From NCBI GenBank assembly GCA_045643205.1, contig JAZUKI010000006.1, forward strand, positions 39,595 to 103,594: 64,000 nt of DNA, read 5' to 3'. The notes below the pieces were generated by a model, which saw nothing but the letters and a program-made list of their open reading frames with translations, made no database searches and was not told the DNA's origin. A program made the position numbers and the translations under genes. This DNA is from Clostridia bacterium. GTDB taxonomy: Bacteria; Bacillota; Clostridia; TANB77; CAG-508. This document shows, piece after piece, positions 1-64,000 of the stretch (its first letter is position 1; every line of letters starts with the position of its first letter).

Positions 1-911
1 TACATTATTGCTTTAATTCCATAATCATCTGTTGCAGTTATTTTAATAGTCTTTTGTACTGCAGTAACTTCAACTTTTGGTTTAGTTTGATCTGCATTTG
101 TATTAATATATGTTTTTGTATATGTATGTTCTGTTTCATAGCAGTCATAAACTCTCACTGTTAAAACAGGATTTCCATATGGTATTTCAACTGTCTTTTT
201 AAAATTATTTCTTCCATCTCCAGAAATATATGAAGAACCATTATTGTCCCAACTATATATAACTTTAGAAATAGGATTGTTAGCATTAAATGTTAAAGTT
301 ACTTCTGCATTCATTTGCAATGCGTGTACTTCAACTGTATCACTTTGTTTTGCCTTATTAGTAACCATTGCATATACTGATTTTCCTATCAATGTAATTG
401 CAAAAACAATTATTATCAAACAGTATATTTTTATAATTGATTTAATTTCTGCTCTTTGATTTTTTCCTCTTCGATATTCTTTTACATTAACATTATCTTC
501 AACTAAATTTTCTGCTGTTCTATCTGTTGTTTCTTCACCTAAAAAAATATTTCTTTTTGTTTCTACTATTTCTTCTTCAACTGCAGAATTATCCGTATTA
601 TTAAAACTATTTAATCCTTGATTATAAAAATCTTGTTGTGCATTTTCAAAACCATTAAATTGATTATTAAATCCATCAAATTGATTATTTTCAAAATCAT
701 TAAATTGATTATTAAATCCATCAAATTGATTATTTTCAAAACCATTAAACTGATTGTTGAATCCATCAAATTGACTATTATTAAAGCCGCCAAATGAATC
801 ATTTAATCCATTAAACTGACCATCATCAAAGCCATCAAATGGATTATTAAACTGATTATTATATGGGTTGTTGAATTGATTATTTAATTGGTTTTTCTCG
901 TTTGGATCCAT
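1..911 (-). CDS. Membrane-anchored hypothetical protein (partial, runs off window start): N/Q/F/G-rich N-terminus, one TM helix, beta-rich extracellular region
   Basis: Not in the ORF track. Manual translation from ATG 911 (AAGGAG upstream) is open to base 1: MDPNEKNQLNNQFNNPYNNQFNNPFDGF...IYCLIIIVFAITLIGKSVYAM...KVIYSWDN...IKITATDDYGI. Confidence 0.85.
   Translation of the reverse strand, partial: MDPNEKNQLNNQFNNPYNNQFNNPFDGFDDGQFNGLNDSFGGFNNSQFDGFNNQFNGFENNQFDGFNNQFNDFENNQFDGFNNQFNGFENAQQDFYNQGLNSFNNTDNSAVEEEIVETKRNIFLGEETTDRTAENLVEDNVNVKEYRRGKNQRAEIKSIIKIYCLIIIVFAITLIGKSVYAMVTNKAKQSDTVEVHALQMNAEVTLTFNANNPISKVIYSWDNNGSSYISGDGRNNFKKTVEIPYGNPVLTVRVYDCYETEHTYTKTYINTNADQTKPKVEVTAVQKTIKITATDDYGIKAIM
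643..777. repeat. Three near-identical 45-bp tandem coding repeats (FENNQFDGFNNQFNG-like units)
   Basis: Unit ttttcaaaaccattaaattgattattaaatccatcaaattgatta at 643, 688 and 733, with degenerate copies up to about 890. Confidence 0.9.
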
Positions 912-1021
912 CAAGCTTCTCCTTTATCTTTAGTAAATTGTATTAAATCTAAAATTGGTCATAATAACGCATTTTTAACATTAATATTGTATAGTAAATA
1001 ATTTTCTTTTTCAATAGAAAA

Positions 1022-1057
1022 AAGAAAACCATTTAGTGTTTTCTAAATGGTTTTCTT
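1022..1057 (-). terminator. Intrinsic terminator after the 1460-aa surface protein gene
   Basis: aagaaaaccatttag / ctaaatggttttctt inverted repeat with an A-run on the left. Confidence 0.8.
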
Positions 1058-1136
1058 ATAATTATTTTTAATTAAACTATATATTAATTTTAAACTAAAC
1101 TATATGCTAATTTTTAATTGAACTGCATATTACTTT

Positions 1137-4100
1137 TTATTCAATTACATATTTTTTAATTAATACTATACCTACTCCAACTATTGCTAATGCTGCAATT
1201 CCGATTAATATTATTGATTGTGCAGAACCTGTCATTACTACTAGTGCTACTGGTGCATCATCAATATCATCTTCTCCAGCTTTTCTATTGTTAGGTACTG
1301 AATCAATATCAGGTGCATCATATTTATTTTTGTCTTTGCTTATTTCTGCTGTATTAATTTTTACACCAGTATTATTTTCATCATTAATCCATGTTAATGT
1401 GATAATAACTTCAGCTGTGTCACCTGGTTTTAATAATTTATCTTTTAATTGATCTGTTGTAACTTTACCATCAACTTGTTTCCAACCTTTATTATCTTCT
1501 GGAACAAATTTTAATCCTTCAGGAATATAATCACTTAATTCTGTGCAATATCCTTCGATTTCACCTTCGTTCTTAACTCTTATTGAGTATTGGAATTTAA
1601 CAGTTGTGTTCTTTAATCTGTTATAGTCTAATTCAACTTTTACTATAGATTCTGGATCGTCTTCTGCCTTATGTCCTGTTTCCATTACTCTCTTAACGCC
1701 ATCTTCTATAACAATTGCATGTGTTACCCATTTTCTTAATGATAAATCAAAGTATAGTACTTTTACTTTTTCAATATCTTGATCATCTTCTCCTTCAATC
1801 CATTCATCTGGTGTTGAATCGATATCAGGTAAACTTGTTCTTATTTGAGCATGGTTTACTAATTCTCTGCTATTTGGTGTTGCTAATTGTGGTTCATCTA
1901 CTTTGAATGCAACTTGAACATCTTTATAATCTGGTGTTTCCATTGATTCATAATCAAAAGCTTTGATTAAAGTATCTTTTAAATAATTTGTAACTACATA
2001 TTTAGCATCACTAACTTTTGTTGTATCTTTTCCATCTTTATCTAGTAATGTCCATCCATACTTTTTGTTGATTTCATGATCTGGTAAATATGTTAATCCT
2101 TGTGGAATATCATCTTTTACTGATTCTACATATCCGTCAACATTTCCTTCGTTGTATACTCTGATTGTATATACTACTACATCTTTGTTTCCTACAACTA
2201 CTGGTTCTTTAGTATGTTTATATTCGCATGTTGTTACTTCTTTTCCATCAATTATTTTTCCGAAATTTGAAGCATCAACTACTGGAATTCTTGATTTTAT
2301 TTCTTCTGAATTTACTTTAGTAATAAATTTTCTTAATGCTAAATCAAATCTTACTACTTGTAAATCTTCGTAGTCATCATCATCTTCATATCCTTTACCA
2401 TCTCTTGATGTTCCTGGATTATAATCATCTCTTTGACCATTTGTAATATTGTCTTCTTCTGAATCAATATCTTCAAGGTCTAAATCATTTCTTGTTTCTG
2501 TAATTTCAGCAACGTTCTTTAAGCTTAATTTTGTAGCTCCTGCTTTCGCTTCAACTGTACATTCAATTTGTACATCAGCATATGATATTGTATATTCTCC
2601 ATTATTTTCTGCTAATGCTTTAAGAATTGTATCTTTTAAATATGTTGTACTAATTTCTTGTCCATTTGCTGTCCAACCATATTTTCTATTTAATTCACTA
2701 TCTTCTTTAAACTTTAATCCTACTGGTAAATAGTCAACTAATTTTGTTGCATATCCATCTACTGATCCTTCGTTATAAACTCTGATTGTATAAATTACAC
2801 TATCGCCTGTTTTAACTTGAATTGGATCTTTTGTATGGCGTTTGTATGATGTTGTTCCATTATCAAATGTCTTTGATGCATCTTCCATTTCTAATGCTTT
2901 TAAATCATCTTGTGTGATAACTGGTTCTCTGCTTTCTTTAACTTCTGATCCATTTACCTTTGTGATGAATTTCCTTAACGCTAAATCGAATTTAACAGGT
3001 TTTAGATATAAATCTTCATAATCATCATCATCTTCATATCCTTTACCATCTCTAGATGTTGCTACATTATAATTTGCTTTTTGATCATTTGTTAAATTGT
3101 TTTCTGTAGAATCTCTATCTGGTATATTTAAAGAATTTCTGCTTTCTGTAATTTCAGCAACGTTCTTTAAATGTTTTACTTGATTTGCATTTGTTGCTGT
3201 AACAACACATTCAATTTGAATATCTTTATAATCAATTGTATTTGTTGTTGGATTAAATGCATTAATCATTGTGTTATTTAAATATGTTGTACTGATTTCT
3301 TGTCCATCAGCTACCCAACCATATTGTGAATTTATTTCGCTATCAGCTTTTAATTGTAATCCTTCTGGTAAGTAATCAACAACTTTTGTTGCATATCCGT
3401 CTACTGATCCTTCGTTGTAAATTCTTATTGTATATAAAACAACGTCATTTGTTTCAACTGCTAATGGATCTTTTGTATGGCGTTTATATGATGTTGTTCC
3501 ATTATCTAATGTTTTTGTAGCATCTTCATTTGCTAATGCTGTCAAGTCTGCAGTAGTAATATTTGGTGTTCTATTAACTGTTACATTTGATCCATTTACT
3601 TTTGTGATGAACTTTCTTAACGCTAAGTCAAAATGTTTTGGATTTAGATATAAAGGTTCATAGTCATCATCATCTTCATATCCTTTACCATTTGTTGAAG
3701 TTCCTGGTTCATATTTATTAATTTGTGTTGTTGTTAAGTTGTTCTCTGTAGAATCTCTATCTGCTACTCCGTATTCGTTAGTTGCTCCTGTGATTTCAGC
3801 AACGTTAATTAAGTTTACTTTTGATTCTTTGTAATCTGCTGTAACTGTGCATTCAATTCTAACTAATTTTGAATCGATTGTTGTATTTGTTAATTTATTA
3901 ATTGTTTGTTCTGCTAAGTGCGTTGTTTTAACTGTTCTTCCATCTGCACTTGCAGTCCATCCATATGTGTTATTAATTGAGCTGTTTGGTGTCAATGTTA
4001 AACCTGCTGGTAAGTAATCTGTAATTTCTGTACATTTACCATTTACATTTCCTTCGTTGTAAATTCTAATATCATAAATTACTTTATCACCTGTTTTAAC

Positions 4101-5519
4101 TTCTAATGGTGTTTTTATATGAGTTTTTCTTGCTGTTGTTTTTGCTGTTTTTGGTTCTTTATCAGAATTGAAGTATCCATTTTCGTTATATAAATTTACA
4201 ATTTCTTGTGCTGTAATGTTTGGTACTCTATTTGTTATTTCTGTGCTATTAATTTTTGTTATATATTTTCTTAATGCTAAATCAAATTTTCTATCTGGAG
4301 TAAATGAAACACTATCGCTAAATTGTTCATTTGTTGGTACTTCTTCTATTTCAACTAAAGGTTGATTAACATTTAATGCATTTGCTCCAACTGTTAAACA
4401 ATTTATGTTTTTCTTTATTCTTCTTGTATTTACTGTAAATGTTATTGTTTCAAGTGGAAATGATTCTGGAATTTGAATATAAAATGGTTGTCCATTTGTT
4501 GCTTTTATTTTTTCAGTAAGATCGCTTCCTCTATATTCAGTTGTTTTATCTGCTTTTAATATTTTATATTCATAGCTTTCAAAATTTGATCCTATACCTG
4601 TTATACTAGCATTTTCACCAAGTTTAAATGTATAAGGTCCAACTAAAATCTTATCACCTTGTTTTGTTGCTGTTCTATTTGATTTATCAAATTTACTTGC
4701 TCTTGCATCTGAGTTATATGTTTTAGGGTCAGTATTTTGATTTGCAATACCATAGTCTACTAATCTAATGAATAAGTATTCTGCTGGTTGATAATATTCA
4801 CCATAATATGAATATGTATGTGCCCCAGTTGATTTTGTTGATAAATCAACAAATCCTGAATCTGTTGTAGAATATTTAAATGATGGTTCATATCCGTTGT
4901 CAAAATCAAAAATTGGATGATGTTCTCCATTTGGGTTTGTAAAATACCAAAGAGCAGCTTGTTGTACAGCTTCAATAATGTCTTGTTGATATCCTGTTTT
5001 TCCAATTAAAGCGTAATCATTGAAATCGCTATATTTTACTCTGCCATCTGTTACTTTAGCTAACATTGTATTAACTGCTTCTTCATAATTTGTAGATCCT
5101 ATATATGATTCTTTTTCTGCAAATACATCAAGTAATGCAACTGCTGAATTATATGTTGCAGTTGTAGGAGGTACCGCACTAATATATGCTGCTGGGATTT
5201 GATCTCTACCCTGAAGTAAATCCATCGAATTTACATATGTTGTAGCTACTGCAGTATTTTGACTACCAAATCCTGCTCCTGCTTTGAAACAGTATATTGG
5301 ATTTAGATTGCCATAATATCCGCCTAAATCTTCAACAATTTTAATTATTCTTTCTGTTCCGCCATTAGCTACGATTGCATAGTATCCTGATGGTCTTCCA
5401 TTTCCATTATTGTAAGTTGAAAAAGTTCTAGAGATAGTTGCTGCTAGAATACTATTACTTACTAAAAATGTAATTACCATAACTGCTATTGCAATTAATA
5501 TTTTACTAACTTTTTTCAT
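1137..5519 (-). CDS. Surface adhesin: signal peptide, Cys-Gln thioester (TED/TQXA-type) domain, five DUF11-like repeats, C-terminal sorting signal and TM
   Basis: IYCF (Cys77), QQAALW (186-191), NQPLV (Gln386); five repeats FDLxLRK...YxIRxxNEG...D-x-[LI]-PxGL...NxA[EQ]I...DxDS...[ED]DDxD; C-terminal VMTG, hydrophobic helix, KK. Confidence 0.85.
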   Translation of the reverse strand: MKKVSKILIAIAVMVITFLVSNSILAATISRTFSTYNNGNGRPSGYYAIVANGGTERIIKIVEDLGGYYGNLNPIYCFKAGAGFGSQNTAVATTYVNSMDLLQGRDQIPAAYISAVPPTTATYNSAVALLDVFAEKESYIGSTNYEEAVNTMLAKVTDGRVKYSDFNDYALIGKTGYQQDIIEAVQQAALWYFTNPNGEHHPIFDFDNGYEPSFKYSTTDSGFVDLSTKSTGAHTYSYYGEYYQPAEYLFIRLVDYGIANQNTDPKTYNSDARASKFDKSNRTATKQGDKILVGPYTFKLGENASITGIGSNFESYEYKILKADKTTEYRGSDLTEKIKATNGQPFYIQIPESFPLETITFTVNTRRIKKNINCLTVGANALNVNQPLVEIEEVPTNEQFSDSVSFTPDRKFDLALRKYITKINSTEITNRVPNITAQEIVNLYNENGYFNSDKEPKTAKTTARKTHIKTPLEVKTGDKVIYDIRIYNEGNVNGKCTEITDYLPAGLTLTPNSSINNTYGWTASADGRTVKTTHLAEQTINKLTNTTIDSKLVRIECTVTADYKESKVNLINVAEITGATNEYGVADRDSTENNLTTTQINKYEPGTSTNGKGYEDDDDYEPLYLNPKHFDLALRKFITKVNGSNVTVNRTPNITTADLTALANEDATKTLDNGTTSYKRHTKDPLAVETNDVVLYTIRIYNEGSVDGYATKVVDYLPEGLQLKADSEINSQYGWVADGQEISTTYLNNTMINAFNPTTNTIDYKDIQIECVVTATNANQVKHLKNVAEITESRNSLNIPDRDSTENNLTNDQKANYNVATSRDGKGYEDDDDYEDLYLKPVKFDLALRKFITKVNGSEVKESREPVITQDDLKALEMEDASKTFDNGTTSYKRHTKDPIQVKTGDSVIYTIRVYNEGSVDGYATKLVDYLPVGLKFKEDSELNRKYGWTANGQEISTTYLKDTILKALAENNGEYTISYADVQIECTVEAKAGATKLSLKNVAEITETRNDLDLEDIDSEEDNITNGQRDDYNPGTSRDGKGYEDDDDYEDLQVVRFDLALRKFITKVNSEEIKSRIPVVDASNFGKIIDGKEVTTCEYKHTKEPVVVGNKDVVVYTIRVYNEGNVDGYVESVKDDIPQGLTYLPDHEINKKYGWTLLDKDGKDTTKVSDAKYVVTNYLKDTLIKAFDYESMETPDYKDVQVAFKVDEPQLATPNSRELVNHAQIRTSLPDIDSTPDEWIEGEDDQDIEKVKVLYFDLSLRKWVTHAIVIEDGVKRVMETGHKAEDDPESIVKVELDYNRLKNTTVKFQYSIRVKNEGEIEGYCTELSDYIPEGLKFVPEDNKGWKQVDGKVTTDQLKDKLLKPGDTAEVIITLTWINDENNTGVKINTAEISKDKNKYDAPDIDSVPNNRKAGEDDIDDAPVALVVMTGSAQSIILIGIAALAIVGVGIVLIKKYVIE

Positions 5520-5636
5520 TATTTTCCTTACTCCCTTAAATTTTAATCTAATACAGGAAAATTATACCACAAAAATAGGCCTAAAAGCAAGAAATACCGC
5601 GAGTTTTATATTTCTTTTGTGTTAAGATTATTACAA

Positions 5637-5666
5637 AAAAGCAACATCATTTTAGATGTTGCTTTT
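5637..5666 (-). terminator. Intrinsic terminator after the 1251-aa paralogue
   Basis: aaaagcaacatc / gatgttgctttt hairpin. Confidence 0.75.
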
Positions 5667-5692
5667 CTTTATTTTTTTATTTTATTAAATTC

Positions 5693-8600
5693 TTATTTTT
5701 TTAAATGTTTTTTTAATAAAACGACTCCCAATGTAACTGTTAAAAGCCCTGCTATTCCAAAGATTATACAGATTGCTATAGTTTGAGCAAATCCAGACAT
5801 ATTAACCATAGCCTCGTCATAGTCATCTTCATTTTTTTCTTTGTTATTTGGTATTGAATTTATATCTGGAGTATTATGATCATTTTTAACATCGCTTATT
5901 TCAGCTATATTAGTCATTGGTTTGAAATTTAATTCAGAATTAATCCAAGTTAATACTAGGTTAACTCTTTCTTCTTTTCCTGGTTCAATTAGCTTATCTT
6001 TTAGCTTATTAGAAACAATCCTCTCACCAGAAACTCTCCATTCAGGATTATCAGCTTGGCTAAATCTTAATCCTTCTGGAACATAATCAGCTATCTCTGT
6101 TGCATATCCTGCAACTTCTCCTTCATTTTTTATGATGATTTCATATTGGAATTTAATAACTGTGTTTTTTACTCTTTCTTTATTCATTTCAATATTTACA
6201 ACCGACTTGATATCTGAAGTTTCATCAACTCCTGTAGGTTCATCCCTTTGATGACCTTCTTCAATTAAAATTGTTTTTGAAATTATATTTCTTAATTTAA
6301 AATTAAAGAATTTTATATGAATTGTTTCTTCATCTTGATCATCTTCTCCATTGTTCCATACATCAGTTGTTGAATCAATATCAGTAACATCATGGCCACT
6401 TTCATCGCTATCACTATGTATTTCAACTCTGTTTATTGCTTCACGTTGGTTTCGTGGTTCAACAACTTTAAATGTAACTTTTATTTCTTTGTACGCTGGA
6501 GTTTTATTTTCTTTATGATCAAAAGGTTCTATAGCTTTTTCACCAGATTCTTTTTCTTCATCCTTAGATAAATAGTTTGTTTGTATTGACATTGCATCTA
6601 CAGGATTTGATGTTTCTTTTCCTGAAGAATCATACATTTTCCAGTTATATGGTCTGTTTGTTTCATTATCTGGTAAAAATTCTAATCCTAAAGGTATTGA
6701 ATCTTTGATTACTTTTGCATATCCCTTTTGTGTGCCTTCGTTATAGACTCTAATTGTATATGTTACGACATCTCCTGTATAAACTTGAAGAACATCTTTC
6801 TTTTGATTATACATACAAGTTGTTATTGCTTCGTTTTTCTCATCAGCAGTTCCAAATTTTGAAATATTAACAACTGGTTCTCTATCTGTAATTGTTGTTT
6901 CATTTATTTTTGAAATAAATTGTCTTAGTGCTAAATCAAATTTTTCTAAAACAACTTTTTCAAAGTCATCGTCATCTTCTTGACCTTGATAGAAATAGTT
7001 TGTATCTGTTAAATCATCCTTATTTCCATTATTTCCTTTGTAATCACTTAATTGCTCATCTGAAGGTAATGTAACTGTTGATTGATTGTCTCTATCTGCA
7101 AGATTTTCATTGTTTTCATATTTTGTGATTTCTGCTATGATTGTAATTTTCTTTAAGGCTTCTGCAGTATTTCTAACTTTGCATCTAATTTTTATTTCTT
7201 TATAATTTAAATTGCTAGCTTTTAAATCATAAGCTTTTATTACATTTTCAGCATCATTATCTCTAGAAAGTTTTGTACTTCTAATCGTTCTTTGAGTAGC
7301 ATCGTTAGGATCTAATATCCAACCATTTTCGCCGTTATATTCATCATTGATAAATTCTAATTCACTTGGCAAATGTACTGTGATTTCTTTTGCAAAACCA
7401 TCTATCGTACCTTCGTTATAAACTCTAATTGTATAAACTACATTGCTTCCTGGTCCTACACTTACTGAACCTTTTGTTTGTTTATATTCAGCTGTTGTTT
7501 TTCCTGTTAGCAATGGATTTGTATTTACCATTGGTTCTCTATTATAGTCACCTGTATCAACTTGAGAAACAAAAGCCCTCAATGATAAATCAAAATATCT
7601 TCCTGGAATTACTAAGTTTTCGAAATCATCATCATCTTGATATCCTTTTCCTCTATCATTTGTTCCTGGATTATAATTTTTTATTTGATCTTCTGTTAGA
7701 TTGCCTGGTTTTGAATCTCTATCTTTTTGTGATGATTGAATCTCACAAACGCATTTTAAAAATACATCTGAAGATTTTGTTTGTTCATTAACTATTAATT
7801 CTATTTTAACTAAAATAAAGTTTAAGTTTGCATTTACTTTAATGCCTTGTGACGATCTGTTTCTAGTATATTCTGTAACTACAGTCTGGCTATCACCTGC
7901 AGGTGTCCAACCATATTGATTATTTATTTCACTGTTTGGTGCCAAACTAACTCCAGTTGGCAAATGTTCAACAATTGATTGTGCCGTTCCTGCGACATTT
8001 CCTTCGTTATAAATTCTTATATCTAAAACAACTCTATCATTGTTTTTTACTAATACAGGACTTTTTGTATGCTTTTTCTCTGCTGTTGTTCCGCCATCTA
8101 GAGATGCTTCGCCAATTAATAATTTATTTATCTCTTCATTTGTTATTTTAGGTTCACGTGATTCTTCAAGATTTTCTCCATTAATTGATGTAACAAATTG
8201 TCTAATAGCTAAATCAAAATTTGGCTTAGCAATTTCTTTTGAATCGCTATCCACTAAATCTACTGATTGTGTTCTTATGATAATTACTGGTGTACTATTT
8301 CTAATCGATGCGGCTGGAACTGACCAATAATTATATGTTTTAGCTGTATACTCTTGGCTTATTTCAATAGTTATATCTGATGCTGAAGTATTCATTGGAA
8401 CAGAAATATAAAATATTTTTCCTACATTTGAAGCTAACTTTATTGATGTAGTTGCTCCTTCTATAACTGTTTTAGCATCAGAAGCAAGTATTGTAGCATT
8501 AGTAATTTCAGTAGTTCCGCTTAATATTCTTCCTTCAAAAGAAGAATTGCTATAATTGTTTTTTTCAATTTTATATGGTCCTATTAAATATTTATCATCT

Positions 8601-9448
8601 TTAGTTGTTACTTGTGCATTTGATTTATCAAGTTTAAAAGGTGCTAGTGATTGCGTTTTTGTAACACTATATCTACCACTAGAAACCTCACTATTTGCTT
8701 TTTCAATTAAGTATTTAAATAATTTATTAGCAGGATCAGTTTTGTTAGTACTAAAACTATTTAAATCAACTATATTATTTCCACTTGATGAAGAATAAAA
8801 GAAACTTGTTCCTGAATTGCCATCTGTTGAAACATGATATGAATTGTTAGTTCCATTTGAGTAATACCAAATAGCTGCTTGTTGAACCATTTCTATAATA
8901 TCGCTTTTCAATGCTAATGAATTTTTACCTTGAATTGAATAAGTATCAAAATCGCTAGAACTAATTCCTGCATTACTTAATAATTGATTAACTGAATTTG
9001 AATCTTTAACATTTGCAATATTTTCTAATACCCACATCAATTTTTTATAATTGCTTGAACCTAAACTAAATGGTAAAGCTTCTGAATAAGGACTTGGAAT
9101 TGAACCAGGATCAGTGAAATCAAAATACTGATTATAGTTCTTTGCAGAATAGTCTGATGATCCATTCGCACCAAAGCCAACTCCATTGTTTAATGAGTAA
9201 ACTAAATTGTTATATCCTGAATAATCTGATGATCCTGTATAATCTGTCATATTAAGCTTAGAAACAGGCATTTTACCTGCTGCCGTTTGAACATAATAAT
9301 ATCCAGTTGATCTACCACTACCTGCATTGTATGTATTTATGTAATATCCAGGTGTTGAAATATTTGCATGGGTTTCAGCTGAACATATAAGACAAAATGA
9401 AATTAAAATAATTAAAAATTTAATAATCTTTTTTAGCTTTTGCATCAA
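5693..9448 (-). CDS. Paralogous surface protein: degenerate thioester-type domain, four DUF11-like repeats, C-terminal TM
   Basis: Colinear with 1137..5519 (GRSTGYY, VYSL..GVGFG, QQAAIW, LIGPY, FDLxxR, YNEG, DDDDFE); C-terminal NMSG, TM, KKHLKK. Confidence 0.85.
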   Translation of the reverse strand: MMQKLKKIIKFLIILISFCLICSAETHANISTPGYYINTYNAGSGRSTGYYYVQTAAGKMPVSKLNMTDYTGSSDYSGYNNLVYSLNNGVGFGANGSSDYSAKNYNQYFDFTDPGSIPSPYSEALPFSLGSSNYKKLMWVLENIANVKDSNSVNQLLSNAGISSSDFDTYSIQGKNSLALKSDIIEMVQQAAIWYYSNGTNNSYHVSTDGNSGTSFFYSSSSGNNIVDLNSFSTNKTDPANKLFKYLIEKANSEVSSGRYSVTKTQSLAPFKLDKSNAQVTTKDDKYLIGPYKIEKNNYSNSSFEGRILSGTTEITNATILASDAKTVIEGATTSIKLASNVGKIFYISVPMNTSASDITIEISQEYTAKTYNYWSVPAASIRNSTPVIIIRTQSVDLVDSDSKEIAKPNFDLAIRQFVTSINGENLEESREPKITNEEINKLLIGEASLDGGTTAEKKHTKSPVLVKNNDRVVLDIRIYNEGNVAGTAQSIVEHLPTGVSLAPNSEINNQYGWTPAGDSQTVVTEYTRNRSSQGIKVNANLNFILVKIELIVNEQTKSSDVFLKCVCEIQSSQKDRDSKPGNLTEDQIKNYNPGTNDRGKGYQDDDDFENLVIPGRYFDLSLRAFVSQVDTGDYNREPMVNTNPLLTGKTTAEYKQTKGSVSVGPGSNVVYTIRVYNEGTIDGFAKEITVHLPSELEFINDEYNGENGWILDPNDATQRTIRSTKLSRDNDAENVIKAYDLKASNLNYKEIKIRCKVRNTAEALKKITIIAEITKYENNENLADRDNQSTVTLPSDEQLSDYKGNNGNKDDLTDTNYFYQGQEDDDDFEKVVLEKFDLALRQFISKINETTITDREPVVNISKFGTADEKNEAITTCMYNQKKDVLQVYTGDVVTYTIRVYNEGTQKGYAKVIKDSIPLGLEFLPDNETNRPYNWKMYDSSGKETSNPVDAMSIQTNYLSKDEEKESGEKAIEPFDHKENKTPAYKEIKVTFKVVEPRNQREAINRVEIHSDSDESGHDVTDIDSTTDVWNNGEDDQDEETIHIKFFNFKLRNIISKTILIEEGHQRDEPTGVDETSDIKSVVNIEMNKERVKNTVIKFQYEIIIKNEGEVAGYATEIADYVPEGLRFSQADNPEWRVSGERIVSNKLKDKLIEPGKEERVNLVLTWINSELNFKPMTNIAEISDVKNDHNTPDINSIPNNKEKNEDDYDEAMVNMSGFAQTIAICIIFGIAGLLTVTLGVVLLKKHLKK

Positions 9449-9700
9449 TTAACTCCGTGAATCCTTTGTATATTAAGTGTTTTGCACATTAAAAATTGCA
9501 AAACAATATCTAATCGTTTTTGCAAATTAAAATAAAATTTACATGACTAAATGATAACAAAACTACAATTTAATGTCAACAAAATTACGTGCTTGTAACT
9601 TAATTTTCCCTAAGGCTACAGGCATTTTTATTTTTGAATTTTATAACTCACTTTTACCAACACTTTCAACGATTTTTATTATATAAATTCAATAATTCTA

Positions 9701-9729
9701 TTGACAGGTCGCCAATATTTTGCTAATAT
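9701..9729 (+). promoter_or_regulatory. SigA promoter of the tRNA pair
   Basis: TTGACA-17 bp-TAATAT with TGn extended -10. Confidence 0.7.
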
Positions 9730-9752
9730 AATAATGCTTGCTAATAATATGT

Positions 9753-9828
9753 GCGGGAATAGCTCAGTTGATAGAGCGTCGCCTTGCCAAGGCGAAGGTC
9801 ACGGGTTTGAGCCCCGCTTCCCGCTCCA
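9753..9828 (+). tRNA. tRNA-Gly (GCC)
   Basis: Cloverleaf: GCGGGAA/TTCCCGC acceptor stem, anticodon loop TTGCCAA, U73, encoded CCA. Confidence 0.95.
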
Positions 9829-9917
9829 TTTTTTTGCACATATAGCAAGTTTTATTTTTTATAAACGCTTAGTTTATAGAAATTTAGTGCTATATATTAA
9901 AATTTAATATTATGTAT

Positions 9918-9991
9918 GGCGCCATGGCCAAGTGGTAAGGCACGAGTCTGCAAAACTCTTATCCTCAGTTCGATTCTGAGTGGCGCCTCCA
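9918..9991 (+). tRNA. tRNA-Cys (GCA)
   Basis: GGCGCCA/TGGCGCC acceptor stem, anticodon loop CTGCAAA, TTCGA T-loop, U73, CCA. Confidence 0.95.
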
Positions 9992-9994
9992 AAA

Positions 9995-10046
9995 AAATAC
10001 CCTATTTGATGCATTTGAGATTATCTCAAACTTCAAATAGGGTTTT
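9995..10046. terminator. Probable bidirectional terminator between the tRNAs and a convergent gene
   Basis: accctatttga...tttgaga / tctcaaa...tcaaatagggt long hairpin with A/T runs. Confidence 0.65.
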
Positions 10047-10131
10047 ATTTATTTCTTTATTACTACTTTTATTATATTTTGTTTTTATCAATTATCTATT
10101 ATAAATTATTTATTATTTAAATAATGAACTA

Positions 10132-11070
10132 TTAAATATATTTAGCAAATATTGATTCTAATCCTGCTTCAACATTAAACATGAATTTAACTTGTTGCTC
10201 TCCATTTTTATCTACTATATATCCAGTAGCTCCTCCTGATGTAACTTTAATTTTTATTCCATTACTTAATTCAACTGTGTATGTAATTTTTTCATTTGAA
10301 AGATCAACAACTGTACCATTTAGTTTTACAAAACTAGCTAAAGTACAAATTGTTCTTAGTTCATTTGCATCTACAGTAGTTACAGATCCTTTATTATTAG
10401 TAATGACAGCTGATTTAACTTCTTCTGCATTAATTGCACTTACTTTCTTTTGTGCTTCTGCATTAACGATTTCTCCAACTTTTTTTAATAGCTCATCTGA
10501 TAAAACTACAGCCATGTTCTTATCATCATGATTATATAATGCATTCTTATCTGAAAAATTAATTTTTTTATTTCCATTAATTACAATTTGTGTGTTGTAA
10601 TATGATGCACTATTTTCATCCATTGCTTTTTCATTTTTATCTAATTGATTACTTTCAATCAAATTTGCTAAAGAACTTAAATTTTCATCCTTGCAATCAA
10701 TCTCTAAAACTTCAATAAATTTCATTTGATCTGCAAGTGAAACATCATATCCATATGCATATCTTATTTTTATAGATTTAATTATTGCCTCATTTGCTTT
10801 GTTAGTTAATACTCCTGGTATAGAATTAACTAATTCTTGTAATTGTTGACTTGGTGTTGCATTTGGATCAACAATAGTATTATCTTCACTTGTATTTGTT
10901 TCATTTATTGTATTTTCTTCAATAGTATTTATACTATTTCCATTATTTTCATTTTCTTTATTGCTATTTTCTTTCATTAAATTAACTGCTATTGCTACTC
11001 CAATAATCCCTGCTATAACTACTATTATTAAAATAGTTATTATCACAATATCTGTTTTCTTTAACTTCAT
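10132..11070 (-). CDS. Hypothetical membrane-anchored protein (N-terminal TM, N/E-rich linker)
   Basis: 312-aa ORF with hydrophobic residues about 8-31, directly downstream of clpC. Confidence 0.8.
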   Translation of the reverse strand: MKLKKTDIVIITILIIVVIAGIIGVAIAVNLMKENSNKENENNGNSINTIEENTINETNTSEDNTIVDPNATPSQQLQELVNSIPGVLTNKANEAIIKSIKIRYAYGYDVSLADQMKFIEVLEIDCKDENLSSLANLIESNQLDKNEKAMDENSASYYNTQIVINGNKKINFSDKNALYNHDDKNMAVVLSDELLKKVGEIVNAEAQKKVSAINAEEVKSAVITNNKGSVTTVDANELRTICTLASFVKLNGTVVDLSNEKITYTVELSNGIKIKVTSGGATGYIVDKNGEQQVKFMFNVEAGLESIFAKYI

Positions 11071-11168
11071 TTTATTTTATCCTTTACTATTTATTTTCAT
11101 TCTATTTTGCCTTAATTTATTTTGCTTTTACTATTTTCTTTGTTCACTTCTTTTTTCAAATTTAATAT

Positions 11169-13634
11169 TTATTTTCCGTTTACTTCTATCTTGCCATCTT
11201 TTTCCGTAACATTAGCTTTATCAGTTACTTTTCCATCAAGTATTGCCTCTGCAATGCTATCCTCAATCATTGATTGTACTGCTCTTCTTAATGGTCTTGC
11301 ACCATAAGCTTCATTAGTTCCTTCTTTTATTACTAAATCTTTAGCCTTATCATCAATTACTAATTTGATATTTTGTTTTTCCATCAACTTGCAAACTTTT
11401 TCAATCATCAAATCAAGTATTAATCTAATTTTTTCGCTATTTAATTTTTGGAAAACAATTATATCATCAATACGATTTAAGAATTCTGGTTTAAATTCTT
11501 TCTTAACTTCATCCATTACATTCTTCTTTGTTTCTTCGTATTCTTTTTTAGTATCAACTTTATTATCTCCAAAACCAAGTTTTCTAGTTTCTGTAATTTG
11601 TCTAGCACCAGCGTTTGAAGTCATAATAATTATAGTATTTTTAAAATTAACCATTCTACCTTGTGAATCAGTTAATCTACCATCATCTAAAACTTGTAAT
11701 AATAAATTCATTACATCTGGATGTGCTTTTTCAACTTCATCAAATAAAACAACAGAATATGGTTGACGTCTAACTTTTTCAGTTAGTTGTCCAGCCTCAT
11801 CATATCCAACATATCCTGGAGGTGCACCAATTAATTTTGCTGTACTAAATGATTCCATATACTCAGACATATCAATTCTAATCATTGCATCTTCAGTTCC
11901 AAATAAGCTTTCTGCTAGCGCCTTTGAAAGCTCTGTTTTTCCAACACCTGTAGGACCTAAGAATAAGAATGATCCAATTGGTTTGTTAGGATCTTTTAAT
12001 CCTAATCTACTTCTCTTAATGGCTTTAGCAATTGCTGTAACAGCTTCATCCTGTCCAACAACTCTCTTATGTAAATTATCTTCTAATTTTCTTAGTTTTT
12101 CTTCTTCATCTTCAGATACTTTAGAAACAGGAATTCCTGTCCAAGCTGCAACTACCTCCGCTATATTATCATAACCTAAAGATAGTATTTCTTTGCTTCT
12201 TTCATTTTTCCAATTTTCTTTTAACTCTGCTAAAACTTTTTTCTTACCATTAACTTCGTCTCTAATCTTTGCTGCTTTTTCAAATTCTTGAGCTCTTATT
12301 GCTTCTTCTTTTTCTCTATCTAATTTTTCAATTTCATCTTCATTTTCTTTAAAAGATTCTGGTTCTGTATAGCCACTCATTTTTAATCTTGCAGCAGCTT
12401 CATCCATAAGGTCAATTGCTTTATCTGGTAAAAATCTGTCATTAATATATCTAGATGACAACTCTACACAAGCTTTAATTGCCTCCTCTGTTATTTTAAC
12501 ATTATGATGAGCTTCATATTTATCTCTTAAACCATAAAGTATTTGAAGAGTTTCTTCTTCAGTTGGTTCTTGTACCATAACTTGAGAAAATCTTCTTTCT
12601 AATGCTGCATCTTTTTCAATAAACTTTCTGTATTCCTTTAAAGTTGTTGCACCAATTAATTGAATCTCTCCTCTTGCTAATAATGGTTTTAAAATATTAG
12701 CTGCATCAACTGCACCTTCTGCTCCACCAGCTCCAACAATAGTATGAATTTCATCAATGAAAAGAATTACATCTCCTGCTTTTTGGACTTCTTTAAGCAT
12801 CTTCTTTATTCTTTCTTCGAAATCACCTCTATATTTAGAACCAGCAACCATGCTAGCCATATCAACACCAACAAGTCTTTTATCCTTTAATGTATTAGGA
12901 ATATCACCTGAAACAATTTTTTCTGCTAATCCTTCAATAACTGCAGTCTTACCAACGCCAGGTTCTCCTAATAAACAAGGATTATTCTTTGTACGTCTTG
13001 ATAAAATTTCAACAACTCTTTGGATTTCAGTTTTTCTTCCAATAACAGGATCAAGTTTTCCTTCTGAAGCTTTTTTAGTTAAATCTGTTCCAAATTGATT
13101 TAATGTAGGAGTTGAATTAAAACTTCCATTTGAATTGCTATTTCTTTCATTCTTCTCATCATTTGAATTATCATCATCTTTAGGCTCATCTTCTATTTCT
13201 TCATTTACAACTTTTATAAGTTCTGTATAAATCTTTTGAGGATTACCATTCAAATTCAAAATAATTCTATTAGCAATACTATCTCCTGCTTTCAATATTC
13301 CTAATAATAAATGTTCGGTACCTATGTATCTACTTCCCATACTTCTAGAATCAAGATATGCGTTATCTAAAACTCTTTTTGTTCTTGGAGTTGGAGATAT
13401 TATATCTTGGTTTTCTATTGGTGAACCTTGTGAATCAATTTCAATTATTTCTTGTTTAATTGCTTCTGCTTCAAGACCTTGCTCTAATAAAATTTTTGAA
13501 GCAACGCCTGTTCCTTCATTTGCTAATCCAAATAAAAGATGCTCTGTTCCTAAAAAATTATGACCTAAATTCATAGCTAAGTCAGCTGCCATTTGAACCG
13601 CTTCAGTTGCCTTTTCTGTAAATTTGTAATTCAT
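11169..13634 (-). CDS. clpC: ATP-dependent Clp protease ATPase ClpC
   Basis: Clp-N repeats (GTEH twice), Walker A motifs GEPGVGKT and [11 protein letters not shown] coiled coil, LGF loop; ctsR operon context. Confidence 0.97.
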   Translation of the reverse strand: MNYKFTEKATEAVQMAADLAMNLGHNFLGTEHLLFGLANEGTGVASKILLEQGLEAEAIKQEIIEIDSQGSPIENQDIISPTPRTKRVLDNAYLDSRSMGSRYIGTEHLLLGILKAGDSIANRIILNLNGNPQKIYTELIKVVNEEIEDEPKDDDNSNDEKNERNSNSNGSFNSTPTLNQFGTDLTKKASEGKLDPVIGRKTEIQRVVEILSRRTKNNPCLLGEPGVGKTAVIEGLAEKIVSGDIPNTLKDKRLVGVDMASMVAGSKYRGDFEERIKKMLKEVQKAGDVILFIDEIHTIVGAGGAEGAVDAANILKPLLARGEIQLIGATTLKEYRKFIEKDAALERRFSQVMVQEPTEEETLQILYGLRDKYEAHHNVKITEEAIKACVELSSRYINDRFLPDKAIDLMDEAAARLKMSGYTEPESFKENEDEIEKLDREKEEAIRAQEFEKAAKIRDEVNGKKKVLAELKENWKNERSKEILSLGYDNIAEVVAAWTGIPVSKVSEDEEEKLRKLEDNLHKRVVGQDEAVTAIAKAIKRSRLGLKDPNKPIGSFLFLGPTGVGKTELSKALAESLFGTEDAMIRIDMSEYMESFSTAKLIGAPPGYVGYDEAGQLTEKVRRQPYSVVLFDEVEKAHPDVMNLLLQVLDDGRLTDSQGRMVNFKNTIIIMTSNAGARQITETRKLGFGDNKVDTKKEYEETKKNVMDEVKKEFKPEFLNRIDDIIVFQKLNSEKIRLILDLMIEKVCKLMEKQNIKLVIDDKAKDLVIKEGTNEAYGARPLRRAVQSMIEDSIAEAILDGKVTDKANVTEKDGKIEVNGK

Positions 13635-13649
13635 GTTTTCTCCCTTCTT

Positions 13650-14666
13650 TTATTCGCTAATAATTTGCTTGATAACTTTTGCTCTTTCAGTTATTTGTTC
13701 TGTTTGTGTAAGTTTAGTACCTAATCTTTTTTGCAAACTATATGGTTTAACATATAGCATTAATTCTCTAATCTTTTTATCATCTAATTCTTGAATTATT
13801 CCTAAATCTGTTCCAAGTTTTACTGCTGATATTAAATTTAAAGATTCTTTATACTCTAATCTTCTAGCATATGTAAGAATTCCATAGCTTCTATAAAGTT
13901 TATCTTCAAAATCTAAATCTGTTTTAGCTAAATTTTTTCTAGCGCTTCTTTCTTGGTCAATAATTTTTTGAGTTATTATTTGTAAATTTGAAATGATATC
14001 TTGTTCTGTAATTCCAATAGTTTGGTTATTACTGATTTGATATAAATCACCTTCTGATCTTGTTCCTTCACCATATGCACCAACTATATTCATTCCAAAA
14101 GCATTAATAACATTTGTTGTTGATTTTATTTTTTTTGTTAAATTTAATCCAGGAAGATGTACTAAAACTGATGCTTTCATACCTGTTCCTAAATTAGTCA
14201 ATGTATTGTTTAAATATCCATATTGTTCATCATAACTGTATGGAACATACTCTTCAATTTTTTTATCTATTTCAATTGCAAGATTCATTAAGTTTACTAA
14301 ATCAAATCCAGAACATAACGTTTGAATTTTAATATGATTTTCTCCATTAATTTCTATGCAAATATTTTCTTCATCATTTATTAAAATTGCACTGCAAGGA
14401 TTTATGTTCGTAACGAACTCTTTATCAATTATTCTCTTTTCAAATAAAGACATTTTTGTATCTTCATCTAAAGATTTTACATCAATAAATTTTAATCCAT
14501 ATCCTATTGTGTATGATGCATCTTTCATTGCATCATATATTTTTTGTAAATCACTTTTTTTAGCTTTATGTGTAAAAGGAATTCCCTTCACATTTCTTGA
14601 GAGTCTAATTAGTGAACTAAAAACGACATCTGAATCATTGCCATTTTGTAAATACCAACTACCCAT
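13650..14666 (-). CDS. mcsB: McsB-family protein with a degenerate arginine-kinase active site
   Basis: IRLSRN, TNLGTG, YGEG, YQISN, YRSYGIL, LGTDLG; lies between mcsA and clpC; NEEDH reads NGENH and CPTN reads TLTN. Confidence 0.9.
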   Translation of the reverse strand: MGSWYLQNGNDSDVVFSSLIRLSRNVKGIPFTHKAKKSDLQKIYDAMKDASYTIGYGLKFIDVKSLDEDTKMSLFEKRIIDKEFVTNINPCSAILINDEENICIEINGENHIKIQTLCSGFDLVNLMNLAIEIDKKIEEYVPYSYDEQYGYLNNTLTNLGTGMKASVLVHLPGLNLTKKIKSTTNVINAFGMNIVGAYGEGTRSEGDLYQISNNQTIGITEQDIISNLQIITQKIIDQERSARKNLAKTDLDFEDKLYRSYGILTYARRLEYKESLNLISAVKLGTDLGIIQELDDKKIRELMLYVKPYSLQKRLGTKLTQTEQITERAKVIKQIISE

Positions 14667-14667
14667 A

Positions 14668-15246
14668 TTAATTCATCTCCTTTAACTCATCTCTTATTTT
14701 AGCTGCATCTTCATATCTCTCATCCCTAATTGCTTTTTCTAAATCGCTTTCAAGTCTTGCAATTTTTTCTTCTTTGCTTTCCTCCTTTTTAGGCTGAACT
14801 TTTGCATTTTCTTTTTTATCTTCTTTATTTTTAGAAACATTATCAACAATTAATTTTGCCTCTGTTCCTGGCTTTCTACCTATATGTGTTGATGTTCCAT
14901 GTAGTTTCTTTAATAAACTATCAACTGGAGCTTTAAATGTTTTATAACAATCTTCGCATCCAAAATAACCTTCACTTATAAAGTTTTCATAAGTTGTTCC
15001 GCATGTTTCACACTTTAATTGTTTTGTTCCTGAAACTTGTTTCAATCTATCTTTTTCAGAATAATCATTAAAGAAATCTCCTATAAAACTTCTAAAATTT
15101 AATAACGGATCTGTCATCTCTATCTGTTCTGTTAATCCTAATTTCATTGCACAATCACTACACAATGAAAACTCTTTTTTCTCTCCATTTGTTATTTGTG
15201 TATAATGAACATTTGCTTCGTTTTTTCCACAGTTTTGACACAACAT
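14668..15246 (-). CDS. mcsA: McsA (four CxxC motifs plus UVR domain)
   Basis: CQNC, CSDC, CETC, CEDC; C-terminal YEDAAKIRD. Confidence 0.95.
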   Translation of the reverse strand: MLCQNCGKNEANVHYTQITNGEKKEFSLCSDCAMKLGLTEQIEMTDPLLNFRSFIGDFFNDYSEKDRLKQVSGTKQLKCETCGTTYENFISEGYFGCEDCYKTFKAPVDSLLKKLHGTSTHIGRKPGTEAKLIVDNVSKNKEDKKENAKVQPKKEESKEEKIARLESDLEKAIRDERYEDAAKIRDELKEMN

Positions 15247-15369
15247 GTTTATTACCTCCTTTTACTAATCAAATTGTTCTTACTTAATTGCATTAATCAG
15301 TATTTAATTATTAGCTCGCACAAAATTATTATCTCTTATTAAAATTATTAGCTCGTACTAAAACAAAAT

Positions 15370-15825
15370 TTAATTATAGTTTTGTGCTAAAACTAATAAC
15401 ATATTTTTAAATATTGACGCTCTAACTTTATCTTTAACACCTGCTGAAAGTTTAAGAGCTTTATCATTAGTCGCACTTTTTATTAATCTAGCTTGTGAAT
15501 TATCAATAATTCCCTGACTTAAAAAATTATTAATAATTATTTCTTCTTCTTTTGCAGTTAAGGTTTCATCGATACTTTTAATTATGTGTAAAACATAGTC
15601 TCCTTTAGTCATTCTGGCTTTTTCAATTCTAATAAAACCTCCACCACCTCTTTGACTTTCTACGTAATATCCTTGAGTGGGTGTGAATCTTGTAGCAATA
15701 ACATAATTAATTTGAGAAGGAACACAATTAAAATGATTTGCTAAATCATTTCTTTGAATAATTGCTTCATTTTCTTCATCAAGCATCTCTTTAATAAATT
15801 CTTCAATTATATCCGATATTCTCAT
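15370..15825 (-). CDS. ctsR: Class III heat-shock repressor CtsR
   Basis: ISDIIEEFIK, CVPSQINYV, RGGGG loop. Confidence 0.96.
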   Translation of the reverse strand: MRISDIIEEFIKEMLDEENEAIIQRNDLANHFNCVPSQINYVIATRFTPTQGYYVESQRGGGGFIRIEKARMTKGDYVLHIIKSIDETLTAKEEEIIINNFLSQGIIDNSQARLIKSATNDKALKLSAGVKDKVRASIFKNMLLVLAQNYN

Positions 15826-15870
15826 CCACTCACCTCCTCTTTCCGTAGATTAAAAATCAAATTTACCATT

Positions 15871-15925
15871 TTTGACTTTGACTTTCTTTGACTTTTATTA
15901 TAATTTCATTTAATTTTTTTGTCAA
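15871..15925 (-). promoter_or_regulatory. SigA promoter of the ctsR operon with CtsR operator heptads
   Basis: Minus strand: TTGACA (15925-15920), 17 bp, TATAAT (15902-15897), then AGTCAAA-GAA-AGTCAAA-GTCAAA (15893-15871), matching the CtsR consensus. Confidence 0.9.
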
Positions 15926-16097
15926 TAAATTTTTAAAAAACATTTTTTAAAATTAGCATTATAAAAGTATTGTTTCCCTATGTTTTTATTTAAATACTGG
16001 CTTTTTAATTGAAAATTACTTGTTTTTCTCTATTGAAAAAACGCAATTTTATCTATATAATACGGGTATAAAATCTTTTATTGAAAGGAGAAAATTA

Positions 16098-16628
16098 ATG
16101 AATATTAACATTACAGAAAAAGATTTTGAATTAACCGATGCAATAAAGGGCTATATTACAGAAAAGGTTAGCAAGCTTCAAAAGAATTTAGGAGAAGATT
16201 TTGATGCAGTTGCTACATTAAAAATTGAAGGAAATCAACAAGTAGCAGAAATCAGAGTTACTGCAGAAGGAGCAATGTATAAAGCTGTTGCAGCTTCTAA
16301 AGATTTATATGCTTCTATTGATAAAGATATTGATATATTAGAAGGTCAAATCAGAAAACAAAAAACAAAAAATGATAAACAAAACATGACAGAATCAATT
16401 AGAGTTAAAGGTGAAAACCAACTTCAAGATGTTGAAGAAGAAAGTGAAATTATTAAAACAATTTTCTACAGCATTAAACCTCTAACTGAAGAAGATGCAA
16501 AATTAATTCTAGAATCTGATCCAAAGAATAAATTCTTACCATTTATTGATGCAGATACAAATAAAGTTTGTGTAATCTACAAATTAAAAGATGGAAAGAA
16601 CTTTGGTTTATTAGAGCCAGAAGCTTAA
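16098..16628 (+). CDS. hpf: Ribosome hibernation promoting factor (long HPF)
   Basis: MNINIT...LTDAIK...DLYASID...GQIRKQKTK plus C-terminal domain; start moved to ATG 16098 after AAAGGAG. Confidence 0.92.
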   Translation: MNINITEKDFELTDAIKGYITEKVSKLQKNLGEDFDAVATLKIEGNQQVAEIRVTAEGAMYKAVAASKDLYASIDKDIDILEGQIRKQKTKNDKQNMTESIRVKGENQLQDVEEESEIIKTIFYSIKPLTEEDAKLILESDPKNKFLPFIDADTNKVCVIYKLKDGKNFGLLEPEA

Positions 16629-16645
16629 TTGAATATTAAAATATC

Positions 16646-16744
16646 AAGGGAAGAATTTTTCTTCCCTTTTGTTATGCCTATTCTAAAGCTTAACAATTAA
16701 TAAAATGGGCAACAAAAAACCTCGTAATTAAATTACGAGGTTTT
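16646..16744. terminator. Two back-to-back terminators (hpf and rpsT)
   Basis: aagggaaga / tcttccctttt and aaaacctcgtaat / attacgaggtttt hairpins. Confidence 0.75.
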
Positions 16745-16753
16745 ATTTTTTAA

Positions 16754-17131
16754 TTATTCAGCTTTCTTTGTTGTCTTTTTTGCTGTTGTTTTTTTAGCTG
16801 TTGTTGTTTTCTTTGCTGCTGTTGTCTTTTTTGCAGCTGTTTTCTTAGCTGGTTTTTCTTCAGCAACTTTTGCTGAACCTTTAGCTAATTTAAGATCTAA
16901 TCTAGATTTTCTTCTTGCTGCTGTTTGTTTTGTAATGATTCCTTTTGTTGCTGCTTTATCTAAAGCTTTCTTTGCTGCTGCTAATAATTCATTTACATTT
17001 TCTGCACCAGCTTCATTAGCTTGTTCGAAACTTTTTATAGCTGTTTTGAATTGAGACTTAATAGCTGTGTTTTGAGCTGTCTTCTTTTCAATAATTTTAA
17101 CTCTCTTCTTTGCTGATTTAATGTTTGGCAT
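16754..17131 (-). CDS. rpsT: 30S ribosomal protein S20 with a Lys/Ala/Thr-rich C-terminal extension
   Basis: MPNIKSAKKRV...DKAATKGII...AARRKSRL; start ATG 17131 after GGAGGTG. Confidence 0.95.
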   Translation of the reverse strand: MPNIKSAKKRVKIIEKKTAQNTAIKSQFKTAIKSFEQANEAGAENVNELLAAAKKALDKAATKGIITKQTAARRKSRLDLKLAKGSAKVAEEKPAKKTAAKKTTAAKKTTTAKKTTAKKTTKKAE

Positions 17132-17182
17132 TTTTTGCACCTCCCTCTATTTTATGTTAATTCAACGTGATTTATTATAACA

Positions 17183-18622
17183 CTATTTCTTTAATTCTGT
17201 CAAGAATAATTCATTTAACATTTGTGGATTTGCTTTACCTTTTGTAGCTTTCATTGCTTGTCCAACTAAAAATCCTAATGCTTTATCCTTTCCAGCTTTA
17301 AAATCTGCAATTGATTGTGGGTTGTTTGCTAACACTTCTTCAACAACCTTCTTGATTTCTCCTTCATCACTGATTTGAACCCAACCATTCTTTTCAATTA
17401 TATTTTTTGGAGAATCAGGATTTTCAAATAATTCAGTTACAACTTGTTTTCCAATCTTACTTGAAATTGTTCCATTATCAATTAATGTAACAAGTTCGCC
17501 TAATTGTTCAGCTGTAAATGGAATTTGTTCTGGTTCTAATTCTTTTTCATTTAAAATTCTTGCAACATCTGAAGTTAACCAGTTGCATACTTGTTTATAA
17601 TTATTGCATGCTTTTCCAGCTTCTTCAAACATATTTGATAATGATTTTGATGCTGTTAATAAATTTGCATCATGCTCTGAAAGACCTAACTCTTCAATAT
17701 ATCTTCTCTTTCTGCTTTCCGGCATTTCAGGTAAATTATCTTGAATGTTTTTAATATATTCATCTGATAATCTAATTGCTACTAAATCTGGTTCTGGGAA
17801 ATATCTATAATCTTGAGCATCTTCCTTATCTCTCATAGGGAATGTTCTTCCAGCAATATCATCCCATCTCATTGTTTCTTGAACAATAGCAATTCCATTT
17901 TCATTATCATTAATTTGTGCATCCTCTTCATAATCAATTGCTCTTTGAATTGATTTGAATGAGTTCATGTTCTTCATTTCATGTCTAATTCCAAATGGTG
18001 TTCCTCTCTTATGAACTGAAACGTTAACGTCAGCTCTTAAAGATCCTTCCTCCATCTTACAATCAGAAACATCAATATATTGAAGAATTGCTTTTAATTT
18101 TTTTAAATATCTATCAGCTTCTCCTGATGAATTAATATCAGGTTCTGAAACTATTTCAATTAATGGAACTCCAGCTCTATTTAAATCAACTAATGATCCT
18201 CCAGAGAATTCATCATGATTTAATTTTCCTGCATCCTCTTCGATATGAATTCTTAAAATTCTAACCTTTTTTGGATTTCCTTCATCATCTTCAATTTCAA
18301 TATATCCATGATTACATAAAGGTTTATCAAATTGTGATATTTGATAAGACTTTGGTAAATCTGGATAAAAATAATTTTTTCTATCATTTTTGCTATCTTG
18401 TGAAATTTCACAATGTGTTGCAAGTCCTGCTTTAACAGCAAATTCTACAACTCTTTCATTTAACTTAGGAAGAGCTCCTGGCATTGCTGTACAAATTGGA
18501 CATACATGTGTATTTGGATCAGATCCAAATGTTGTAGGACAAGAACAAAATATCTTTGTCTTTGTTGAAAGTTCTGCGTGAACTTCAAGTCCTATGACTG
18601 TTTCATAATCACTATTTGCCAT
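17183..18622 (-). CDS. gatB: Asp/Glu-tRNA amidotransferase subunit B
   Basis: IGLEVHAEL, RKNYFYPDLPK, DYRYFPEPDL. Confidence 0.97.
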   Translation of the reverse strand: MANSDYETVIGLEVHAELSTKTKIFCSCPTTFGSDPNTHVCPICTAMPGALPKLNERVVEFAVKAGLATHCEISQDSKNDRKNYFYPDLPKSYQISQFDKPLCNHGYIEIEDDEGNPKKVRILRIHIEEDAGKLNHDEFSGGSLVDLNRAGVPLIEIVSEPDINSSGEADRYLKKLKAILQYIDVSDCKMEEGSLRADVNVSVHKRGTPFGIRHEMKNMNSFKSIQRAIDYEEDAQINDNENGIAIVQETMRWDDIAGRTFPMRDKEDAQDYRYFPEPDLVAIRLSDEYIKNIQDNLPEMPESRKRRYIEELGLSEHDANLLTASKSLSNMFEEAGKACNNYKQVCNWLTSDVARILNEKELEPEQIPFTAEQLGELVTLIDNGTISSKIGKQVVTELFENPDSPKNIIEKNGWVQISDEGEIKKVVEEVLANNPQSIADFKAGKDKALGFLVGQAMKATKGKANPQMLNELFLTELKK

Positions 18623-18637
18623 TTCTTTTCCTCCTAA

Positions 18638-20101
18638 TTATTTTTTAAACTCAGCTGCATATGTATCTCTGAATTTTGTTTTTTGTTCATATGCATAAGC
18701 TGCATTATATATTTTTTCTTCATTAAATCTGTCTGCAATAATTTGCATTCCAATTGGCATTCCATTTGAATCAACTCCACAAGGTAATGACATACCTGGA
18801 ACTGATGCAATGTTAATTGAAACTGTACAAATATCTGCTAAATACATTGCCATTGGATCATCAGTTTTTTCACCAATATTAAATGCTGTAGTTGGTGAAA
18901 CTGGTGTAATAAGTACATCATATTTTGCAAAGCATTTATCAAATTGCTCTTTAACATATGTTCTAACTTTTTGTGCTTTCTTATAATATGCATCATAATA
19001 TCCTGATGATAAAACATAAGTACCTAAAATAATTCTTCTCTTAACTTCAGGTCCGAAAGCTTCAGTTCTTGAATTTACATATAATTCTTTTAAGTTCTTA
19101 AAATTCTTTGCTCTATAACCATATCTGATTCCATCGAATCTTCCTAAGTTTGATGAAGCCTCTGCACAAGCAATAATGTAATATGTTGCTAAAGAATATT
19201 CAGCTACATCTAAATCACATTCTTCAACTTCTGCTCCCATTTCTTTATAAACTTCAATTGCTTCTTTAAGTTTTGCTTTAACCTCTTCATTAATTCCTTC
19301 GCCAAAAAATTGTCTTGGAACACCAATTTTCATTCCTTTAACATCAGTCTTTAATGCTTTAGTATAATCTTTCTTTTCAACATCATATGAAGTTGAATCT
19401 TTATCATCATGTCCTGCAATAATATTTAATAACATTGCATTATCTCTAACATCCTTAGTTATAGGTCCAATTTGATCAAGTGAAGATGCAAATGCAACTA
19501 AACCAAATCTTGAAACTAATCCATATGTTGGTTTTAATCCAACGACACCACATAATGATGATGGTTGTCTGATTGATCCACCAGTATCTGAACCTAATGC
19601 CCAAGGTACCATATCAGCTGCAACTGCTGCAGCACTACCGCCTGATGATCCACCAGGAACTTTGTTTAAATCCCATGGATTGTGAGTTACTTTAATTGCT
19701 GAGTTTTCTGTTGAACTTCCCATAGCAAATTCATCCATGTTAAGTTTTCCTAAACTTATAATTTTTTCATCATTTAATTTTTCTATAACTGTTGCGTTAT
19801 ATGGTGAAACATAATTTTCAAGCATCTTTGAAGAACATGTTGTTTTATCACCTAAAGTATTTAAGTTATCTTTAATTCCAATAGGAATACCTTCATAACT
19901 TCCTTCTGTTCTTCCTTCTTTATCAATCTCTTTTGCTTTTTCTAAAGCTTTGTCTGTTGTTAGTGTAACAAATGCACCAACATCTTTTTCTTTATCTTCT
20001 ATTCTCTTAGCATATGCACTAACAATTTCTTCTGAAGTTAATTCTTTTTTATCAAGCTTTTCAATTAATTCGTGCACAGTTAATCTTGTAATGTCTTCCA
20101 T
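18638..20101 (-). CDS. gatA: Asp/Glu-tRNA amidotransferase subunit A
   Basis: Amidase signature [11 protein letters not shown] and [11 protein letters not shown]. Confidence 0.97.
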
Positions 20102-20118
20102 TTAATCTCCTCTCTATG

Positions 20119-20700
20119 TTATTTATTCCAACTTAATAAGTCTTTAAGATAAGTTTGTACCTCTTCTTGTGGCTTAGTGTTGTCCACATTAATAACATTG
20201 ATTTGTGGATATTTTTCTTTTATCTCATCAGCCATTTTTAAATATGCATCTTGTTGTGCAACACTACTTCTCTTATCATAGTTAGCATATTTTGTAACAG
20301 CTTTTCCTTCTCTTTCTAATCTTGCATTATATTCTTCAACATCACTTAAATATAATGTTATATAATAAATGTCATAATCCATTTTTGCTAATCTATCTAA
20401 ATATTCATAATACAAATCAGTAAATTCATATTCTTTAAAACCTAATCTACAATAAATCTCCTCTGTAAAAAATGTTCTATCAAATAATAAATTTATATCT
20501 AAGTTTTGCATTGATTCAATATAATTAATTAAGCAATTATACATCTTCTTTGATTTTTCTTTTCCTGTTTGAGTTGCATCTTTTGTACCACTCAAACGAT
20601 ATAAATTTGTATAGGGAATAGCAGATCTCAAAAAGTTTGTAATTGTTGTCTTTCCAGCTCCCTGTGGGCCTTCAACTACGATTATTTTTGTTTTTGACAT
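20119..20700 (-). CDS. P-loop nucleoside/nucleotide kinase (thymidylate-kinase-like)
   Basis: IIVVEGPQGAGKTT Walker A, LLFDR motif, ARLERE lid, INVDN. Confidence 0.75.
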   Translation of the reverse strand: MSKTKIIVVEGPQGAGKTTITNFLRSAIPYTNLYRLSGTKDATQTGKEKSKKMYNCLINYIESMQNLDINLLFDRTFFTEEIYCRLGFKEYEFTDLYYEYLDRLAKMDYDIYYITLYLSDVEEYNARLEREGKAVTKYANYDKRSSVAQQDAYLKMADEIKEKYPQINVINVDNTKPQEEVQTYLKDLLSWNK

Positions 20701-20734
20701 TTATTAATCCTCCTTAAACTATTCAATTCTTAAT

Positions 20735-21022
20735 TTATTCAATTACCTTAGGAATTTTGTACATATTTCTTTCTGTTTCTTCACAATTTTCCATAATTCC
20801 AGGAATGTTATTAAATTGAACTGGTTCATCTTTTCTGAAAACATTATAATTGTCATTTGCTCCTATTGTTTCTCCCAATTCTTCAACTGGAGCTTTATTG
20901 ATAATTTCTGTATATCTTAGAATATCATCAACTTTCTTTAAGTAATCATCAATTTCATCATCAGCCATTTTTAAATCTGATAATTTTGCAATATGTAATA
21001 AGTCTTCTTTACTTAATGCCAT
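20735..21022 (-). CDS. gatC: Asp/Glu-tRNA amidotransferase subunit C
   Basis: HIAKLSDL...NVFRKD...YKIPKVIE; operon context. Confidence 0.92.
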   Translation of the reverse strand: MALSKEDLLHIAKLSDLKMADDEIDDYLKKVDDILRYTEIINKAPVEELGETIGANDNYNVFRKDEPVQFNNIPGIMENCEETERNMYKIPKVIE

Positions 21023-21034
21023 AGTAATTACCTC

Positions 21035-22798
21035 CTAATTTTTTTCTTTTTTAACTTCGATATGAACATCGCTTAGAAGTTGCCATTTAACTGCACTTGG
21101 TGCTCCCATCATTAAGTCTTCTGCTTTACTATTTAGAGGGAACGCAATAACATCTCTAATTGTTTCTGAGTCAGTTAATAACATTATCATTCTATCAACT
21201 CCAGGTGCGATACCAGCATGTGGTGGAGCACCAAATTGGAATGCTGTATATAAAGCACCGAATTTTGTTTTAACTTCTTCCTCTGTATAACCTGCAATAT
21301 CAAATGCTTTAATCATAACATCGATATCATGATTTCTAACAGCTCCTGAAGATAATTCAATACCATTACATACTAAATCATATTGATAAGCTAATATATC
21401 TAATGGATCTTCTTTTTCTAATGCTTCAAGTCCACCTTGTGGCATTGAGAATGGATTATGTCCAAATTGAATTTTGTTATGATCATCAAGTTCAAACATA
21501 GGGAAATCAACAATCCAGCAGAATTCAAATTTATTATTATCAATTAAATCTAATCTCTTTCCAAGTTCCTTTCTAATATCACCTGCAAGTAAATCAACAG
21601 CTCTTGGTTGTTCAGCTATAAAGAATAAGCAATCTCCTTCTTTAGAATTTGATCTCTTCATCATTTCTTCTTTAGCATCATCAGGAATGAATTTAGCAAT
21701 TGGTCCTTGTAAAGATCTATCAGCTTCAATTCTTAACCATGCTAAACCTTTAGCTTTAAGTTCATCAATTGCATAGTTTGTCATACCTTCAAAGAATGAT
21801 CTAGGTTTATCTGCAACATCATGTGCAGCAATAATTCTAACTTGTAATCCTTTGAATGCTCTTAAATCAACATTTTCAAAAACATCAGTAACATCTACTA
21901 TTTCAAGAGGATTTCTTAAATCTGGTTTATCAGAACCATATTTAAGCATTGCATCTTGATATTTAATTCTTCTAAATGGTGGTTTAACAATTTCTTTATT
22001 TGAGAATTGTTTAAATGTGTTATACATTACAGGTTCAAGTACTGAGAAAACATCCTCTTGATCTGCATAACTCATCTCCATATCTAATTGATAAAATTCA
22101 CCTGGAGCTCTATCAGCCCTAGCATCTTCATCTCTGAAACAAGGTGCAATTTGAAAATATTTGTCTATTCCTCCAACCATTAACAATTGTTTGAATTGTT
22201 GTGGTGCTTGAGGTAATGCATAAAATTTTCCTGGATGTAATCTAGATGGAACTAAGTAATCTCTTGCACCTTCTGGTGATGATGATGTAAGAATTGGAGT
22301 TTGTACTTCTAAAAATCCTTGATCAATCATTTGTTGTCTTAAAAATTGTAAAACCTTAGCTCTTAAGATTAAATTATTTTTTAACTTATCATTTCTTAAA
22401 TCTAAGTATCTGTATTTTAATCTTAAATCTTCTCTAACATCTGTATCAGTATTTACATCAAATGGAAGCATTTGAGTTCTCTTACCTAATACTTTAATTT
22501 CTTTAATTTTAATTTCTACTAAACCAGTTTTAATTTTATTATTAACAGTTGCTTCATCACGTTTTTGAACTGTTCCTAAAACTGAAACTGAAGATTCAAC
22601 AGGAATATGTGAAGCGAAATCAACATCAGATGATTCGCTAGATGTAACAGCTTGTGTTACTCCATACATATCTCTAATATCTAGGAAAACTAATCCTCCT
22701 AAATCTCTAATAGTTTGAACGAATCCAGCTATTCTTACTTCTTTTCCTACATCCTCTAATCCAATTTGATTACATGTGTATGTTCTGTAGTCTTTCAT
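21035..22798 (-). CDS. aspS: Aspartate--tRNA ligase (probably non-discriminating, given gatCAB linkage)
   Basis: PEGARDY, FRDED, EFYQLDME, GAPPHAG. Confidence 0.96.
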   Translation of the reverse strand: MKDYRTYTCNQIGLEDVGKEVRIAGFVQTIRDLGGLVFLDIRDMYGVTQAVTSSESSDVDFASHIPVESSVSVLGTVQKRDEATVNNKIKTGLVEIKIKEIKVLGKRTQMLPFDVNTDTDVREDLRLKYRYLDLRNDKLKNNLILRAKVLQFLRQQMIDQGFLEVQTPILTSSSPEGARDYLVPSRLHPGKFYALPQAPQQFKQLLMVGGIDKYFQIAPCFRDEDARADRAPGEFYQLDMEMSYADQEDVFSVLEPVMYNTFKQFSNKEIVKPPFRRIKYQDAMLKYGSDKPDLRNPLEIVDVTDVFENVDLRAFKGLQVRIIAAHDVADKPRSFFEGMTNYAIDELKAKGLAWLRIEADRSLQGPIAKFIPDDAKEEMMKRSNSKEGDCLFFIAEQPRAVDLLAGDIRKELGKRLDLIDNNKFEFCWIVDFPMFELDDHNKIQFGHNPFSMPQGGLEALEKEDPLDILAYQYDLVCNGIELSSGAVRNHDIDVMIKAFDIAGYTEEEVKTKFGALYTAFQFGAPPHAGIAPGVDRMIMLLTDSETIRDVIAFPLNSKAEDLMMGAPSAVKWQLLSDVHIEVKKEKN

Positions 22799-22848
22799 TT
22801 ATTTTAATACCTCCTTATTTATGCAGTAAGCGTGTAGCTTTATGGCCA

Positions 22849-23065
22849 CAAAAAAACGCCTCTGCAAACTGCAGGGACGAATATAAACATATCCGCGGTA
22901 CCACCCGGCTAGAATTTTATCAATAAAATTCCACTTAATTAAACTTGCTCCAGTGTGTTTCACTATTTAGGCATTGTTTATGGAACTTCCAGCTTATAAT
23001 TCCAATTCTCTTCTAAACTGTATCTAAATGCTTTGTACTGTACAAACGCAAACTATTTTTAATAT
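22849..23065 (-). ncRNA. T-box riboswitch leader of aspS-gatCAB, probable AAC (Asn) specifier
   Basis: Minus strand: AGAGA and GCTG motifs in stem I, GGGTGGTACCGCGG T-box, TTCGTCCC antiterminator, GC hairpin plus U-run terminator; GAAAC in the specifier loop (AAC = 22959-22957). Confidence 0.88.
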
Positions 23066-23071
23066 GTGCTA

Positions 23072-23100
23072 ATTATACTCTCTTGCTACGGAAATGTCAA
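23072..23100 (-). promoter_or_regulatory. SigA promoter upstream of the T-box
   Basis: TTGACA-17 bp-TATAAT. Confidence 0.85.
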
Positions 23101-23202
23101 TTTGATTTTAATATTTAATTCAAATTTTTTATAAAAATAATCCCTTTTTTTCTATTTCAAAATATCTGCTTTTTCTATTAAAAAACATTTATTTTTTGCA
23201 CA

Positions 23203-23253
23203 AAAAAAGATGGCATTTAGCAAACATTTTTTAGTTTGCTTTAAGCCATCTTT
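23203..23253 (-). terminator. Terminator of the rnhB-pdp-nrdD-like-yvyF cluster
   Basis: aaaagatggc...gcaaac / gtttgc...gccatctttt. Confidence 0.7.
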
Positions 23254-23263
23254 TATTTATATC

Positions 23264-23566
23264 TTACAAATTTTCTTTTTTATTCATACGTGATAATTGA
23301 TCATCTAAATGTGCTGCTTGATTACTATTAATAGAAATATTTTTCTTAATTCCTGAAAATTCGCTCTCTTTAAGATATCTATTAATATCATATAAAGATA
23401 TTCCACTTTGAAATGATAATTCTTGAACACTACTTGGTGCTCCATTTATTTCGATAAAACTTTTTAAATATTTTTTATCACTATCATCTCTTTGTTTACA
23501 ATTAGGGCATAAATTATCTTCAGTAGTAAAGAAACATCCGCATCTAATGCATTTCTTTAATTCCAT
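23264..23566 (-). CDS. YvyF-like zinc-finger/HTH protein (TIGR03826-like)
   Basis: MELKKCIRCG..F...CPNC followed by an HTH-like segment. Confidence 0.7.
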   Translation of the reverse strand: MELKKCIRCGCFFTTEDNLCPNCKQRDDSDKKYLKSFIEINGAPSSVQELSFQSGISLYDINRYLKESEFSGIKKNISINSNQAAHLDDQLSRMNKKENL

Positions 23567-23666
23567 ACATCCTCCTATAGCAACATTGCCATATTAATCT
23601 TCTTTCGTAGCAATTTTTATTGTAGCATATTATTTAATAATTTAAAAGGTATTTTATATATAATTT

Positions 23667-25787
23667 CTATTTTGCAATCACTGCATATCCTATCTCGTTT
23701 TTATGTAATATATTAATTGTTTTTAACAATTCTTCAACTTCTTTAGATAGTTTTTCTTTTTCATCTTTAATGCCTTTTATTTCTGCTAAAGTAACTTCTG
23801 TCATGTGTCCACCATTTACTATTTCAAAGAATGGTGCTTCCCATTTGATTTTCTTTTCCATATCTTTTTCAAAAGCTAATTCAAATGATGATGTGTATCT
23901 ATCTTTATCTGTAACATCTTTAACTTTTCCAAAAATAACTCTATCTAGTTCTATAAAAGCTGAATCTAATTCTTTATTTTCATTTCCTGATAATACAAAA
24001 TTTAAGCCATATTTTTTTGAAAAATCCATTGTACATTGTTGCATTTTTTCAACAATTTTCAATCCCAATTCTTTTACCTTTTTATTATCTAATTCTTTAC
24101 TCTTAGTTAATAATATTAAAGCTTCGCTAAGTCCTGTAAAAGATATTTGCATAGAACCTTGTTTTAAAATTCTTCTAACTTTATCATCTTCTTCTCTTAA
24201 TCTATCAGAATCAAACCAAACAAATTGTTTCATTAAAAATGGAAAGTTATAAACTCTTTTATTACTTTGTATTTCAAGTCTTTCTAAAAGTTGATCTTTA
24301 ACATCATGCATTCTTTGTTCAAGTTCTTCTAAAAAGCCTTTTTCATCTTCTCTATGTTTGAATGCTATTCTTGGTAAATTAATTACTGTAGAAGAAATAA
24401 CACCTCTTCCTCCTACTACTTCTTTTTCTTTATCAATGTAGTTATCTATAATTCTTGTACCATCTGAAAAATAAGCAACTTCAGTATTGTAATCTCCTTC
24501 TTTATAAAATTGAGAATTATATTGTGCATCTAAGAATGAGAATGAAATATTTTTTGTTTGAATTGCAACTTCACAAGCAATTTTTAATAAATCATAATTT
24601 GGATCAGATTCTTTTAAATTAATACCTTCTTTAACTTTGAAAATAACTTTTGGATTAATTGGTTTTTTATTTTCTCCGATACCCTTACTAATAGTTTTTA
24701 AAATATTTTTAGTAATCATTCTACCTTCCTTGGTAGTATCTGTTCCTAAATTTATTGTTATTGGTCTAGCTTCGCAAATAGAATTGATATCATGTACAAA
24801 TCCTTCTAATGCTTGATATGTGCTTCTTTCTGTTTTTCTTAAAGCATTCGCATAAACAATTCTAAACATTCTTTTTAATTCTTCTGATTCACGAGTAAAC
24901 TTATAGAATGTTTCTATATCAAAATCTATTGAAGATATTTTTTCTATTTCCCTATCAATACCATTTAAAGCTATAAATTTATCAAAATCCGTATATTCTA
25001 GAATATCATAAATTGATTGTCTAAATTCTTTTTTAAATGTTTTTATAATTCCAGGTGCCATATAATAATCAAATGCAGGAATTGATTGTTCCCCATCTTG
25101 ATCATGTTGGTTACTTGCAATTGCTACGCATGCAAGCATTATATAAGATGAAATACTTTTAGGTTCTCTCATTGATGAATTATTTGCATCAAATCCACCC
25201 TCAAATAATTTCTCTAAATCTATTTGGCAGCTTTCTGTTGTACCCATTGGATAATATTCAAGTTTATTAATATAAATATCTCCGTTTTCATGTGCATCAG
25301 CATGTCTTTTTCTCATTAAATATGATGTTGCAAATTCCTCTGCAACAGTACTTCCGTATGATTGTAGAATTTCGTTTGTATTCTTATCTCTCGAAATTTC
25401 TTCACTAGTTTCCTTAGTACTTAATCCTAATTTTTCTAGTGCTTTTAAAAATTTATGTTTTCTTTTTTCTTCAAAGAAAATTTCACGTGATTGATTTCTC
25501 TTCTCACGATAATCTGCAAAAGAATTGTAAACATCTATGTAATTATTGCTTTTTAAAGCTTCTTCTATTAAGTCTTGAATTTCTTCAATTTGAATCTTTT
25601 CATAGTTTCCGCTATTAATTTTATCAATAACTTTTGTATAAATCTTATTTACATCATCTTCGTTGTATTTACCTTCAATGCTATCAAAACCTTTTTTGAT
25701 TGCTATAGCAATTTTAGTTCCATCAAAATTAACTTTTTTACCGCTTCTTTTGACAACTATTAAATTTGCTAAACTTTCTTCGTTCAT
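23667..25787 (-). CDS. NrdD (class III RNR)-like protein with ATP cone, catalytically degenerate
   Basis: ATP cone VVKRSG...IEEIQD; CQID, QSIPAFDY, GTDT, NLPR, NFPFLM core motifs; no MGCR and no C-terminal RxxGY. Confidence 0.85.
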   Translation of the reverse strand: MNEESLANLIVVKRSGKKVNFDGTKIAIAIKKGFDSIEGKYNEDDVNKIYTKVIDKINSGNYEKIQIEEIQDLIEEALKSNNYIDVYNSFADYREKRNQSREIFFEEKRKHKFLKALEKLGLSTKETSEEISRDKNTNEILQSYGSTVAEEFATSYLMRKRHADAHENGDIYINKLEYYPMGTTESCQIDLEKLFEGGFDANNSSMREPKSISSYIMLACVAIASNQHDQDGEQSIPAFDYYMAPGIIKTFKKEFRQSIYDILEYTDFDKFIALNGIDREIEKISSIDFDIETFYKFTRESEELKRMFRIVYANALRKTERSTYQALEGFVHDINSICEARPITINLGTDTTKEGRMITKNILKTISKGIGENKKPINPKVIFKVKEGINLKESDPNYDLLKIACEVAIQTKNISFSFLDAQYNSQFYKEGDYNTEVAYFSDGTRIIDNYIDKEKEVVGGRGVISSTVINLPRIAFKHREDEKGFLEELEQRMHDVKDQLLERLEIQSNKRVYNFPFLMKQFVWFDSDRLREEDDKVRRILKQGSMQISFTGLSEALILLTKSKELDNKKVKELGLKIVEKMQQCTMDFSKKYGLNFVLSGNENKELDSAFIELDRVIFGKVKDVTDKDRYTSSFELAFEKDMEKKIKWEAPFFEIVNGGHMTEVTLAEIKGIKDEKEKLSKEVEELLKTINILHKNEIGYAVIAK

Positions 25788-25800
25788 GCTAGCCTCCGTT

Positions 25801-27054
25801 TTAGTTTATTTCAAAAATATTTTGGCTTAGTACATAATTCGCTTTTTCTTCATCATCTGCATGAATATATCCTAAGATTTCTCCTTCGTTTACTTCATCA
25901 TCAACTTTTCTTTCGAACCAGAATCCAACATTTGGATTAATTTCATCTTCCTTCTTTTCTCTTCCTGCTCCTAAATATCCTGCTAAACGTCCAACTTGTA
26001 ATGCATCAAGTTTAGTTATTCTTCCAGACTTGTATGCCTTAATAGGAACAATATATTTTGATTCTTCAAATTTTTCTAAATGTTCAATGTATGAAACATC
26101 TCCACCTTGATTTTCAACTAGTTGCAAGAACTTTTTATATCCTTCTCCATTAGAAATGTTTTCTAGTATTTTTTGTTTTCCTTCTTCTATTGATTCTACC
26201 TTATTGGCAAGCATTAATATATTTGCGCCTAACTCACAAATTATATTTTTAACATCTTCTTGTAAATACTTACCTCTTAAGATATCAACTACTTCAATAA
26301 CTTCAAGTGAATTTCCAACTGCATGTCCAATAGGTTCATCCATATTAGTTTGTATACAAACTACTTTTCTATTTGATAGTTCTCCGATTCTAGTCATTAT
26401 AGTTGCTAACTTTTTAGCGTCTTCTTCATTTTTCATGAATGCACCACTACCACATGTAACATCAATTACTATTTTATTTGCACCTGCAGCAATTTTTTTA
26501 CTCATAATACTTGATGCAATAAGTGGAATATTTTCAACACATGAAATTGTATCTCTTAATGCATATAATTTTTTATCTGCTGGAGCTAAGTTTGATGTTT
26601 GTCCCATCAAACAAATTCCAATGTTTTTAACGTTTTGTTTAAATTCATCTATTGTTAAATTTGTTCTATATCCTGGAATTGATTCCATTTTATCAACTGT
26701 TCCGCCTGTAAATCCAAGACCTCTTCCTGACATTTTTGCTACTGGCACACCAAGTGATGCAATTATTGGCATCAATATTAATGTAATTTTATCACCTACA
26801 CCACCTGTTGAATGTTTATCAACTACATCTCCTAAATCAGATAAATCAAGAACTTCTCCAGAGTTTGCCATAGCTAATGTTAAATCAGTTATTTCTTGAT
26901 CACTCATTCCATTAATATAAATTGCCATTACTAATGCTGCTGCTTGATAATCTGTTACTTCACCATTTGTATAGCCTTCAACAAAATATTGTATTTCCTC
27001 TGCTGTTAATTCTTTGTTATCTCTCTTTTTAGCAATAATATCTAAAATATTCAT
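25801..27054 (-). CDS. pdp: Pyrimidine-nucleoside phosphorylase
   Basis: DKHSTGGVGDK, KMSGRGLG, LYALRD, SIMSKK. Confidence 0.95.
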   Translation of the reverse strand: MNILDIIAKKRDNKELTAEEIQYFVEGYTNGEVTDYQAAALVMAIYINGMSDQEITDLTLAMANSGEVLDLSDLGDVVDKHSTGGVGDKITLILMPIIASLGVPVAKMSGRGLGFTGGTVDKMESIPGYRTNLTIDEFKQNVKNIGICLMGQTSNLAPADKKLYALRDTISCVENIPLIASSIMSKKIAAGANKIVIDVTCGSGAFMKNEEDAKKLATIMTRIGELSNRKVVCIQTNMDEPIGHAVGNSLEVIEVVDILRGKYLQEDVKNIICELGANILMLANKVESIEEGKQKILENISNGEGYKKFLQLVENQGGDVSYIEHLEKFEESKYIVPIKAYKSGRITKLDALQVGRLAGYLGAGREKKEDEINPNVGFWFERKVDDEVNEGEILGYIHADDEEKANYVLSQNIFEIN

Positions 27055-27076
27055 TAGTACCCCTTGTTTATTTTTA

Positions 27077-27715
27077 TTAAATAAAATGTGTTATAAAACT
27101 CTTTCTATGTAACGGACATGGTCCGTATTTTTTAATAGCTTCTATATGTTCTTTTGTTCCATATCCTTTATGTTTTGCAAATCCGTATTCTGGATATGCT
27201 TCATCCCATTGTTTCATTACTCTGTCTCTTGTAACTTTTGCTAAGATTGATGCACATGATATTGAATAAACATTTGCATCACCTTTAATTATCGACATGT
27301 ATGGTATATCGAAAACATCTATACCTTTTAACGCATCAACAACTATTATATCTGGCTTTTGTTTTAATTGATTAATTATGTCTTCAACTGCTAAATGTAC
27401 GCCTTTTTTAGTTGCTTCTAATATATTTAATTCATCAATATCTTGTTGTGAAATTAATTGAACACTCCAAGCTAATGAATCTTCTATAATTTTGTCATAT
27501 AAAATTTCTCTTCTTTTTTCAGTTACTTTTTTTGAATCATTAACCCATTCAAGCTCAGAATCTTTTTTCATTACAACTGCACCTACAGCAACAGGTCCAG
27601 CTAATGGTCCACGTCCTGCTTCATCAATACCGCAAATTAATTTGTTTCCTTCGTTATATAAATCAATCTCTAAACCTTTAAGATGATCCAATCTTTCTTT
27701 TTCTGCCTCTTTCAT
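27077..27715 (-). CDS. rnhB: Ribonuclease HII
   Basis: GIDEAGRGPLAGPV, DSKK, ASILAKVTRD, HKGYGT. Confidence 0.96.
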   Translation of the reverse strand: MKEAEKERLDHLKGLEIDLYNEGNKLICGIDEAGRGPLAGPVAVGAVVMKKDSELEWVNDSKKVTEKRREILYDKIIEDSLAWSVQLISQQDIDELNILEATKKGVHLAVEDIINQLKQKPDIIVVDALKGIDVFDIPYMSIIKGDANVYSISCASILAKVTRDRVMKQWDEAYPEYGFAKHKGYGTKEHIEAIKKYGPCPLHRKSFITHFI

Positions 27716-27792
27716 TTATTAAAGCTCCACTATAAATCTAATAAATTTTATTCAGTTTCTATCATTTATATAAATCTAAAATTTCTTATTTG

Positions 27793-28422
27793 TTAATCCT
27801 TTAACCCCATTTGTGATAATAAGTATTGTCCTTGATATCCACATGTTATTACTACTTCACGTGTATCATAATTAATAATATATCTTGCATTCTTTTCATT
27901 TTTAAAGTTTAGTCCTAAAGACTCTAAATCAGCATCTTCTAAAACATAAAATTTATCATAGTCACTTTCAGAAACTATATTTAATTTTTTAAACTCTCTA
28001 ATAATTTCATCTACTGTTTTTTCTACATCATTATTTGAAGTGTTTTCAGAGCTTTCATTTTCTGCATTTATAGAATTTTCAGCATTTTCAGTGCTTTCTT
28101 TGTTTTCAGTACTTTCTTGATTTTCAGAGTTTTCCTTATTTTCTGCATTATCTGTATTTTCAGTGCTATTTTTTACTTCTTCATCTTTAAATGATGATAA
28201 TTTGTTACCTTTTCTCTCTTCATCAACTTTATTATTCATATCTGCCTTATCATTTAAAACTCGGCACTTTGCTTGTATCTGAAGCATATTTGATTTTAAA
28301 TTACTTGTTTCTAAATTTTTTCCAACTTTTTGTATAACATGAAATATTAAAACTATAACCACTGCTATTATAGCAATTATCCCTAACATTTTTATAATTC
28401 TAATTACTCGATTTTTATCCAT
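27793..28422 (-). CDS. Hypothetical membrane-anchored protein with an E/N/S/T low-complexity insert
   Basis: N-terminal TM; ENTDNAENKENSENQESTENKESTENAEN repeat. Confidence 0.75.
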   Translation of the reverse strand: MDKNRVIRIIKMLGIIAIIAVVIVLIFHVIQKVGKNLETSNLKSNMLQIQAKCRVLNDKADMNNKVDEERKGNKLSSFKDEEVKNSTENTDNAENKENSENQESTENKESTENAENSINAENESSENTSNNDVEKTVDEIIREFKKLNIVSESDYDKFYVLEDADLESLGLNFKNEKNARYIINYDTREVVITCGYQGQYLLSQMGLKD

Positions 28423-28612
28423 AATTTCTCCTTTTTTTAATCAGGGTTAGTATATCATAAAAAACCTTAAAAGTAATTAAAATAGATAACTTTTTTACAT
28501 TGCATTACATTTTTTTTAGTATTATAATGATTAAAAATTTGGCTATTTTCTATGTTTTTTGAAAAGCTTAATAAAATGAAAGGAGTTTGCCTTATTTAAG
28601 GCATAAAAATAT

Positions 28613-29926
28613 ATGGATAATTATCAAAATGATTCAAATAATGGATTTGTACAATATAGTGCTCAGCCAAATCCGGTTCAAAGTACAATTCAAAATCTAA
28701 ACCAAAATACAACACAAAATATAACTCAAAGCACATTTCAAAATCCAACTCATATAAGTTCTAACAAATCTGGTAAGCATATATTCTTATCATTTATTTT
28801 TGGAATTATAGGTGCCTGCCTAGTAATTGGAATTTGCTTTGGTATTCCTGGAATTAGAACTGCTATAATAGGTCAACCAAATACCATTGTTCTTTCTACA
28901 AATAACAGTAATAATTTCAATCCTAATAATGTTAATACATATCAAGTTTCACTATCTAGTTTTAATGATACTGGAGTTCAAGTTGCACAAAAAGTTTTGC
29001 CATCAGTAGTTGGTATTAATGTTTCTTACCCAGTTCAATCATACTGGAGTGGAAATACTAGTACTATTTCAGCTTCTGGCTCTGGCGTAATTATAAGCAA
29101 AGACGGCTACATTTTAACAAATAATCATGTTATTAGCACATCCGCTTCTGAAAGTTCTTATTACTCAATTGGTGAAGCAACTGACATTACTGTAAAATTA
29201 TATAATGATGAAACAATTTACCCTGCAACTGTTGTTGGTAATGATGCCAAAACTGACTTAGCTGTTTTAAAGATTGAAAAAGATAACCTTGTAGCAGCTG
29301 AATTAGGAGATTCAGATTCTGTTTTAGTTGGTGAATGGTGTATGGCAGTTGGTAATCCTCTAGGTATGGAAAGCTCTGTTTCATCAGGTTTAATTAGTGC
29401 TTTAAATCGTGAAGTTCAAGATGAAGAGGGTAAAATATATCACGTTATTCAAACTGATACAGCTATAAATTCTGGTAACTCAGGTGGTGCTTTAGTTAAT
29501 AGTAAAGGACAAGTTATTGGTATAAATACAATTAAAGTATCAGGTGCCGGAATTGAAGGTTTAGGATTTGCTATTCCTATAAATTCTACACTTTCTGTAA
29601 CTGATGATTTAATAAAATATCAAAAAGTTATTAGACCTTACATGGGAGTTTCTTGCATAAGTGTTACTGATGACGTAATAAAATCAAATCCAAAAGCAAA
29701 TTTAGTAAAAGGTGTTTATATTAGAACAGTTGCAACATTCTCTCCTGCAGAAAAAGCTGGATTAAAATCTGGTGACATTATTATTGCAATTGATAATCAA
29801 CCTGTTTTAAACTATGATGAAATGATGCAAATTAAAGATGCTCATAAAGTTGGCGATACAATTACTGTTAAATATGTTAGAAACGGTGCAGAAAAAACAA
29901 CTCAATTAACATTAGAAGAAGAATAA
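28613..29926 (+). CDS. htrA: HtrA serine protease with PDZ domain
   Basis: TNNHV, TDLAV, GNSGG triad motifs; TM anchor; C-terminal PDZ. Confidence 0.93.
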   Translation: MDNYQNDSNNGFVQYSAQPNPVQSTIQNLNQNTTQNITQSTFQNPTHISSNKSGKHIFLSFIFGIIGACLVIGICFGIPGIRTAIIGQPNTIVLSTNNSNNFNPNNVNTYQVSLSSFNDTGVQVAQKVLPSVVGINVSYPVQSYWSGNTSTISASGSGVIISKDGYILTNNHVISTSASESSYYSIGEATDITVKLYNDETIYPATVVGNDAKTDLAVLKIEKDNLVAAELGDSDSVLVGEWCMAVGNPLGMESSVSSGLISALNREVQDEEGKIYHVIQTDTAINSGNSGGALVNSKGQVIGINTIKVSGAGIEGLGFAIPINSTLSVTDDLIKYQKVIRPYMGVSCISVTDDVIKSNPKANLVKGVYIRTVATFSPAEKAGLKSGDIIIAIDNQPVLNYDEMMQIKDAHKVGDTITVKYVRNGAEKTTQLTLEEE

Positions 29927-30002
29927 AAACATGCATAAAACATAAAGATTAGCGATCATACAAAACATTCAAACAATAAAAATATTAAAATAATAAACAT
30001 AT

Positions 30003-30040
30003 AAAAAGAGACATTTGAAATAATCAAATGTCTCTTTTTT
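30003..30040. terminator. Bidirectional terminator
   Basis: aaaaagagacatttga / tcaaatgtctcttttt. Confidence 0.85.
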
Positions 30041-30056
30041 ACTTATAAAGCTCTAT

Positions 30057-31046
30057 TTAGCCTTCTATTTTTATAACATCAAATTCGATTGTATAATTAT
30101 TATCTTCATTACCATAATTGTAAATTAATAATAATTCTCCATTTTGTCCAATCATAAAGTTCTTAATATTATTTACATCATAGAATCCGTCTGTTGCTAA
30201 TTCTTTATCTCTTGTATATGTTCCTGTTGTATATGTTGAATAAGATTTAGCACTATCATTTATTTTTTTAATTTGTTCTTTAATTGTTGAATTAACATCA
30301 GCTGTATTTAAGCCTTTTAATTGTAGCATTTTTGAAATTGTAATTTCTTCACCTGTTGTTATATCTACATTAAATGTTCTTAAATATCTTCTTTGTGGTT
30401 TTCCAGGAACTAAATCAATTGACATGATAGCAATTGATAAATATCTATTTTGATAAACTGTTCCTGTAAAATTAGCTTCATAATTATAAATTCCAGTAAC
30501 TGTTTGAACTGTTTCATTAGGTACCATACTTGCTGTATTATCTACTACACCTTCAGTTGTTGTTTCAACTGGTACTCTCTTCTTTGAAAGTTCAACACCT
30601 TTATTATATCTAGCTAAGAATACTTGGTAGAACTCTCTATCCATTGCTGGATTAAATACTTGTGCAATATAATCACTCTTTAAATTTATCATTGGAAAAT
30701 GTACATCAATATTACATTTATCTTTATCAATATTTTTATCATCAACTGATGTGTATGCCATTCTATGATCATAATCACTAATGATTAAAGGTGAATTAGG
30801 ATCACTCTTAAAAATTCCCATTGTTGACTCATCTGCTAATCTTGAAACTGTATTATTAAATAATGCATTAAAATCAGCTCTTAAGATTGCTTGAGTATTA
30901 TCTATAGTTTGAGTGCCACCATTTTCTCCAGCTGTTGTATTTGAATTTTCACCTAATAAAAGTCTAAAAACTCCTAATAATATTGAAACTACACAAACAA
31001 CTGCTATAGCAACATAAATTAAATTTCTCATTCTCTTATCTACCAT
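30057..31046 (-). CDS. Hypothetical membrane-anchored extracellular protein
   Basis: 329-aa ORF, N-terminal TM, good RBS. Confidence 0.75.
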   Translation of the reverse strand: MVDKRMRNLIYVAIAVVCVVSILLGVFRLLLGENSNTTAGENGGTQTIDNTQAILRADFNALFNNTVSRLADESTMGIFKSDPNSPLIISDYDHRMAYTSVDDKNIDKDKCNIDVHFPMINLKSDYIAQVFNPAMDREFYQVFLARYNKGVELSKKRVPVETTTEGVVDNTASMVPNETVQTVTGIYNYEANFTGTVYQNRYLSIAIMSIDLVPGKPQRRYLRTFNVDITTGEEITISKMLQLKGLNTADVNSTIKEQIKKINDSAKSYSTYTTGTYTRDKELATDGFYDVNNIKNFMIGQNGELLLIYNYGNEDNNYTIEFDVIKIEG

Positions 31047-31095
31047 AACTATCTCCTTATAGACTTTAATATTATAGCATTTTGCTAAAAAAAAT

Positions 31096-31130
31096 AAAAG
31101 ACTCTAGACTAAATTAGTCTAGAGTCTTTA
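31096..31130 (-). terminator. rpoC terminator
   Basis: aaagactctagact / agtctagagtcttt. Confidence 0.8.
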
Positions 31131-31226
31131 TTATTTAATATTTAGTATTTTACTAATCTTTAATTATAATACTATATTTAATTATAGTTATTTTAATTAA
31201 TTATTTAATTAGTTGTTCGTTACTAA

Positions 31227-34200
31227 TTATTGATTTTCTTGATTTGAATTCATGCTTTCAACTGCTTGTTCAAATTTATTTGCATCTTGTGCATTCATTA
31301 CTGTATCAGGTTCTTCTTCAAAGCTTTCTGTATTAATATGAGTTTCTTGATATCTTCTCATACCAGTACCAGCTGGAATTAACTTACCAATGATAACATT
31401 TTCTTTTAATCCAACTAAATCATCAGCTTTACCCTTAATAGCAGCTTCTGTTAATACTCTTGTTGTCTCTTGGAATGATGCTGCAGATAAGAATGAATCT
31501 GTAGATAAAGCAGCTTTTGTGATACCTTGAAGAACTCTCTTACCTTCTGCAGGTTTCTTCTTTTGAGCTTTTAACTCAGCATTAATTTCATTAAACTTGT
31601 TAATATCTATTAATGTACCTGCTAGTAATAAGCTGTCTCCAGAGTCAGTAATCTTCATCTTCTTAAGCATTTGTCTAGCTATAATTTCAATATGTTTATC
31701 GTTAATATCAACACCTTGGTTTCTATAAACTTTTTGAATTTCTTGAACTAAGTATTCATGAACAGCTCCAGGACCCTTAATTGTTAAGATTTCATTAGGG
31801 TTAATAGAACCTTCTGTTAATTGATCACCTGCTTCAATTACATCACCATCGTTAACTGCAAGTTTAGATCCAAATGGAATTGGATATTTTCTGCTGTCTT
31901 CTTTAGATGTAACTGTAACAATCTTTTTCTTCTTTTCTTCTGAGATAGAAACTTTACCAGCGATTTCAGATACGATAGCAAGTCCCTTTGGTTTACGAGC
32001 TTCGAAAAGCTCCTCAACTCTAGGAAGACCTTGTGTAATATCTGCAACACCAGCAACACCACCAGAGTGAATAGTTCTCATAGTTAACTGTGTACCAGGT
32101 TCACCGATTGATTGAGCTGCAATTGTTCCGATAGGTTCACCAATTTGTACAATCTTTCTTGTAGCAAGTGACATACCATAACATTTTGCACAAACACCAT
32201 GTTCTGTTTTACAGTTCATTGGAGATCTAACAACAACTCTTGTAATACCAGCTTCAACAATCTTGTCTGCTGCTTTTTCATTAATCATTGTATTAGTATC
32301 GCAAAGAACTTCTTTAGTGTTTGGATCAATAATATCATTTAATGGATATCTACCAATTAATCTTTCTTGTAATGGTTCAATTAATTGATTTCCATCTTTT
32401 AATTCATAAACTTCAAGACCTTCTGTTGTACCACAATCATCTTCTCTTACAATAATATCTTGTGAAACATCAACTAATCTTCTTGTTAAGTAACCAGAGT
32501 CTGCTGTTCTTAAAGCTGTATCAGAAAGACCTTTACGAGCACCATGGGCTGAAATAAAGTATTCTAATGAGTCTAATCCTTCACGGAATGATGACTTAAT
32601 AGGAATCTCGACTGTTTTACCAGTTGTAGAAGCCATAAGTCCACGCATACCAGCAACTTGACGTAATTGTGAAATGTTACCACGGGCTCCAGATGTTGAC
32701 ATCATGAAGATTGGGTTCATTTCATCAAAGTTATCTTGCATTGCTCCAGATATTTTATCAGTAATACCTTCCCAAATATTGATAACACTTTGATAACGTT
32801 CTTGATCAGTGATAAGACCTCTTGCATATTGCATTTGAACTCTATCAACTGCCTCTTGTCCTTGTCTTAATAAGTCTTGTTTTTCACTAGGAACTTGAAC
32901 ATCTGCTATAGATACTGTCATACCTGCTGTTGTACAATATTTGTAACCAGTAGATTTAATGTAATCTAGTAATTCAGCTGTTCTATCAAGTCCATGAATT
33001 GAAATACATTTTCCAATAATTTTCTTTAATTTCTTTTTATTGATTGTGAAATCAATTTCATACTCAAATTTATTTGCAGGATCTGATCTATCAACAAATC
33101 CTAAATCTTGTGGAATTCCTTTATTGTAAATGATTTTACCCATTGTTGTTTTGATAATTCCATGATCAATTTCATTACCTTCGCTATCATACTCAGCCAT
33201 TCTAACATTGATCTTAGCATGAATTCCGATGTCATTGTTTGCATATGCCATTTCAGCTTCATCTGTTGAAGAGAAATACATTCCTGCACCCTTTGTTCCT
33301 TTTCTTATAGTGTCTTCTTCAGTATCATTAGGGTCAGCATCTACATCCATTGTTAAGTAGTATGCACCTAAGATCATATCTTGAGAAGGCTCTGTAATAG
33401 GAGCACCATCAGTAGGTTTTAATAAGTTGTTTGTTGATAACATTAAATATCTTGATTCAGCTTGAGCTTCTAATGATAAAGGTAAGTGAATAGCCATTTG
33501 GTCACCATCGAAGTCAGCATTGAATGCTGTACAAACTAATGGGTGAAGTTTAATAGCTCTACCTTCAACTAGAACTGGCTCAAATGATTGAATACCAAGT
33601 CTATGTAATGTTGGAGCACGGTTAAGCATTACTGGATGATCTTTAATAACATCCTCTAATACTTCCCATACAGCAGGATCAAGTCTTTCAACCATTCTCT
33701 TTGCTACTTTGATATTCTTAGCTAATTTTCTTGAAACTAATTCTCTCATAACAAATGGTTTGAATAACTCAACTGCCATTTCCTTTGGAACACCACATTG
33801 GTAAATCTTCAATTCTGGTCCTACTACGATAACTGAACGTCCTGAGTAGTCAACACGTTTACCAAGTAAGTTTTGACGGAATCTACCTTGTTTACCCTTT
33901 AACATATCTGATAAAGATTTTAAAGCTCTTCCGCCAGCACCTGTAACTGGTCTTCCTCTTCTACTATTATCAATTAAAGCATCAACTGATTCTTGTAACA
34001 TACGTTTTTCGTTTCTTACAATAATTTCAGGAGCGCCTAATTCTAATAATCTCTTTAATCTGTTATTTCTATTAATAACTCTTCTATATAAGTCATTTAA
34101 ATCAGATGTTGCAAATCTTCCACCATCTAATTGAACCATAGGTCTTAAATCTGGTGGTATAACTGGAATTGCACTCATAACCATCCATTCAGGTTTATTT

Positions 34201-34862
34201 GAAGATTTTCTAAATGATTCAACTGTATCTAATCTCTTAATAAGTTTAATTTTCTTTTGCTCACTTGCTTTAGAGATTTGTTTTTGAAGATCTTTAGATA
34301 ATTTTTCTACATCAATTTCAGCTAATAATTTCTTTAATGCTTCTGCACCCATTTCTGCTTTAAAAGAATCTTCTCCATATTTTTCAACAGCTTCACTGTA
34401 TTCTTTTTCAGTTAAAACTGTTCCCTTTTCTAATTTTGAAGTTCCTTTATCAAGAACAATGTATGCTGCAAAATAAACAACTCTTTCAATAGCTTTAGGT
34501 GAAACATCTAACATTAATGCTATTCTGTTTGGAATTCCTCTGAAATACCAGATATGAGCAACTGGAGCAGCTAATTCAATGTGTCCCATTCTCTCACGTC
34601 TTACTTTAGATTTTGTAACTTCAACGCCACATCTATCGCAAACAACGCCTTTATATCTGATTCTCTTATATTTACCACAATGGCATTCCCAGTCTTTTAC
34701 TGGTCCGAAAATTCTTTCACAGAAAAGTCCATCTTTTTCTGGTTTTAATGTTCTATAGTTAATAGTCTCAGGTTTTTTAACTTCACCTTTTGACCATTCT
34801 CTAATTTGTTCATCTGAAGCTAAACTTATACGTATTTGATTTAAGTTTTCTAAATCTTCCAC
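31227..34862 (-). CDS. rpoC: RNA polymerase beta-prime subunit
   Basis: NADFDGD, N-terminal Zn finger, GEPGTQLT. Confidence 0.99.
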
Positions 34863-35009
34863 TTAAATTTGCCTCCACTTTTATATTTTTTGTTATTAAT
34901 TTTTTGAAACTTTATATACACACTGCTGTACATCCATTAAGATATAAAATTTTAAAAATTAAAAATATTAAATTAAATTTGTTTTGTAAATAATTACTTA
35001 AACGAAATA

Positions 35010-38000
35010 TTATAATGTGTCATCGTCATCAAAGTTGTCTTCTGCACCATAACCATCATCAAATTCGTCTTCTTCGATATCTTCATATTCAGCATCTTCA
35101 AGTCCATCGTCGAATTCTTCAACTTCTTCATCGCCTTGATCTTCTGCTTCATTATCTTCACTTGTTTCAGAATATCCACCGTTTTGTAATTCTTGTTCAT
35201 TTACAACATTATGATCTTCTCTTGAATCGCTGTCATTGATTTGGTTGAAATCAACTGCATCATCAATTTCTTCTTTCAATTCAATTAATTTATCTTGTTT
35301 ATCATATAATGTAATATCTAATCCTAATGCTTGTAATTCTTTTACAAGAACTTTGAAACCTTCTGGGATTCCTGGTTTTGGAATATTGCTTCCCTTTACA
35401 ATTGCTTCATAAGCTTTAACTCTTCCGACAACGTCATCAGATTTTGTTGTAATCATTTCTTGTAATGTGTAAGCAGCACCATAAGCTTCAAGTGCCCAAA
35501 CTTCCATCTCACCAAATCTTTGTCCACCAAATTGTGCTTTACCACCAAGAGGTTGTTGTGTAACTAATGAGTATGGTCCAGTTGAACGAGCATGAATCTT
35601 ATCATCTACTAAGTGGTGTAATTTTAACATGTACATAACTCCGACTGTAACTGGGTGATCAAATGGATCTCCTGTTCTACCGTCATATACAACTGTTTTA
35701 CCATCTTTTCTTAATTTAGCTTGTTCTAATAGTTCTTCAATTTCCCAGTCTTTAGCACCATCAAATACTGGTGTTTCAACTTTCCATCCAAGAGCTCTAG
35801 CTGCCATTCCTAAGTGAACTTCAAGAACTTGTCCTAAGTTCATACGAGAAGGAACACCCATTGGGTTTAATAAGATATCAACTGGTGTACCATCAGGTAA
35901 GAAAGGCATATCTTCTTCTGGAAGAATTCTTGAAATAACACCTTTATTTCCATGACGACCAGACATCTTATCACCAACACTAATCTTTCTCTTAGCAGCA
36001 ATATAAATTCTAATAACTTGATTTACACCAGGTCCTAATTCATCTGAATTATCCCTTGTAAATACTTTAACATCAACAATTGTTCCTTCCTCACCATGTG
36101 GAACTCTTAATGATGTATCTCTAACTTCTCTAGATTTTTCACCGAAGATAGCTCTTAATAATCTTTCTTCAGCTGTTAATTCTGTTTCACCCTTAGGTGT
36201 AACTTTACCAACTAGGATATCTCCAGGTCTTACTTCAGCACCGATTCTGATGATACCATCTTCATCTAAGTCTTTAAGAACATCCTCACCTAAGTTTGGA
36301 ATATCTCTTGTAATTTCTTCTGGTCCTAATTTTGTATCACGACATTCACAGTTGTATTCTTCAATATGAATAGATGTGAATGTATCTTCTTTAACTAATT
36401 TTTCATTAATAAGGATAGCATCCTCAAAGTTGTAACCTTCCCAAGTAGAGAAAGCAATTAATGCATTTCTACCAAGAGCCATTTCACCATTTTGAGTTGC
36501 TGGTCCATCAGCGATTGTATCACCCTCTTTAACTTTCTCACCAACTTCAACAATTGGTCTTTGGTTGATACATGTACCACCGTTAGTTCTCTTGAATTTT
36601 GATAATTTATATTTTTGTAATTCATCTTTCTTTGTTCTAATTTGAATTTCATCAGATGAAACTTTTTCAACAATTCCAGCTTCTTTTGCAATAATTGTAA
36701 TTCCAGAATCTTTAGCTGCTCTGTATTCCATACCAGTTGCAACGATTGGTGATTCTGTTTTAATAAGTGGAACTGCTTGTCTTTGCATGTTTGAACCCAT
36801 TAAAGATCTCTTAACGTCATCATGCTCTAAGAAAGGAATCATAGCTGCAGCAACAGAAACTAATTCTCTTGGAGAAATTTCTAAGTAGTCAACTTCTTCA
36901 GCTGGAACTTCTAAGAATTCTGTTACTCTTCTAACTTTAACTTTCTTATTCTTTAATTTTCCGTTTTTATCAATTGGTTCTATTGCTTGTCCAATAGAAT
37001 ATTTATCTTCTTGATCAGCAGATAAATAATCAACTTGGTCAGTAACTTTATGTGTTTTCTTATCAATCTTTCTATATGGAGCTTCAATAAATCCATATTC
37101 ATTAATTCTAGCAAATGAACAAAGTGCAGAAATTAATCCGATGTTTGGTCCTTCAGGAGACTCAACTGGGCATAATCTACCATAGTGAGTATAGTGAATA
37201 TCACGAACCTCGAAACCTGCTCTCTCTCTTGTTAAACCACCAGGTCCTAATGCTGAAATTCTTCTCTTATGAGTTAATTCAGATAATGGGTTTGTTTGAT
37301 CCATAAATTGTGATAATTGAGAACTTCCAAAGAATTCTCTAATTGATGATGAAATTGGTTTTGTATTAATTAATGCTTGTGGTGTAATAGAGTCTAAGTC
37401 TTGAATTGTCATTCTTTCTCTTACTACTCTTTCTAGTCTTGCTAAACCAATTCTGAATTGATTTTGAAGTAATTCACCAACGCATCTAATACGTCTATTT
37501 CCTAAATGGTCAATATCATCAATATTTCCTAAACCATGATATAGGTTTAATAAATAACTAATTGAAGCAATAATATCTTCATTAGTAATATGATGAGGAA
37601 TTAACTCTTCATATCTTTGTTTTAAAACATCACGTAAATCTTTCTTTGCAGTTTTTTCTAAAATATCTTTTAAAACTGTATAGTTAACTAATTCTTTGAA
37701 GTTTAAATCTCCAAGATCTTTATCAGAAACATATGCATGAATATCAACAACACCATTTCCAATAACATTGATATAAGATTCACCGCAAACAATTTTAACT
37801 GTATTTACGCCACTGTTTTGAATTGCTGTAGCTGTTTCTTCAGAAATAATATCTCCTCTATCAGCAAGTAATTCTCCTGATTCAGGATCAACAATTGCTT
37901 CGAAAGCAACTTGTCCAGTAATTCTCTTTGCTAAGCTTAATTTTCCATTAAACTTATGTCTTCCAACTTTAGCTAAATCATATCTCTTTGGATCAAAGAA

Positions 38001-38780
38001 TAATCTATCAAAAACTTGTCTAGCTGCTTCTACTGTTGGAAGTTCACCAGGTCTTAATTTTTTATAGATATCAATAATAGCTTCTTCAGAAGTTTTAATT
38101 GGATCTTTTTGAAGTGAAACTTTTAATAATTGTTCATCACCAAATATGGCTAGTATTTGGTCTTCATTTTCAATTCCAATTGCTCTTAATAATGTTGTAA
38201 TAGGAATCTTTCTAGTTCTATCAACTCTTACCCATAAAACATCATTATTATCTGTTTCATACTCAAGCCATGCACCTCTTAAAGGCATAACTGTTGAAGT
38301 ATAAAGTGTTTTTCCTGTTTTAGTATCAAGTGCAGATGCATAATAACAGCTTGGTGATCTTACCAACTGGCTAACTACGACTCTCTCAGCACCATTTATA
38401 ACAAATGTTCCTGTATCAGTCATAAGTGGGAAATCACCTAAATAAATTTCTTGTTCCTTTATTTCTCCAGTCTCTCTGTTAAATAAACGAACATTTACAT
38501 GCAACTTTGTTGAATATGTTGCATCTCTTTCTTTTGCTTCTTCTACAGTGTATTTTGGATTTTCATCCATGTGATATTCTAAGAAATCCAAAACTAGATT
38601 TTCTGAGAAATCAACAATTGGAGATACTTCTTTAAGTACTTCTCCTAATCCTTCGTTAATAAACCAATTGTAAGAATCTTTTTGCACTTTAATAAGATTT
38701 GGCATTTCGATGAAATCACCAATCTTTGAGAAACTCTTACGTGTGGTCTTTCCACGTTTTACGTTTTGAACGTTAATCAA
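35010..38780 (-). CDS. rpoB: RNA polymerase beta subunit with a long acidic C-terminal tail
   Basis: [31 protein letters not shown]. Confidence 0.99.
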
Positions 38781-39099
38781 AGGTTCTACCTCCTAAAAAA
38801 ATTCAGCAGATAGTATTTTTTCTTTGATTGAAAGTCCTTCTTATCTAATCCAGTTTTTATAGTTATTTTGAGACTTCCTGCCTAAAAAGTCCTAAAATAA
38901 CAATAAGCTTTGAAAAGAAATTCCTCTTCCAATAAAGAATTTACATAATAAAAAATCTTAGAGACAGCAAAAAAAGGTAAACACTTAATAGTCGTCACTA
39001 CTGATTTTACCTCATTAAAAACAAATAAATTTTATCTCATAATATCCGAATTTAACATCTATTAGCCCCTAGATTTTTATTCGTAAAAAATACCTTTTT

Positions 39100-39128
39100 A
39101 TTTTACAATATATTAGCTTTTAAGTCAA
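39100..39128 (-). promoter_or_regulatory. Probable SigA promoter for rpoBC, giving a leader of about 310 nt
   Basis: TTGACT-17 bp-TAAAAT. Confidence 0.55.
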
Positions 39129-39142
39129 TATTTTATGTAACT

Positions 39143-39290
39143 TTTTTCACAATTTCCACATTTTTTTGTGAATAACTCTCCTATTGATAAAACAAACTCA
39201 ACATTATATAATATTTTTACTTAATTTTGCAGAAAAATTTACTGCTTTTATACACAATTTATTGTATTTATACATAATTTGTATAAAATT
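39143..39290. promoter_or_regulatory. Cluster of DnaA-box-like 9-mers
   Basis: TGTGAATAA (39167-39175) and TTATACACA (39248-39256) fit TTATNCACA; weaker TTATACATA (39268), TTTTCACA, TTTCCACA nearby. Confidence 0.5.
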
Positions 39291-39317
39291 TTTGTATTTA
39301 AACTTTAGGAGAAAATT

Positions 39318-40787
39318 ATGACCAAAATTAAAAATTTTGTCACCAAGCACGACAATTTATTTGTATTTTTATTGTTTCTACTAATATCCATAGGTTTTGT
39401 CTTCAAAAACAAAATATATGGCTTTGATTCTTTATGGTTATTTGGAAACACATATAAATTAGCAAATGGTTTAAAAATATATGAAGAAGTAAATATTTTA
39501 ACATTTCCGTTCTTTTATGAACTATTTCAACTAATATTAAGATTATTTAATAACTTTTTAGGATTCCTATTATCAAACTTTTTATTAGCTGTACCATTAT
39601 ATTTTATGATTTATCAAGTATTTAAATCACTAAATATTAAAAAAAGTTTTGCCCTATTATTTACTTTAGCATGTTCATTAATTACTCCTCAGCTTTTCAT
39701 CTTTGGTCCTAGCTATAATACTTTTTCACTTTTATTATATGTGATAGGTTTGTTCCTATATTTAAAGAAAAAAGATTCAAAATACTCATACATTTTTCAA
39801 GGATTAATTGCTTTCTTAATACTAATGTGTGATCAAAAATTTGGTGCGGCATATATTGCTGGATTATTCTTAATTTGTGTATCAAGTCTAAAAAGTGAAA
39901 AAAAGCCAATTATCAATCTTGTAAAAACTTATTTAGTAATAGCTTTTCTATGCCTAGTTACAATTTTAGTTTTATTCCTAACAAACAGATTAAATAGTTT
40001 TATAAATTTAACAATTTTAAGTATAGGTAGTTTCACTCAAAATCTATCACTTGGTATAATTTCTGCTTTATACTTATTAGGAATCGGTATTTTCTTTATA
40101 TTGGTTATTGTATGTATAGTAAAAAAATATAATAATTATAAGCCTTTAAAAACATTACTATGTTTAACATTTCCGCTACTAATCATAGTTTATCCTATTT
40201 TTAATCATTATCACTTTATATTATTTTTTACACTATTTTTTATATTAGTATTCTATACATTATATAATTTGTTTGATAAACTTTTAGTAGAAAAAACACT
40301 TGGTTTAGTTGTAAGCATTGTCAATTTATTATTTTCATTATTATTAATATTTAATAGTATTCTTACCTTTATTAATTGGAACTCTACTCGTATAAAAACA
40401 CCTGGAGACTTATTCTATGGAGCAGTAATTTATGATTCATTAAAAGTTCCTTTAGAAGAAACAAATAATTATATTAATTCTTTAAAAGAACAAAATATTA
40501 ATTATAGAATTCTTTCAATTCATTCTATGTTTTATACATTATATGATGTTCCAGAAAAAAATAATTCATATTTTGATTTGCCTTTAAGGGGTAACTTAGG
40601 AAAAGATAATTGGCATGCATTATCTAATATCTTAGATCAAGAGCCAGAAGGAACTTACATTATAATAGATAGAAAAATTGATGGTGATTTTTTAATGTAT
40701 CAATTCCCTGAAGAAATATTTAACTATGTAAATGAAAATTATCAATATATTGAAGACGTTGGCTTCTACTCTGTTTATATAAAATAA
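39318..40787 (+). CDS. Polytopic membrane protein, possible GT-C family glycosyltransferase
   Basis: About 11-13 hydrophobic segments, Asp in first loop (GFDSLW), soluble C-terminal domain. Confidence 0.6.
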   Translation: MTKIKNFVTKHDNLFVFLLFLLISIGFVFKNKIYGFDSLWLFGNTYKLANGLKIYEEVNILTFPFFYELFQLILRLFNNFLGFLLSNFLLAVPLYFMIYQVFKSLNIKKSFALLFTLACSLITPQLFIFGPSYNTFSLLLYVIGLFLYLKKKDSKYSYIFQGLIAFLILMCDQKFGAAYIAGLFLICVSSLKSEKKPIINLVKTYLVIAFLCLVTILVLFLTNRLNSFINLTILSIGSFTQNLSLGIISALYLLGIGIFFILVIVCIVKKYNNYKPLKTLLCLTFPLLIIVYPIFNHYHFILFFTLFFILVFYTLYNLFDKLLVEKTLGLVVSIVNLLFSLLLIFNSILTFINWNSTRIKTPGDLFYGAVIYDSLKVPLEETNNYINSLKEQNINYRILSIHSMFYTLYDVPEKNNSYFDLPLRGNLGKDNWHALSNILDQEPEGTYIIIDRKIDGDFLMYQFPEEIFNYVNENYQYIEDVGFYSVYIK

Positions 40788-40812
40788 AAGATAAAGATAA
40801 AGATAAAAATAA

Positions 40813-40846
40813 AAATAAAAGATGAGAAATTCTCATCTTTTATTTT
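40813..40846. terminator. Bidirectional terminator
   Basis: aaataaaagatgaga / tctcatcttttattt. Confidence 0.75.
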
Positions 40847-41596
40847 TTATATTTCAACACATTTAATTACTCTTCTCTTTTGTCCGTACTCTGTACAAGT
40901 AATAAGTGTTAATTCTTTCTTTCCGTTTGTCATTTGGCTTGTACATCCTAAATCAGTAGGATTAACTGTATACATATCATAAACTTTATAAACAACTTCG
41001 TTTCCGTAGTAATCTTTCAAAGTTACATTATCTCCATTTTGAGCTTGATATAATTTTCCAAACATCTTTCCACTCTTATAATTATGTCCAACTATAACAT
41101 AGTTTCCTTCAGTGTTAGGTGAAGGTCCCCAAAACTTACATAGAGATATTTTTAAAGAAGCTTCTGAATCATCTGTTAATATAGGATATTTAATTCCTAA
41201 TTTAGGATATTCAAAAATTGCTTCACTCTCATAAGACTTTCCGTTGCTTGCTTCAACAGATGATGTTGCAGATTGTGTATTTCCTGTTGGTTCTGGCTGT
41301 GGTGTTTGATTTTGAACTAATGAAAGATTAGTATCTTCCACATTATCTTCATCTAAAGAAATTACTAAAGGTTTTCTTGCTGTTGTATCATCCTCACCAA
41401 CAAGTTGTTGTATTTGCATTCCAATTTCTTGTCCAATAGCTTCTTGGTCATTTCTATCTTTTTCAGCTAAAACATAATAAGTTAGAAGAACAACTATAAC
41501 AAATAATGAAAAGAAATATAATGCTCTATATATTCTTTTTTTACGTTTCATTTCTTTTGTCACATATATTTTGTCAGAAACAAGTATTTGATTCAT
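40847..41596 (-). CDS. Sortase
   Basis: TM anchor, GNYVIVGHN (His), LTLITC (Cys), downstream Arg. Confidence 0.92.
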   Translation of the reverse strand: MNQILVSDKIYVTKEMKRKKRIYRALYFFSLFVIVVLLTYYVLAEKDRNDQEAIGQEIGMQIQQLVGEDDTTARKPLVISLDEDNVEDTNLSLVQNQTPQPEPTGNTQSATSSVEASNGKSYESEAIFEYPKLGIKYPILTDDSEASLKISLCKFWGPSPNTEGNYVIVGHNYKSGKMFGKLYQAQNGDNVTLKDYYGNEVVYKVYDMYTVNPTDLGCTSQMTNGKKELTLITCTEYGQKRRVIKCVEI

Positions 41597-41611
41597 AAGT
41601 TCTCCTTTCTC

Positions 41612-42418
41612 TTAATATATTTTATCTGCGATTTGTGCAAATTGTTCTAATGTTAAATTTTCTCCTCTTGCTTGTTCGCTAATATCTAGTTCTTTCAATA
41701 TGTTTGAAAGTTTTTCTTTTTCAATACAATTAGATAAAGAATTCATTATTGTTTTTCTACGTTTTGTAAAGTTTTCATTTATCAATTTAAATAATAATTC
41801 TTCATTCTTTACTTCAACTCTTGGTTTATTTAATTTCTTTAAATTAACAATTGCTGATTCAACTTTAGGATTAGGTATAAAGCATTCTTTCGAAACAATT
41901 CCTTTTATTGAACAATCAGCATAATAATTTACAAAGTATGTAATTGCTCCGGCATCCTTATCTCCTGGTGTTGCACAAATTCTATCTGCAACTTCCTTTT
42001 GAATAAGAATTGTTATATCTTGTATATCTGTTTTTAAAAGTGCTGTTACTATTGGTGTTGTAATGTAATAAGGTAAATTTGCAATAACCTTGCAATTAGG
42101 TGCTATCTTAGCAATATCTAATTTTAAAACATCTTCATTTATTATTTCTACATTATCATATAGTTTAAATCTGTCTTGTAAAATCTCAACCATATTGTGA
42201 TCAATTTCAACTGCAATTACCTTCTTAGCTTTTTCAGCCATCATTTGTGTAAGAGTTCCAAGACCTGGTCCTATTTCTAAAACAGTATCTTCACTATTTA
42301 AATCTTGAATTATTGTTTGTAAAGCAACTTCATCAAACAAAAAGTTTTGTCCTAAATTTTTATTAGGATGCACATCATATTTTTGCATAATGAATTTTGT
42401 TTCATTATAAATATTCAT
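41612..42418 (-). CDS. rsmA: 16S rRNA dimethyladenosine transferase
   Basis: LGQNFL, EIGPGLG, ANLPYYIT; start moved to ATG 42418 after GGAGG. Confidence 0.95.
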   Translation of the reverse strand: MNIYNETKFIMQKYDVHPNKNLGQNFLFDEVALQTIIQDLNSEDTVLEIGPGLGTLTQMMAEKAKKVIAVEIDHNMVEILQDRFKLYDNVEIINEDVLKLDIAKIAPNCKVIANLPYYITTPIVTALLKTDIQDITILIQKEVADRICATPGDKDAGAITYFVNYYADCSIKGIVSKECFIPNPKVESAIVNLKKLNKPRVEVKNEELLFKLINENFTKRRKTIMNSLSNCIEKEKLSNILKELDISEQARGENLTLEQFAQIADKIY

Positions 42419-42428
42419 TTTGCCTCCA

Positions 42429-44732
42429 CTAGTTTTGTGTATTTGCATTAACTGCCTCTTGCAATTTAACTGTTATAACAGTTCCTTCTTGCACCTCTTC
42501 ATTTGCTTTTGGTTCTTGAGCTATTACAACTCCTGTACCTGTACTAGAAATATTCAATTTCTTAGCTTCTACTATATTCTTTGCACTAGTAAATGAGAAT
42601 CCTTTTAAATCTGGAACAACAGTTTTAGTCTTCTCACTAGAACTAGATGTATATAATTTAACAACTCCACCTGAAGTTAACTTTGTTCCGCTTCTTGGAA
42701 CTTGTTCAACTATTTTATCTTCAACATTTCCATCGCAAGAATAATTTAGGTTTGCATTTGATAAATCTTTCTTTGCATCTCCTAATGTTTTATTTGTTAC
42801 ATCTGGTACAATTGTTGTTTCTTGTCCATTATTTGTCTTTTCGTTGTTTGATGGAATATTTAAATAAGGTAATACTTCAGAAAGAATTTGTGAAACAGCT
42901 GGCGCTGCAATTGTTCCTCCAAAGTGGCTTCCTACTGTTGGTTGATATAAAACAAACAAACATACAAGCTCTGTATTTTCTACAGGTGCAATTGATAAGA
43001 ACGATGCAACATATCCGTCTTCAGGATGTGCTGGATTTGGTTCTGCTGTACCAGTCTTTCCACCAACTGTATAACCTGAAACTTGTGCGTATGTTCCACC
43101 ACCTTTTTCAACAACATCTTTCATTATATCTTTCATTGTTGATGCTGTTTCTGGTGAAATAACTTGTCTTTCAACATTTGTTTCAACTTTTGAAATTATT
43201 CCAGTCTTAGGATCTTCAACTGCTTTTACTACATGTGGTGTAACCATAACTCCATCATTTGCTATAGCACTAACTGCTTTAACAAGTTGCATTGGAGTAA
43301 TGTTGAATCTTTGTCCAAATGACATTGTTGCTAACTCAACAGGTCCGACATTTTCTTCGCTCCAGAAATTACTACTACCTTCACTAGGTAAATCTATTCC
43401 TGTATCTTCAAATAATCCAAATCCATTGAAATATTTATACATTTTAGCTTTGCCAATTCTTTGTCCAATTTGTATTAATGCTGGATTACAAGAATTCATT
43501 AAGGCTAATCTTAAACTTTCTGAGCCATGTCCTGATGAACTTGCACATCTAATGTAAGAATCGCTAACCTTTATTCCTCCATTACAATAGTAATCACTTG
43601 TATTATCAACTTCAGATAATCCTTCTTCTATTGCTATCGATGCTACAATTGTTTTAAATGTTGAACCAGGTTCATAAGTATCAATTACATTTTTGTTTCT
43701 CCACATAGTGTAAATTATATTGCTTTTTTCTTCATCAGTCTTTTTATCATATCCATCTAAATAGAATGATGTTGGTGTATAAGGATCATTTAAATTGTAA
43801 TCTGGATATGTAGCCATTGCATAGATTTCTCCTGTTTTTGGATTCTCAATTAAACAGGTTCCACCTCTTTTGCATCCATGTTCTTCAACTGCTTGTTTTA
43901 AATATTTTTCTACAACAGCTTGAATATTTGAATCGATTGTTAAGTAAATGTTGCTTCCATTCTTAGGTGCAATATAAACTTCATTTGCATCAGGAATTTC
44001 ATCTTGTGTTCCTGAAATAGCTGTTGATTGTTTTCCATTAATTCCTTTTAAAACATCATCATAACTTGCTTCTATACCATCAAGTCCTTGTCCATCAACG
44101 CCGCAAGTACCAATTAAGTTAGATGCTAAATTATTATATGGATAATATCTCTTTGTATCTTCATCAATGTTAATTCCAGATGAAATTTTATTTTCTTTCA
44201 TCCAAACTTTTAATTCATCAACTTTAGAAACTTCTACTTTACTAACAATTGTTTCTACACTCTTTTTACTATTTAATTTTTCTAAAACTTTTTCATATTC
44301 TAATTCGAAAAGTTCACTAAATTCTTTTGCTAACTTTTCTCTGATGATTACTTTTTCATCATCTTCTTTATCATATCCAATATAGCTTGGATTAATAGTA
44401 ATAGTATCAACTTGAGCACTAATAGCTAGAGCCTTTCCATTACTATCATAAATTCTTCCTCTTTTTGCAGTGATAACACTATTTGATGTTGATTGTGCAT
44501 ATTGTCTATTTTTAATTTCAACGCCTCTAGCAATTTGCCAGTATCCAACTTGAATTAAAAGTCCTAATAAGCACACTAAAAGTATTACAAGTGCAAACAA
44601 AGAACGACCAAAAGTTCTTCTTAAAAGATTACCTTGTCTCTTGGTCTTTTCTGGTTTTATGTTTTTTACTTTACCTGTATTAGGCTTTTGATTTAAGCGT
44701 CTTTCGTCTTTCATCTTCTTCCTTAAAAACAA
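42429..44732 (-). CDS. Class B penicillin-binding protein (SpoVD/FtsI-like) with two PASTA domains
   Basis: STFK, SCN, KTG motifs; RGRIYD dimerisation domain; VPDV and VPDL PASTA starts. Confidence 0.92.
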   Translation of the reverse strand: MFLRKKMKDERRLNQKPNTGKVKNIKPEKTKRQGNLLRRTFGRSLFALVILLVCLLGLLIQVGYWQIARGVEIKNRQYAQSTSNSVITAKRGRIYDSNGKALAISAQVDTITINPSYIGYDKEDDEKVIIREKLAKEFSELFELEYEKVLEKLNSKKSVETIVSKVEVSKVDELKVWMKENKISSGINIDEDTKRYYPYNNLASNLIGTCGVDGQGLDGIEASYDDVLKGINGKQSTAISGTQDEIPDANEVYIAPKNGSNIYLTIDSNIQAVVEKYLKQAVEEHGCKRGGTCLIENPKTGEIYAMATYPDYNLNDPYTPTSFYLDGYDKKTDEEKSNIIYTMWRNKNVIDTYEPGSTFKTIVASIAIEEGLSEVDNTSDYYCNGGIKVSDSYIRCASSSGHGSESLRLALMNSCNPALIQIGQRIGKAKMYKYFNGFGLFEDTGIDLPSEGSSNFWSEENVGPVELATMSFGQRFNITPMQLVKAVSAIANDGVMVTPHVVKAVEDPKTGIISKVETNVERQVISPETASTMKDIMKDVVEKGGGTYAQVSGYTVGGKTGTAEPNPAHPEDGYVASFLSIAPVENTELVCLFVLYQPTVGSHFGGTIAAPAVSQILSEVLPYLNIPSNNEKTNNGQETTIVPDVTNKTLGDAKKDLSNANLNYSCDGNVEDKIVEQVPRSGTKLTSGGVVKLYTSSSSEKTKTVVPDLKGFSFTSAKNIVEAKKLNISSTGTGVVIAQEPKANEEVQEGTVITVKLQEAVNANTQN

Positions 44733-44793
44733 TATTCCAAATTATCATATTAATTTTATACGAACGCGCTTAATTATTCAACAAAACTATCAA

Positions 44794-44824
44794 AAAAGTT
44801 GTGCAAATTTCTTTGCACAACTTT
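44794..44824 (-). terminator. ftsH terminator
   Basis: aaagttgtgcaaa / tttgcacaacttt. Confidence 0.8.
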
Positions 44825-44889
44825 AAATTCATAATTTTATTTTAATTGCTAAATTTTAGTTTGTTTAATTTTTTTATTTGATTTTGTAA

Positions 44890-46719
44890 TTACATTTCTT
44901 CTGTTTTAAGTCCATCACCAAAGATTTGGTCAAACTCTTGTCCTGTAATCTTTTCTTTATCAATTAAAACTGCTGCAACAGCATCAAGTTTATCTCTATG
45001 GCTGTTTAAGATTTCTTTTGCTTGATCATAAGCTGAATCTATTATCTTTTTAATTTCAGCATCTATGATAGCTGCTGTTCCTTCAGAATAAGTCTTTTCT
45101 TGGCCCCAATCTCTTCCGATAAACACTTCTTCAGAATCTGAACCAAATGTAATTGTTCCAACTTTATCACTCATACCATATTTAGTAACCATTGCTTTTG
45201 CAATCTTTGTTGCTCTTTCAATATCGTTACTTGCACCAGTAGAAATATCTCCGATAACAAGTTCTTCTGCAACTCTACCACCAAGAAGTGAAACAATATT
45301 TTCATACATTTCTGTTCTTGAAATAAAATTCTTATCTTCTGTTGGTCTATACATTGTATATCCACCAGCTTGACCTCTTGGAATAATTGAAATTTCATGT
45401 ACAGGATCTTGTGATGGTAAGTAATGACTAACTACTGCATGTCCACCTTCATGATAAGAAACAAGTTTCTTATCTTTGTCTGTTCTAACTCTAGTTGTTT
45501 TTTCAGGTCCCATTGTAATCTTAACCATTGCATTTTCAATATCTTTTTCTGTTATTGCTTCTTGGTTATGTCTTGCTGCAAGTAATGCAGCTTCATTTAA
45601 TAAGTTTTCTAGGTCTGCTCCAACAAATCCTGAAGTATTCTTAGCAATAAGTTTTAAATCAACTGTAGAATCAAATTTCTTTTGCTTTGCATGAACATTA
45701 AGAATTTGTTCTCTAGCTTTTACATCAGGTGGTGAAACCATAATTTGTCTATCAAATCTTCCTGGTCTTAATAATGCTTTATCTAGGATGTCAGGTCTGT
45801 TTGTTGCTGCTAAAACAACAACGCCTTCATTCTTTGCAAATCCATCCATTTCAACAAGCATTTGATTTAATGTTTGTTCTCTTTCATCATGTCCGCCACC
45901 AAGACCTGCGCCTCTTTGACGTCCAACAGCATCAATTTCATCTATAAAGATAATTGATGGAGCATTTTTCTTTGCTTCTTCAAATAAATCTCTAACTCTA
46001 GATGCACCAACACCAACAAACATTTCAACAAAATCAGAACCAGAAATGAAGAAGAATGGAACTCCTGCTTCACCTGCAACTGCTTTTGCTAACAATGTTT
46101 TACCAGTACCAGGTTGTCCTACTAATAAAACTCCCTTTGGTATTCTAGCACCCATATCTGTATATTTTTTAGGATTCTTTAAGAAATCAACTATTTCCTC
46201 TAGTTCCTCTTTTTCTTCATCAATTCCTGCTACATCAGCAAATGTAACTTTTGTTTTACTATTATTGTTAATTTGTTTTGCTCTACTCTTACCAAATCCT
46301 AATGTACCACTTGAACTACTTGATCCCTTTGGTCCACCTACTAATAGTAAGAATAACATTATAATCATACCAAATATTGCAATTTTATAAATCATATCAG
46401 TAACAATTGAAAGAAAAGGTTCATCTTCTTGAATTACCTTAACTTGATTGCTAGTCATTTCAGCATTTAAATTGTCCATTAAATTTTCAACATTTGGAAT
46501 ATTTACATTATATGTTTTTCCAGTTTCTTTAAATTTTACTATAGCACTCTCTTTGCCATACTCAATTCTAATCTCTTCAACTTTTCCTGCTCTTGCTTCA
46601 GAAATCATCTCTGAATAATCCATTTTTCCAGTTATACTTTCAAATATTGATGGAATTACAAAGATTAATATAGCTAATAGAATTCCCCATATAGCAAGTG
46701 TTTTAATTCCGTTTTTCAA
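44890..46719 (-). CDS. ftsH: ATP-dependent zinc metalloprotease FtsH
   Basis: Two [22 protein letters not shown]. Confidence 0.97.
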
Positions 46720-46894
46720 AACATTTCCTCCTTTGTTTTTCGTGTCTAATTTAATTTATCATAAGAATTTTAATTATTCAATAATCTAGTTTTCATAATT
46801 GTATGATATTTTTAGAAACAATTAATACATCTCGATTAATTCAAATAATTGCTTAAATTAATTACTATATTAATCATATCTAAATAAAAATTAA

Positions 46895-47902
46895 TTATCT
46901 TAATTCGATTAATTCAAATACTAATGTTCCTTTGCTTATGCTAACTTTAATATTCTTCTTTATAAAAATATATTTGTTTCCAACATTATTATTTGCAAGT
47001 TCTATAACATCATCAATATTAACTTTGCTAATGTCTTTCACAGTTCCTGCTAAATCATTAATTGTATAAATGATCAAATTTGTTCGAATAGAATTTTCTA
47101 ATTTATTAAATTCTTTTAATTCAAAACAAACTGTATTTCTATTTTCTTTTTTTGCAATCTTAGTAAAAGTTTTTGCACTTTCTTGAGTAACAAAATCATT
47201 ATTTTCTTTTACTATTTTTGAAGTTCTTGATAATGTCTCAACAATATTAGGATTAAACTCTTTAAGCAACGGAAGAACTTTATGTCTAATTTCATTTCTT
47301 TTATAAATATCTTCACTATTAGTTGAATCAATTCTAGGTTGTAAATTGTTTTCTTCACAATAATTTTCAATTTCATCTCTAGAACATTCAATTAAAGGTC
47401 TAATATATTTTCCATACTCTTGTACTTGAATTCCTTCTAATCCACTAAGTCCGCTACCTCTAATCAAATTAAGTAAAACAGTTTCTGCATTATCATTCAT
47501 ATTATGTGCAATTGCAATTTTATTTGCATTATATTTTTTTGCAACTTCATCAAAGAAATCATAACGAATTTTTCGTCCAACTTCTTCTTCTCCTCTTTTT
47601 TCTTTCTTTGCAATTTCACTAACATCTGCTCTTTTTACTTCACATGGAATCCCTAATTCCTTGCATAGATTTTCCACAAACTGTTCATCATCTGTGGAAT
47701 CTTTTCTAATCAAATGGTTAACATGTGCAACTACTAATTTGTATTGAAACTTTTCTTTATATTTATTTAAACATGTTAATAAAGTAATAGAGTCAGGGCC
47801 TCCTGAAACCCCGACAACTACTACATCATTTATCTTTATTAAATTATATTTTTTAATTGTGTTTAAAAACTTTTCTTCAACAATATTTAAACGTTGTGCC
47901 AA
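46895..47902 (-). CDS. tilS: tRNA(Ile)-lysidine synthetase (short form)
   Basis: SGGPDS PP-loop, AHNMNDNAET, IRPL, DSTN. Confidence 0.93.
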   Translation of the reverse strand: MAQRLNIVEEKFLNTIKKYNLIKINDVVVVGVSGGPDSITLLTCLNKYKEKFQYKLVVAHVNHLIRKDSTDDEQFVENLCKELGIPCEVKRADVSEIAKKEKRGEEEVGRKIRYDFFDEVAKKYNANKIAIAHNMNDNAETVLLNLIRGSGLSGLEGIQVQEYGKYIRPLIECSRDEIENYCEENNLQPRIDSTNSEDIYKRNEIRHKVLPLLKEFNPNIVETLSRTSKIVKENNDFVTQESAKTFTKIAKKENRNTVCFELKEFNKLENSIRTNLIIYTINDLAGTVKDISKVNIDDVIELANNNVGNKYIFIKKNIKVSISKGTLVFELIELR

Positions 47903-47988
47903 ATTAGTACCTCGCTAGTTTTATTACTATCAATATTTAATCTAATAAATAGATTATAAATATTTATTAATCACCTAATGAATATTTA

Positions 47989-49317
47989 TTAATCGCCATT
48001 ATATTTGTTAGCGAACTTTGTATATTGTGGCATCCACAATAATTCTGCTGTTCCTAATGGGCCTGATCTGTTCTTAGAAATAATAATTTCTGCTATATTA
48101 GGCTTTTCAGATTCTTGATTATAATAATCATCTCTATAGATAAACATTACAACGTCAGCATCTTGCTCGATTGATCCAGATTCACGTAAATCTTGAAGCA
48201 TAGGTCTATGGTCAGGTCTTGCTTCTGGAGCACGTGATAGTTGTGATAACGCAATAACTGGAATAGCTAATTCTTTAGCTAGGATTTTTAAAGATCTTGA
48301 AATTTCTGCAATTTCTTGCTCACGTGAATTTGTTTTTCCGCTTCCTGTAATCAATTGTAAGTAGTCAATAACTACTAATCCAATATCTTTTTCAATTTTT
48401 AATTTTCTACATTTTGCTCTTATTTCAGCAACTGTAATTCCTGGTGTATCATCAATTATAATTCCTGAAGAATCTGAAAGTTCTCCTGCAGCTGTTGCAA
48501 GTTTGCTCCATTCATCATCTTCTATTTCACCTTTTTGAACTTTTGAACTATCAACCATTGCTTGTGAACATAGAATTCTGTTTGCACATTGTTCCTTTGA
48601 CATTTCAAGTGAGAAAACAACTACTGGAGTATTACTATTTAATGCAGCATTAGATGCTATATTCAATGCAAATGCTGTTTTACCCATAGAAGGTCTAGCT
48701 GCAATTAATACTAATTCATCTTTATGAAATCCTGATGTTTTATTATCAAGATCAATAAATCCTGATGCAACACCAGTAATGTGTTTTTTGTTTTTATATA
48801 ACTCTTGTAAATTTTCAAATGATTCAACAAGAATATTTTTGATTGAATCATATCCATTTTGAGTTTTCTTTTGCATGATGTTAAAAATTTTCTTCTCAGC
48901 ATCATCCATAATATTAGTTACATCTTCTTGTTGACTATAACCCAAACTAATTAATTCATTTGCAGTTTTAATCAAACTTCTCAAAATTGATTTTTCTTCA
49001 ACAATGTTTACGTATTTTTCAACATTTGCTGTTGTAGGAACTTTTTCTGGAAGACTAGCTAAATACTCAAGACCTCCAACACTATCAATTTTGCCCATTG
49101 AAACTAGTTCTTCTTTTACTGTAATAATATCAATTGGCTCGCCTTTTGCGTAAACATTCATAATAGCTTCATAAATAGTGGCATTGTCACTTCTATAAAA
49201 ATCTTCTGATTTTAAACTCTCAATAGCTGAAACAACTGCTTCTTGATCAGTCAACATACTTCCAATAACAGCTTGTTCTGCTTCTTCATCGTGTGGTGGA
49301 ATTTTTTGAAGTTCCAT
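47989..49317 (-). CDS. dnaB: Replicative DNA helicase
   Basis: AARPSMGKT, IDYLQL, LSQLSR, DLRESGSIEQDAD. Confidence 0.97.
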   Translation of the reverse strand: MELQKIPPHDEEAEQAVIGSMLTDQEAVVSAIESLKSEDFYRSDNATIYEAIMNVYAKGEPIDIITVKEELVSMGKIDSVGGLEYLASLPEKVPTTANVEKYVNIVEEKSILRSLIKTANELISLGYSQQEDVTNIMDDAEKKIFNIMQKKTQNGYDSIKNILVESFENLQELYKNKKHITGVASGFIDLDNKTSGFHKDELVLIAARPSMGKTAFALNIASNAALNSNTPVVVFSLEMSKEQCANRILCSQAMVDSSKVQKGEIEDDEWSKLATAAGELSDSSGIIIDDTPGITVAEIRAKCRKLKIEKDIGLVVIDYLQLITGSGKTNSREQEIAEISRSLKILAKELAIPVIALSQLSRAPEARPDHRPMLQDLRESGSIEQDADVVMFIYRDDYYNQESEKPNIAEIIISKNRSGPLGTAELLWMPQYTKFANKYNGD

Positions 49318-49318
49318 A

Positions 49319-49765
49319 TTATTCTCCTTCGATTTTTACTTTTAAACTTCCATTAACACCTTCAAACAATTTAATATTTACATTTTCCATTCCAATTGTT
49401 TTTATTGTTTCTTTTAGGTCTATCTTTTTCTTATCAACTTCAATTTTATGTTGAAGTTTTAATTGTTCTGAAATTTCTTTTGATGTAACACCACCAAAAA
49501 TTTTTCCGTTTTCTCCTGCTTTTACTTTTATAACTAATGTAATATCTTTTAATTTTTCTCTTATTTCTTCTGCTTCTTGTTTCTCGACGCTCTTTTTATA
49601 TGCATGTGAATCTTGCTTTGCTTTTAATTTTGCAAGATTTGCATTATTAGCTTCGACTGCTTTTCCTTTAGGGATTAAAAAGTTTCTTGCGTATCCATCA
49701 TTTGCATCAATAATTTGATCTTTGTAACCAACGCCTTTAATGTTGTCTAATAGTATAACTTTCAT
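49319..49765 (-). CDS. rplI: 50S ribosomal protein L9
   Basis: MKVILL...GYARNFLIP...GKIFG. Confidence 0.97.
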   Translation of the reverse strand: MKVILLDNIKGVGYKDQIIDANDGYARNFLIPKGKAVEANNANLAKLKAKQDSHAYKKSVEKQEAEEIREKLKDITLVIKVKAGENGKIFGGVTSKEISEQLKLQHKIEVDKKKIDLKETIKTIGMENVNIKLFEGVNGSLKVKIEGE

Positions 49766-49861
49766 GTTGTACTCCTTTCTAATCTATTTAATTTTTTTAA
49801 AGAAATGTTGTGTTTTTTTGTTCCTTTAGAAACATCACTTAACTTTTTTAAAGAAACATTA

Positions 49862-51907
49862 TTAACTTTCTGTTTCAAAGAAATATTCATTTATTCTATT
49901 TATTAATTCTTGCTTAGCTTCTTCTAATGTTAAACCTTCAATTTGTGCACCGGCTAAAGTTATGTGACCACCGCCACCTAACTTTTCAAGTATTAATTGA
50001 ACATTTATATCTCCAATTGATCTACCACTTATATAAATTTTTTCATTCATTTTTGTTAAAACAAATGAAGCAACAATTCCACCAATAGTTAATAATTCAT
50101 CTGCTGCCTTTGCTGCAATTATATTAGCATTTGCATCTTCTTTGTCATAAATAGCTATTGCAATATTGTTATTCATAATTTCAGATGAAGAAACAATTGC
50201 AGATATGTTTTGATATGTAACAATATCACTTTGGAACCATTTCTTAACTTTAATAATATCAACACCATTTCTACGTAAAAATGCTGCTGCTTCAAAAGTT
50301 CTTACACCTGTTTTAAATGTGAAGTTCTTTGTATCAAGCATGATTCCTGAATATAATGCTTCAACTTCTAATTCTGTTAATTCAACTTTTTCAGTTGCAT
50401 ATTCTAATATTTCAGTTACTAATTCACATGCAGAAGATGCGTATACTTCTTGGAATGTTAATAAAGCTCTATTAATAAAATCTGTGCTTCTTCTATGGTG
50501 ATCAATAATAACTATTCTTTCAACTCTTTCTAATACTTCTGGAGAATCTACATAATTTTCTCTACTTGTATCTGTTACAATTAATAATGTTTTATCTGTT
50601 ATCAAATCTAAAGCTTCATCTGTTTTTATTATGATGTTCTCATACTCTGGTAATTGTTTTAGCTTATCAACAAAACCTTCAATTCCAATTCCTAATGTAT
50701 TATTTACAATGTATGCATCCTTGCCTAAAGTTTTTACTAATCTATATAATCCCATGCAAGAACCAATTGCATCCATATCACTATTGCTATGGCCCATTAA
50801 TAAAACATTATCTGACTCTTCAATTAATTTATGAAGTCCATGAGAAATCATTCTAGCCTTAACTTTTGTTCTCTTCTCAACCTCACTTGTTCTTCCACCG
50901 AAGAACTTATAATTATCATTTTCTTTTATAATAGCTTGGTCTCCACCTCTACCAAGTGCAATATCAATAACTGCTCTTGCAGATTCAACCTTCTTTATTC
51001 CTGTATTTCCATCATCTGAAAAAGCAATACTTAATGTTGCTGGAACACTATCTGGAAATTCAACTGTCTTTACATCATTTAATATGCTAAACTTATCAGC
51101 ATTCATTTTTTCAATTGAAGCATGATTTGCAACACAATAGAATGTATCTTTTTCTGTTTTAACCATTACTACATCATATTTAGATGTATAATCATAAATT
51201 TTCTTTTCTACTTGTGCAATAAATACTGGTCTAACTTCTGAAGTCATTCTTTGTGAGATTTCTTCATAGTTATCAATCATAATTATACCCATTGATAAAT
51301 CTTGATCTTCAACCTTTTGTTTCAAAGCTTTGATTTCTGTTTCATCAATAAAATAAAGAATCATAACATAATCGTTCTCTTTTTTAGCTGTTTCAGACTC
51401 TTTCTTTTTATTCTTTTTATGTTCATTATTTACTTTAATATATGAACCTAATAGACGATAATTTTTATTGTTAATTAAAGTTTCAATATTAATATCGCCC
51501 TTGTTCTTTTCTTCATTAATAACATTTGCTTTAATCTTATCAGCAATATCCACTAAAACATTGCTCATATCTACTTCTGCAAATGTACTTACAAACTTTT
51601 CGCTCTTCCAAACCATGCTGCCATTAGCATCAATGATTGAAAGTGGAAATGGTGAATTGATAAGGGTAGTTTTTGCAGTAGAACCAACTTTAGTTGATAA
51701 ATCTTCTATTGCCTGTGTTAGTTCTGTTTTTCTCTTATTTGAAGACCAAACTGCATACAAAATAACAAGCCCATAGAAAATAATTGCTACAGGTATCAAA
51801 AAATAATTGTAAAAACAAATTACAACTTCCAATAATGCTATTATGATTAGATAAACTTTAGTACGTAAAACAATACCTACATTTTTTGAATCATTGTTTT
51901 TTTGCAT
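49862..51907 (-). CDS. gdpP: c-di-AMP phosphodiesterase GdpP (YybT)
   Basis: Two TM, degenerate GGDEF region (RGGDQ), IDHHR, GGGGH; upstream of rplI. Confidence 0.93.
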   Translation of the reverse strand: MQKNNDSKNVGIVLRTKVYLIIIALLEVVICFYNYFLIPVAIIFYGLVILYAVWSSNKRKTELTQAIEDLSTKVGSTAKTTLINSPFPLSIIDANGSMVWKSEKFVSTFAEVDMSNVLVDIADKIKANVINEEKNKGDINIETLINNKNYRLLGSYIKVNNEHKKNKKKESETAKKENDYVMILYFIDETEIKALKQKVEDQDLSMGIIMIDNYEEISQRMTSEVRPVFIAQVEKKIYDYTSKYDVVMVKTEKDTFYCVANHASIEKMNADKFSILNDVKTVEFPDSVPATLSIAFSDDGNTGIKKVESARAVIDIALGRGGDQAIIKENDNYKFFGGRTSEVEKRTKVKARMISHGLHKLIEESDNVLLMGHSNSDMDAIGSCMGLYRLVKTLGKDAYIVNNTLGIGIEGFVDKLKQLPEYENIIIKTDEALDLITDKTLLIVTDTSRENYVDSPEVLERVERIVIIDHHRRSTDFINRALLTFQEVYASSACELVTEILEYATEKVELTELEVEALYSGIMLDTKNFTFKTGVRTFEAAAFLRRNGVDIIKVKKWFQSDIVTYQNISAIVSSSEIMNNNIAIAIYDKEDANANIIAAKAADELLTIGGIVASFVLTKMNEKIYISGRSIGDINVQLILEKLGGGGHITLAGAQIEGLTLEEAKQELINRINEYFFETES

Positions 51908-51941
51908 AAAATCCCTTTCTTATCACATTTTTACATGTTAT

Positions 51942-52052
51942 ATTCTATATTATTAAAGCTTATTTGTCAAACAAAAATAGGCTTTTCAAAGCCTTGAATT
52001 TACGAAACTTTCACAACGTTTTATTGACTAGATATGGTATTTATTGTAAAAT
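51942..52052. promoter_or_regulatory. Divergent SigA promoters (gdpP operon and Clp ATPase)
   Basis: Minus strand TTGACA (51970-51965)-17-TAGAAT; plus strand TTGACT (52024)-17-TAAAAT (52047). Confidence 0.7.
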
Positions 52053-52105
52053 ATGTTTTATGGAAATACACAACAAAAAATACGACAGAATTGGAGATGA
52101 TTTAT

Positions 52106-54466
52106 ATGTTATGTTCAGATTGCAACAAAAATGCTGCAGTTATTTTTATTGAAGATAAAGAAAAAGATGAAAATGGAAATGCCATTAAGCATGGCTACTG
52201 CGTAGCTTGTGCCAAAAAAAGAGGTATTTCTGCTATTTCAACAGATAATTTAAATAATGTTAGATCTCTAACAGACGAAGATATAAAAAATATGACAACT
52301 CAATTAAACTCAATGTTAGATGATTTAGCAGGTAATTTAGCTCAACAAGGCATTGATATTAATGACCCTCAAACTCTTGAAGAGTTAAATGATGAAATGG
52401 ACTCATCTGTTGATAATATTGATGGAAATGGTGTAAATGGTATGGGGTTTGCCATTCCTTTAGGCAATATTTTTGGAAAAAGATCAACAAATCAAGAAGA
52501 TAACTCTTCTGATGGAAAAACAAAGGTAAAAACTAAAGAAAAAACTACTAAAAAGCGTAAATTTCTTGAATCTTTTGGTACAAACCTTACTGCACAAGCA
52601 AGAGCAGGTAAAATAGATAAAGTAATCGGTAGAGAAAAAGAAATTTCTAGAATGATTCAAATATTAAACAGACGTACAAAAAACAATCCTTGTTTAATAG
52701 GTGAACCTGGTGTAGGAAAAACAGCTATTGCCCAAGGTCTTGCTTTAAAGATCGTTGAAGGCGATGTTCCTGCAAAATTAATGAAAAAAGAAGTTTATCT
52801 ATTAGATATGACAGCTATAGTCGCAGGTACGCAATTTAGAGGCCAATTTGAAGGAAGAATGAAAGCCATAATTGATGAATGTAAAGTTGATGGAAATGTT
52901 ATTCTTGTAATAGATGAAATACACAACATCATTGGTGCAGGCGATGCAGATCATACAATGAATGCTGCTAATATTTTAAAACCTTCATTAGCAAATGGAA
53001 CTATCCAATTAATAGGTACTACAACACTTGCTGAGTACAGAAAACATATTGAAAAAGATTCAGCACTTGAAAGAAGATTTCAACCTGTAATTGTTGAAGA
53101 ACCTTCAGTTGAAGACTCTATCAATATTATCGAAGGTATAAAATCATATTATGAGAACTTCCATAAAGTTCAAATTTCAAACGACGTTATTAGAAAACTT
53201 GTTAACCTATCTGAAAAATATATTCATGATAGATTTTTACCAGATAAAGCAATTGATGTTTTAGATGAAGCATGTTCAAGAATTAATTTAGATAATAAAG
53301 ATTTATATACATTAGAAGTTTTAAAACATAAACTAGCTGATATTCAATCTCAAAAAGAAGAAGCTGCAAATGCTGATTCTACTGATGATTACAAAAAAGC
53401 AGCTGAATTAAAAATGCAAGAATGTTCAATCACTGATCAAATAAAAGAACTTGAATCAAAAATGACTCCAAAAGAATTAACACTTGAAGATATTGCAAAA
53501 GTTATTGAAGGTTGGACAAAGATTCCTGTTCAAAAAATAACAGAAGAAGAAACTCAAAAACTAATTAATCTTGAAGATAATCTTCATAAAAGAATTATTG
53601 GTCAAAACGATGCTGTTAGTGCTGTTTCAAGAGCTATAAGAAGAAACAGAGCCGGATTAAAAAGTACTCGCCGTCCTCCATCATTTATATTTGTTGGACC
53701 TACTGGTGTTGGTAAAACAGAACTTTCAAAAGCATTATCAGTTGAAATGTTTGGAAATGAAGATTCTATTATAAGAGTTGACATGTCTGAATATATGGAA
53801 AGCAACTCTACAGCTAAATTAATTGGTGCACCTCCAGGATATGTTGGTTATGATGATGCAGGTCAATTAACAGAAAAAGTTAAAAGACATCCTTACTCAA
53901 TTGTTTTATTAGACGAAATTGAAAAAGCTCATCCTGATGTATTCAATATGTTACTACAAATATTAGACGATGGTAGATTAACAGATGCCCATGGAAATAC
54001 AGTAAGTTTTGAAAACACAATAATCATTATGACTTCAAATGCAGGTTCAAACTTAAATACAAATTCAATTGGATTTGGTTCACAATCTGAAATGCGTAAA
54101 AATAAAATTATTGACAGTTTAAAAGATACATTTAGACCAGAATTTTTAAATAGAGTCGATGAAATAATTGTTTTTGAAGCATTACAACCTAAAGAATTAA
54201 GAATGATTGTTGATTTAATGTTAAATGATACACAAAAAGTTTTAGATGATAAAAATATTAAGATGTTTGTAACAGATGAAGCAAAAGACTTCTTACAAGA
54301 AAAAGGAACAGATGTTAAATATGGTGCACGTCCATTAAGACGTACTATAGAAAAATACATTGAAGATGCCTTATCTGATATGATACTAAGAGGCAATTTA
54401 AAAAATGGCCAAAAAGTATTTGTTGATTTAAATAATGCTGAATTAAAATTTAGCGTTGAAGACTAA
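52106..54466 (+). CDS. ClpE-like Clp ATPase with N-terminal zinc finger
   Basis: CSDC...CVAC, two AAA+ modules, SIGF loop; start moved to ATG 52106. Confidence 0.9.
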
Positions 54467-54487
54467 ATATAGTTATTTAAACAAAGA

Positions 54488-54518
54488 AAAACCGAGTACC
54501 TATTAAGGTGCTCGGTTT
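54488..54518. terminator. Bidirectional terminator
   Basis: aaaccgagtacct / aggtgctcggttt. Confidence 0.75.
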
Positions 54519-54524
54519 AAGTTT

Positions 54525-54890
54525 TTAGATAAGACATAAGCCTGTCAACATGTATACTGCTAATGCTACATAACTGATTATTACAGGTAACCTGTCAGCA
54601 GCAAAATAGTTGGTATGCATGCCTCCCATCACTATCGTATAAACAATTAGTGATAAAATGTTTATTGCAAGAAAACTTGCTCTGTCTTTCGCCAGCTTTT
54701 TCAGATTAATAATTACTTTTGCCACAATAATTGCAATCAGTGCAAAGACAGCAACATAATATGCAAAAGTAAAAATTAACCCTTGGGGATGCAATGTAAA
54801 TTGAATTAATATTGATAGTACTATGACTATCTCAAATACAATTACAAGGTTGTCACCAATTTGCCCAATAAACTTAGAAATTTTCTTCAT
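54525..54890 (-). CDS. Small 4-TM hypothetical membrane protein
   Basis: 121 aa, four hydrophobic stretches, AGGAGG RBS. Confidence 0.75.
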   Translation of the reverse strand: MKKISKFIGQIGDNLVIVFEIVIVLSILIQFTLHPQGLIFTFAYYVAVFALIAIIVAKVIINLKKLAKDRASFLAINILSLIVYTIVMGGMHTNYFAADRLPVIISYVALAVYMLTGLCLI

Positions 54891-55029
54891 GACCTTTTTC
54901 CCTCCTATTATTGTATTATTTATTGCTTATTTTGGTCATTTTTATGGTAAACAATTCACCATACACACTTTAATTATACTATTTTTCGGCTATTCAGTCA
55001 AATGCTTTTCCATTTTTTGTTATTTTAGG

Positions 55030-56151
55030 TTAGTTGTCGTATGTATACCACATTCCTTCATTTTGTAACTTTTTAATTATTGCATCATGCTCAGCATTTG
55101 TTTTTGTTAAATATGTTGTGCCTTCTTTGTCTGCAACAAAGAAATAATAATCTGATTCTTTAGGACTTATTGCTGCAATAATTGATTGAATACTTGGTGA
55201 GCAAATTGGTCCAACTGGTAACATTCCATTCATTCCACTTGCTCTTGTGTTGTATCCATTTTTGCTATTTAAATCACTTCTTCTTAATTCATAATCATGC
55301 ATATCTTTTTGAATTGCATAGTATGTTGTAACATCTGATCCTAATGACATTCCGTTCTTTAATCTATTATTAAAAACACTAGCAACTCCATCTCTTGAAG
55401 AAATATCTAATCCATATACATTTCCATTTGTAGATTCAAGTTCAACTACAGAAGCAAGTGTAATAATTGAATGAAGTGACTTGAATTCTGATTGTTTAAT
55501 TTGCTCTTTATAAGGTTCCAATTTTTCACCCATTAGTGTAAGCATCTTTTCAACAATTGTTTCTATACTTACATCTTTATCTGCAAAAGTATATGTATCT
55601 GGGAATAAATATCCCTCTAATGGATAGTAAATTCTTTCATCTGCTAATGGTATGTTTTCTATAAACCAATACTTTTGAGTTAAGGTTTCGATATAATCTC
55701 TATCTTTCATCTTTGCAATAAAATCATCTGCTTTAATATTAGTTTTCTCTTCTATTAAAGTTGCCATTTTTCTAATGCATGTTCCCTCTTTGAAAGTAAT
55801 TTGTATTTCATATTTTTTAAGATCTGGTCCTGCTTCTAAAACATCTGCTATTTCTGCTAATGACATACTTTTGCTAAGTTCATATTTTCCAGCCATTACA
55901 TTGTCAAATCCATACAATTTACAAAAGATTTTGTATGCAAAATCATTCTGTATCAATCCATTTTCTTTTAATATGTTTCCAATTCCAGAAATCGATGTGT
56001 CTTTTGGAATTTCAACCATAAACTTTTCTTCATTTGGATTAGTACTAACAGCTTTTATACTGTTTGTATACCAAACTATTGCAACTATTATTGCTATTAT
56101 AATTATTGCTATTACTGATAGCGAAATAATTACTCCTACTTTCTTTTTCAT
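55030..56151 (-). CDS. mltG: Endolytic transglycosylase MltG
   Basis: LEGYLFPDTY, ASVVELE, VFNNRL, SDVT, GPICSP, YFFVAD. Confidence 0.93.
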   Translation of the reverse strand: MKKKVGVIISLSVIAIIIIAIIVAIVWYTNSIKAVSTNPNEEKFMVEIPKDTSISGIGNILKENGLIQNDFAYKIFCKLYGFDNVMAGKYELSKSMSLAEIADVLEAGPDLKKYEIQITFKEGTCIRKMATLIEEKTNIKADDFIAKMKDRDYIETLTQKYWFIENIPLADERIYYPLEGYLFPDTYTFADKDVSIETIVEKMLTLMGEKLEPYKEQIKQSEFKSLHSIITLASVVELESTNGNVYGLDISSRDGVASVFNNRLKNGMSLGSDVTTYYAIQKDMHDYELRRSDLNSKNGYNTRASGMNGMLPVGPICSPSIQSIIAAISPKESDYYFFVADKEGTTYLTKTNAEHDAIIKKLQNEGMWYTYDN

Positions 56152-56263
56152 TTTTTCTCCTTTTGCTATATTCTACAAATGCATTTTAACATATAAAAAT
56201 ATTTTTGTCTTTCTATTACGATAAATATTATATCATACTAATTCATAGTTTTATCATTTCCCA

Positions 56264-57037
56264 TCATTGCCTCACACTAATCTTGTATCCATTCTTGTTT
56301 AATTTAATCTCTATCTCCCCATTCAAGTCAGTCCTATAAATTTTACAATTTATTTTTTCTAGTTTATTAATTGTAATTTCAGATGGATGTCCATATTTAT
56401 TATTCTTTGCAACACCAATTATTGCAATATTGGGTGAAACAGTTTTAACAAACTTATCTGTTGAAGAAGTTTTTGATCCGTGATGTCCTACTTTTAAAAC
56501 ATCCGTATCTAATATTTTACTATTATATTTATACACATCTAAAATTTTTTCTTCCGCTTCTTTTTCAATATCTCCAGTAAATAATAATGAATGCTTTTTA
56601 AAATCCACTCTTAAAATTAACGAATTATTATTAATACTATTTTCACTAATCATCATCTCTCTTACCGGCCATAAAACTGTAATTTTCATATTATTTATAT
56701 TTATAATTCTACCAGCTTGAACCATCTCTATTTCTATATTCTTTTCATTTGCAATTTTCCTTAATTCTTTTAAATTCATATATTCTTCCGCTTGTAATCC
56801 AATAATAATTTTCCCTATTTTAATATTCTTTGCAACATAAAATAATCCTTTGCAGTGATCAGAATCCATATGTGAAATAAAAACATAATCAATTTTAGTA
56901 ATCTTTTTTGTTAGTAAATATGGTAATAAAACGTTCCTTCCAACATCGTAATTATCATCACTTCCACCGCTATCTATCAAAACTGTTTTGTCTGCATATC
57001 GCATTAAACAAGAATCTCCTTGCCGAACATCTATCAC
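56264..57037 (-). pseudogene. comEC: 3' fragment (metallo-beta-lactamase domain) of comEC, interrupted by a prophage
   Basis: Begins at IDV(R)QGD; SHMDSDH, NNNS, FTGD, GHHGS, YGHP, YRTD; the membrane Competence domain is missing and phage DNA lies upstream. Confidence 0.85.
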
Positions 57038-57061
57038 GACACCATTCTTAATACAACAAAC

Positions 57062-57124
57062 TTTTGTAAGTGAACAGGATTTAGTATATATAATAAGAAA
57101 AGTTTTGTAAGTGAATAGGATTTA
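57062..57124. repeat. 22-bp direct repeat pair beside the prophage junction
   Basis: ttttgtaagtgaa(c/t)aggattta at 57062 and 57103. Confidence 0.85.
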
Positions 57125-57163
57125 AGAGCATAAAAAAAAAAGAGCTTATTAGCTCTAAATTAA

Positions 57164-57436
57164 TTACGCCATTTGAATTACATCAATAATTACCTTTGTT
57201 CCCATATGAGTTATAAGGTGTCCATTTATTCCTACTTCTTTTCCTAAAAAGTTTTTAAACATCTTTCTATCTGAAGTCATTGCATAAGCATATATCTTAT
57301 TTTTAATATCTTTGAAATTATCATCATCAACTTCTAGCATTAACTGAATTGCATCTTGATTATTTATTTTTAGATTCTTTGACGCTCTTAATAATTTTCC
57401 AATGACTATGACTTCATTATTTAATATTTGATTCAT
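57164..57436 (-). CDS. Small OB-fold (SSB/PriB-like) protein
   Basis: NEVIVIGKL...GKEVGINGHL...VIIDVI strand pattern; AAAGGAGG RBS before ATG 57436; own terminator at about 57133-57157. Confidence 0.55.
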   Translation of the reverse strand: MNQILNNEVIVIGKLLRASKNLKINNQDAIQLMLEVDDDNFKDIKNKIYAYAMTSDRKMFKNFLGKEVGINGHLITHMGTKVIIDVIQMA

Positions 57437-57635
57437 AGTATTCCTCCTTTCGAGAAAAGATACTACCAAAACAAATAAACTAATTCAAATGACTAAAATT
57501 CAATTTTGGTAATAAAAAAAACTACAAAATTTTGCATTTTTAGTATATTTAATTAAATTTAAAGCAGAAATTGATATTTTGCATTAAATTTTAATACCAA
57601 AAATCAAATTTAGTAGTTTTTAATTTTTTTATAAT

Positions 57636-59213
57636 TTATCCATTAATTTCAGTTCCATCTTTGAATTTAAAGACTATTGTATCTTTATCAAGTATCGTTG
57701 CACTCTCCAGTAAACTTCCCCACATTAATCCATCAAATTTTGTTAAAGGCTTATCCTGTTTATTTAATGTATTAATGTAGTCTTTTATCGTTTGTTGCTT
57801 TGCTGCTTGTTGAGATATTTCAATTTCTAGTTGCTCATACCTTGACTTAATCTCATCATAAATCTTTATCATTGCATCATATTCTTTTTTATACTTTTCT
57901 TGATTTTGTGCTACTCTTGAATTCATTTCAATAAGTTCCTGTATTTTTTCAACATGTTTTGCAAGACTATTTTCAAGTTTATCTTTTTCTTCTGATAGCC
58001 CTTTTTGACTGCATATTTTATCTAGTATGATTTCTAGATTTGAGATTATCTCATCCTTGTTTTCAATAATTGAATTAACAACATCAACAAATCTACTTTC
58101 TATATCATCAGACCTTATCGCGGGTGTTTTACAATTTTCCTTTCCTGAATATTTCCTATTACATTGATACACTATTTTTCTATATTTATCATTTGAATGC
58201 CACACTTTAGCTCCATAGCTACCGCCACATTCTCCACACTTAATTCTTGATGTAAGAATATCAGTTCCACTATATTTTCCATTTAACATTAATCGTCTAT
58301 TAATTTCTAATCTTACCATTTCAAATGTGTCGGGTTCTATAATTGCTGGATGGCTATTTTCAACATAGTATTGTTGAACTTCTCCGCTATTTAATTTTTG
58401 TTTTTTAGTTAAGAAATCAACTGTGTAATGTTTTTGAAGTAAGGCATCACCTTTGTATTTTTCATTTGTAAGAATACTTCTAACAGTTGTAGCATACCAT
58501 TTTTGTTTATGTCCAGGTGTTTCTATTCCATCATTAGTTAATCCTTTTGCTATAGCCACTGATGATGAACCTGATAAAAACTCACGATATATTCTTTTTA
58601 CAATTTTTGCTTGTTCTTCATCAACTACAAGGTTTCCATCTTCGCCTCGTTTATAACCCAGAAAATTATTGAATGGAACTGTTACTTTTCCATCTGCAAA
58701 TCTTTTTCTGTGTCCCCATTTAACATTTTCTGATATGGATCTACTTTCTTCTTGTGCTAATGAACTCATAATTGTAAGTAATAACTCACCTTTACCATCG
58801 AATGTCCAGATGTTTTCTTTTTCAAAATAACATTCGCATCCTATATCTTTTAACTTTCTTATAGTTGTTAAACTATCAACTGTGTTTCTTGCAAACCTTG
58901 ATACTGATTTTGTAATGATTAAATCAATATTTCCTGCCATAGCACTTTCGACCATTTTATTAAACCCCTCACGATGCTTTGTCGATGTACCACTAATACC
59001 TTCATCTGTATACACTTCTACAAATTCCCAATCATCTCTAGATTTAATATAATTTGTATAATAATCAACTTGTGCCTCATAGCTTGTTAATTGTTCCTCT
59101 TGGTCAGTAGAAACTCTGGCATAAGCAGCGACTCTTTTCTTCTTAATTGTACCAATTTGACTTGATTCTTGTTTATTGATTAATGCTGGAATTGTTGTTA
59201 CTCTTTTCGTCAT
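57636..59213 (-). CDS. Large serine recombinase (525 aa)
   Basis: AAYARVST, DEGISG, SVSRFARN, AQEESRSISEN, Zn ribbon, coiled coil. Confidence 0.95.
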   Translation of the reverse strand: MTKRVTTIPALINKQESSQIGTIKKKRVAAYARVSTDQEEQLTSYEAQVDYYTNYIKSRDDWEFVEVYTDEGISGTSTKHREGFNKMVESAMAGNIDLIITKSVSRFARNTVDSLTTIRKLKDIGCECYFEKENIWTFDGKGELLLTIMSSLAQEESRSISENVKWGHRKRFADGKVTVPFNNFLGYKRGEDGNLVVDEEQAKIVKRIYREFLSGSSSVAIAKGLTNDGIETPGHKQKWYATTVRSILTNEKYKGDALLQKHYTVDFLTKKQKLNSGEVQQYYVENSHPAIIEPDTFEMVRLEINRRLMLNGKYSGTDILTSRIKCGECGGSYGAKVWHSNDKYRKIVYQCNRKYSGKENCKTPAIRSDDIESRFVDVVNSIIENKDEIISNLEIILDKICSQKGLSEEKDKLENSLAKHVEKIQELIEMNSRVAQNQEKYKKEYDAMIKIYDEIKSRYEQLEIEISQQAAKQQTIKDYINTLNKQDKPLTKFDGLMWGSLLESATILDKDTIVFKFKDGTEING

Positions 59214-60534
59214 TTCTTACCCTCCACATTTCTTTCGATTTTTTACCTCTTTCATTTCTTCTTTCTTCAGTCCAATATTCCTTTCTGCCGTTATATTCCC
59301 ATTTTTCTTGTATGATTGTTCCATCATAAAAATGAAATTCTAATATATCATCGCCAACTACAACAACTTTTTCTATTTGCTCATCAAACACTTTTGGATC
59401 AAATTCATCTAGTCCTAGTACCTTTGATGAAACTCTTTTTAATGCAATTTCATTCACATTTTTTCCTGGACATTCTTTAGAGCTATTTCTTAACCTCGTG
59501 CCACAAGTCCATATATGTGCTTTAGGTATATCTTTATTCTTTCCTCTTGAATTTCTCATGTAGTTCTTACCGCATATTGAACATTTAACTCTGCAAGAAA
59601 AACAAGTTATATTCTTTCCAAAATTAGCTCTTTGACCTTCTTCTTTTCTTCTTTTTCTTTCTTCTTGAACTTCAAGAAACATCTCCATAGGAATAATAGC
59701 TTCATGGTTATTTTCTACATAATACTTTTGCAATTGTCCTTCATTTTTTTGTTTTCTTCTAACTAATGGATTTGGAGTATAACTTTTTTGTAATAGCAAG
59801 TTACCTGTATAAGTAATATTTGAAATCATATCTCTTATAGTTCCATTATTGAAAAAACCACCATTAGTCGCTATTATTCCTTGTTCTTTTAATAAAACTT
59901 CCATTCTTTCAGCAGAAATCTTATCCAAGTAATATTGAAATATAAGTTTTACTACTTTAGCCTCCTCTGGCTCTATTACTAATTTATCTTCTTCCCATCT
60001 ATAACCATATATTCTATATCGACATTGTGGCTTTCCTTTTTCAAACTTCTTTTTTATAGACCACTTAATATTATTACTTGTTGAGATAACTTCTTCTTGA
60101 GCAAATGAAGCTAATATTGAAAGCATAAGTTCTCCATCACCAGTTAAAGAGTTAATATTTTCTTTCCCAAATCTAACTTCAACACCTAGCTCTTTTAAAT
60201 GCCTTACTGTTTTTAAAAGGTCTACAGTATTTCTGGCAAATCTTGATACAGACTTTGTAAGAATAATATCAATTTTTCCATCTTCACAATCTTGTAATAG
60301 TCTTTTAAAATCATTACGCTTTTCAATTCCAGTACCACTAATTCCTAAATCAGCATAGACACCTGCAAATTCCCATTCAGGATTCTTTTGTATTAATTCA
60401 TTGTAATAACTAACTTGTGCAGAGTATGAATGTATAGTTCTGCCTCTTTCAACTGATACTCTCGCATATGCAGCTACTCTTTTAAGTTTAGGAAGTTCTA
60501 TGCTTTTGGTTTCTAATTTTATGATTTTACGCAT
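59173..60534 (-). CDS. Large serine recombinase (453 aa)
   Basis: AAYARVS, DLGISG, SVSRFARN, Zn ribbon CSIC...C...C; no long coiled coil. Confidence 0.93.
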   Translation of the reverse strand: MRKIIKLETKSIELPKLKRVAAYARVSVERGRTIHSYSAQVSYYNELIQKNPEWEFAGVYADLGISGTGIEKRNDFKRLLQDCEDGKIDIILTKSVSRFARNTVDLLKTVRHLKELGVEVRFGKENINSLTGDGELMLSILASFAQEEVISTSNNIKWSIKKKFEKGKPQCRYRIYGYRWEEDKLVIEPEEAKVVKLIFQYYLDKISAERMEVLLKEQGIIATNGGFFNNGTIRDMISNITYTGNLLLQKSYTPNPLVRRKQKNEGQLQKYYVENNHEAIIPMEMFLEVQEERKRRKEEGQRANFGKNITCFSCRVKCSICGKNYMRNSRGKNKDIPKAHIWTCGTRLRNSSKECPGKNVNEIALKRVSSKVLGLDEFDPKVFDEQIEKVVVVGDDILEFHFYDGTIIQEKWEYNGRKEYWTEERRNERGKKSKEMWRVRNDEKSNNNSSINQ

Positions 60535-60593
60535 TTTACACCTCCGATTTTTCCATTACTATATATCACTCTAAACGATGTATATATCAAGTG

Positions 60594-60758
60594 TTATCGG
60601 CTTATTTCAAAGAATAATCCACTTATTTTTGGTTTGTATTTTTCCTTAAATTCATCAAATAATTTGTTATATTCTTCATTAGATATTAAGTTCTTTTCAT
60701 ACATATCTTTTAAGTAATTCATTGTTATTTGATATGCTATTTCATTCTTAATTTCCAT
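60594..60758 (-). CDS. Small SHOCT-like protein (54 aa, not in the ORF track)
   Basis: MEIKNEIAYQITMNYLKDMYEKNLISNEEYNKLFDEFKEKYKPKISGLFFEISR; overlaps the upstream ORF stop. Confidence 0.7.
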   Translation of the reverse strand: MEIKNEIAYQITMNYLKDMYEKNLISNEEYNKLFDEFKEKYKPKISGLFFEISR

Positions 60759-61176
60759 CTGATGTCACCACCTTACATTTACTTTTGTAATAACACTCCC
60801 TAGAACAATACTTTCTTTTTCTAATTGGATACTCGTAGTATTCTTTATTGCATATAATGCAGTTAAACTTTTCTGGAACTAATCTTCTTTGCTTATCTTT
60901 GTGTAAAGTCCAATAAACCTTACAGCAACTATCAGAACAAAATGTTTTCTTCTTTCTTCCTGCAATTTGATAGAACTTCTTTCCACATTGTTTGCACACT
61001 TGAAGATTATCTTTTCCTCTTAATTGTTCTCCTGAATTAATATATCCTGCTATATTTTCTTTTTTACAGAATGACCTTATTGTATTTGGAGAAATATCTA
61101 ATTGCTCTGATATTCTTAAATACCCATAACCTTGACTTCTTAATTTTCTAATTTTTTGTCTTTGTATTTCATCCAT
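60748..61176 (-). CDS. HTH plus zinc-finger protein of the recombinase module
   Basis: GYGYLRISEQLDISPNTIRS HTH; two CxxC...CSxxC motifs. Confidence 0.8.
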   Translation of the reverse strand: MDEIQRQKIRKLRSQGYGYLRISEQLDISPNTIRSFCKKENIAGYINSGEQLRGKDNLQVCKQCGKKFYQIAGRKKKTFCSDSCCKVYWTLHKDKQRRLVPEKFNCIICNKEYYEYPIRKRKYCSRECYYKSKCKVVTSDGN

Positions 61177-61304
61177 TGGCTATTACCTCCTATGTAATAG
61201 TCAAAAAAAAGTATATGATTTTTACCCTGTTAATATTTTTTTGTATTCTCTTGACATTTCGTCTAATAAGAGTAATAAATGTATTTTTGAAAGGAGTATG
61301 CTTT

Positions 61305-61586
61305 ATGTTTAATATTAAAAATGAAAACAAATTTATTTCAGATTGTGAACAATACATAGAAAATAACGTTGCAGCACCTTATATTGCTTTTTATCTTGTA
61401 CGTGGTTATGAACTAAACACTCTTGGTGTAAGTTCTCTTATGCAGCATTTTAATTCGGCAGCTGATGTATTCAATCTTGAATTTAATGATATTGATAAAG
61501 TGATTTTTGACATAAAACAAATATTAGCTGAAAAATACCAATTAAAAATAATTAATGAAAATCCCTTTGAATTAAAAAAATTATAA
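61305..61586 (+). CDS. Hypothetical phage moron-like protein (93 aa)
   Basis: AAGGAG then ATG 61305; TTGACA at 61251; antisense to the late genes. Confidence 0.65.
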   Translation: MFNIKNENKFISDCEQYIENNVAAPYIAFYLVRGYELNTLGVSSLMQHFNSAADVFNLEFNDIDKVIFDIKQILAEKYQLKIINENPFELKKL

Positions 61587-61637
61587 TTTTTATGGTATAA
61601 TATAGAAGATTTAACAAACCAAAAAAGGAGGGATTAC

Positions 61638-61982
61638 ATGAACTACGACAAAATGTCTAAAGAAGAACTAATTGATGCATTAAAAGAATCACAAGATCTT
61701 AATAAAAAACTATTAGACTTAATGGAATTACAAAATAGTAAATTTACCGAGATTTCAATTCAAGCATTAGATGAGCAAATTAAGTCAAGACATAGATTTT
61801 TAGCACAGTTAGAACAAAGTGAACCGCCTAAATTATTTAAATCTTTACATCGTGAATGGGAAAACAAAGTTCATTACACTAAAAAAGATATTGAAGATTT
61901 AGATAAAAAACTTTATGAAGAATACACAGAATACGGAGAGTTCATTGAAAAAATGGGCAAAAAAAATGAGGACAACAATTAA
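61638..61982 (+). CDS. Hypothetical coiled-coil moron-like protein
   Basis: AAGGAGG RBS, TGnTATAAT at 61593-61601, helical heptad pattern. Confidence 0.75.
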   Translation: MNYDKMSKEELIDALKESQDLNKKLLDLMELQNSKFTEISIQALDEQIKSRHRFLAQLEQSEPPKLFKSLHREWENKVHYTKKDIEDLDKKLYEEYTEYGEFIEKMGKKNEDNN

Positions 61983-61997
61983 GTTGTCCTTTTTTTG
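61960..61997. terminator. Bidirectional terminator between the morons and the endolysin
   Basis: aggacaac / gttgtcct with A and T runs. Confidence 0.75.
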
Positions 61998-62972
61998 TTA
62001 AGGTATTAATAATTTTTGACCTACATTTATAATGTTTGGATTTGCTATATTATTAGCTCTTGCTATTTCTGGATATCTATTTCCATCACCGTAGTATTTT
62101 TTAGCGATAGCCCATAGAGTATCACCTTTTACTACTGTGTGATATTTAGCAGATGGTTTTGATGTTACTCCTAGTCTTGCATTTACTATTGATTGAATTG
62201 CTGCATAATCATAACCTGCATTAGTAAGTGCATTTTTTCTATCAGCACCATTACCCCAATTTCCATTTATAACTTCAGTAGCAATTTCATCATTGCTCTT
62301 TTTTGTTGGCTCTACTTTTGGAGTTTCTGGTGTTCCTTTTGAATAACCATTTAATCCTGCATTTTTAATTATTGAAGGATAATCTTTATATGCATAATCA
62401 GTATCAACTCTCATTCCAGAGATGTATCCACTTGATGAGTTTTGCCATAAACCATAATCACCATATTTAAATGATGGTTTATTGCTAGTCCATACTGCTA
62501 ACCATTTATCATACATAGATAATTTTGCAGTATCTATGAAGTTATTAAAATAGTTACTATTAGCATAAATACCTACATAATATCCTTTGTTTTCTAAATA
62601 TTCACAGAAACCTTTTATGGCATCTGCTATTCTTGCTTTGCCTACTTGTTGGTGTCTATCTTCTTCAACATCCATATAAATTGGATATTCAAATTGTTTT
62701 CCTTTTAAACAATTATTATAAAGATACTCCGCTTCTGCTTTTCCTTTTTCATAAGTATTGGCACAGCTATACCAATAAGCACCTACAGGTATTCCTCTTG
62801 CTTTTGATTTACTATAAAAATCTTCAAAGCAACTATCCTTATTTTTATTAGTACCATCTCCACCCCAACCAGTAAATCCAGCTCTTAAAATTAAAAAATC
62901 AACTTTTGACTTTATTTCATCAAAGTTGATTCCTTTTTGATAAGATGATATATCTAATCCTTTTCTTTCCAT
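61998..62972 (-). CDS. Phage endolysin: GH25 muramidase, CW_7 repeat, LysM
   Basis: GLDISSYQ, YMDVEE; IATEVINGNWGNGADRK; HTVVKGDTLWAIA. Confidence 0.93.
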   Translation of the reverse strand: MERKGLDISSYQKGINFDEIKSKVDFLILRAGFTGWGGDGTNKNKDSCFEDFYSKSKARGIPVGAYWYSCANTYEKGKAEAEYLYNNCLKGKQFEYPIYMDVEEDRHQQVGKARIADAIKGFCEYLENKGYYVGIYANSNYFNNFIDTAKLSMYDKWLAVWTSNKPSFKYGDYGLWQNSSSGYISGMRVDTDYAYKDYPSIIKNAGLNGYSKGTPETPKVEPTKKSNDEIATEVINGNWGNGADRKNALTNAGYDYAAIQSIVNARLGVTSKPSAKYHTVVKGDTLWAIAKKYYGDGNRYPEIARANNIANPNIINVGQKLLIP

Positions 62973-62973
62973 T

Positions 62974-63369
62974 TTAATTACCTCCATTCTTATCTTTTAA
63001 TTGTTCTAATGTTTCAATTATTTTTTTAGGTAATGGCAATCCCATAGAACCCCAATTCTCTAAAATTGAAATTCCTTCGTTTGCTACAAAAAAATAGATT
63101 ACAAGAGTTCTAATTGCACCAGTTTCTCCAGTTATTGTGTCTAACTGAACTGACAATGCAACTATTATCAAGTAACCTATTTTCTTAATTATTCCTTTAG
63201 CACCAATGATGCTATTGAGCTTTTTATTTGTTATCGCCTCACATACTCCTGTTATGTAATCGAGTAATATGAAAACTAATAATGTCTTTAGTGCCACATC
63301 TAAACCTCCTAAAAAGTACACTACCGTTGTAAGTACCGTACCTGTTATAAAATTAAAAATTGACTTCAT
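62974..63369 (-). CDS. Phage holin
   Basis: LDYITG, LNSIIG.KGIIKK, NEGISILEN, GLPLP; directly upstream of the lysin. Confidence 0.92.
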   Translation of the reverse strand: MKSIFNFITGTVLTTVVYFLGGLDVALKTLLVFILLDYITGVCEAITNKKLNSIIGAKGIIKKIGYLIIVALSVQLDTITGETGAIRTLVIYFFVANEGISILENWGSMGLPLPKKIIETLEQLKDKNGGN

Positions 63370-63389
63370 TTATTTTTCTCCTTTCAAAA

Positions 63390-64000
63390 TTAAGCAGTTC
63401 TTTTCCAGCAAAATACTGCTATATAAGGGACGATGTGTGTATGCGAATTCAATGTATGCGTATGTCCTTTACTTCCACCTACATATGAATTTTCTATAAG
63501 CCAGTTGTAAGTTGTATTGTTTGCATTCCAACTATATCCACCTTCCATCATGTCACCTGTTGCTGAACCACTACTCCAATTCCACTTTCCTGCATTTCTC
63601 ATTTTTAATAAATGGCTGTGGTTTGGTATCTGATCAATAGTTAATGTTGTACTTCCTGTATTTCCACTTGCTGCACCAGTTGATGTTCCAGTACCGTTTC
63701 CAGTTCCCGAACTATTTACGCATCCATATAAAAAGCCACCAGATAATCTTTCCCATGTTCCACCAAATAAGTTTTTAGGATCCGTTGAATTCATAGACAT
63801 ATAGATACTTCCTACTGGATAAATCATGTCAAAAATACTCTTCCCATTGACTTCTAGCGATTCACTTTTTGATGGAAAACAATTCACACCAACTGATAAT
63901 TTTTTTGTATCTACAAAGAAAATAAATTGACCTTTTGCAAGAACCGTATTATATGTAGTAGTACCAAATTTATCTGTTAACACAATTCTAAAATTCCAAC
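63390..64000 (-). CDS. Phage tail/baseplate protein, C-terminal part (5' end outside the window)
   Basis: Frame open to the window edge; YPVGSIYMS...FGGTWER...HSH...HTH...PYIAVFCWKRTA. Confidence 0.8.
   Translation of the reverse strand, partial: WNFRIVLTDKFGTTTYNTVLAKGQFIFFVDTKKLSVGVNCFPSKSESLEVNGKSIFDMIYPVGSIYMSMNSTDPKNLFGGTWERLSGGFLYGCVNSSGTGNGTGTSTGAASGNTGSTTLTIDQIPNHSHLLKMRNAGKWNWSSGSATGDMMEGGYSWNANNTTYNWLIENSYVGGSKGHTHTLNSHTHIVPYIAVFCWKRTA

Follow-up and report, generated by a model that had tools for sequence, protein, structure and literature searches.

Described systems

Isopeptide and thioester bonds formed within one chain are credited with letting Gram-positive adhesins hold on under force. 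This view rests on single engineered mutants, and the gene family considered here supplies contrasts that arose naturally and have long been maintained, all in one genus. Some of its proteins are fully bonded, others combine a live tip with an unlocked stalk, and still others are bond-free, often beside a bonded copy.

For the adhesive head, the closest described systems are the TIE proteins with class II thioester domains (TEDs): BaTIE (6FWV), EfmTIE86-TED (6FWY) and TIEpLS20. The bond-forming Gln of a class II TED is reported to lie on the strand after a beta-sandwich insert, outside the TQxxPhiW motif, and no TED residues apart from Cys and Gln are described as universally conserved (PMC6194298). 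For the stalk, the nearest system is CLIPPER (DUF11, PF01345), in which the bond of 9IFR joins Lys715 to Asn806 with the help of Asp748; some DUF11 domains lack isopeptide signatures, and a coordinated loss with the thioester is not described in the accessible portion of that report (PMC12617251). Several engineered proteins are also relevant. CLIPPER K715A is reported to fold but to lose heat and protease stability (PMC12617251), SfbI-TED Q261A to retain non-covalent recognition of fibrinogen and SfbI-TED C109A not to bind, with the Gln said to block its pocket (PMC13685950), while TIEpLS20 C68S is reported as inactive (PMC8092201).

Genes A and B

We analysed a stretch of 64,000 nucleotides (the window, to which all positions refer) from a Clostridia bacterium. 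Two adjoining genes on its minus strand, A and B, encode proteins that combine a TED-like head with a DUF11 stalk.

1137..5519, minus strand: gene A, TIE-type adhesin of 1460 aa (ORF and translation, profile matches, motifs)
4305..5444, minus strand: A residues 26-405, TED head with beta-sandwich insert, class II TED (AF2 model, structure matches)
1245..4298, minus strand: A residues 408-1425, stalk made up of five CLIPPER/DUF11 repeats (repeat alignment, repeat 1 model)
1140..1244, minus strand: A C-terminal tail, VVMTGS, hydrophobic helix, then KKYVIE; putative membrane anchor (translation)
5693..9448, minus strand: gene B, paralogue of A with four repeats, without the thioester pair or the repeat Lys (ORF, alignment, motifs)
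8234..9361, minus strand: B residues 30-405, TED-like head with sandwich (AF2 model, structure matches)
5801..8230, minus strand: B residues 407-1216, stalk of four CLIPPER-like repeats, each with a broken triad (repeat alignment, repeat 1 model)
5696..5800, minus strand: B C-terminal tail, VNMSGF, hydrophobic helix, then KKHLKK (translation)

The product of gene A has a class II TED head and five CLIPPER/DUF11 repeats between its signal peptide and its C-terminal membrane anchor, and matches Pfam DUF11 at 92.6 bits (cut-off 24.6) and TIGR01451 at 108.1 bits. Gene B encodes 1251 aa from a TTG at 9448, or 1250 aa from an ATG one codon later, with matches to Pfam TED (33.8 bits, cut-off 22), DUF11 (58.3 bits, cut-off 24.6) and TIGR01451 (71.1). 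The two share one architecture and are paralogues, 40% identical across 873 aa and 32% identical when compared along their whole length. Translation, motif check and alignment recovered all of the reading frames, motifs and residues listed for both genes in the preliminary description.

The head of A carries IYC77F (in full IYC77FK, which fits [YFL]C-Phi-zeta), QQAALW at 186-191 and NQ386PLV; the codons of Cys77 (5289-5291) and Gln386 (4362-4364) were checked. Its AF2 model has a mean pLDDT of 88.5, and in this predicted structure Gln386 (model residue 361) adjoins a long return hairpin. VIA-align matched the predicted model to 6fwv_B (Z 13.8, 254 residues aligned, rmsd 6.8), to 6fwy_A (Z 13.3, 261 aligned, rmsd 8.6) and to class I TEDs (Z 9.5-10.4), the TED matches falling within model residues 1-385 and the two class II ones taking up 4-385; Foldseek gave E about 1e-8 and probability 1.00. 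The earlier choice of Gln386, over the Gln of QQAALW, as the partner of Cys77 fits the published description of class II TEDs, so far as that source goes (PMC6194298). All five repeats of A contain FDLxLRK, with Lys418, 636, 850, 1064 and 1263 (codons checked), and a complete Lys-Asp-Asn triad in the order of Lys715/Asp748/Asn806 of CLIPPER, the Asp lying in D-x-[LI]-P and the Asn in N-x-A of the repeat alignment. From these residues we infer that A would form a Cys77-Gln386 thioester and, in each of the five repeats, a Lys-Asn isopeptide bond with a catalytic Asp.

In the head of B the corresponding positions read VYS85L (VYS85LN) and NST386PV, with the codons of Ser85 (9194-9196) and Thr386 (8291-8293) checked, so the class II Cys and Gln features are absent while QQAAIW (189-194) is kept. 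The model has a mean pLDDT of 89.6, which is no independent evidence of folding, since the A and B models were built from one alignment. The predicted B head matched 6fwv_B with Z 14.2 and 6fwy_A with Z 13.3 in VIA-align, and Foldseek gave E about 4e-9 and probability 1.00.

The triad positions of the B repeats are Q417/E494/C566, A625/V691/I770, Q843/D916/N1006 and N1054/D1121/N1180, none of the four being intact. As first described, the Lys is replaced in every repeat (Gln417, Ala625, Gln843, Asn1054) and repeats 1 and 2 have also lost the Asp and Asn, which repeats 3 (Q/D/N) and 4 (N/D/N) retain; the fold motifs QQAAIW and NEG, the acidic inter-repeat loops and the reading frame persist, again in agreement with that description. 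The repeat 1 models of A (Z 9.2, rmsd 2.8, 114 of 123 residues aligned) and B (Z 9.6, rmsd 2.6, 115 of 123) both match 9IFR, although Ig domains of integrins and pilins reach comparable scores and the fold by itself is therefore unspecific for CLIPPER. Together with the TED matches (Z 13-14), these modelled similarities bear out the original assignment to TED and isopeptide-type domains. With no triad left in its repeats, B itself has the CLIPPER fold and is not an isopeptide domain protein. Lacking every bond-forming pair, it cannot form these thioester and isopeptide bonds, and we infer their absence on that ground.

Both proteins resemble the TIE proteins in head, insert, return hairpin and Ig-like stalk, and class II TEDs of TIE proteins are the best structural matches of the predicted models (Z 13.3-14.2). 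A also has the [YFL]C motif and, after the insert, a conserved Gln as the candidate bond partner. The TQxxPhiW motif appears as QQAALW in A and QQAAIW in B, with Gln for Thr at the first position and the motif Gln and Trp present. Unlike TIE proteins, A and B have a CnaA-like CLIPPER/DUF11 stalk in place of CnaB domains, no LPXTG, and a longer insert (Cys and Gln lie 309 residues apart), while B has neither of the bond residues described as universally conserved. Unlike 9IFR, their repeats are about 170-220 aa long, with long inserts and acidic loops between repeats, and the four of B have no triad. No sequence match of A or B to any solved chain was found, profile search included.

B is also a natural equivalent of the engineered SfbI-TED Q261A and C109A, TIEpLS20 C68S and CLIPPER K715A, with Cys changed to Ser and both Gln and Lys replaced. 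Those are single laboratory changes after which function is mostly lost, whereas B combines all of the changes and is itself maintained by selection (see below). Unlike SfbI-TED C109A, B also has the pocket-blocking Gln replaced.

Transcription signals and anchoring

9551..9579, minus strand: promoter-like site for B, TTGACA, 17 nt, TATCAT, with TG (consensus match only)
5637..5666, minus strand: terminator-like hairpin separating B from A, with a U-run after it on the mRNA strand (RNA fold)
5561..5590, minus strand: promoter-like site for A, TTGCTT, 18 nt, TGgTATAAT, an extended -10 (consensus match only)
1022..1057, minus strand: terminator-like hairpin 3' of A (hairpin scan)

The hairpin between the genes has a folding energy of -18.2 kcal/mol (z -6.6), and none of 200 shuffles folds as well. 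The site upstream of B is the best match in the region (11/12), and that upstream of A was read off the sequence and falls under the scanner's -35 threshold. A and B thus appear from these signals to be separate transcription units, each with its own promoter.

Both proteins end in a hydrophobic stretch and a Lys-rich tail, preceded by VVMTG in A and VNMSG in B; neither has LPXTG. Other tails of the same genome carry LPPTG, IPQTG, AVETG and ATFTG, and a sortase gene lies at 40847-41596. The Thr of this motif varies among bonded relatives, 34 of the 121 tails parsed reading TVALGD and 3 reading TVVAGS. It is possible that the A tail is a non-canonical sorting signal. Going by their sequences, A and B are probably Sec-exported TIE-type surface adhesins anchored by the C-terminal helix.

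Bond residues among relatives

Of 156 unique complete relatives, 140 have the thioester pair and every triad, 11 have the pair and no intact triad (0/4), and five have neither. Stalks mixing intact and broken triads did not occur (0/156), nor did a dead head on a locked stalk, among the 156 unique proteins or among 71 clusters. These asymmetric states and all-or-none stalks make for a concrete claim about the mutual dependence of tip chemistry and stalk mechanics. The full triad is present in 621 of 621 repeats of the 140 (KDN 606, KDD 12, KEN 3), and the losses in B are thus far beyond chance; orthologues at 41-48% identity to B keep all 16 scored sites in 23 of 32 rows. The equivalent of Gln386, followed by Pro, is found in all 151 Cys-bearing unique complete proteins and is replaced in four of the five complete Cys-less ones. 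Among clusters at 50% identity, 9 of 91 lack the Cys, all nine with no intact triad, and one of the 62 Cys/Gln clusters with detected repeats is without any intact triad. The preliminary description had the two chemistries lost in parallel: both are indeed missing at every site of B, but they are not strictly coupled, as the 11 proteins with Cys/Gln and no triads, which form a separate lineage, demonstrate.

The TED Cys and Gln, termed universally conserved, are therefore not universal, and annotation by fold or profile will label some non-covalent proteins as thioester adhesins. The Pfam TED model matches B and not A.

B had been presented as the twin of A. It is instead a member of an old, diversified four-repeat bond-free lineage, neither private to A nor recent, which we saw in four species genomes of the genus, two further metagenome contigs and 9 of the 91 clusters. 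The Cys site is Ser or Ala in 8/8 B-clade sequences covering it. Loss of the stalk triads takes a minimum of two changes on the tree, and an AU test rejects a single clade (p 0.003); the stalk locks were lost independently at least twice. At the Lys positions the residues differ by lineage (Q,A,Q,N; Q,T,Y,M; Q,T,Y,S; Q,T,T,Q; A,Q,A,Q), and the Asp or Asn is often kept, a pattern that looks like relaxed constraint and not like directional selection.

This bears on the earlier proposal that selection produced a compliant twin, the bonds having been removed by positive selection to give a reversible spring or shock absorber complementing a rigid, covalent A. The all-or-none stalks, the repeated loss, the retained acidic loops and a constraint on bond-free copies at least equal to that on their bonded partners are in its favour. 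Lineage-varying replacements with Asp or Asn kept are better explained by drift after release, however, and by a rough, uncomputed estimate an all-or-none picture at species-level sampling would equally follow from a first hit and subsequent neutral decay. We consider the proposal rather unlikely, if still worth keeping in mind. We are also doubtful about a related reading, in which the covalent elements are retained or lost together and it is the reactive thioester tip that makes stalk locks worth keeping, as could be argued from the missing combination of dead head and locked stalk. Selection would have re-tuned the B lineage to reversible, extensible adhesins beside a rigid covalent paralogue (a two-gear attachment), and in repeat 1 of the B clade the Lys-Asn isopeptide might have given way, at its three former positions, to a thioester between Cys566 and Gln417 or to a metal clamp of the Cys/Cys/His/Glu type.

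A fully bonded paralogue adjoins the bond-free copy in five of the six loci with readable context (G000, G018, G019, G008 and L154); at L203, neither the 1.9 kb upstream nor the 3.8 kb downstream holds a partner. Such adjacency could suit a non-adhesive B acting beside A as spacer or coat, immune decoy or physical partner, with the TED head kept only as a scaffold, and archaeal sheath porins are reported among the DUF11 proteins that lack isopeptide signatures (PMC12617251). The head of B does evolve faster than its stalk, yet it is still under purifying selection (dN/dS 0.19) with QQAAIW kept. A and B also look like separate transcription units, and most species have two bonded copies, so a pair needs no dead member. 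We regard this alternative as improbable.

Selection on bond-free proteins

By the NG86 method, dN/dS between B orthologues is 0.12 for G000 and G018 (dS 0.84), 0.15 for G000 and L147, and 0.05 for G018 and L147; A gives 0.28 for G000 and G018, above the value for B. Between G019 and G008 the bond-free copies have 0.22 and their bonded neighbours 0.42, and small bonded orthologues range over 0.09-0.29. Frames of 1226-1325 aa are intact in the five unique complete bond-free proteins and in P0004-P0008. The bond-free lineage is under purifying selection as strong as that on its bonded relatives.

Simple decay of B is ruled out by intact orthologues in other assemblies with dN/dS of 0.05-0.15, as the preliminary description had expected. 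It is barely credible that A has made B redundant and that B is decaying: B lacks, at many sites, the residues that two chemistries require, and bond-free proteins have longer branches than bonded ones, but the frames are intact, dN/dS is 0.05-0.22, and nine clusters at less than 50% mutual identity persist.

Within B, the head has dN/dS 0.19 and the stalk 0.08-0.11, repeat 1 being the most constrained part (0.08). At its former Lys, Asp and Asn sites, repeat 1 has Gln417, Glu494-His495 and Cys566-x-Cys568, which are invariant in four B-clade rows, and QEC is found in 8/8 B-clade sequences scored. One might suppose from this that B kept or gained another cross-link, whether in repeat 1, with the same two strands linked by a thioester between Cys and Gln or by a metal site, or at Ser85 as an ester; Thr-Gln esters with an acid-base-nucleophile triad are reported from Ig-like stalk domains (PMC10619420; 10.1101/2025.03.26.645365). 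We think it very improbable, as the pattern concerns one repeat of one subclade, with Ala at the Cys566 site in G019 and G008 and Asn in L203 and L154. The Ser85 site is Ala in P0004-P0006, where the Gln is Thr, and the available sections of PMC10619420 describe thioesters only in TED heads.

Function of B

It seems to us probable that B works as a non-covalent adhesin whose stalk is unlocked, the locks having gone unmaintained once the covalent tip was gone. Ligand recognition would still run through its TED head but would stop at the first step of TED binding, which is reversible and non-covalent. A non-covalent tip bond would cap the load on the stalk, so that locks would no longer pay and would not be maintained (a weakest-link relaxation), and covalent attachment would be left to the adjoining bonded paralogue. 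The proposed binding mode finds a parallel in SfbI-TED Q261A, and the unlocked stalk finds one in CLIPPER K715A. The engineered Cys mutants lose function, however, so a head without the thioester need not bind at all. A lineage with live Cys/Gln and an unlocked stalk exists, so a stalk can lose its locks under a tip that is still covalent, and in the B clade the tip need not have been lost first. Relaxed constraint fits the lineage-varying replacements better than the originally suggested selection for compliance, which may nonetheless have acted.

Members of the alpha-2-macroglobulin and complement family without a thioester (bacterial type II A2M, insect Mcr) offer an analogy, from an unrelated fold and system, for a paralogue that is reported to be functional without its thioester (PMC5764988, PMC12254109).

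The hosts, Clostridia of the gut that are uncultured, have genomes of some 1-1.8 Mb, in which such surface proteins take up a notable share of the coding capacity.

The adhesin pair

A and B are neighbouring long open reading frames that encode paralogous surface proteins, each with a thioester domain (TED) head and a stalk of tandem repeats.

Adhesin genes and substituted sites of B repeat 1 (window coordinates)
1137-5519, minus: A, 1460 aa, five tandem repeats
5693-9448, minus: B, 1251 aa, four tandem repeats
7745-7753, minus: B residues 566-568
7964-7969, minus: B residues 494-495
8198-8200, minus: B residue 417

Each protein begins with an N-terminus resembling a signal peptide, continues with a head of some 380 aa and repeats of 170-220 aa, and ends in a hydrophobic helix and a Lys-rich tail. 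They are 40% identical across 873 aa and 32% identical end to end, with just 47-48% identity at the 3' end. The repeats of both are assigned to DUF11/TIGR01451 (Pfam, NCBIfam), and the Pfam TED model matched B at 33.8 bits and gave no match to A at E <= 0.01. A strong hairpin with a U-run (-18.2 kcal/mol, z -6.6) lies between B and A, an extended -10 promoter-like site is found upstream of A, and the region's best promoter-like site is upstream of B (both sites being consensus matches only), so that the two genes look like separate transcription units. The source genome, G000, has about 1.0 Mb in 10 contigs at 29% GC and is rated 100% complete. We considered the possibility that the pair is a conjugative-element adhesin like TIEpLS20, and this was ruled out, as the window holds housekeeping genes of the chromosome (ctsR-mcsAB-clpC, gatCAB, rpoBC, dnaB).

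Bond sites and predicted folds

The motifs quoted for the two proteins in the preliminary description were all found at the residues it assigned to them. B retains the QQAAIW and NEG motifs and the acidic loops, and differs from A at the sites of the putative thioester and of the Lys/Asp/Asn triad that would form the repeat isopeptide, or lock.

Residues of A and B at the bond sites
Thioester Cys: A, Cys77 in IYCF; B, Ser85
Thioester Gln: A, Gln386 in NQPLV; B, Thr386
Repeat Lys: A, Lys in 5/5; B, Gln417, Ala625, Gln843, Asn1054
Repeat Asp and Asn: A, retained in 5/5; B, Glu/Cys in repeat 1, Val/Ile in repeat 2, retained in repeats 3 and 4

A sequence search of solved structures gave no meaningful match with the A head, the A stalk or a 42-sequence profile, and the link to TEDs and to 9IFR came from fold comparison only. 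AlphaFold2 models of head plus first repeat had mean pLDDT 88.5 (A) and 89.6 (B), and were built from one common alignment and hence are not independent. The best match for both was to class II thioester domains, namely 6FWV (BaTIE; Z 13.8 for A, 14.2 for B) and 6FWY (EfmTIE86; Z 13.3 for each), with class I TEDs matching the A model at Z 9.5-10.4. The first repeat matched the CLIPPER structure 9IFR at Z 9.2 in A (114/123 residues) and Z 9.6 in B (115/123 residues). CLIPPER is the new name given to DUF11 in PMC12617251, which describes a Lys715-Asn806 isopeptide with Asp748 in 9IFR, a K715A variant that still folds and is less stable to heat and proteases, and some DUF11 domains from which the isopeptide signature is absent. 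Both domain families, and this occasional absence, are already known.

In class II TEDs, according to the available text of PMC6194298, the bond-forming Gln lies past the beta-sandwich insert, on the strand leading back to the head, and is distinct from the Gln of TQxxPhiW; on this account the QQAALW Gln was ruled out as the thioester Gln of A. In the A model Gln386 is residue 361, immediately before the long return strand, and the Pro next to it is invariant. Given this position and the placement of Gln in class II TEDs, the Cys77-Gln386 pairing proposed earlier for A is the plausible one.

B is under purifying constraint

The database proteins P0004-P0008 (74-78% identity to the B head) and the B copies of genome G018 (82%) and locus L147 (81%) share the state of B, with Cys replaced by Ser or Ala, Gln replaced by Thr, no repeat Lys, and intact frames; the G018 gene is interrupted by a contig end only. 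Estimates of dN/dS (NG86) between B copies are 0.12 (G000 versus G018, dS 0.84), 0.15 (G000 versus L147) and 0.05 (G018 versus L147), compared with 0.28 for A (G000 versus G018) and 0.09-0.29 for six pairs of small orthologues predicted to be bonded, dS being high and partly saturated so that the values are rough, yet far from 1. With the frames of its relatives intact and dN/dS of 0.05-0.15, simple decay of B can be excluded, as had been held from the sequence alone, and on these comparisons B is not decaying.

Within B, dN/dS is 0.19 for the head, 0.11 for repeats 1-4 and 0.08 for repeat 1, the most constrained part of the protein. Every sequence of the B clade (B and its close bond-free relatives) has Gln417, Glu494-His495 and Cys566-x-Cys568 in repeat 1, at the positions of the Lys, Asp-Tyr and Asn-x-Ala of bonded relatives. 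These residues might form a substitute cross-link (a metal site, or a thioester between Cys and Gln) or might form nothing; we regard a substitute bond as very improbable.

Distribution of bonded and bond-free proteins

A search with B found relatives in 35 of the 36 further genomes of its genus, and in none of the 24 genomes that represented four other families of the order. In most species there is an orthologue with four repeats and about 1260 aa, which shares 41-48% identity with B and adjoins a larger paralogue. Sixteen sites were scored in 32 rows; 23 rows retain them all (one with Glu for Asp) and nine are without bonds, these being B, the copies in genomes G018, G019 and G008, and P0004-P0008. 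The genus loci were then pooled with 74 loci of species-representative genomes and 78 metagenome loci, and removal of exact duplicates left 156 unique complete proteins, which fall into three classes only.

Classes among 156 unique complete proteins (a triad with Asp for Asn is scored as intact, given the Lys-Asp isopeptide known in BaTIE domain II, PMC8092201)
Cys and Gln, all triads intact (621/621 repeats): 140 proteins
Cys and Gln, 0/4 triads intact: 11 proteins
Cys absent, 0/4 triads intact: 5 proteins (B, G019, G008, L154, L203)

Neither a mixed stalk nor a dead head on a locked stalk occurs among the 156. The B head was also searched exhaustively against 1.84 billion cluster representatives, which gave 146 matches, 91 of them covering both head sites (81 Cys/Gln, one Cys/Asn and nine without Cys). 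Intact triads were absent from all nine Cys-less representatives. Repeats were detected in 62 Cys/Gln representatives; 60 of these have every triad intact, and the other two are one in which a single Lys falls in an alignment gap and one without any intact triad. The bond-free proteins are all small, with four repeats and 1119-1325 aa, and a bonded paralogue adjoins the bond-free gene in five of six loci with readable flanks; the neighbours in G000, G018, G019 and G008 are fully bonded. In G008, contigs C10 and C13 carry the same adhesin pair with identical scores and mirrored coordinates, probably an assembly duplicate.

The triads with Asp for Asn (KDD) belong to a bonded subgroup, with one such repeat per protein and 12 repeats among the 156 proteins (loci L180, L182-L188, L178, L184, L190, L191, L167 and L034/L103).

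In the literature outside subscription papers, we did not find described a TED lineage that is maintained although it lacks Cys and Gln, a complete association of such TEDs with unlocked stalks (coordinated loss), an all-or-none pattern of stalk locks, or a bond-free copy side by side with a bonded one.

History of the losses

Five bond-free rows were grouped together by FastTree, and their grouping was not resolved by a quick mixture-model tree of the head and last two repeats. A full-length mixture-model tree with trait columns removed placed eight fully bond-free rows in one clade (SH-aLRT 94), nested in a well-supported group with bonded small proteins, and placed four rows with a live head (Cys and Gln kept) and unlocked stalk in another clade of their own (100), with bonded proteins as its sister. 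A single origin of all unlocked stalks was rejected, the 12-row clade, a group named after the tree had been seen, having AU p 0.003. Because the live-head clade stands apart and the 12 rows are rejected as one group, the stalk locks, on these alignments, were lost at least twice. The Cys losses form one clade on the full-length tree, and a FastTree of the heads of cluster representatives has at least three, counted from its starred branches.

In the RpoB tree, G000 pairs with G018 (97% identity); G034, their next relative, carries only one gene, which is bonded, and G008 is within the same clade. This placement of G034 and G008 indicates that descent along the species tree does not by itself account for the bond-free gene, unless copies were differentially lost. 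The bonded neighbours of the bond-free genes (G000, G018, G019, G008) form a clade of their own (97; head and last-two-repeats tree), and paralogues of the family tend to group by species group (FastTree). The low identity of A and B at the 3' end (47-48%) implies that B has not undergone recent conversion. Two closely related genomes, on contigs G036:C63 and G014:C11 (rpoB loci L133 and L135), have an rpoB match with one in-frame TAA inside the alignment.

A probable reason for the loss of the bonds

Binding by TEDs is described in PMC13685950 as a two-step process, in which non-covalent recognition is followed by acyl transfer; according to the same source, SfbI-TED Q261A retains the non-covalent step and C109A does not, reportedly since the free Gln fills the lysine pocket. 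TIEpLS20 is inactivated by C68S (PMC8092201). As both Cys and Gln are replaced in B, it would be at most a reversible recogniser.

Among intermediates, only live tips with unlocked stalks were seen and no dead tip with a locked stalk, and this fits a mechanical argument in which the weakest link of the adhesin sets the load. Given the usual rupture forces of bonds and domains, an unlocked stalk would unfold without a break in the chain, so that a covalent tip would still be useful, and a non-covalent tip would release before locks count, so that locks behind it would go unmaintained. The replacement residues vary between lineages, and point to relaxed constraint at the old bond sites with the remainder of the protein still selected. 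We therefore think it fairly probable that B is a functional, reversible adhesin whose non-covalent tip caps the load on the stalk and has relaxed selection on the locks. The preliminary description had proposed instead that selection for mechanical compliance removed the bonds. Its observations that they are lost at all sites and that B is not decaying hold, but we consider directed selection rather unlikely and rank it below relaxation, as the varied replacements suggest relaxed constraint.

C-terminal tails and nearby genes

Other features (window coordinates)
3-914, minus: gene directly downstream of A, running past the window start
1140-1244: tail of A, VVMTG
5696-5800: tail of B, VNMSG
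10132-11070, minus: 312-aa ORF between clpC and B
40847-41596, minus: sortase gene

The tails of A and B resemble sorting signals with odd motifs, and those of other proteins of this genome read LPPTG, IPQTG, AVETG and ATFTG. A lost sortase motif in B was considered as a third lost covalent link and dropped, since the motif Thr is unconserved among bonded relatives.

The full gene downstream of A (L225:5187-6509) encodes P0025, a single-pass membrane protein of 440 aa whose N-terminus is repetitive and rich in Q, N, F and G; it has a single hydrophobic helix and matches Ig-like domains (Big_7) weakly. Its relatives immediately follow adhesin genes of the family in 57 loci (tblastn), including loci of the unlocked-stalk lineage, and the gene could be a conserved accessory to the adhesins. 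A response-regulator/GGDEF protein (L225:4150-5124, minus), just beyond the window, lies directly downstream of the adhesin cluster and before mraZ-mraW-ftsL. The 312-aa ORF has a hydrophobic helix at its N-terminus and matches nothing in Pfam, and its relatives are limited to the closest genomes (L147 62%, G018 54%). On contig C3 of G000 (L227:1477-19207, minus) there are three further giant surface-protein genes in tandem (1560, 2578 and 1622 aa), two of the three with SdrD_B/DUF11 matches and the 2578-aa protein with an LPPTG tail; together with A and B, they bring the share of such surface proteins to about 25 kb of the 1.0-Mb genome.
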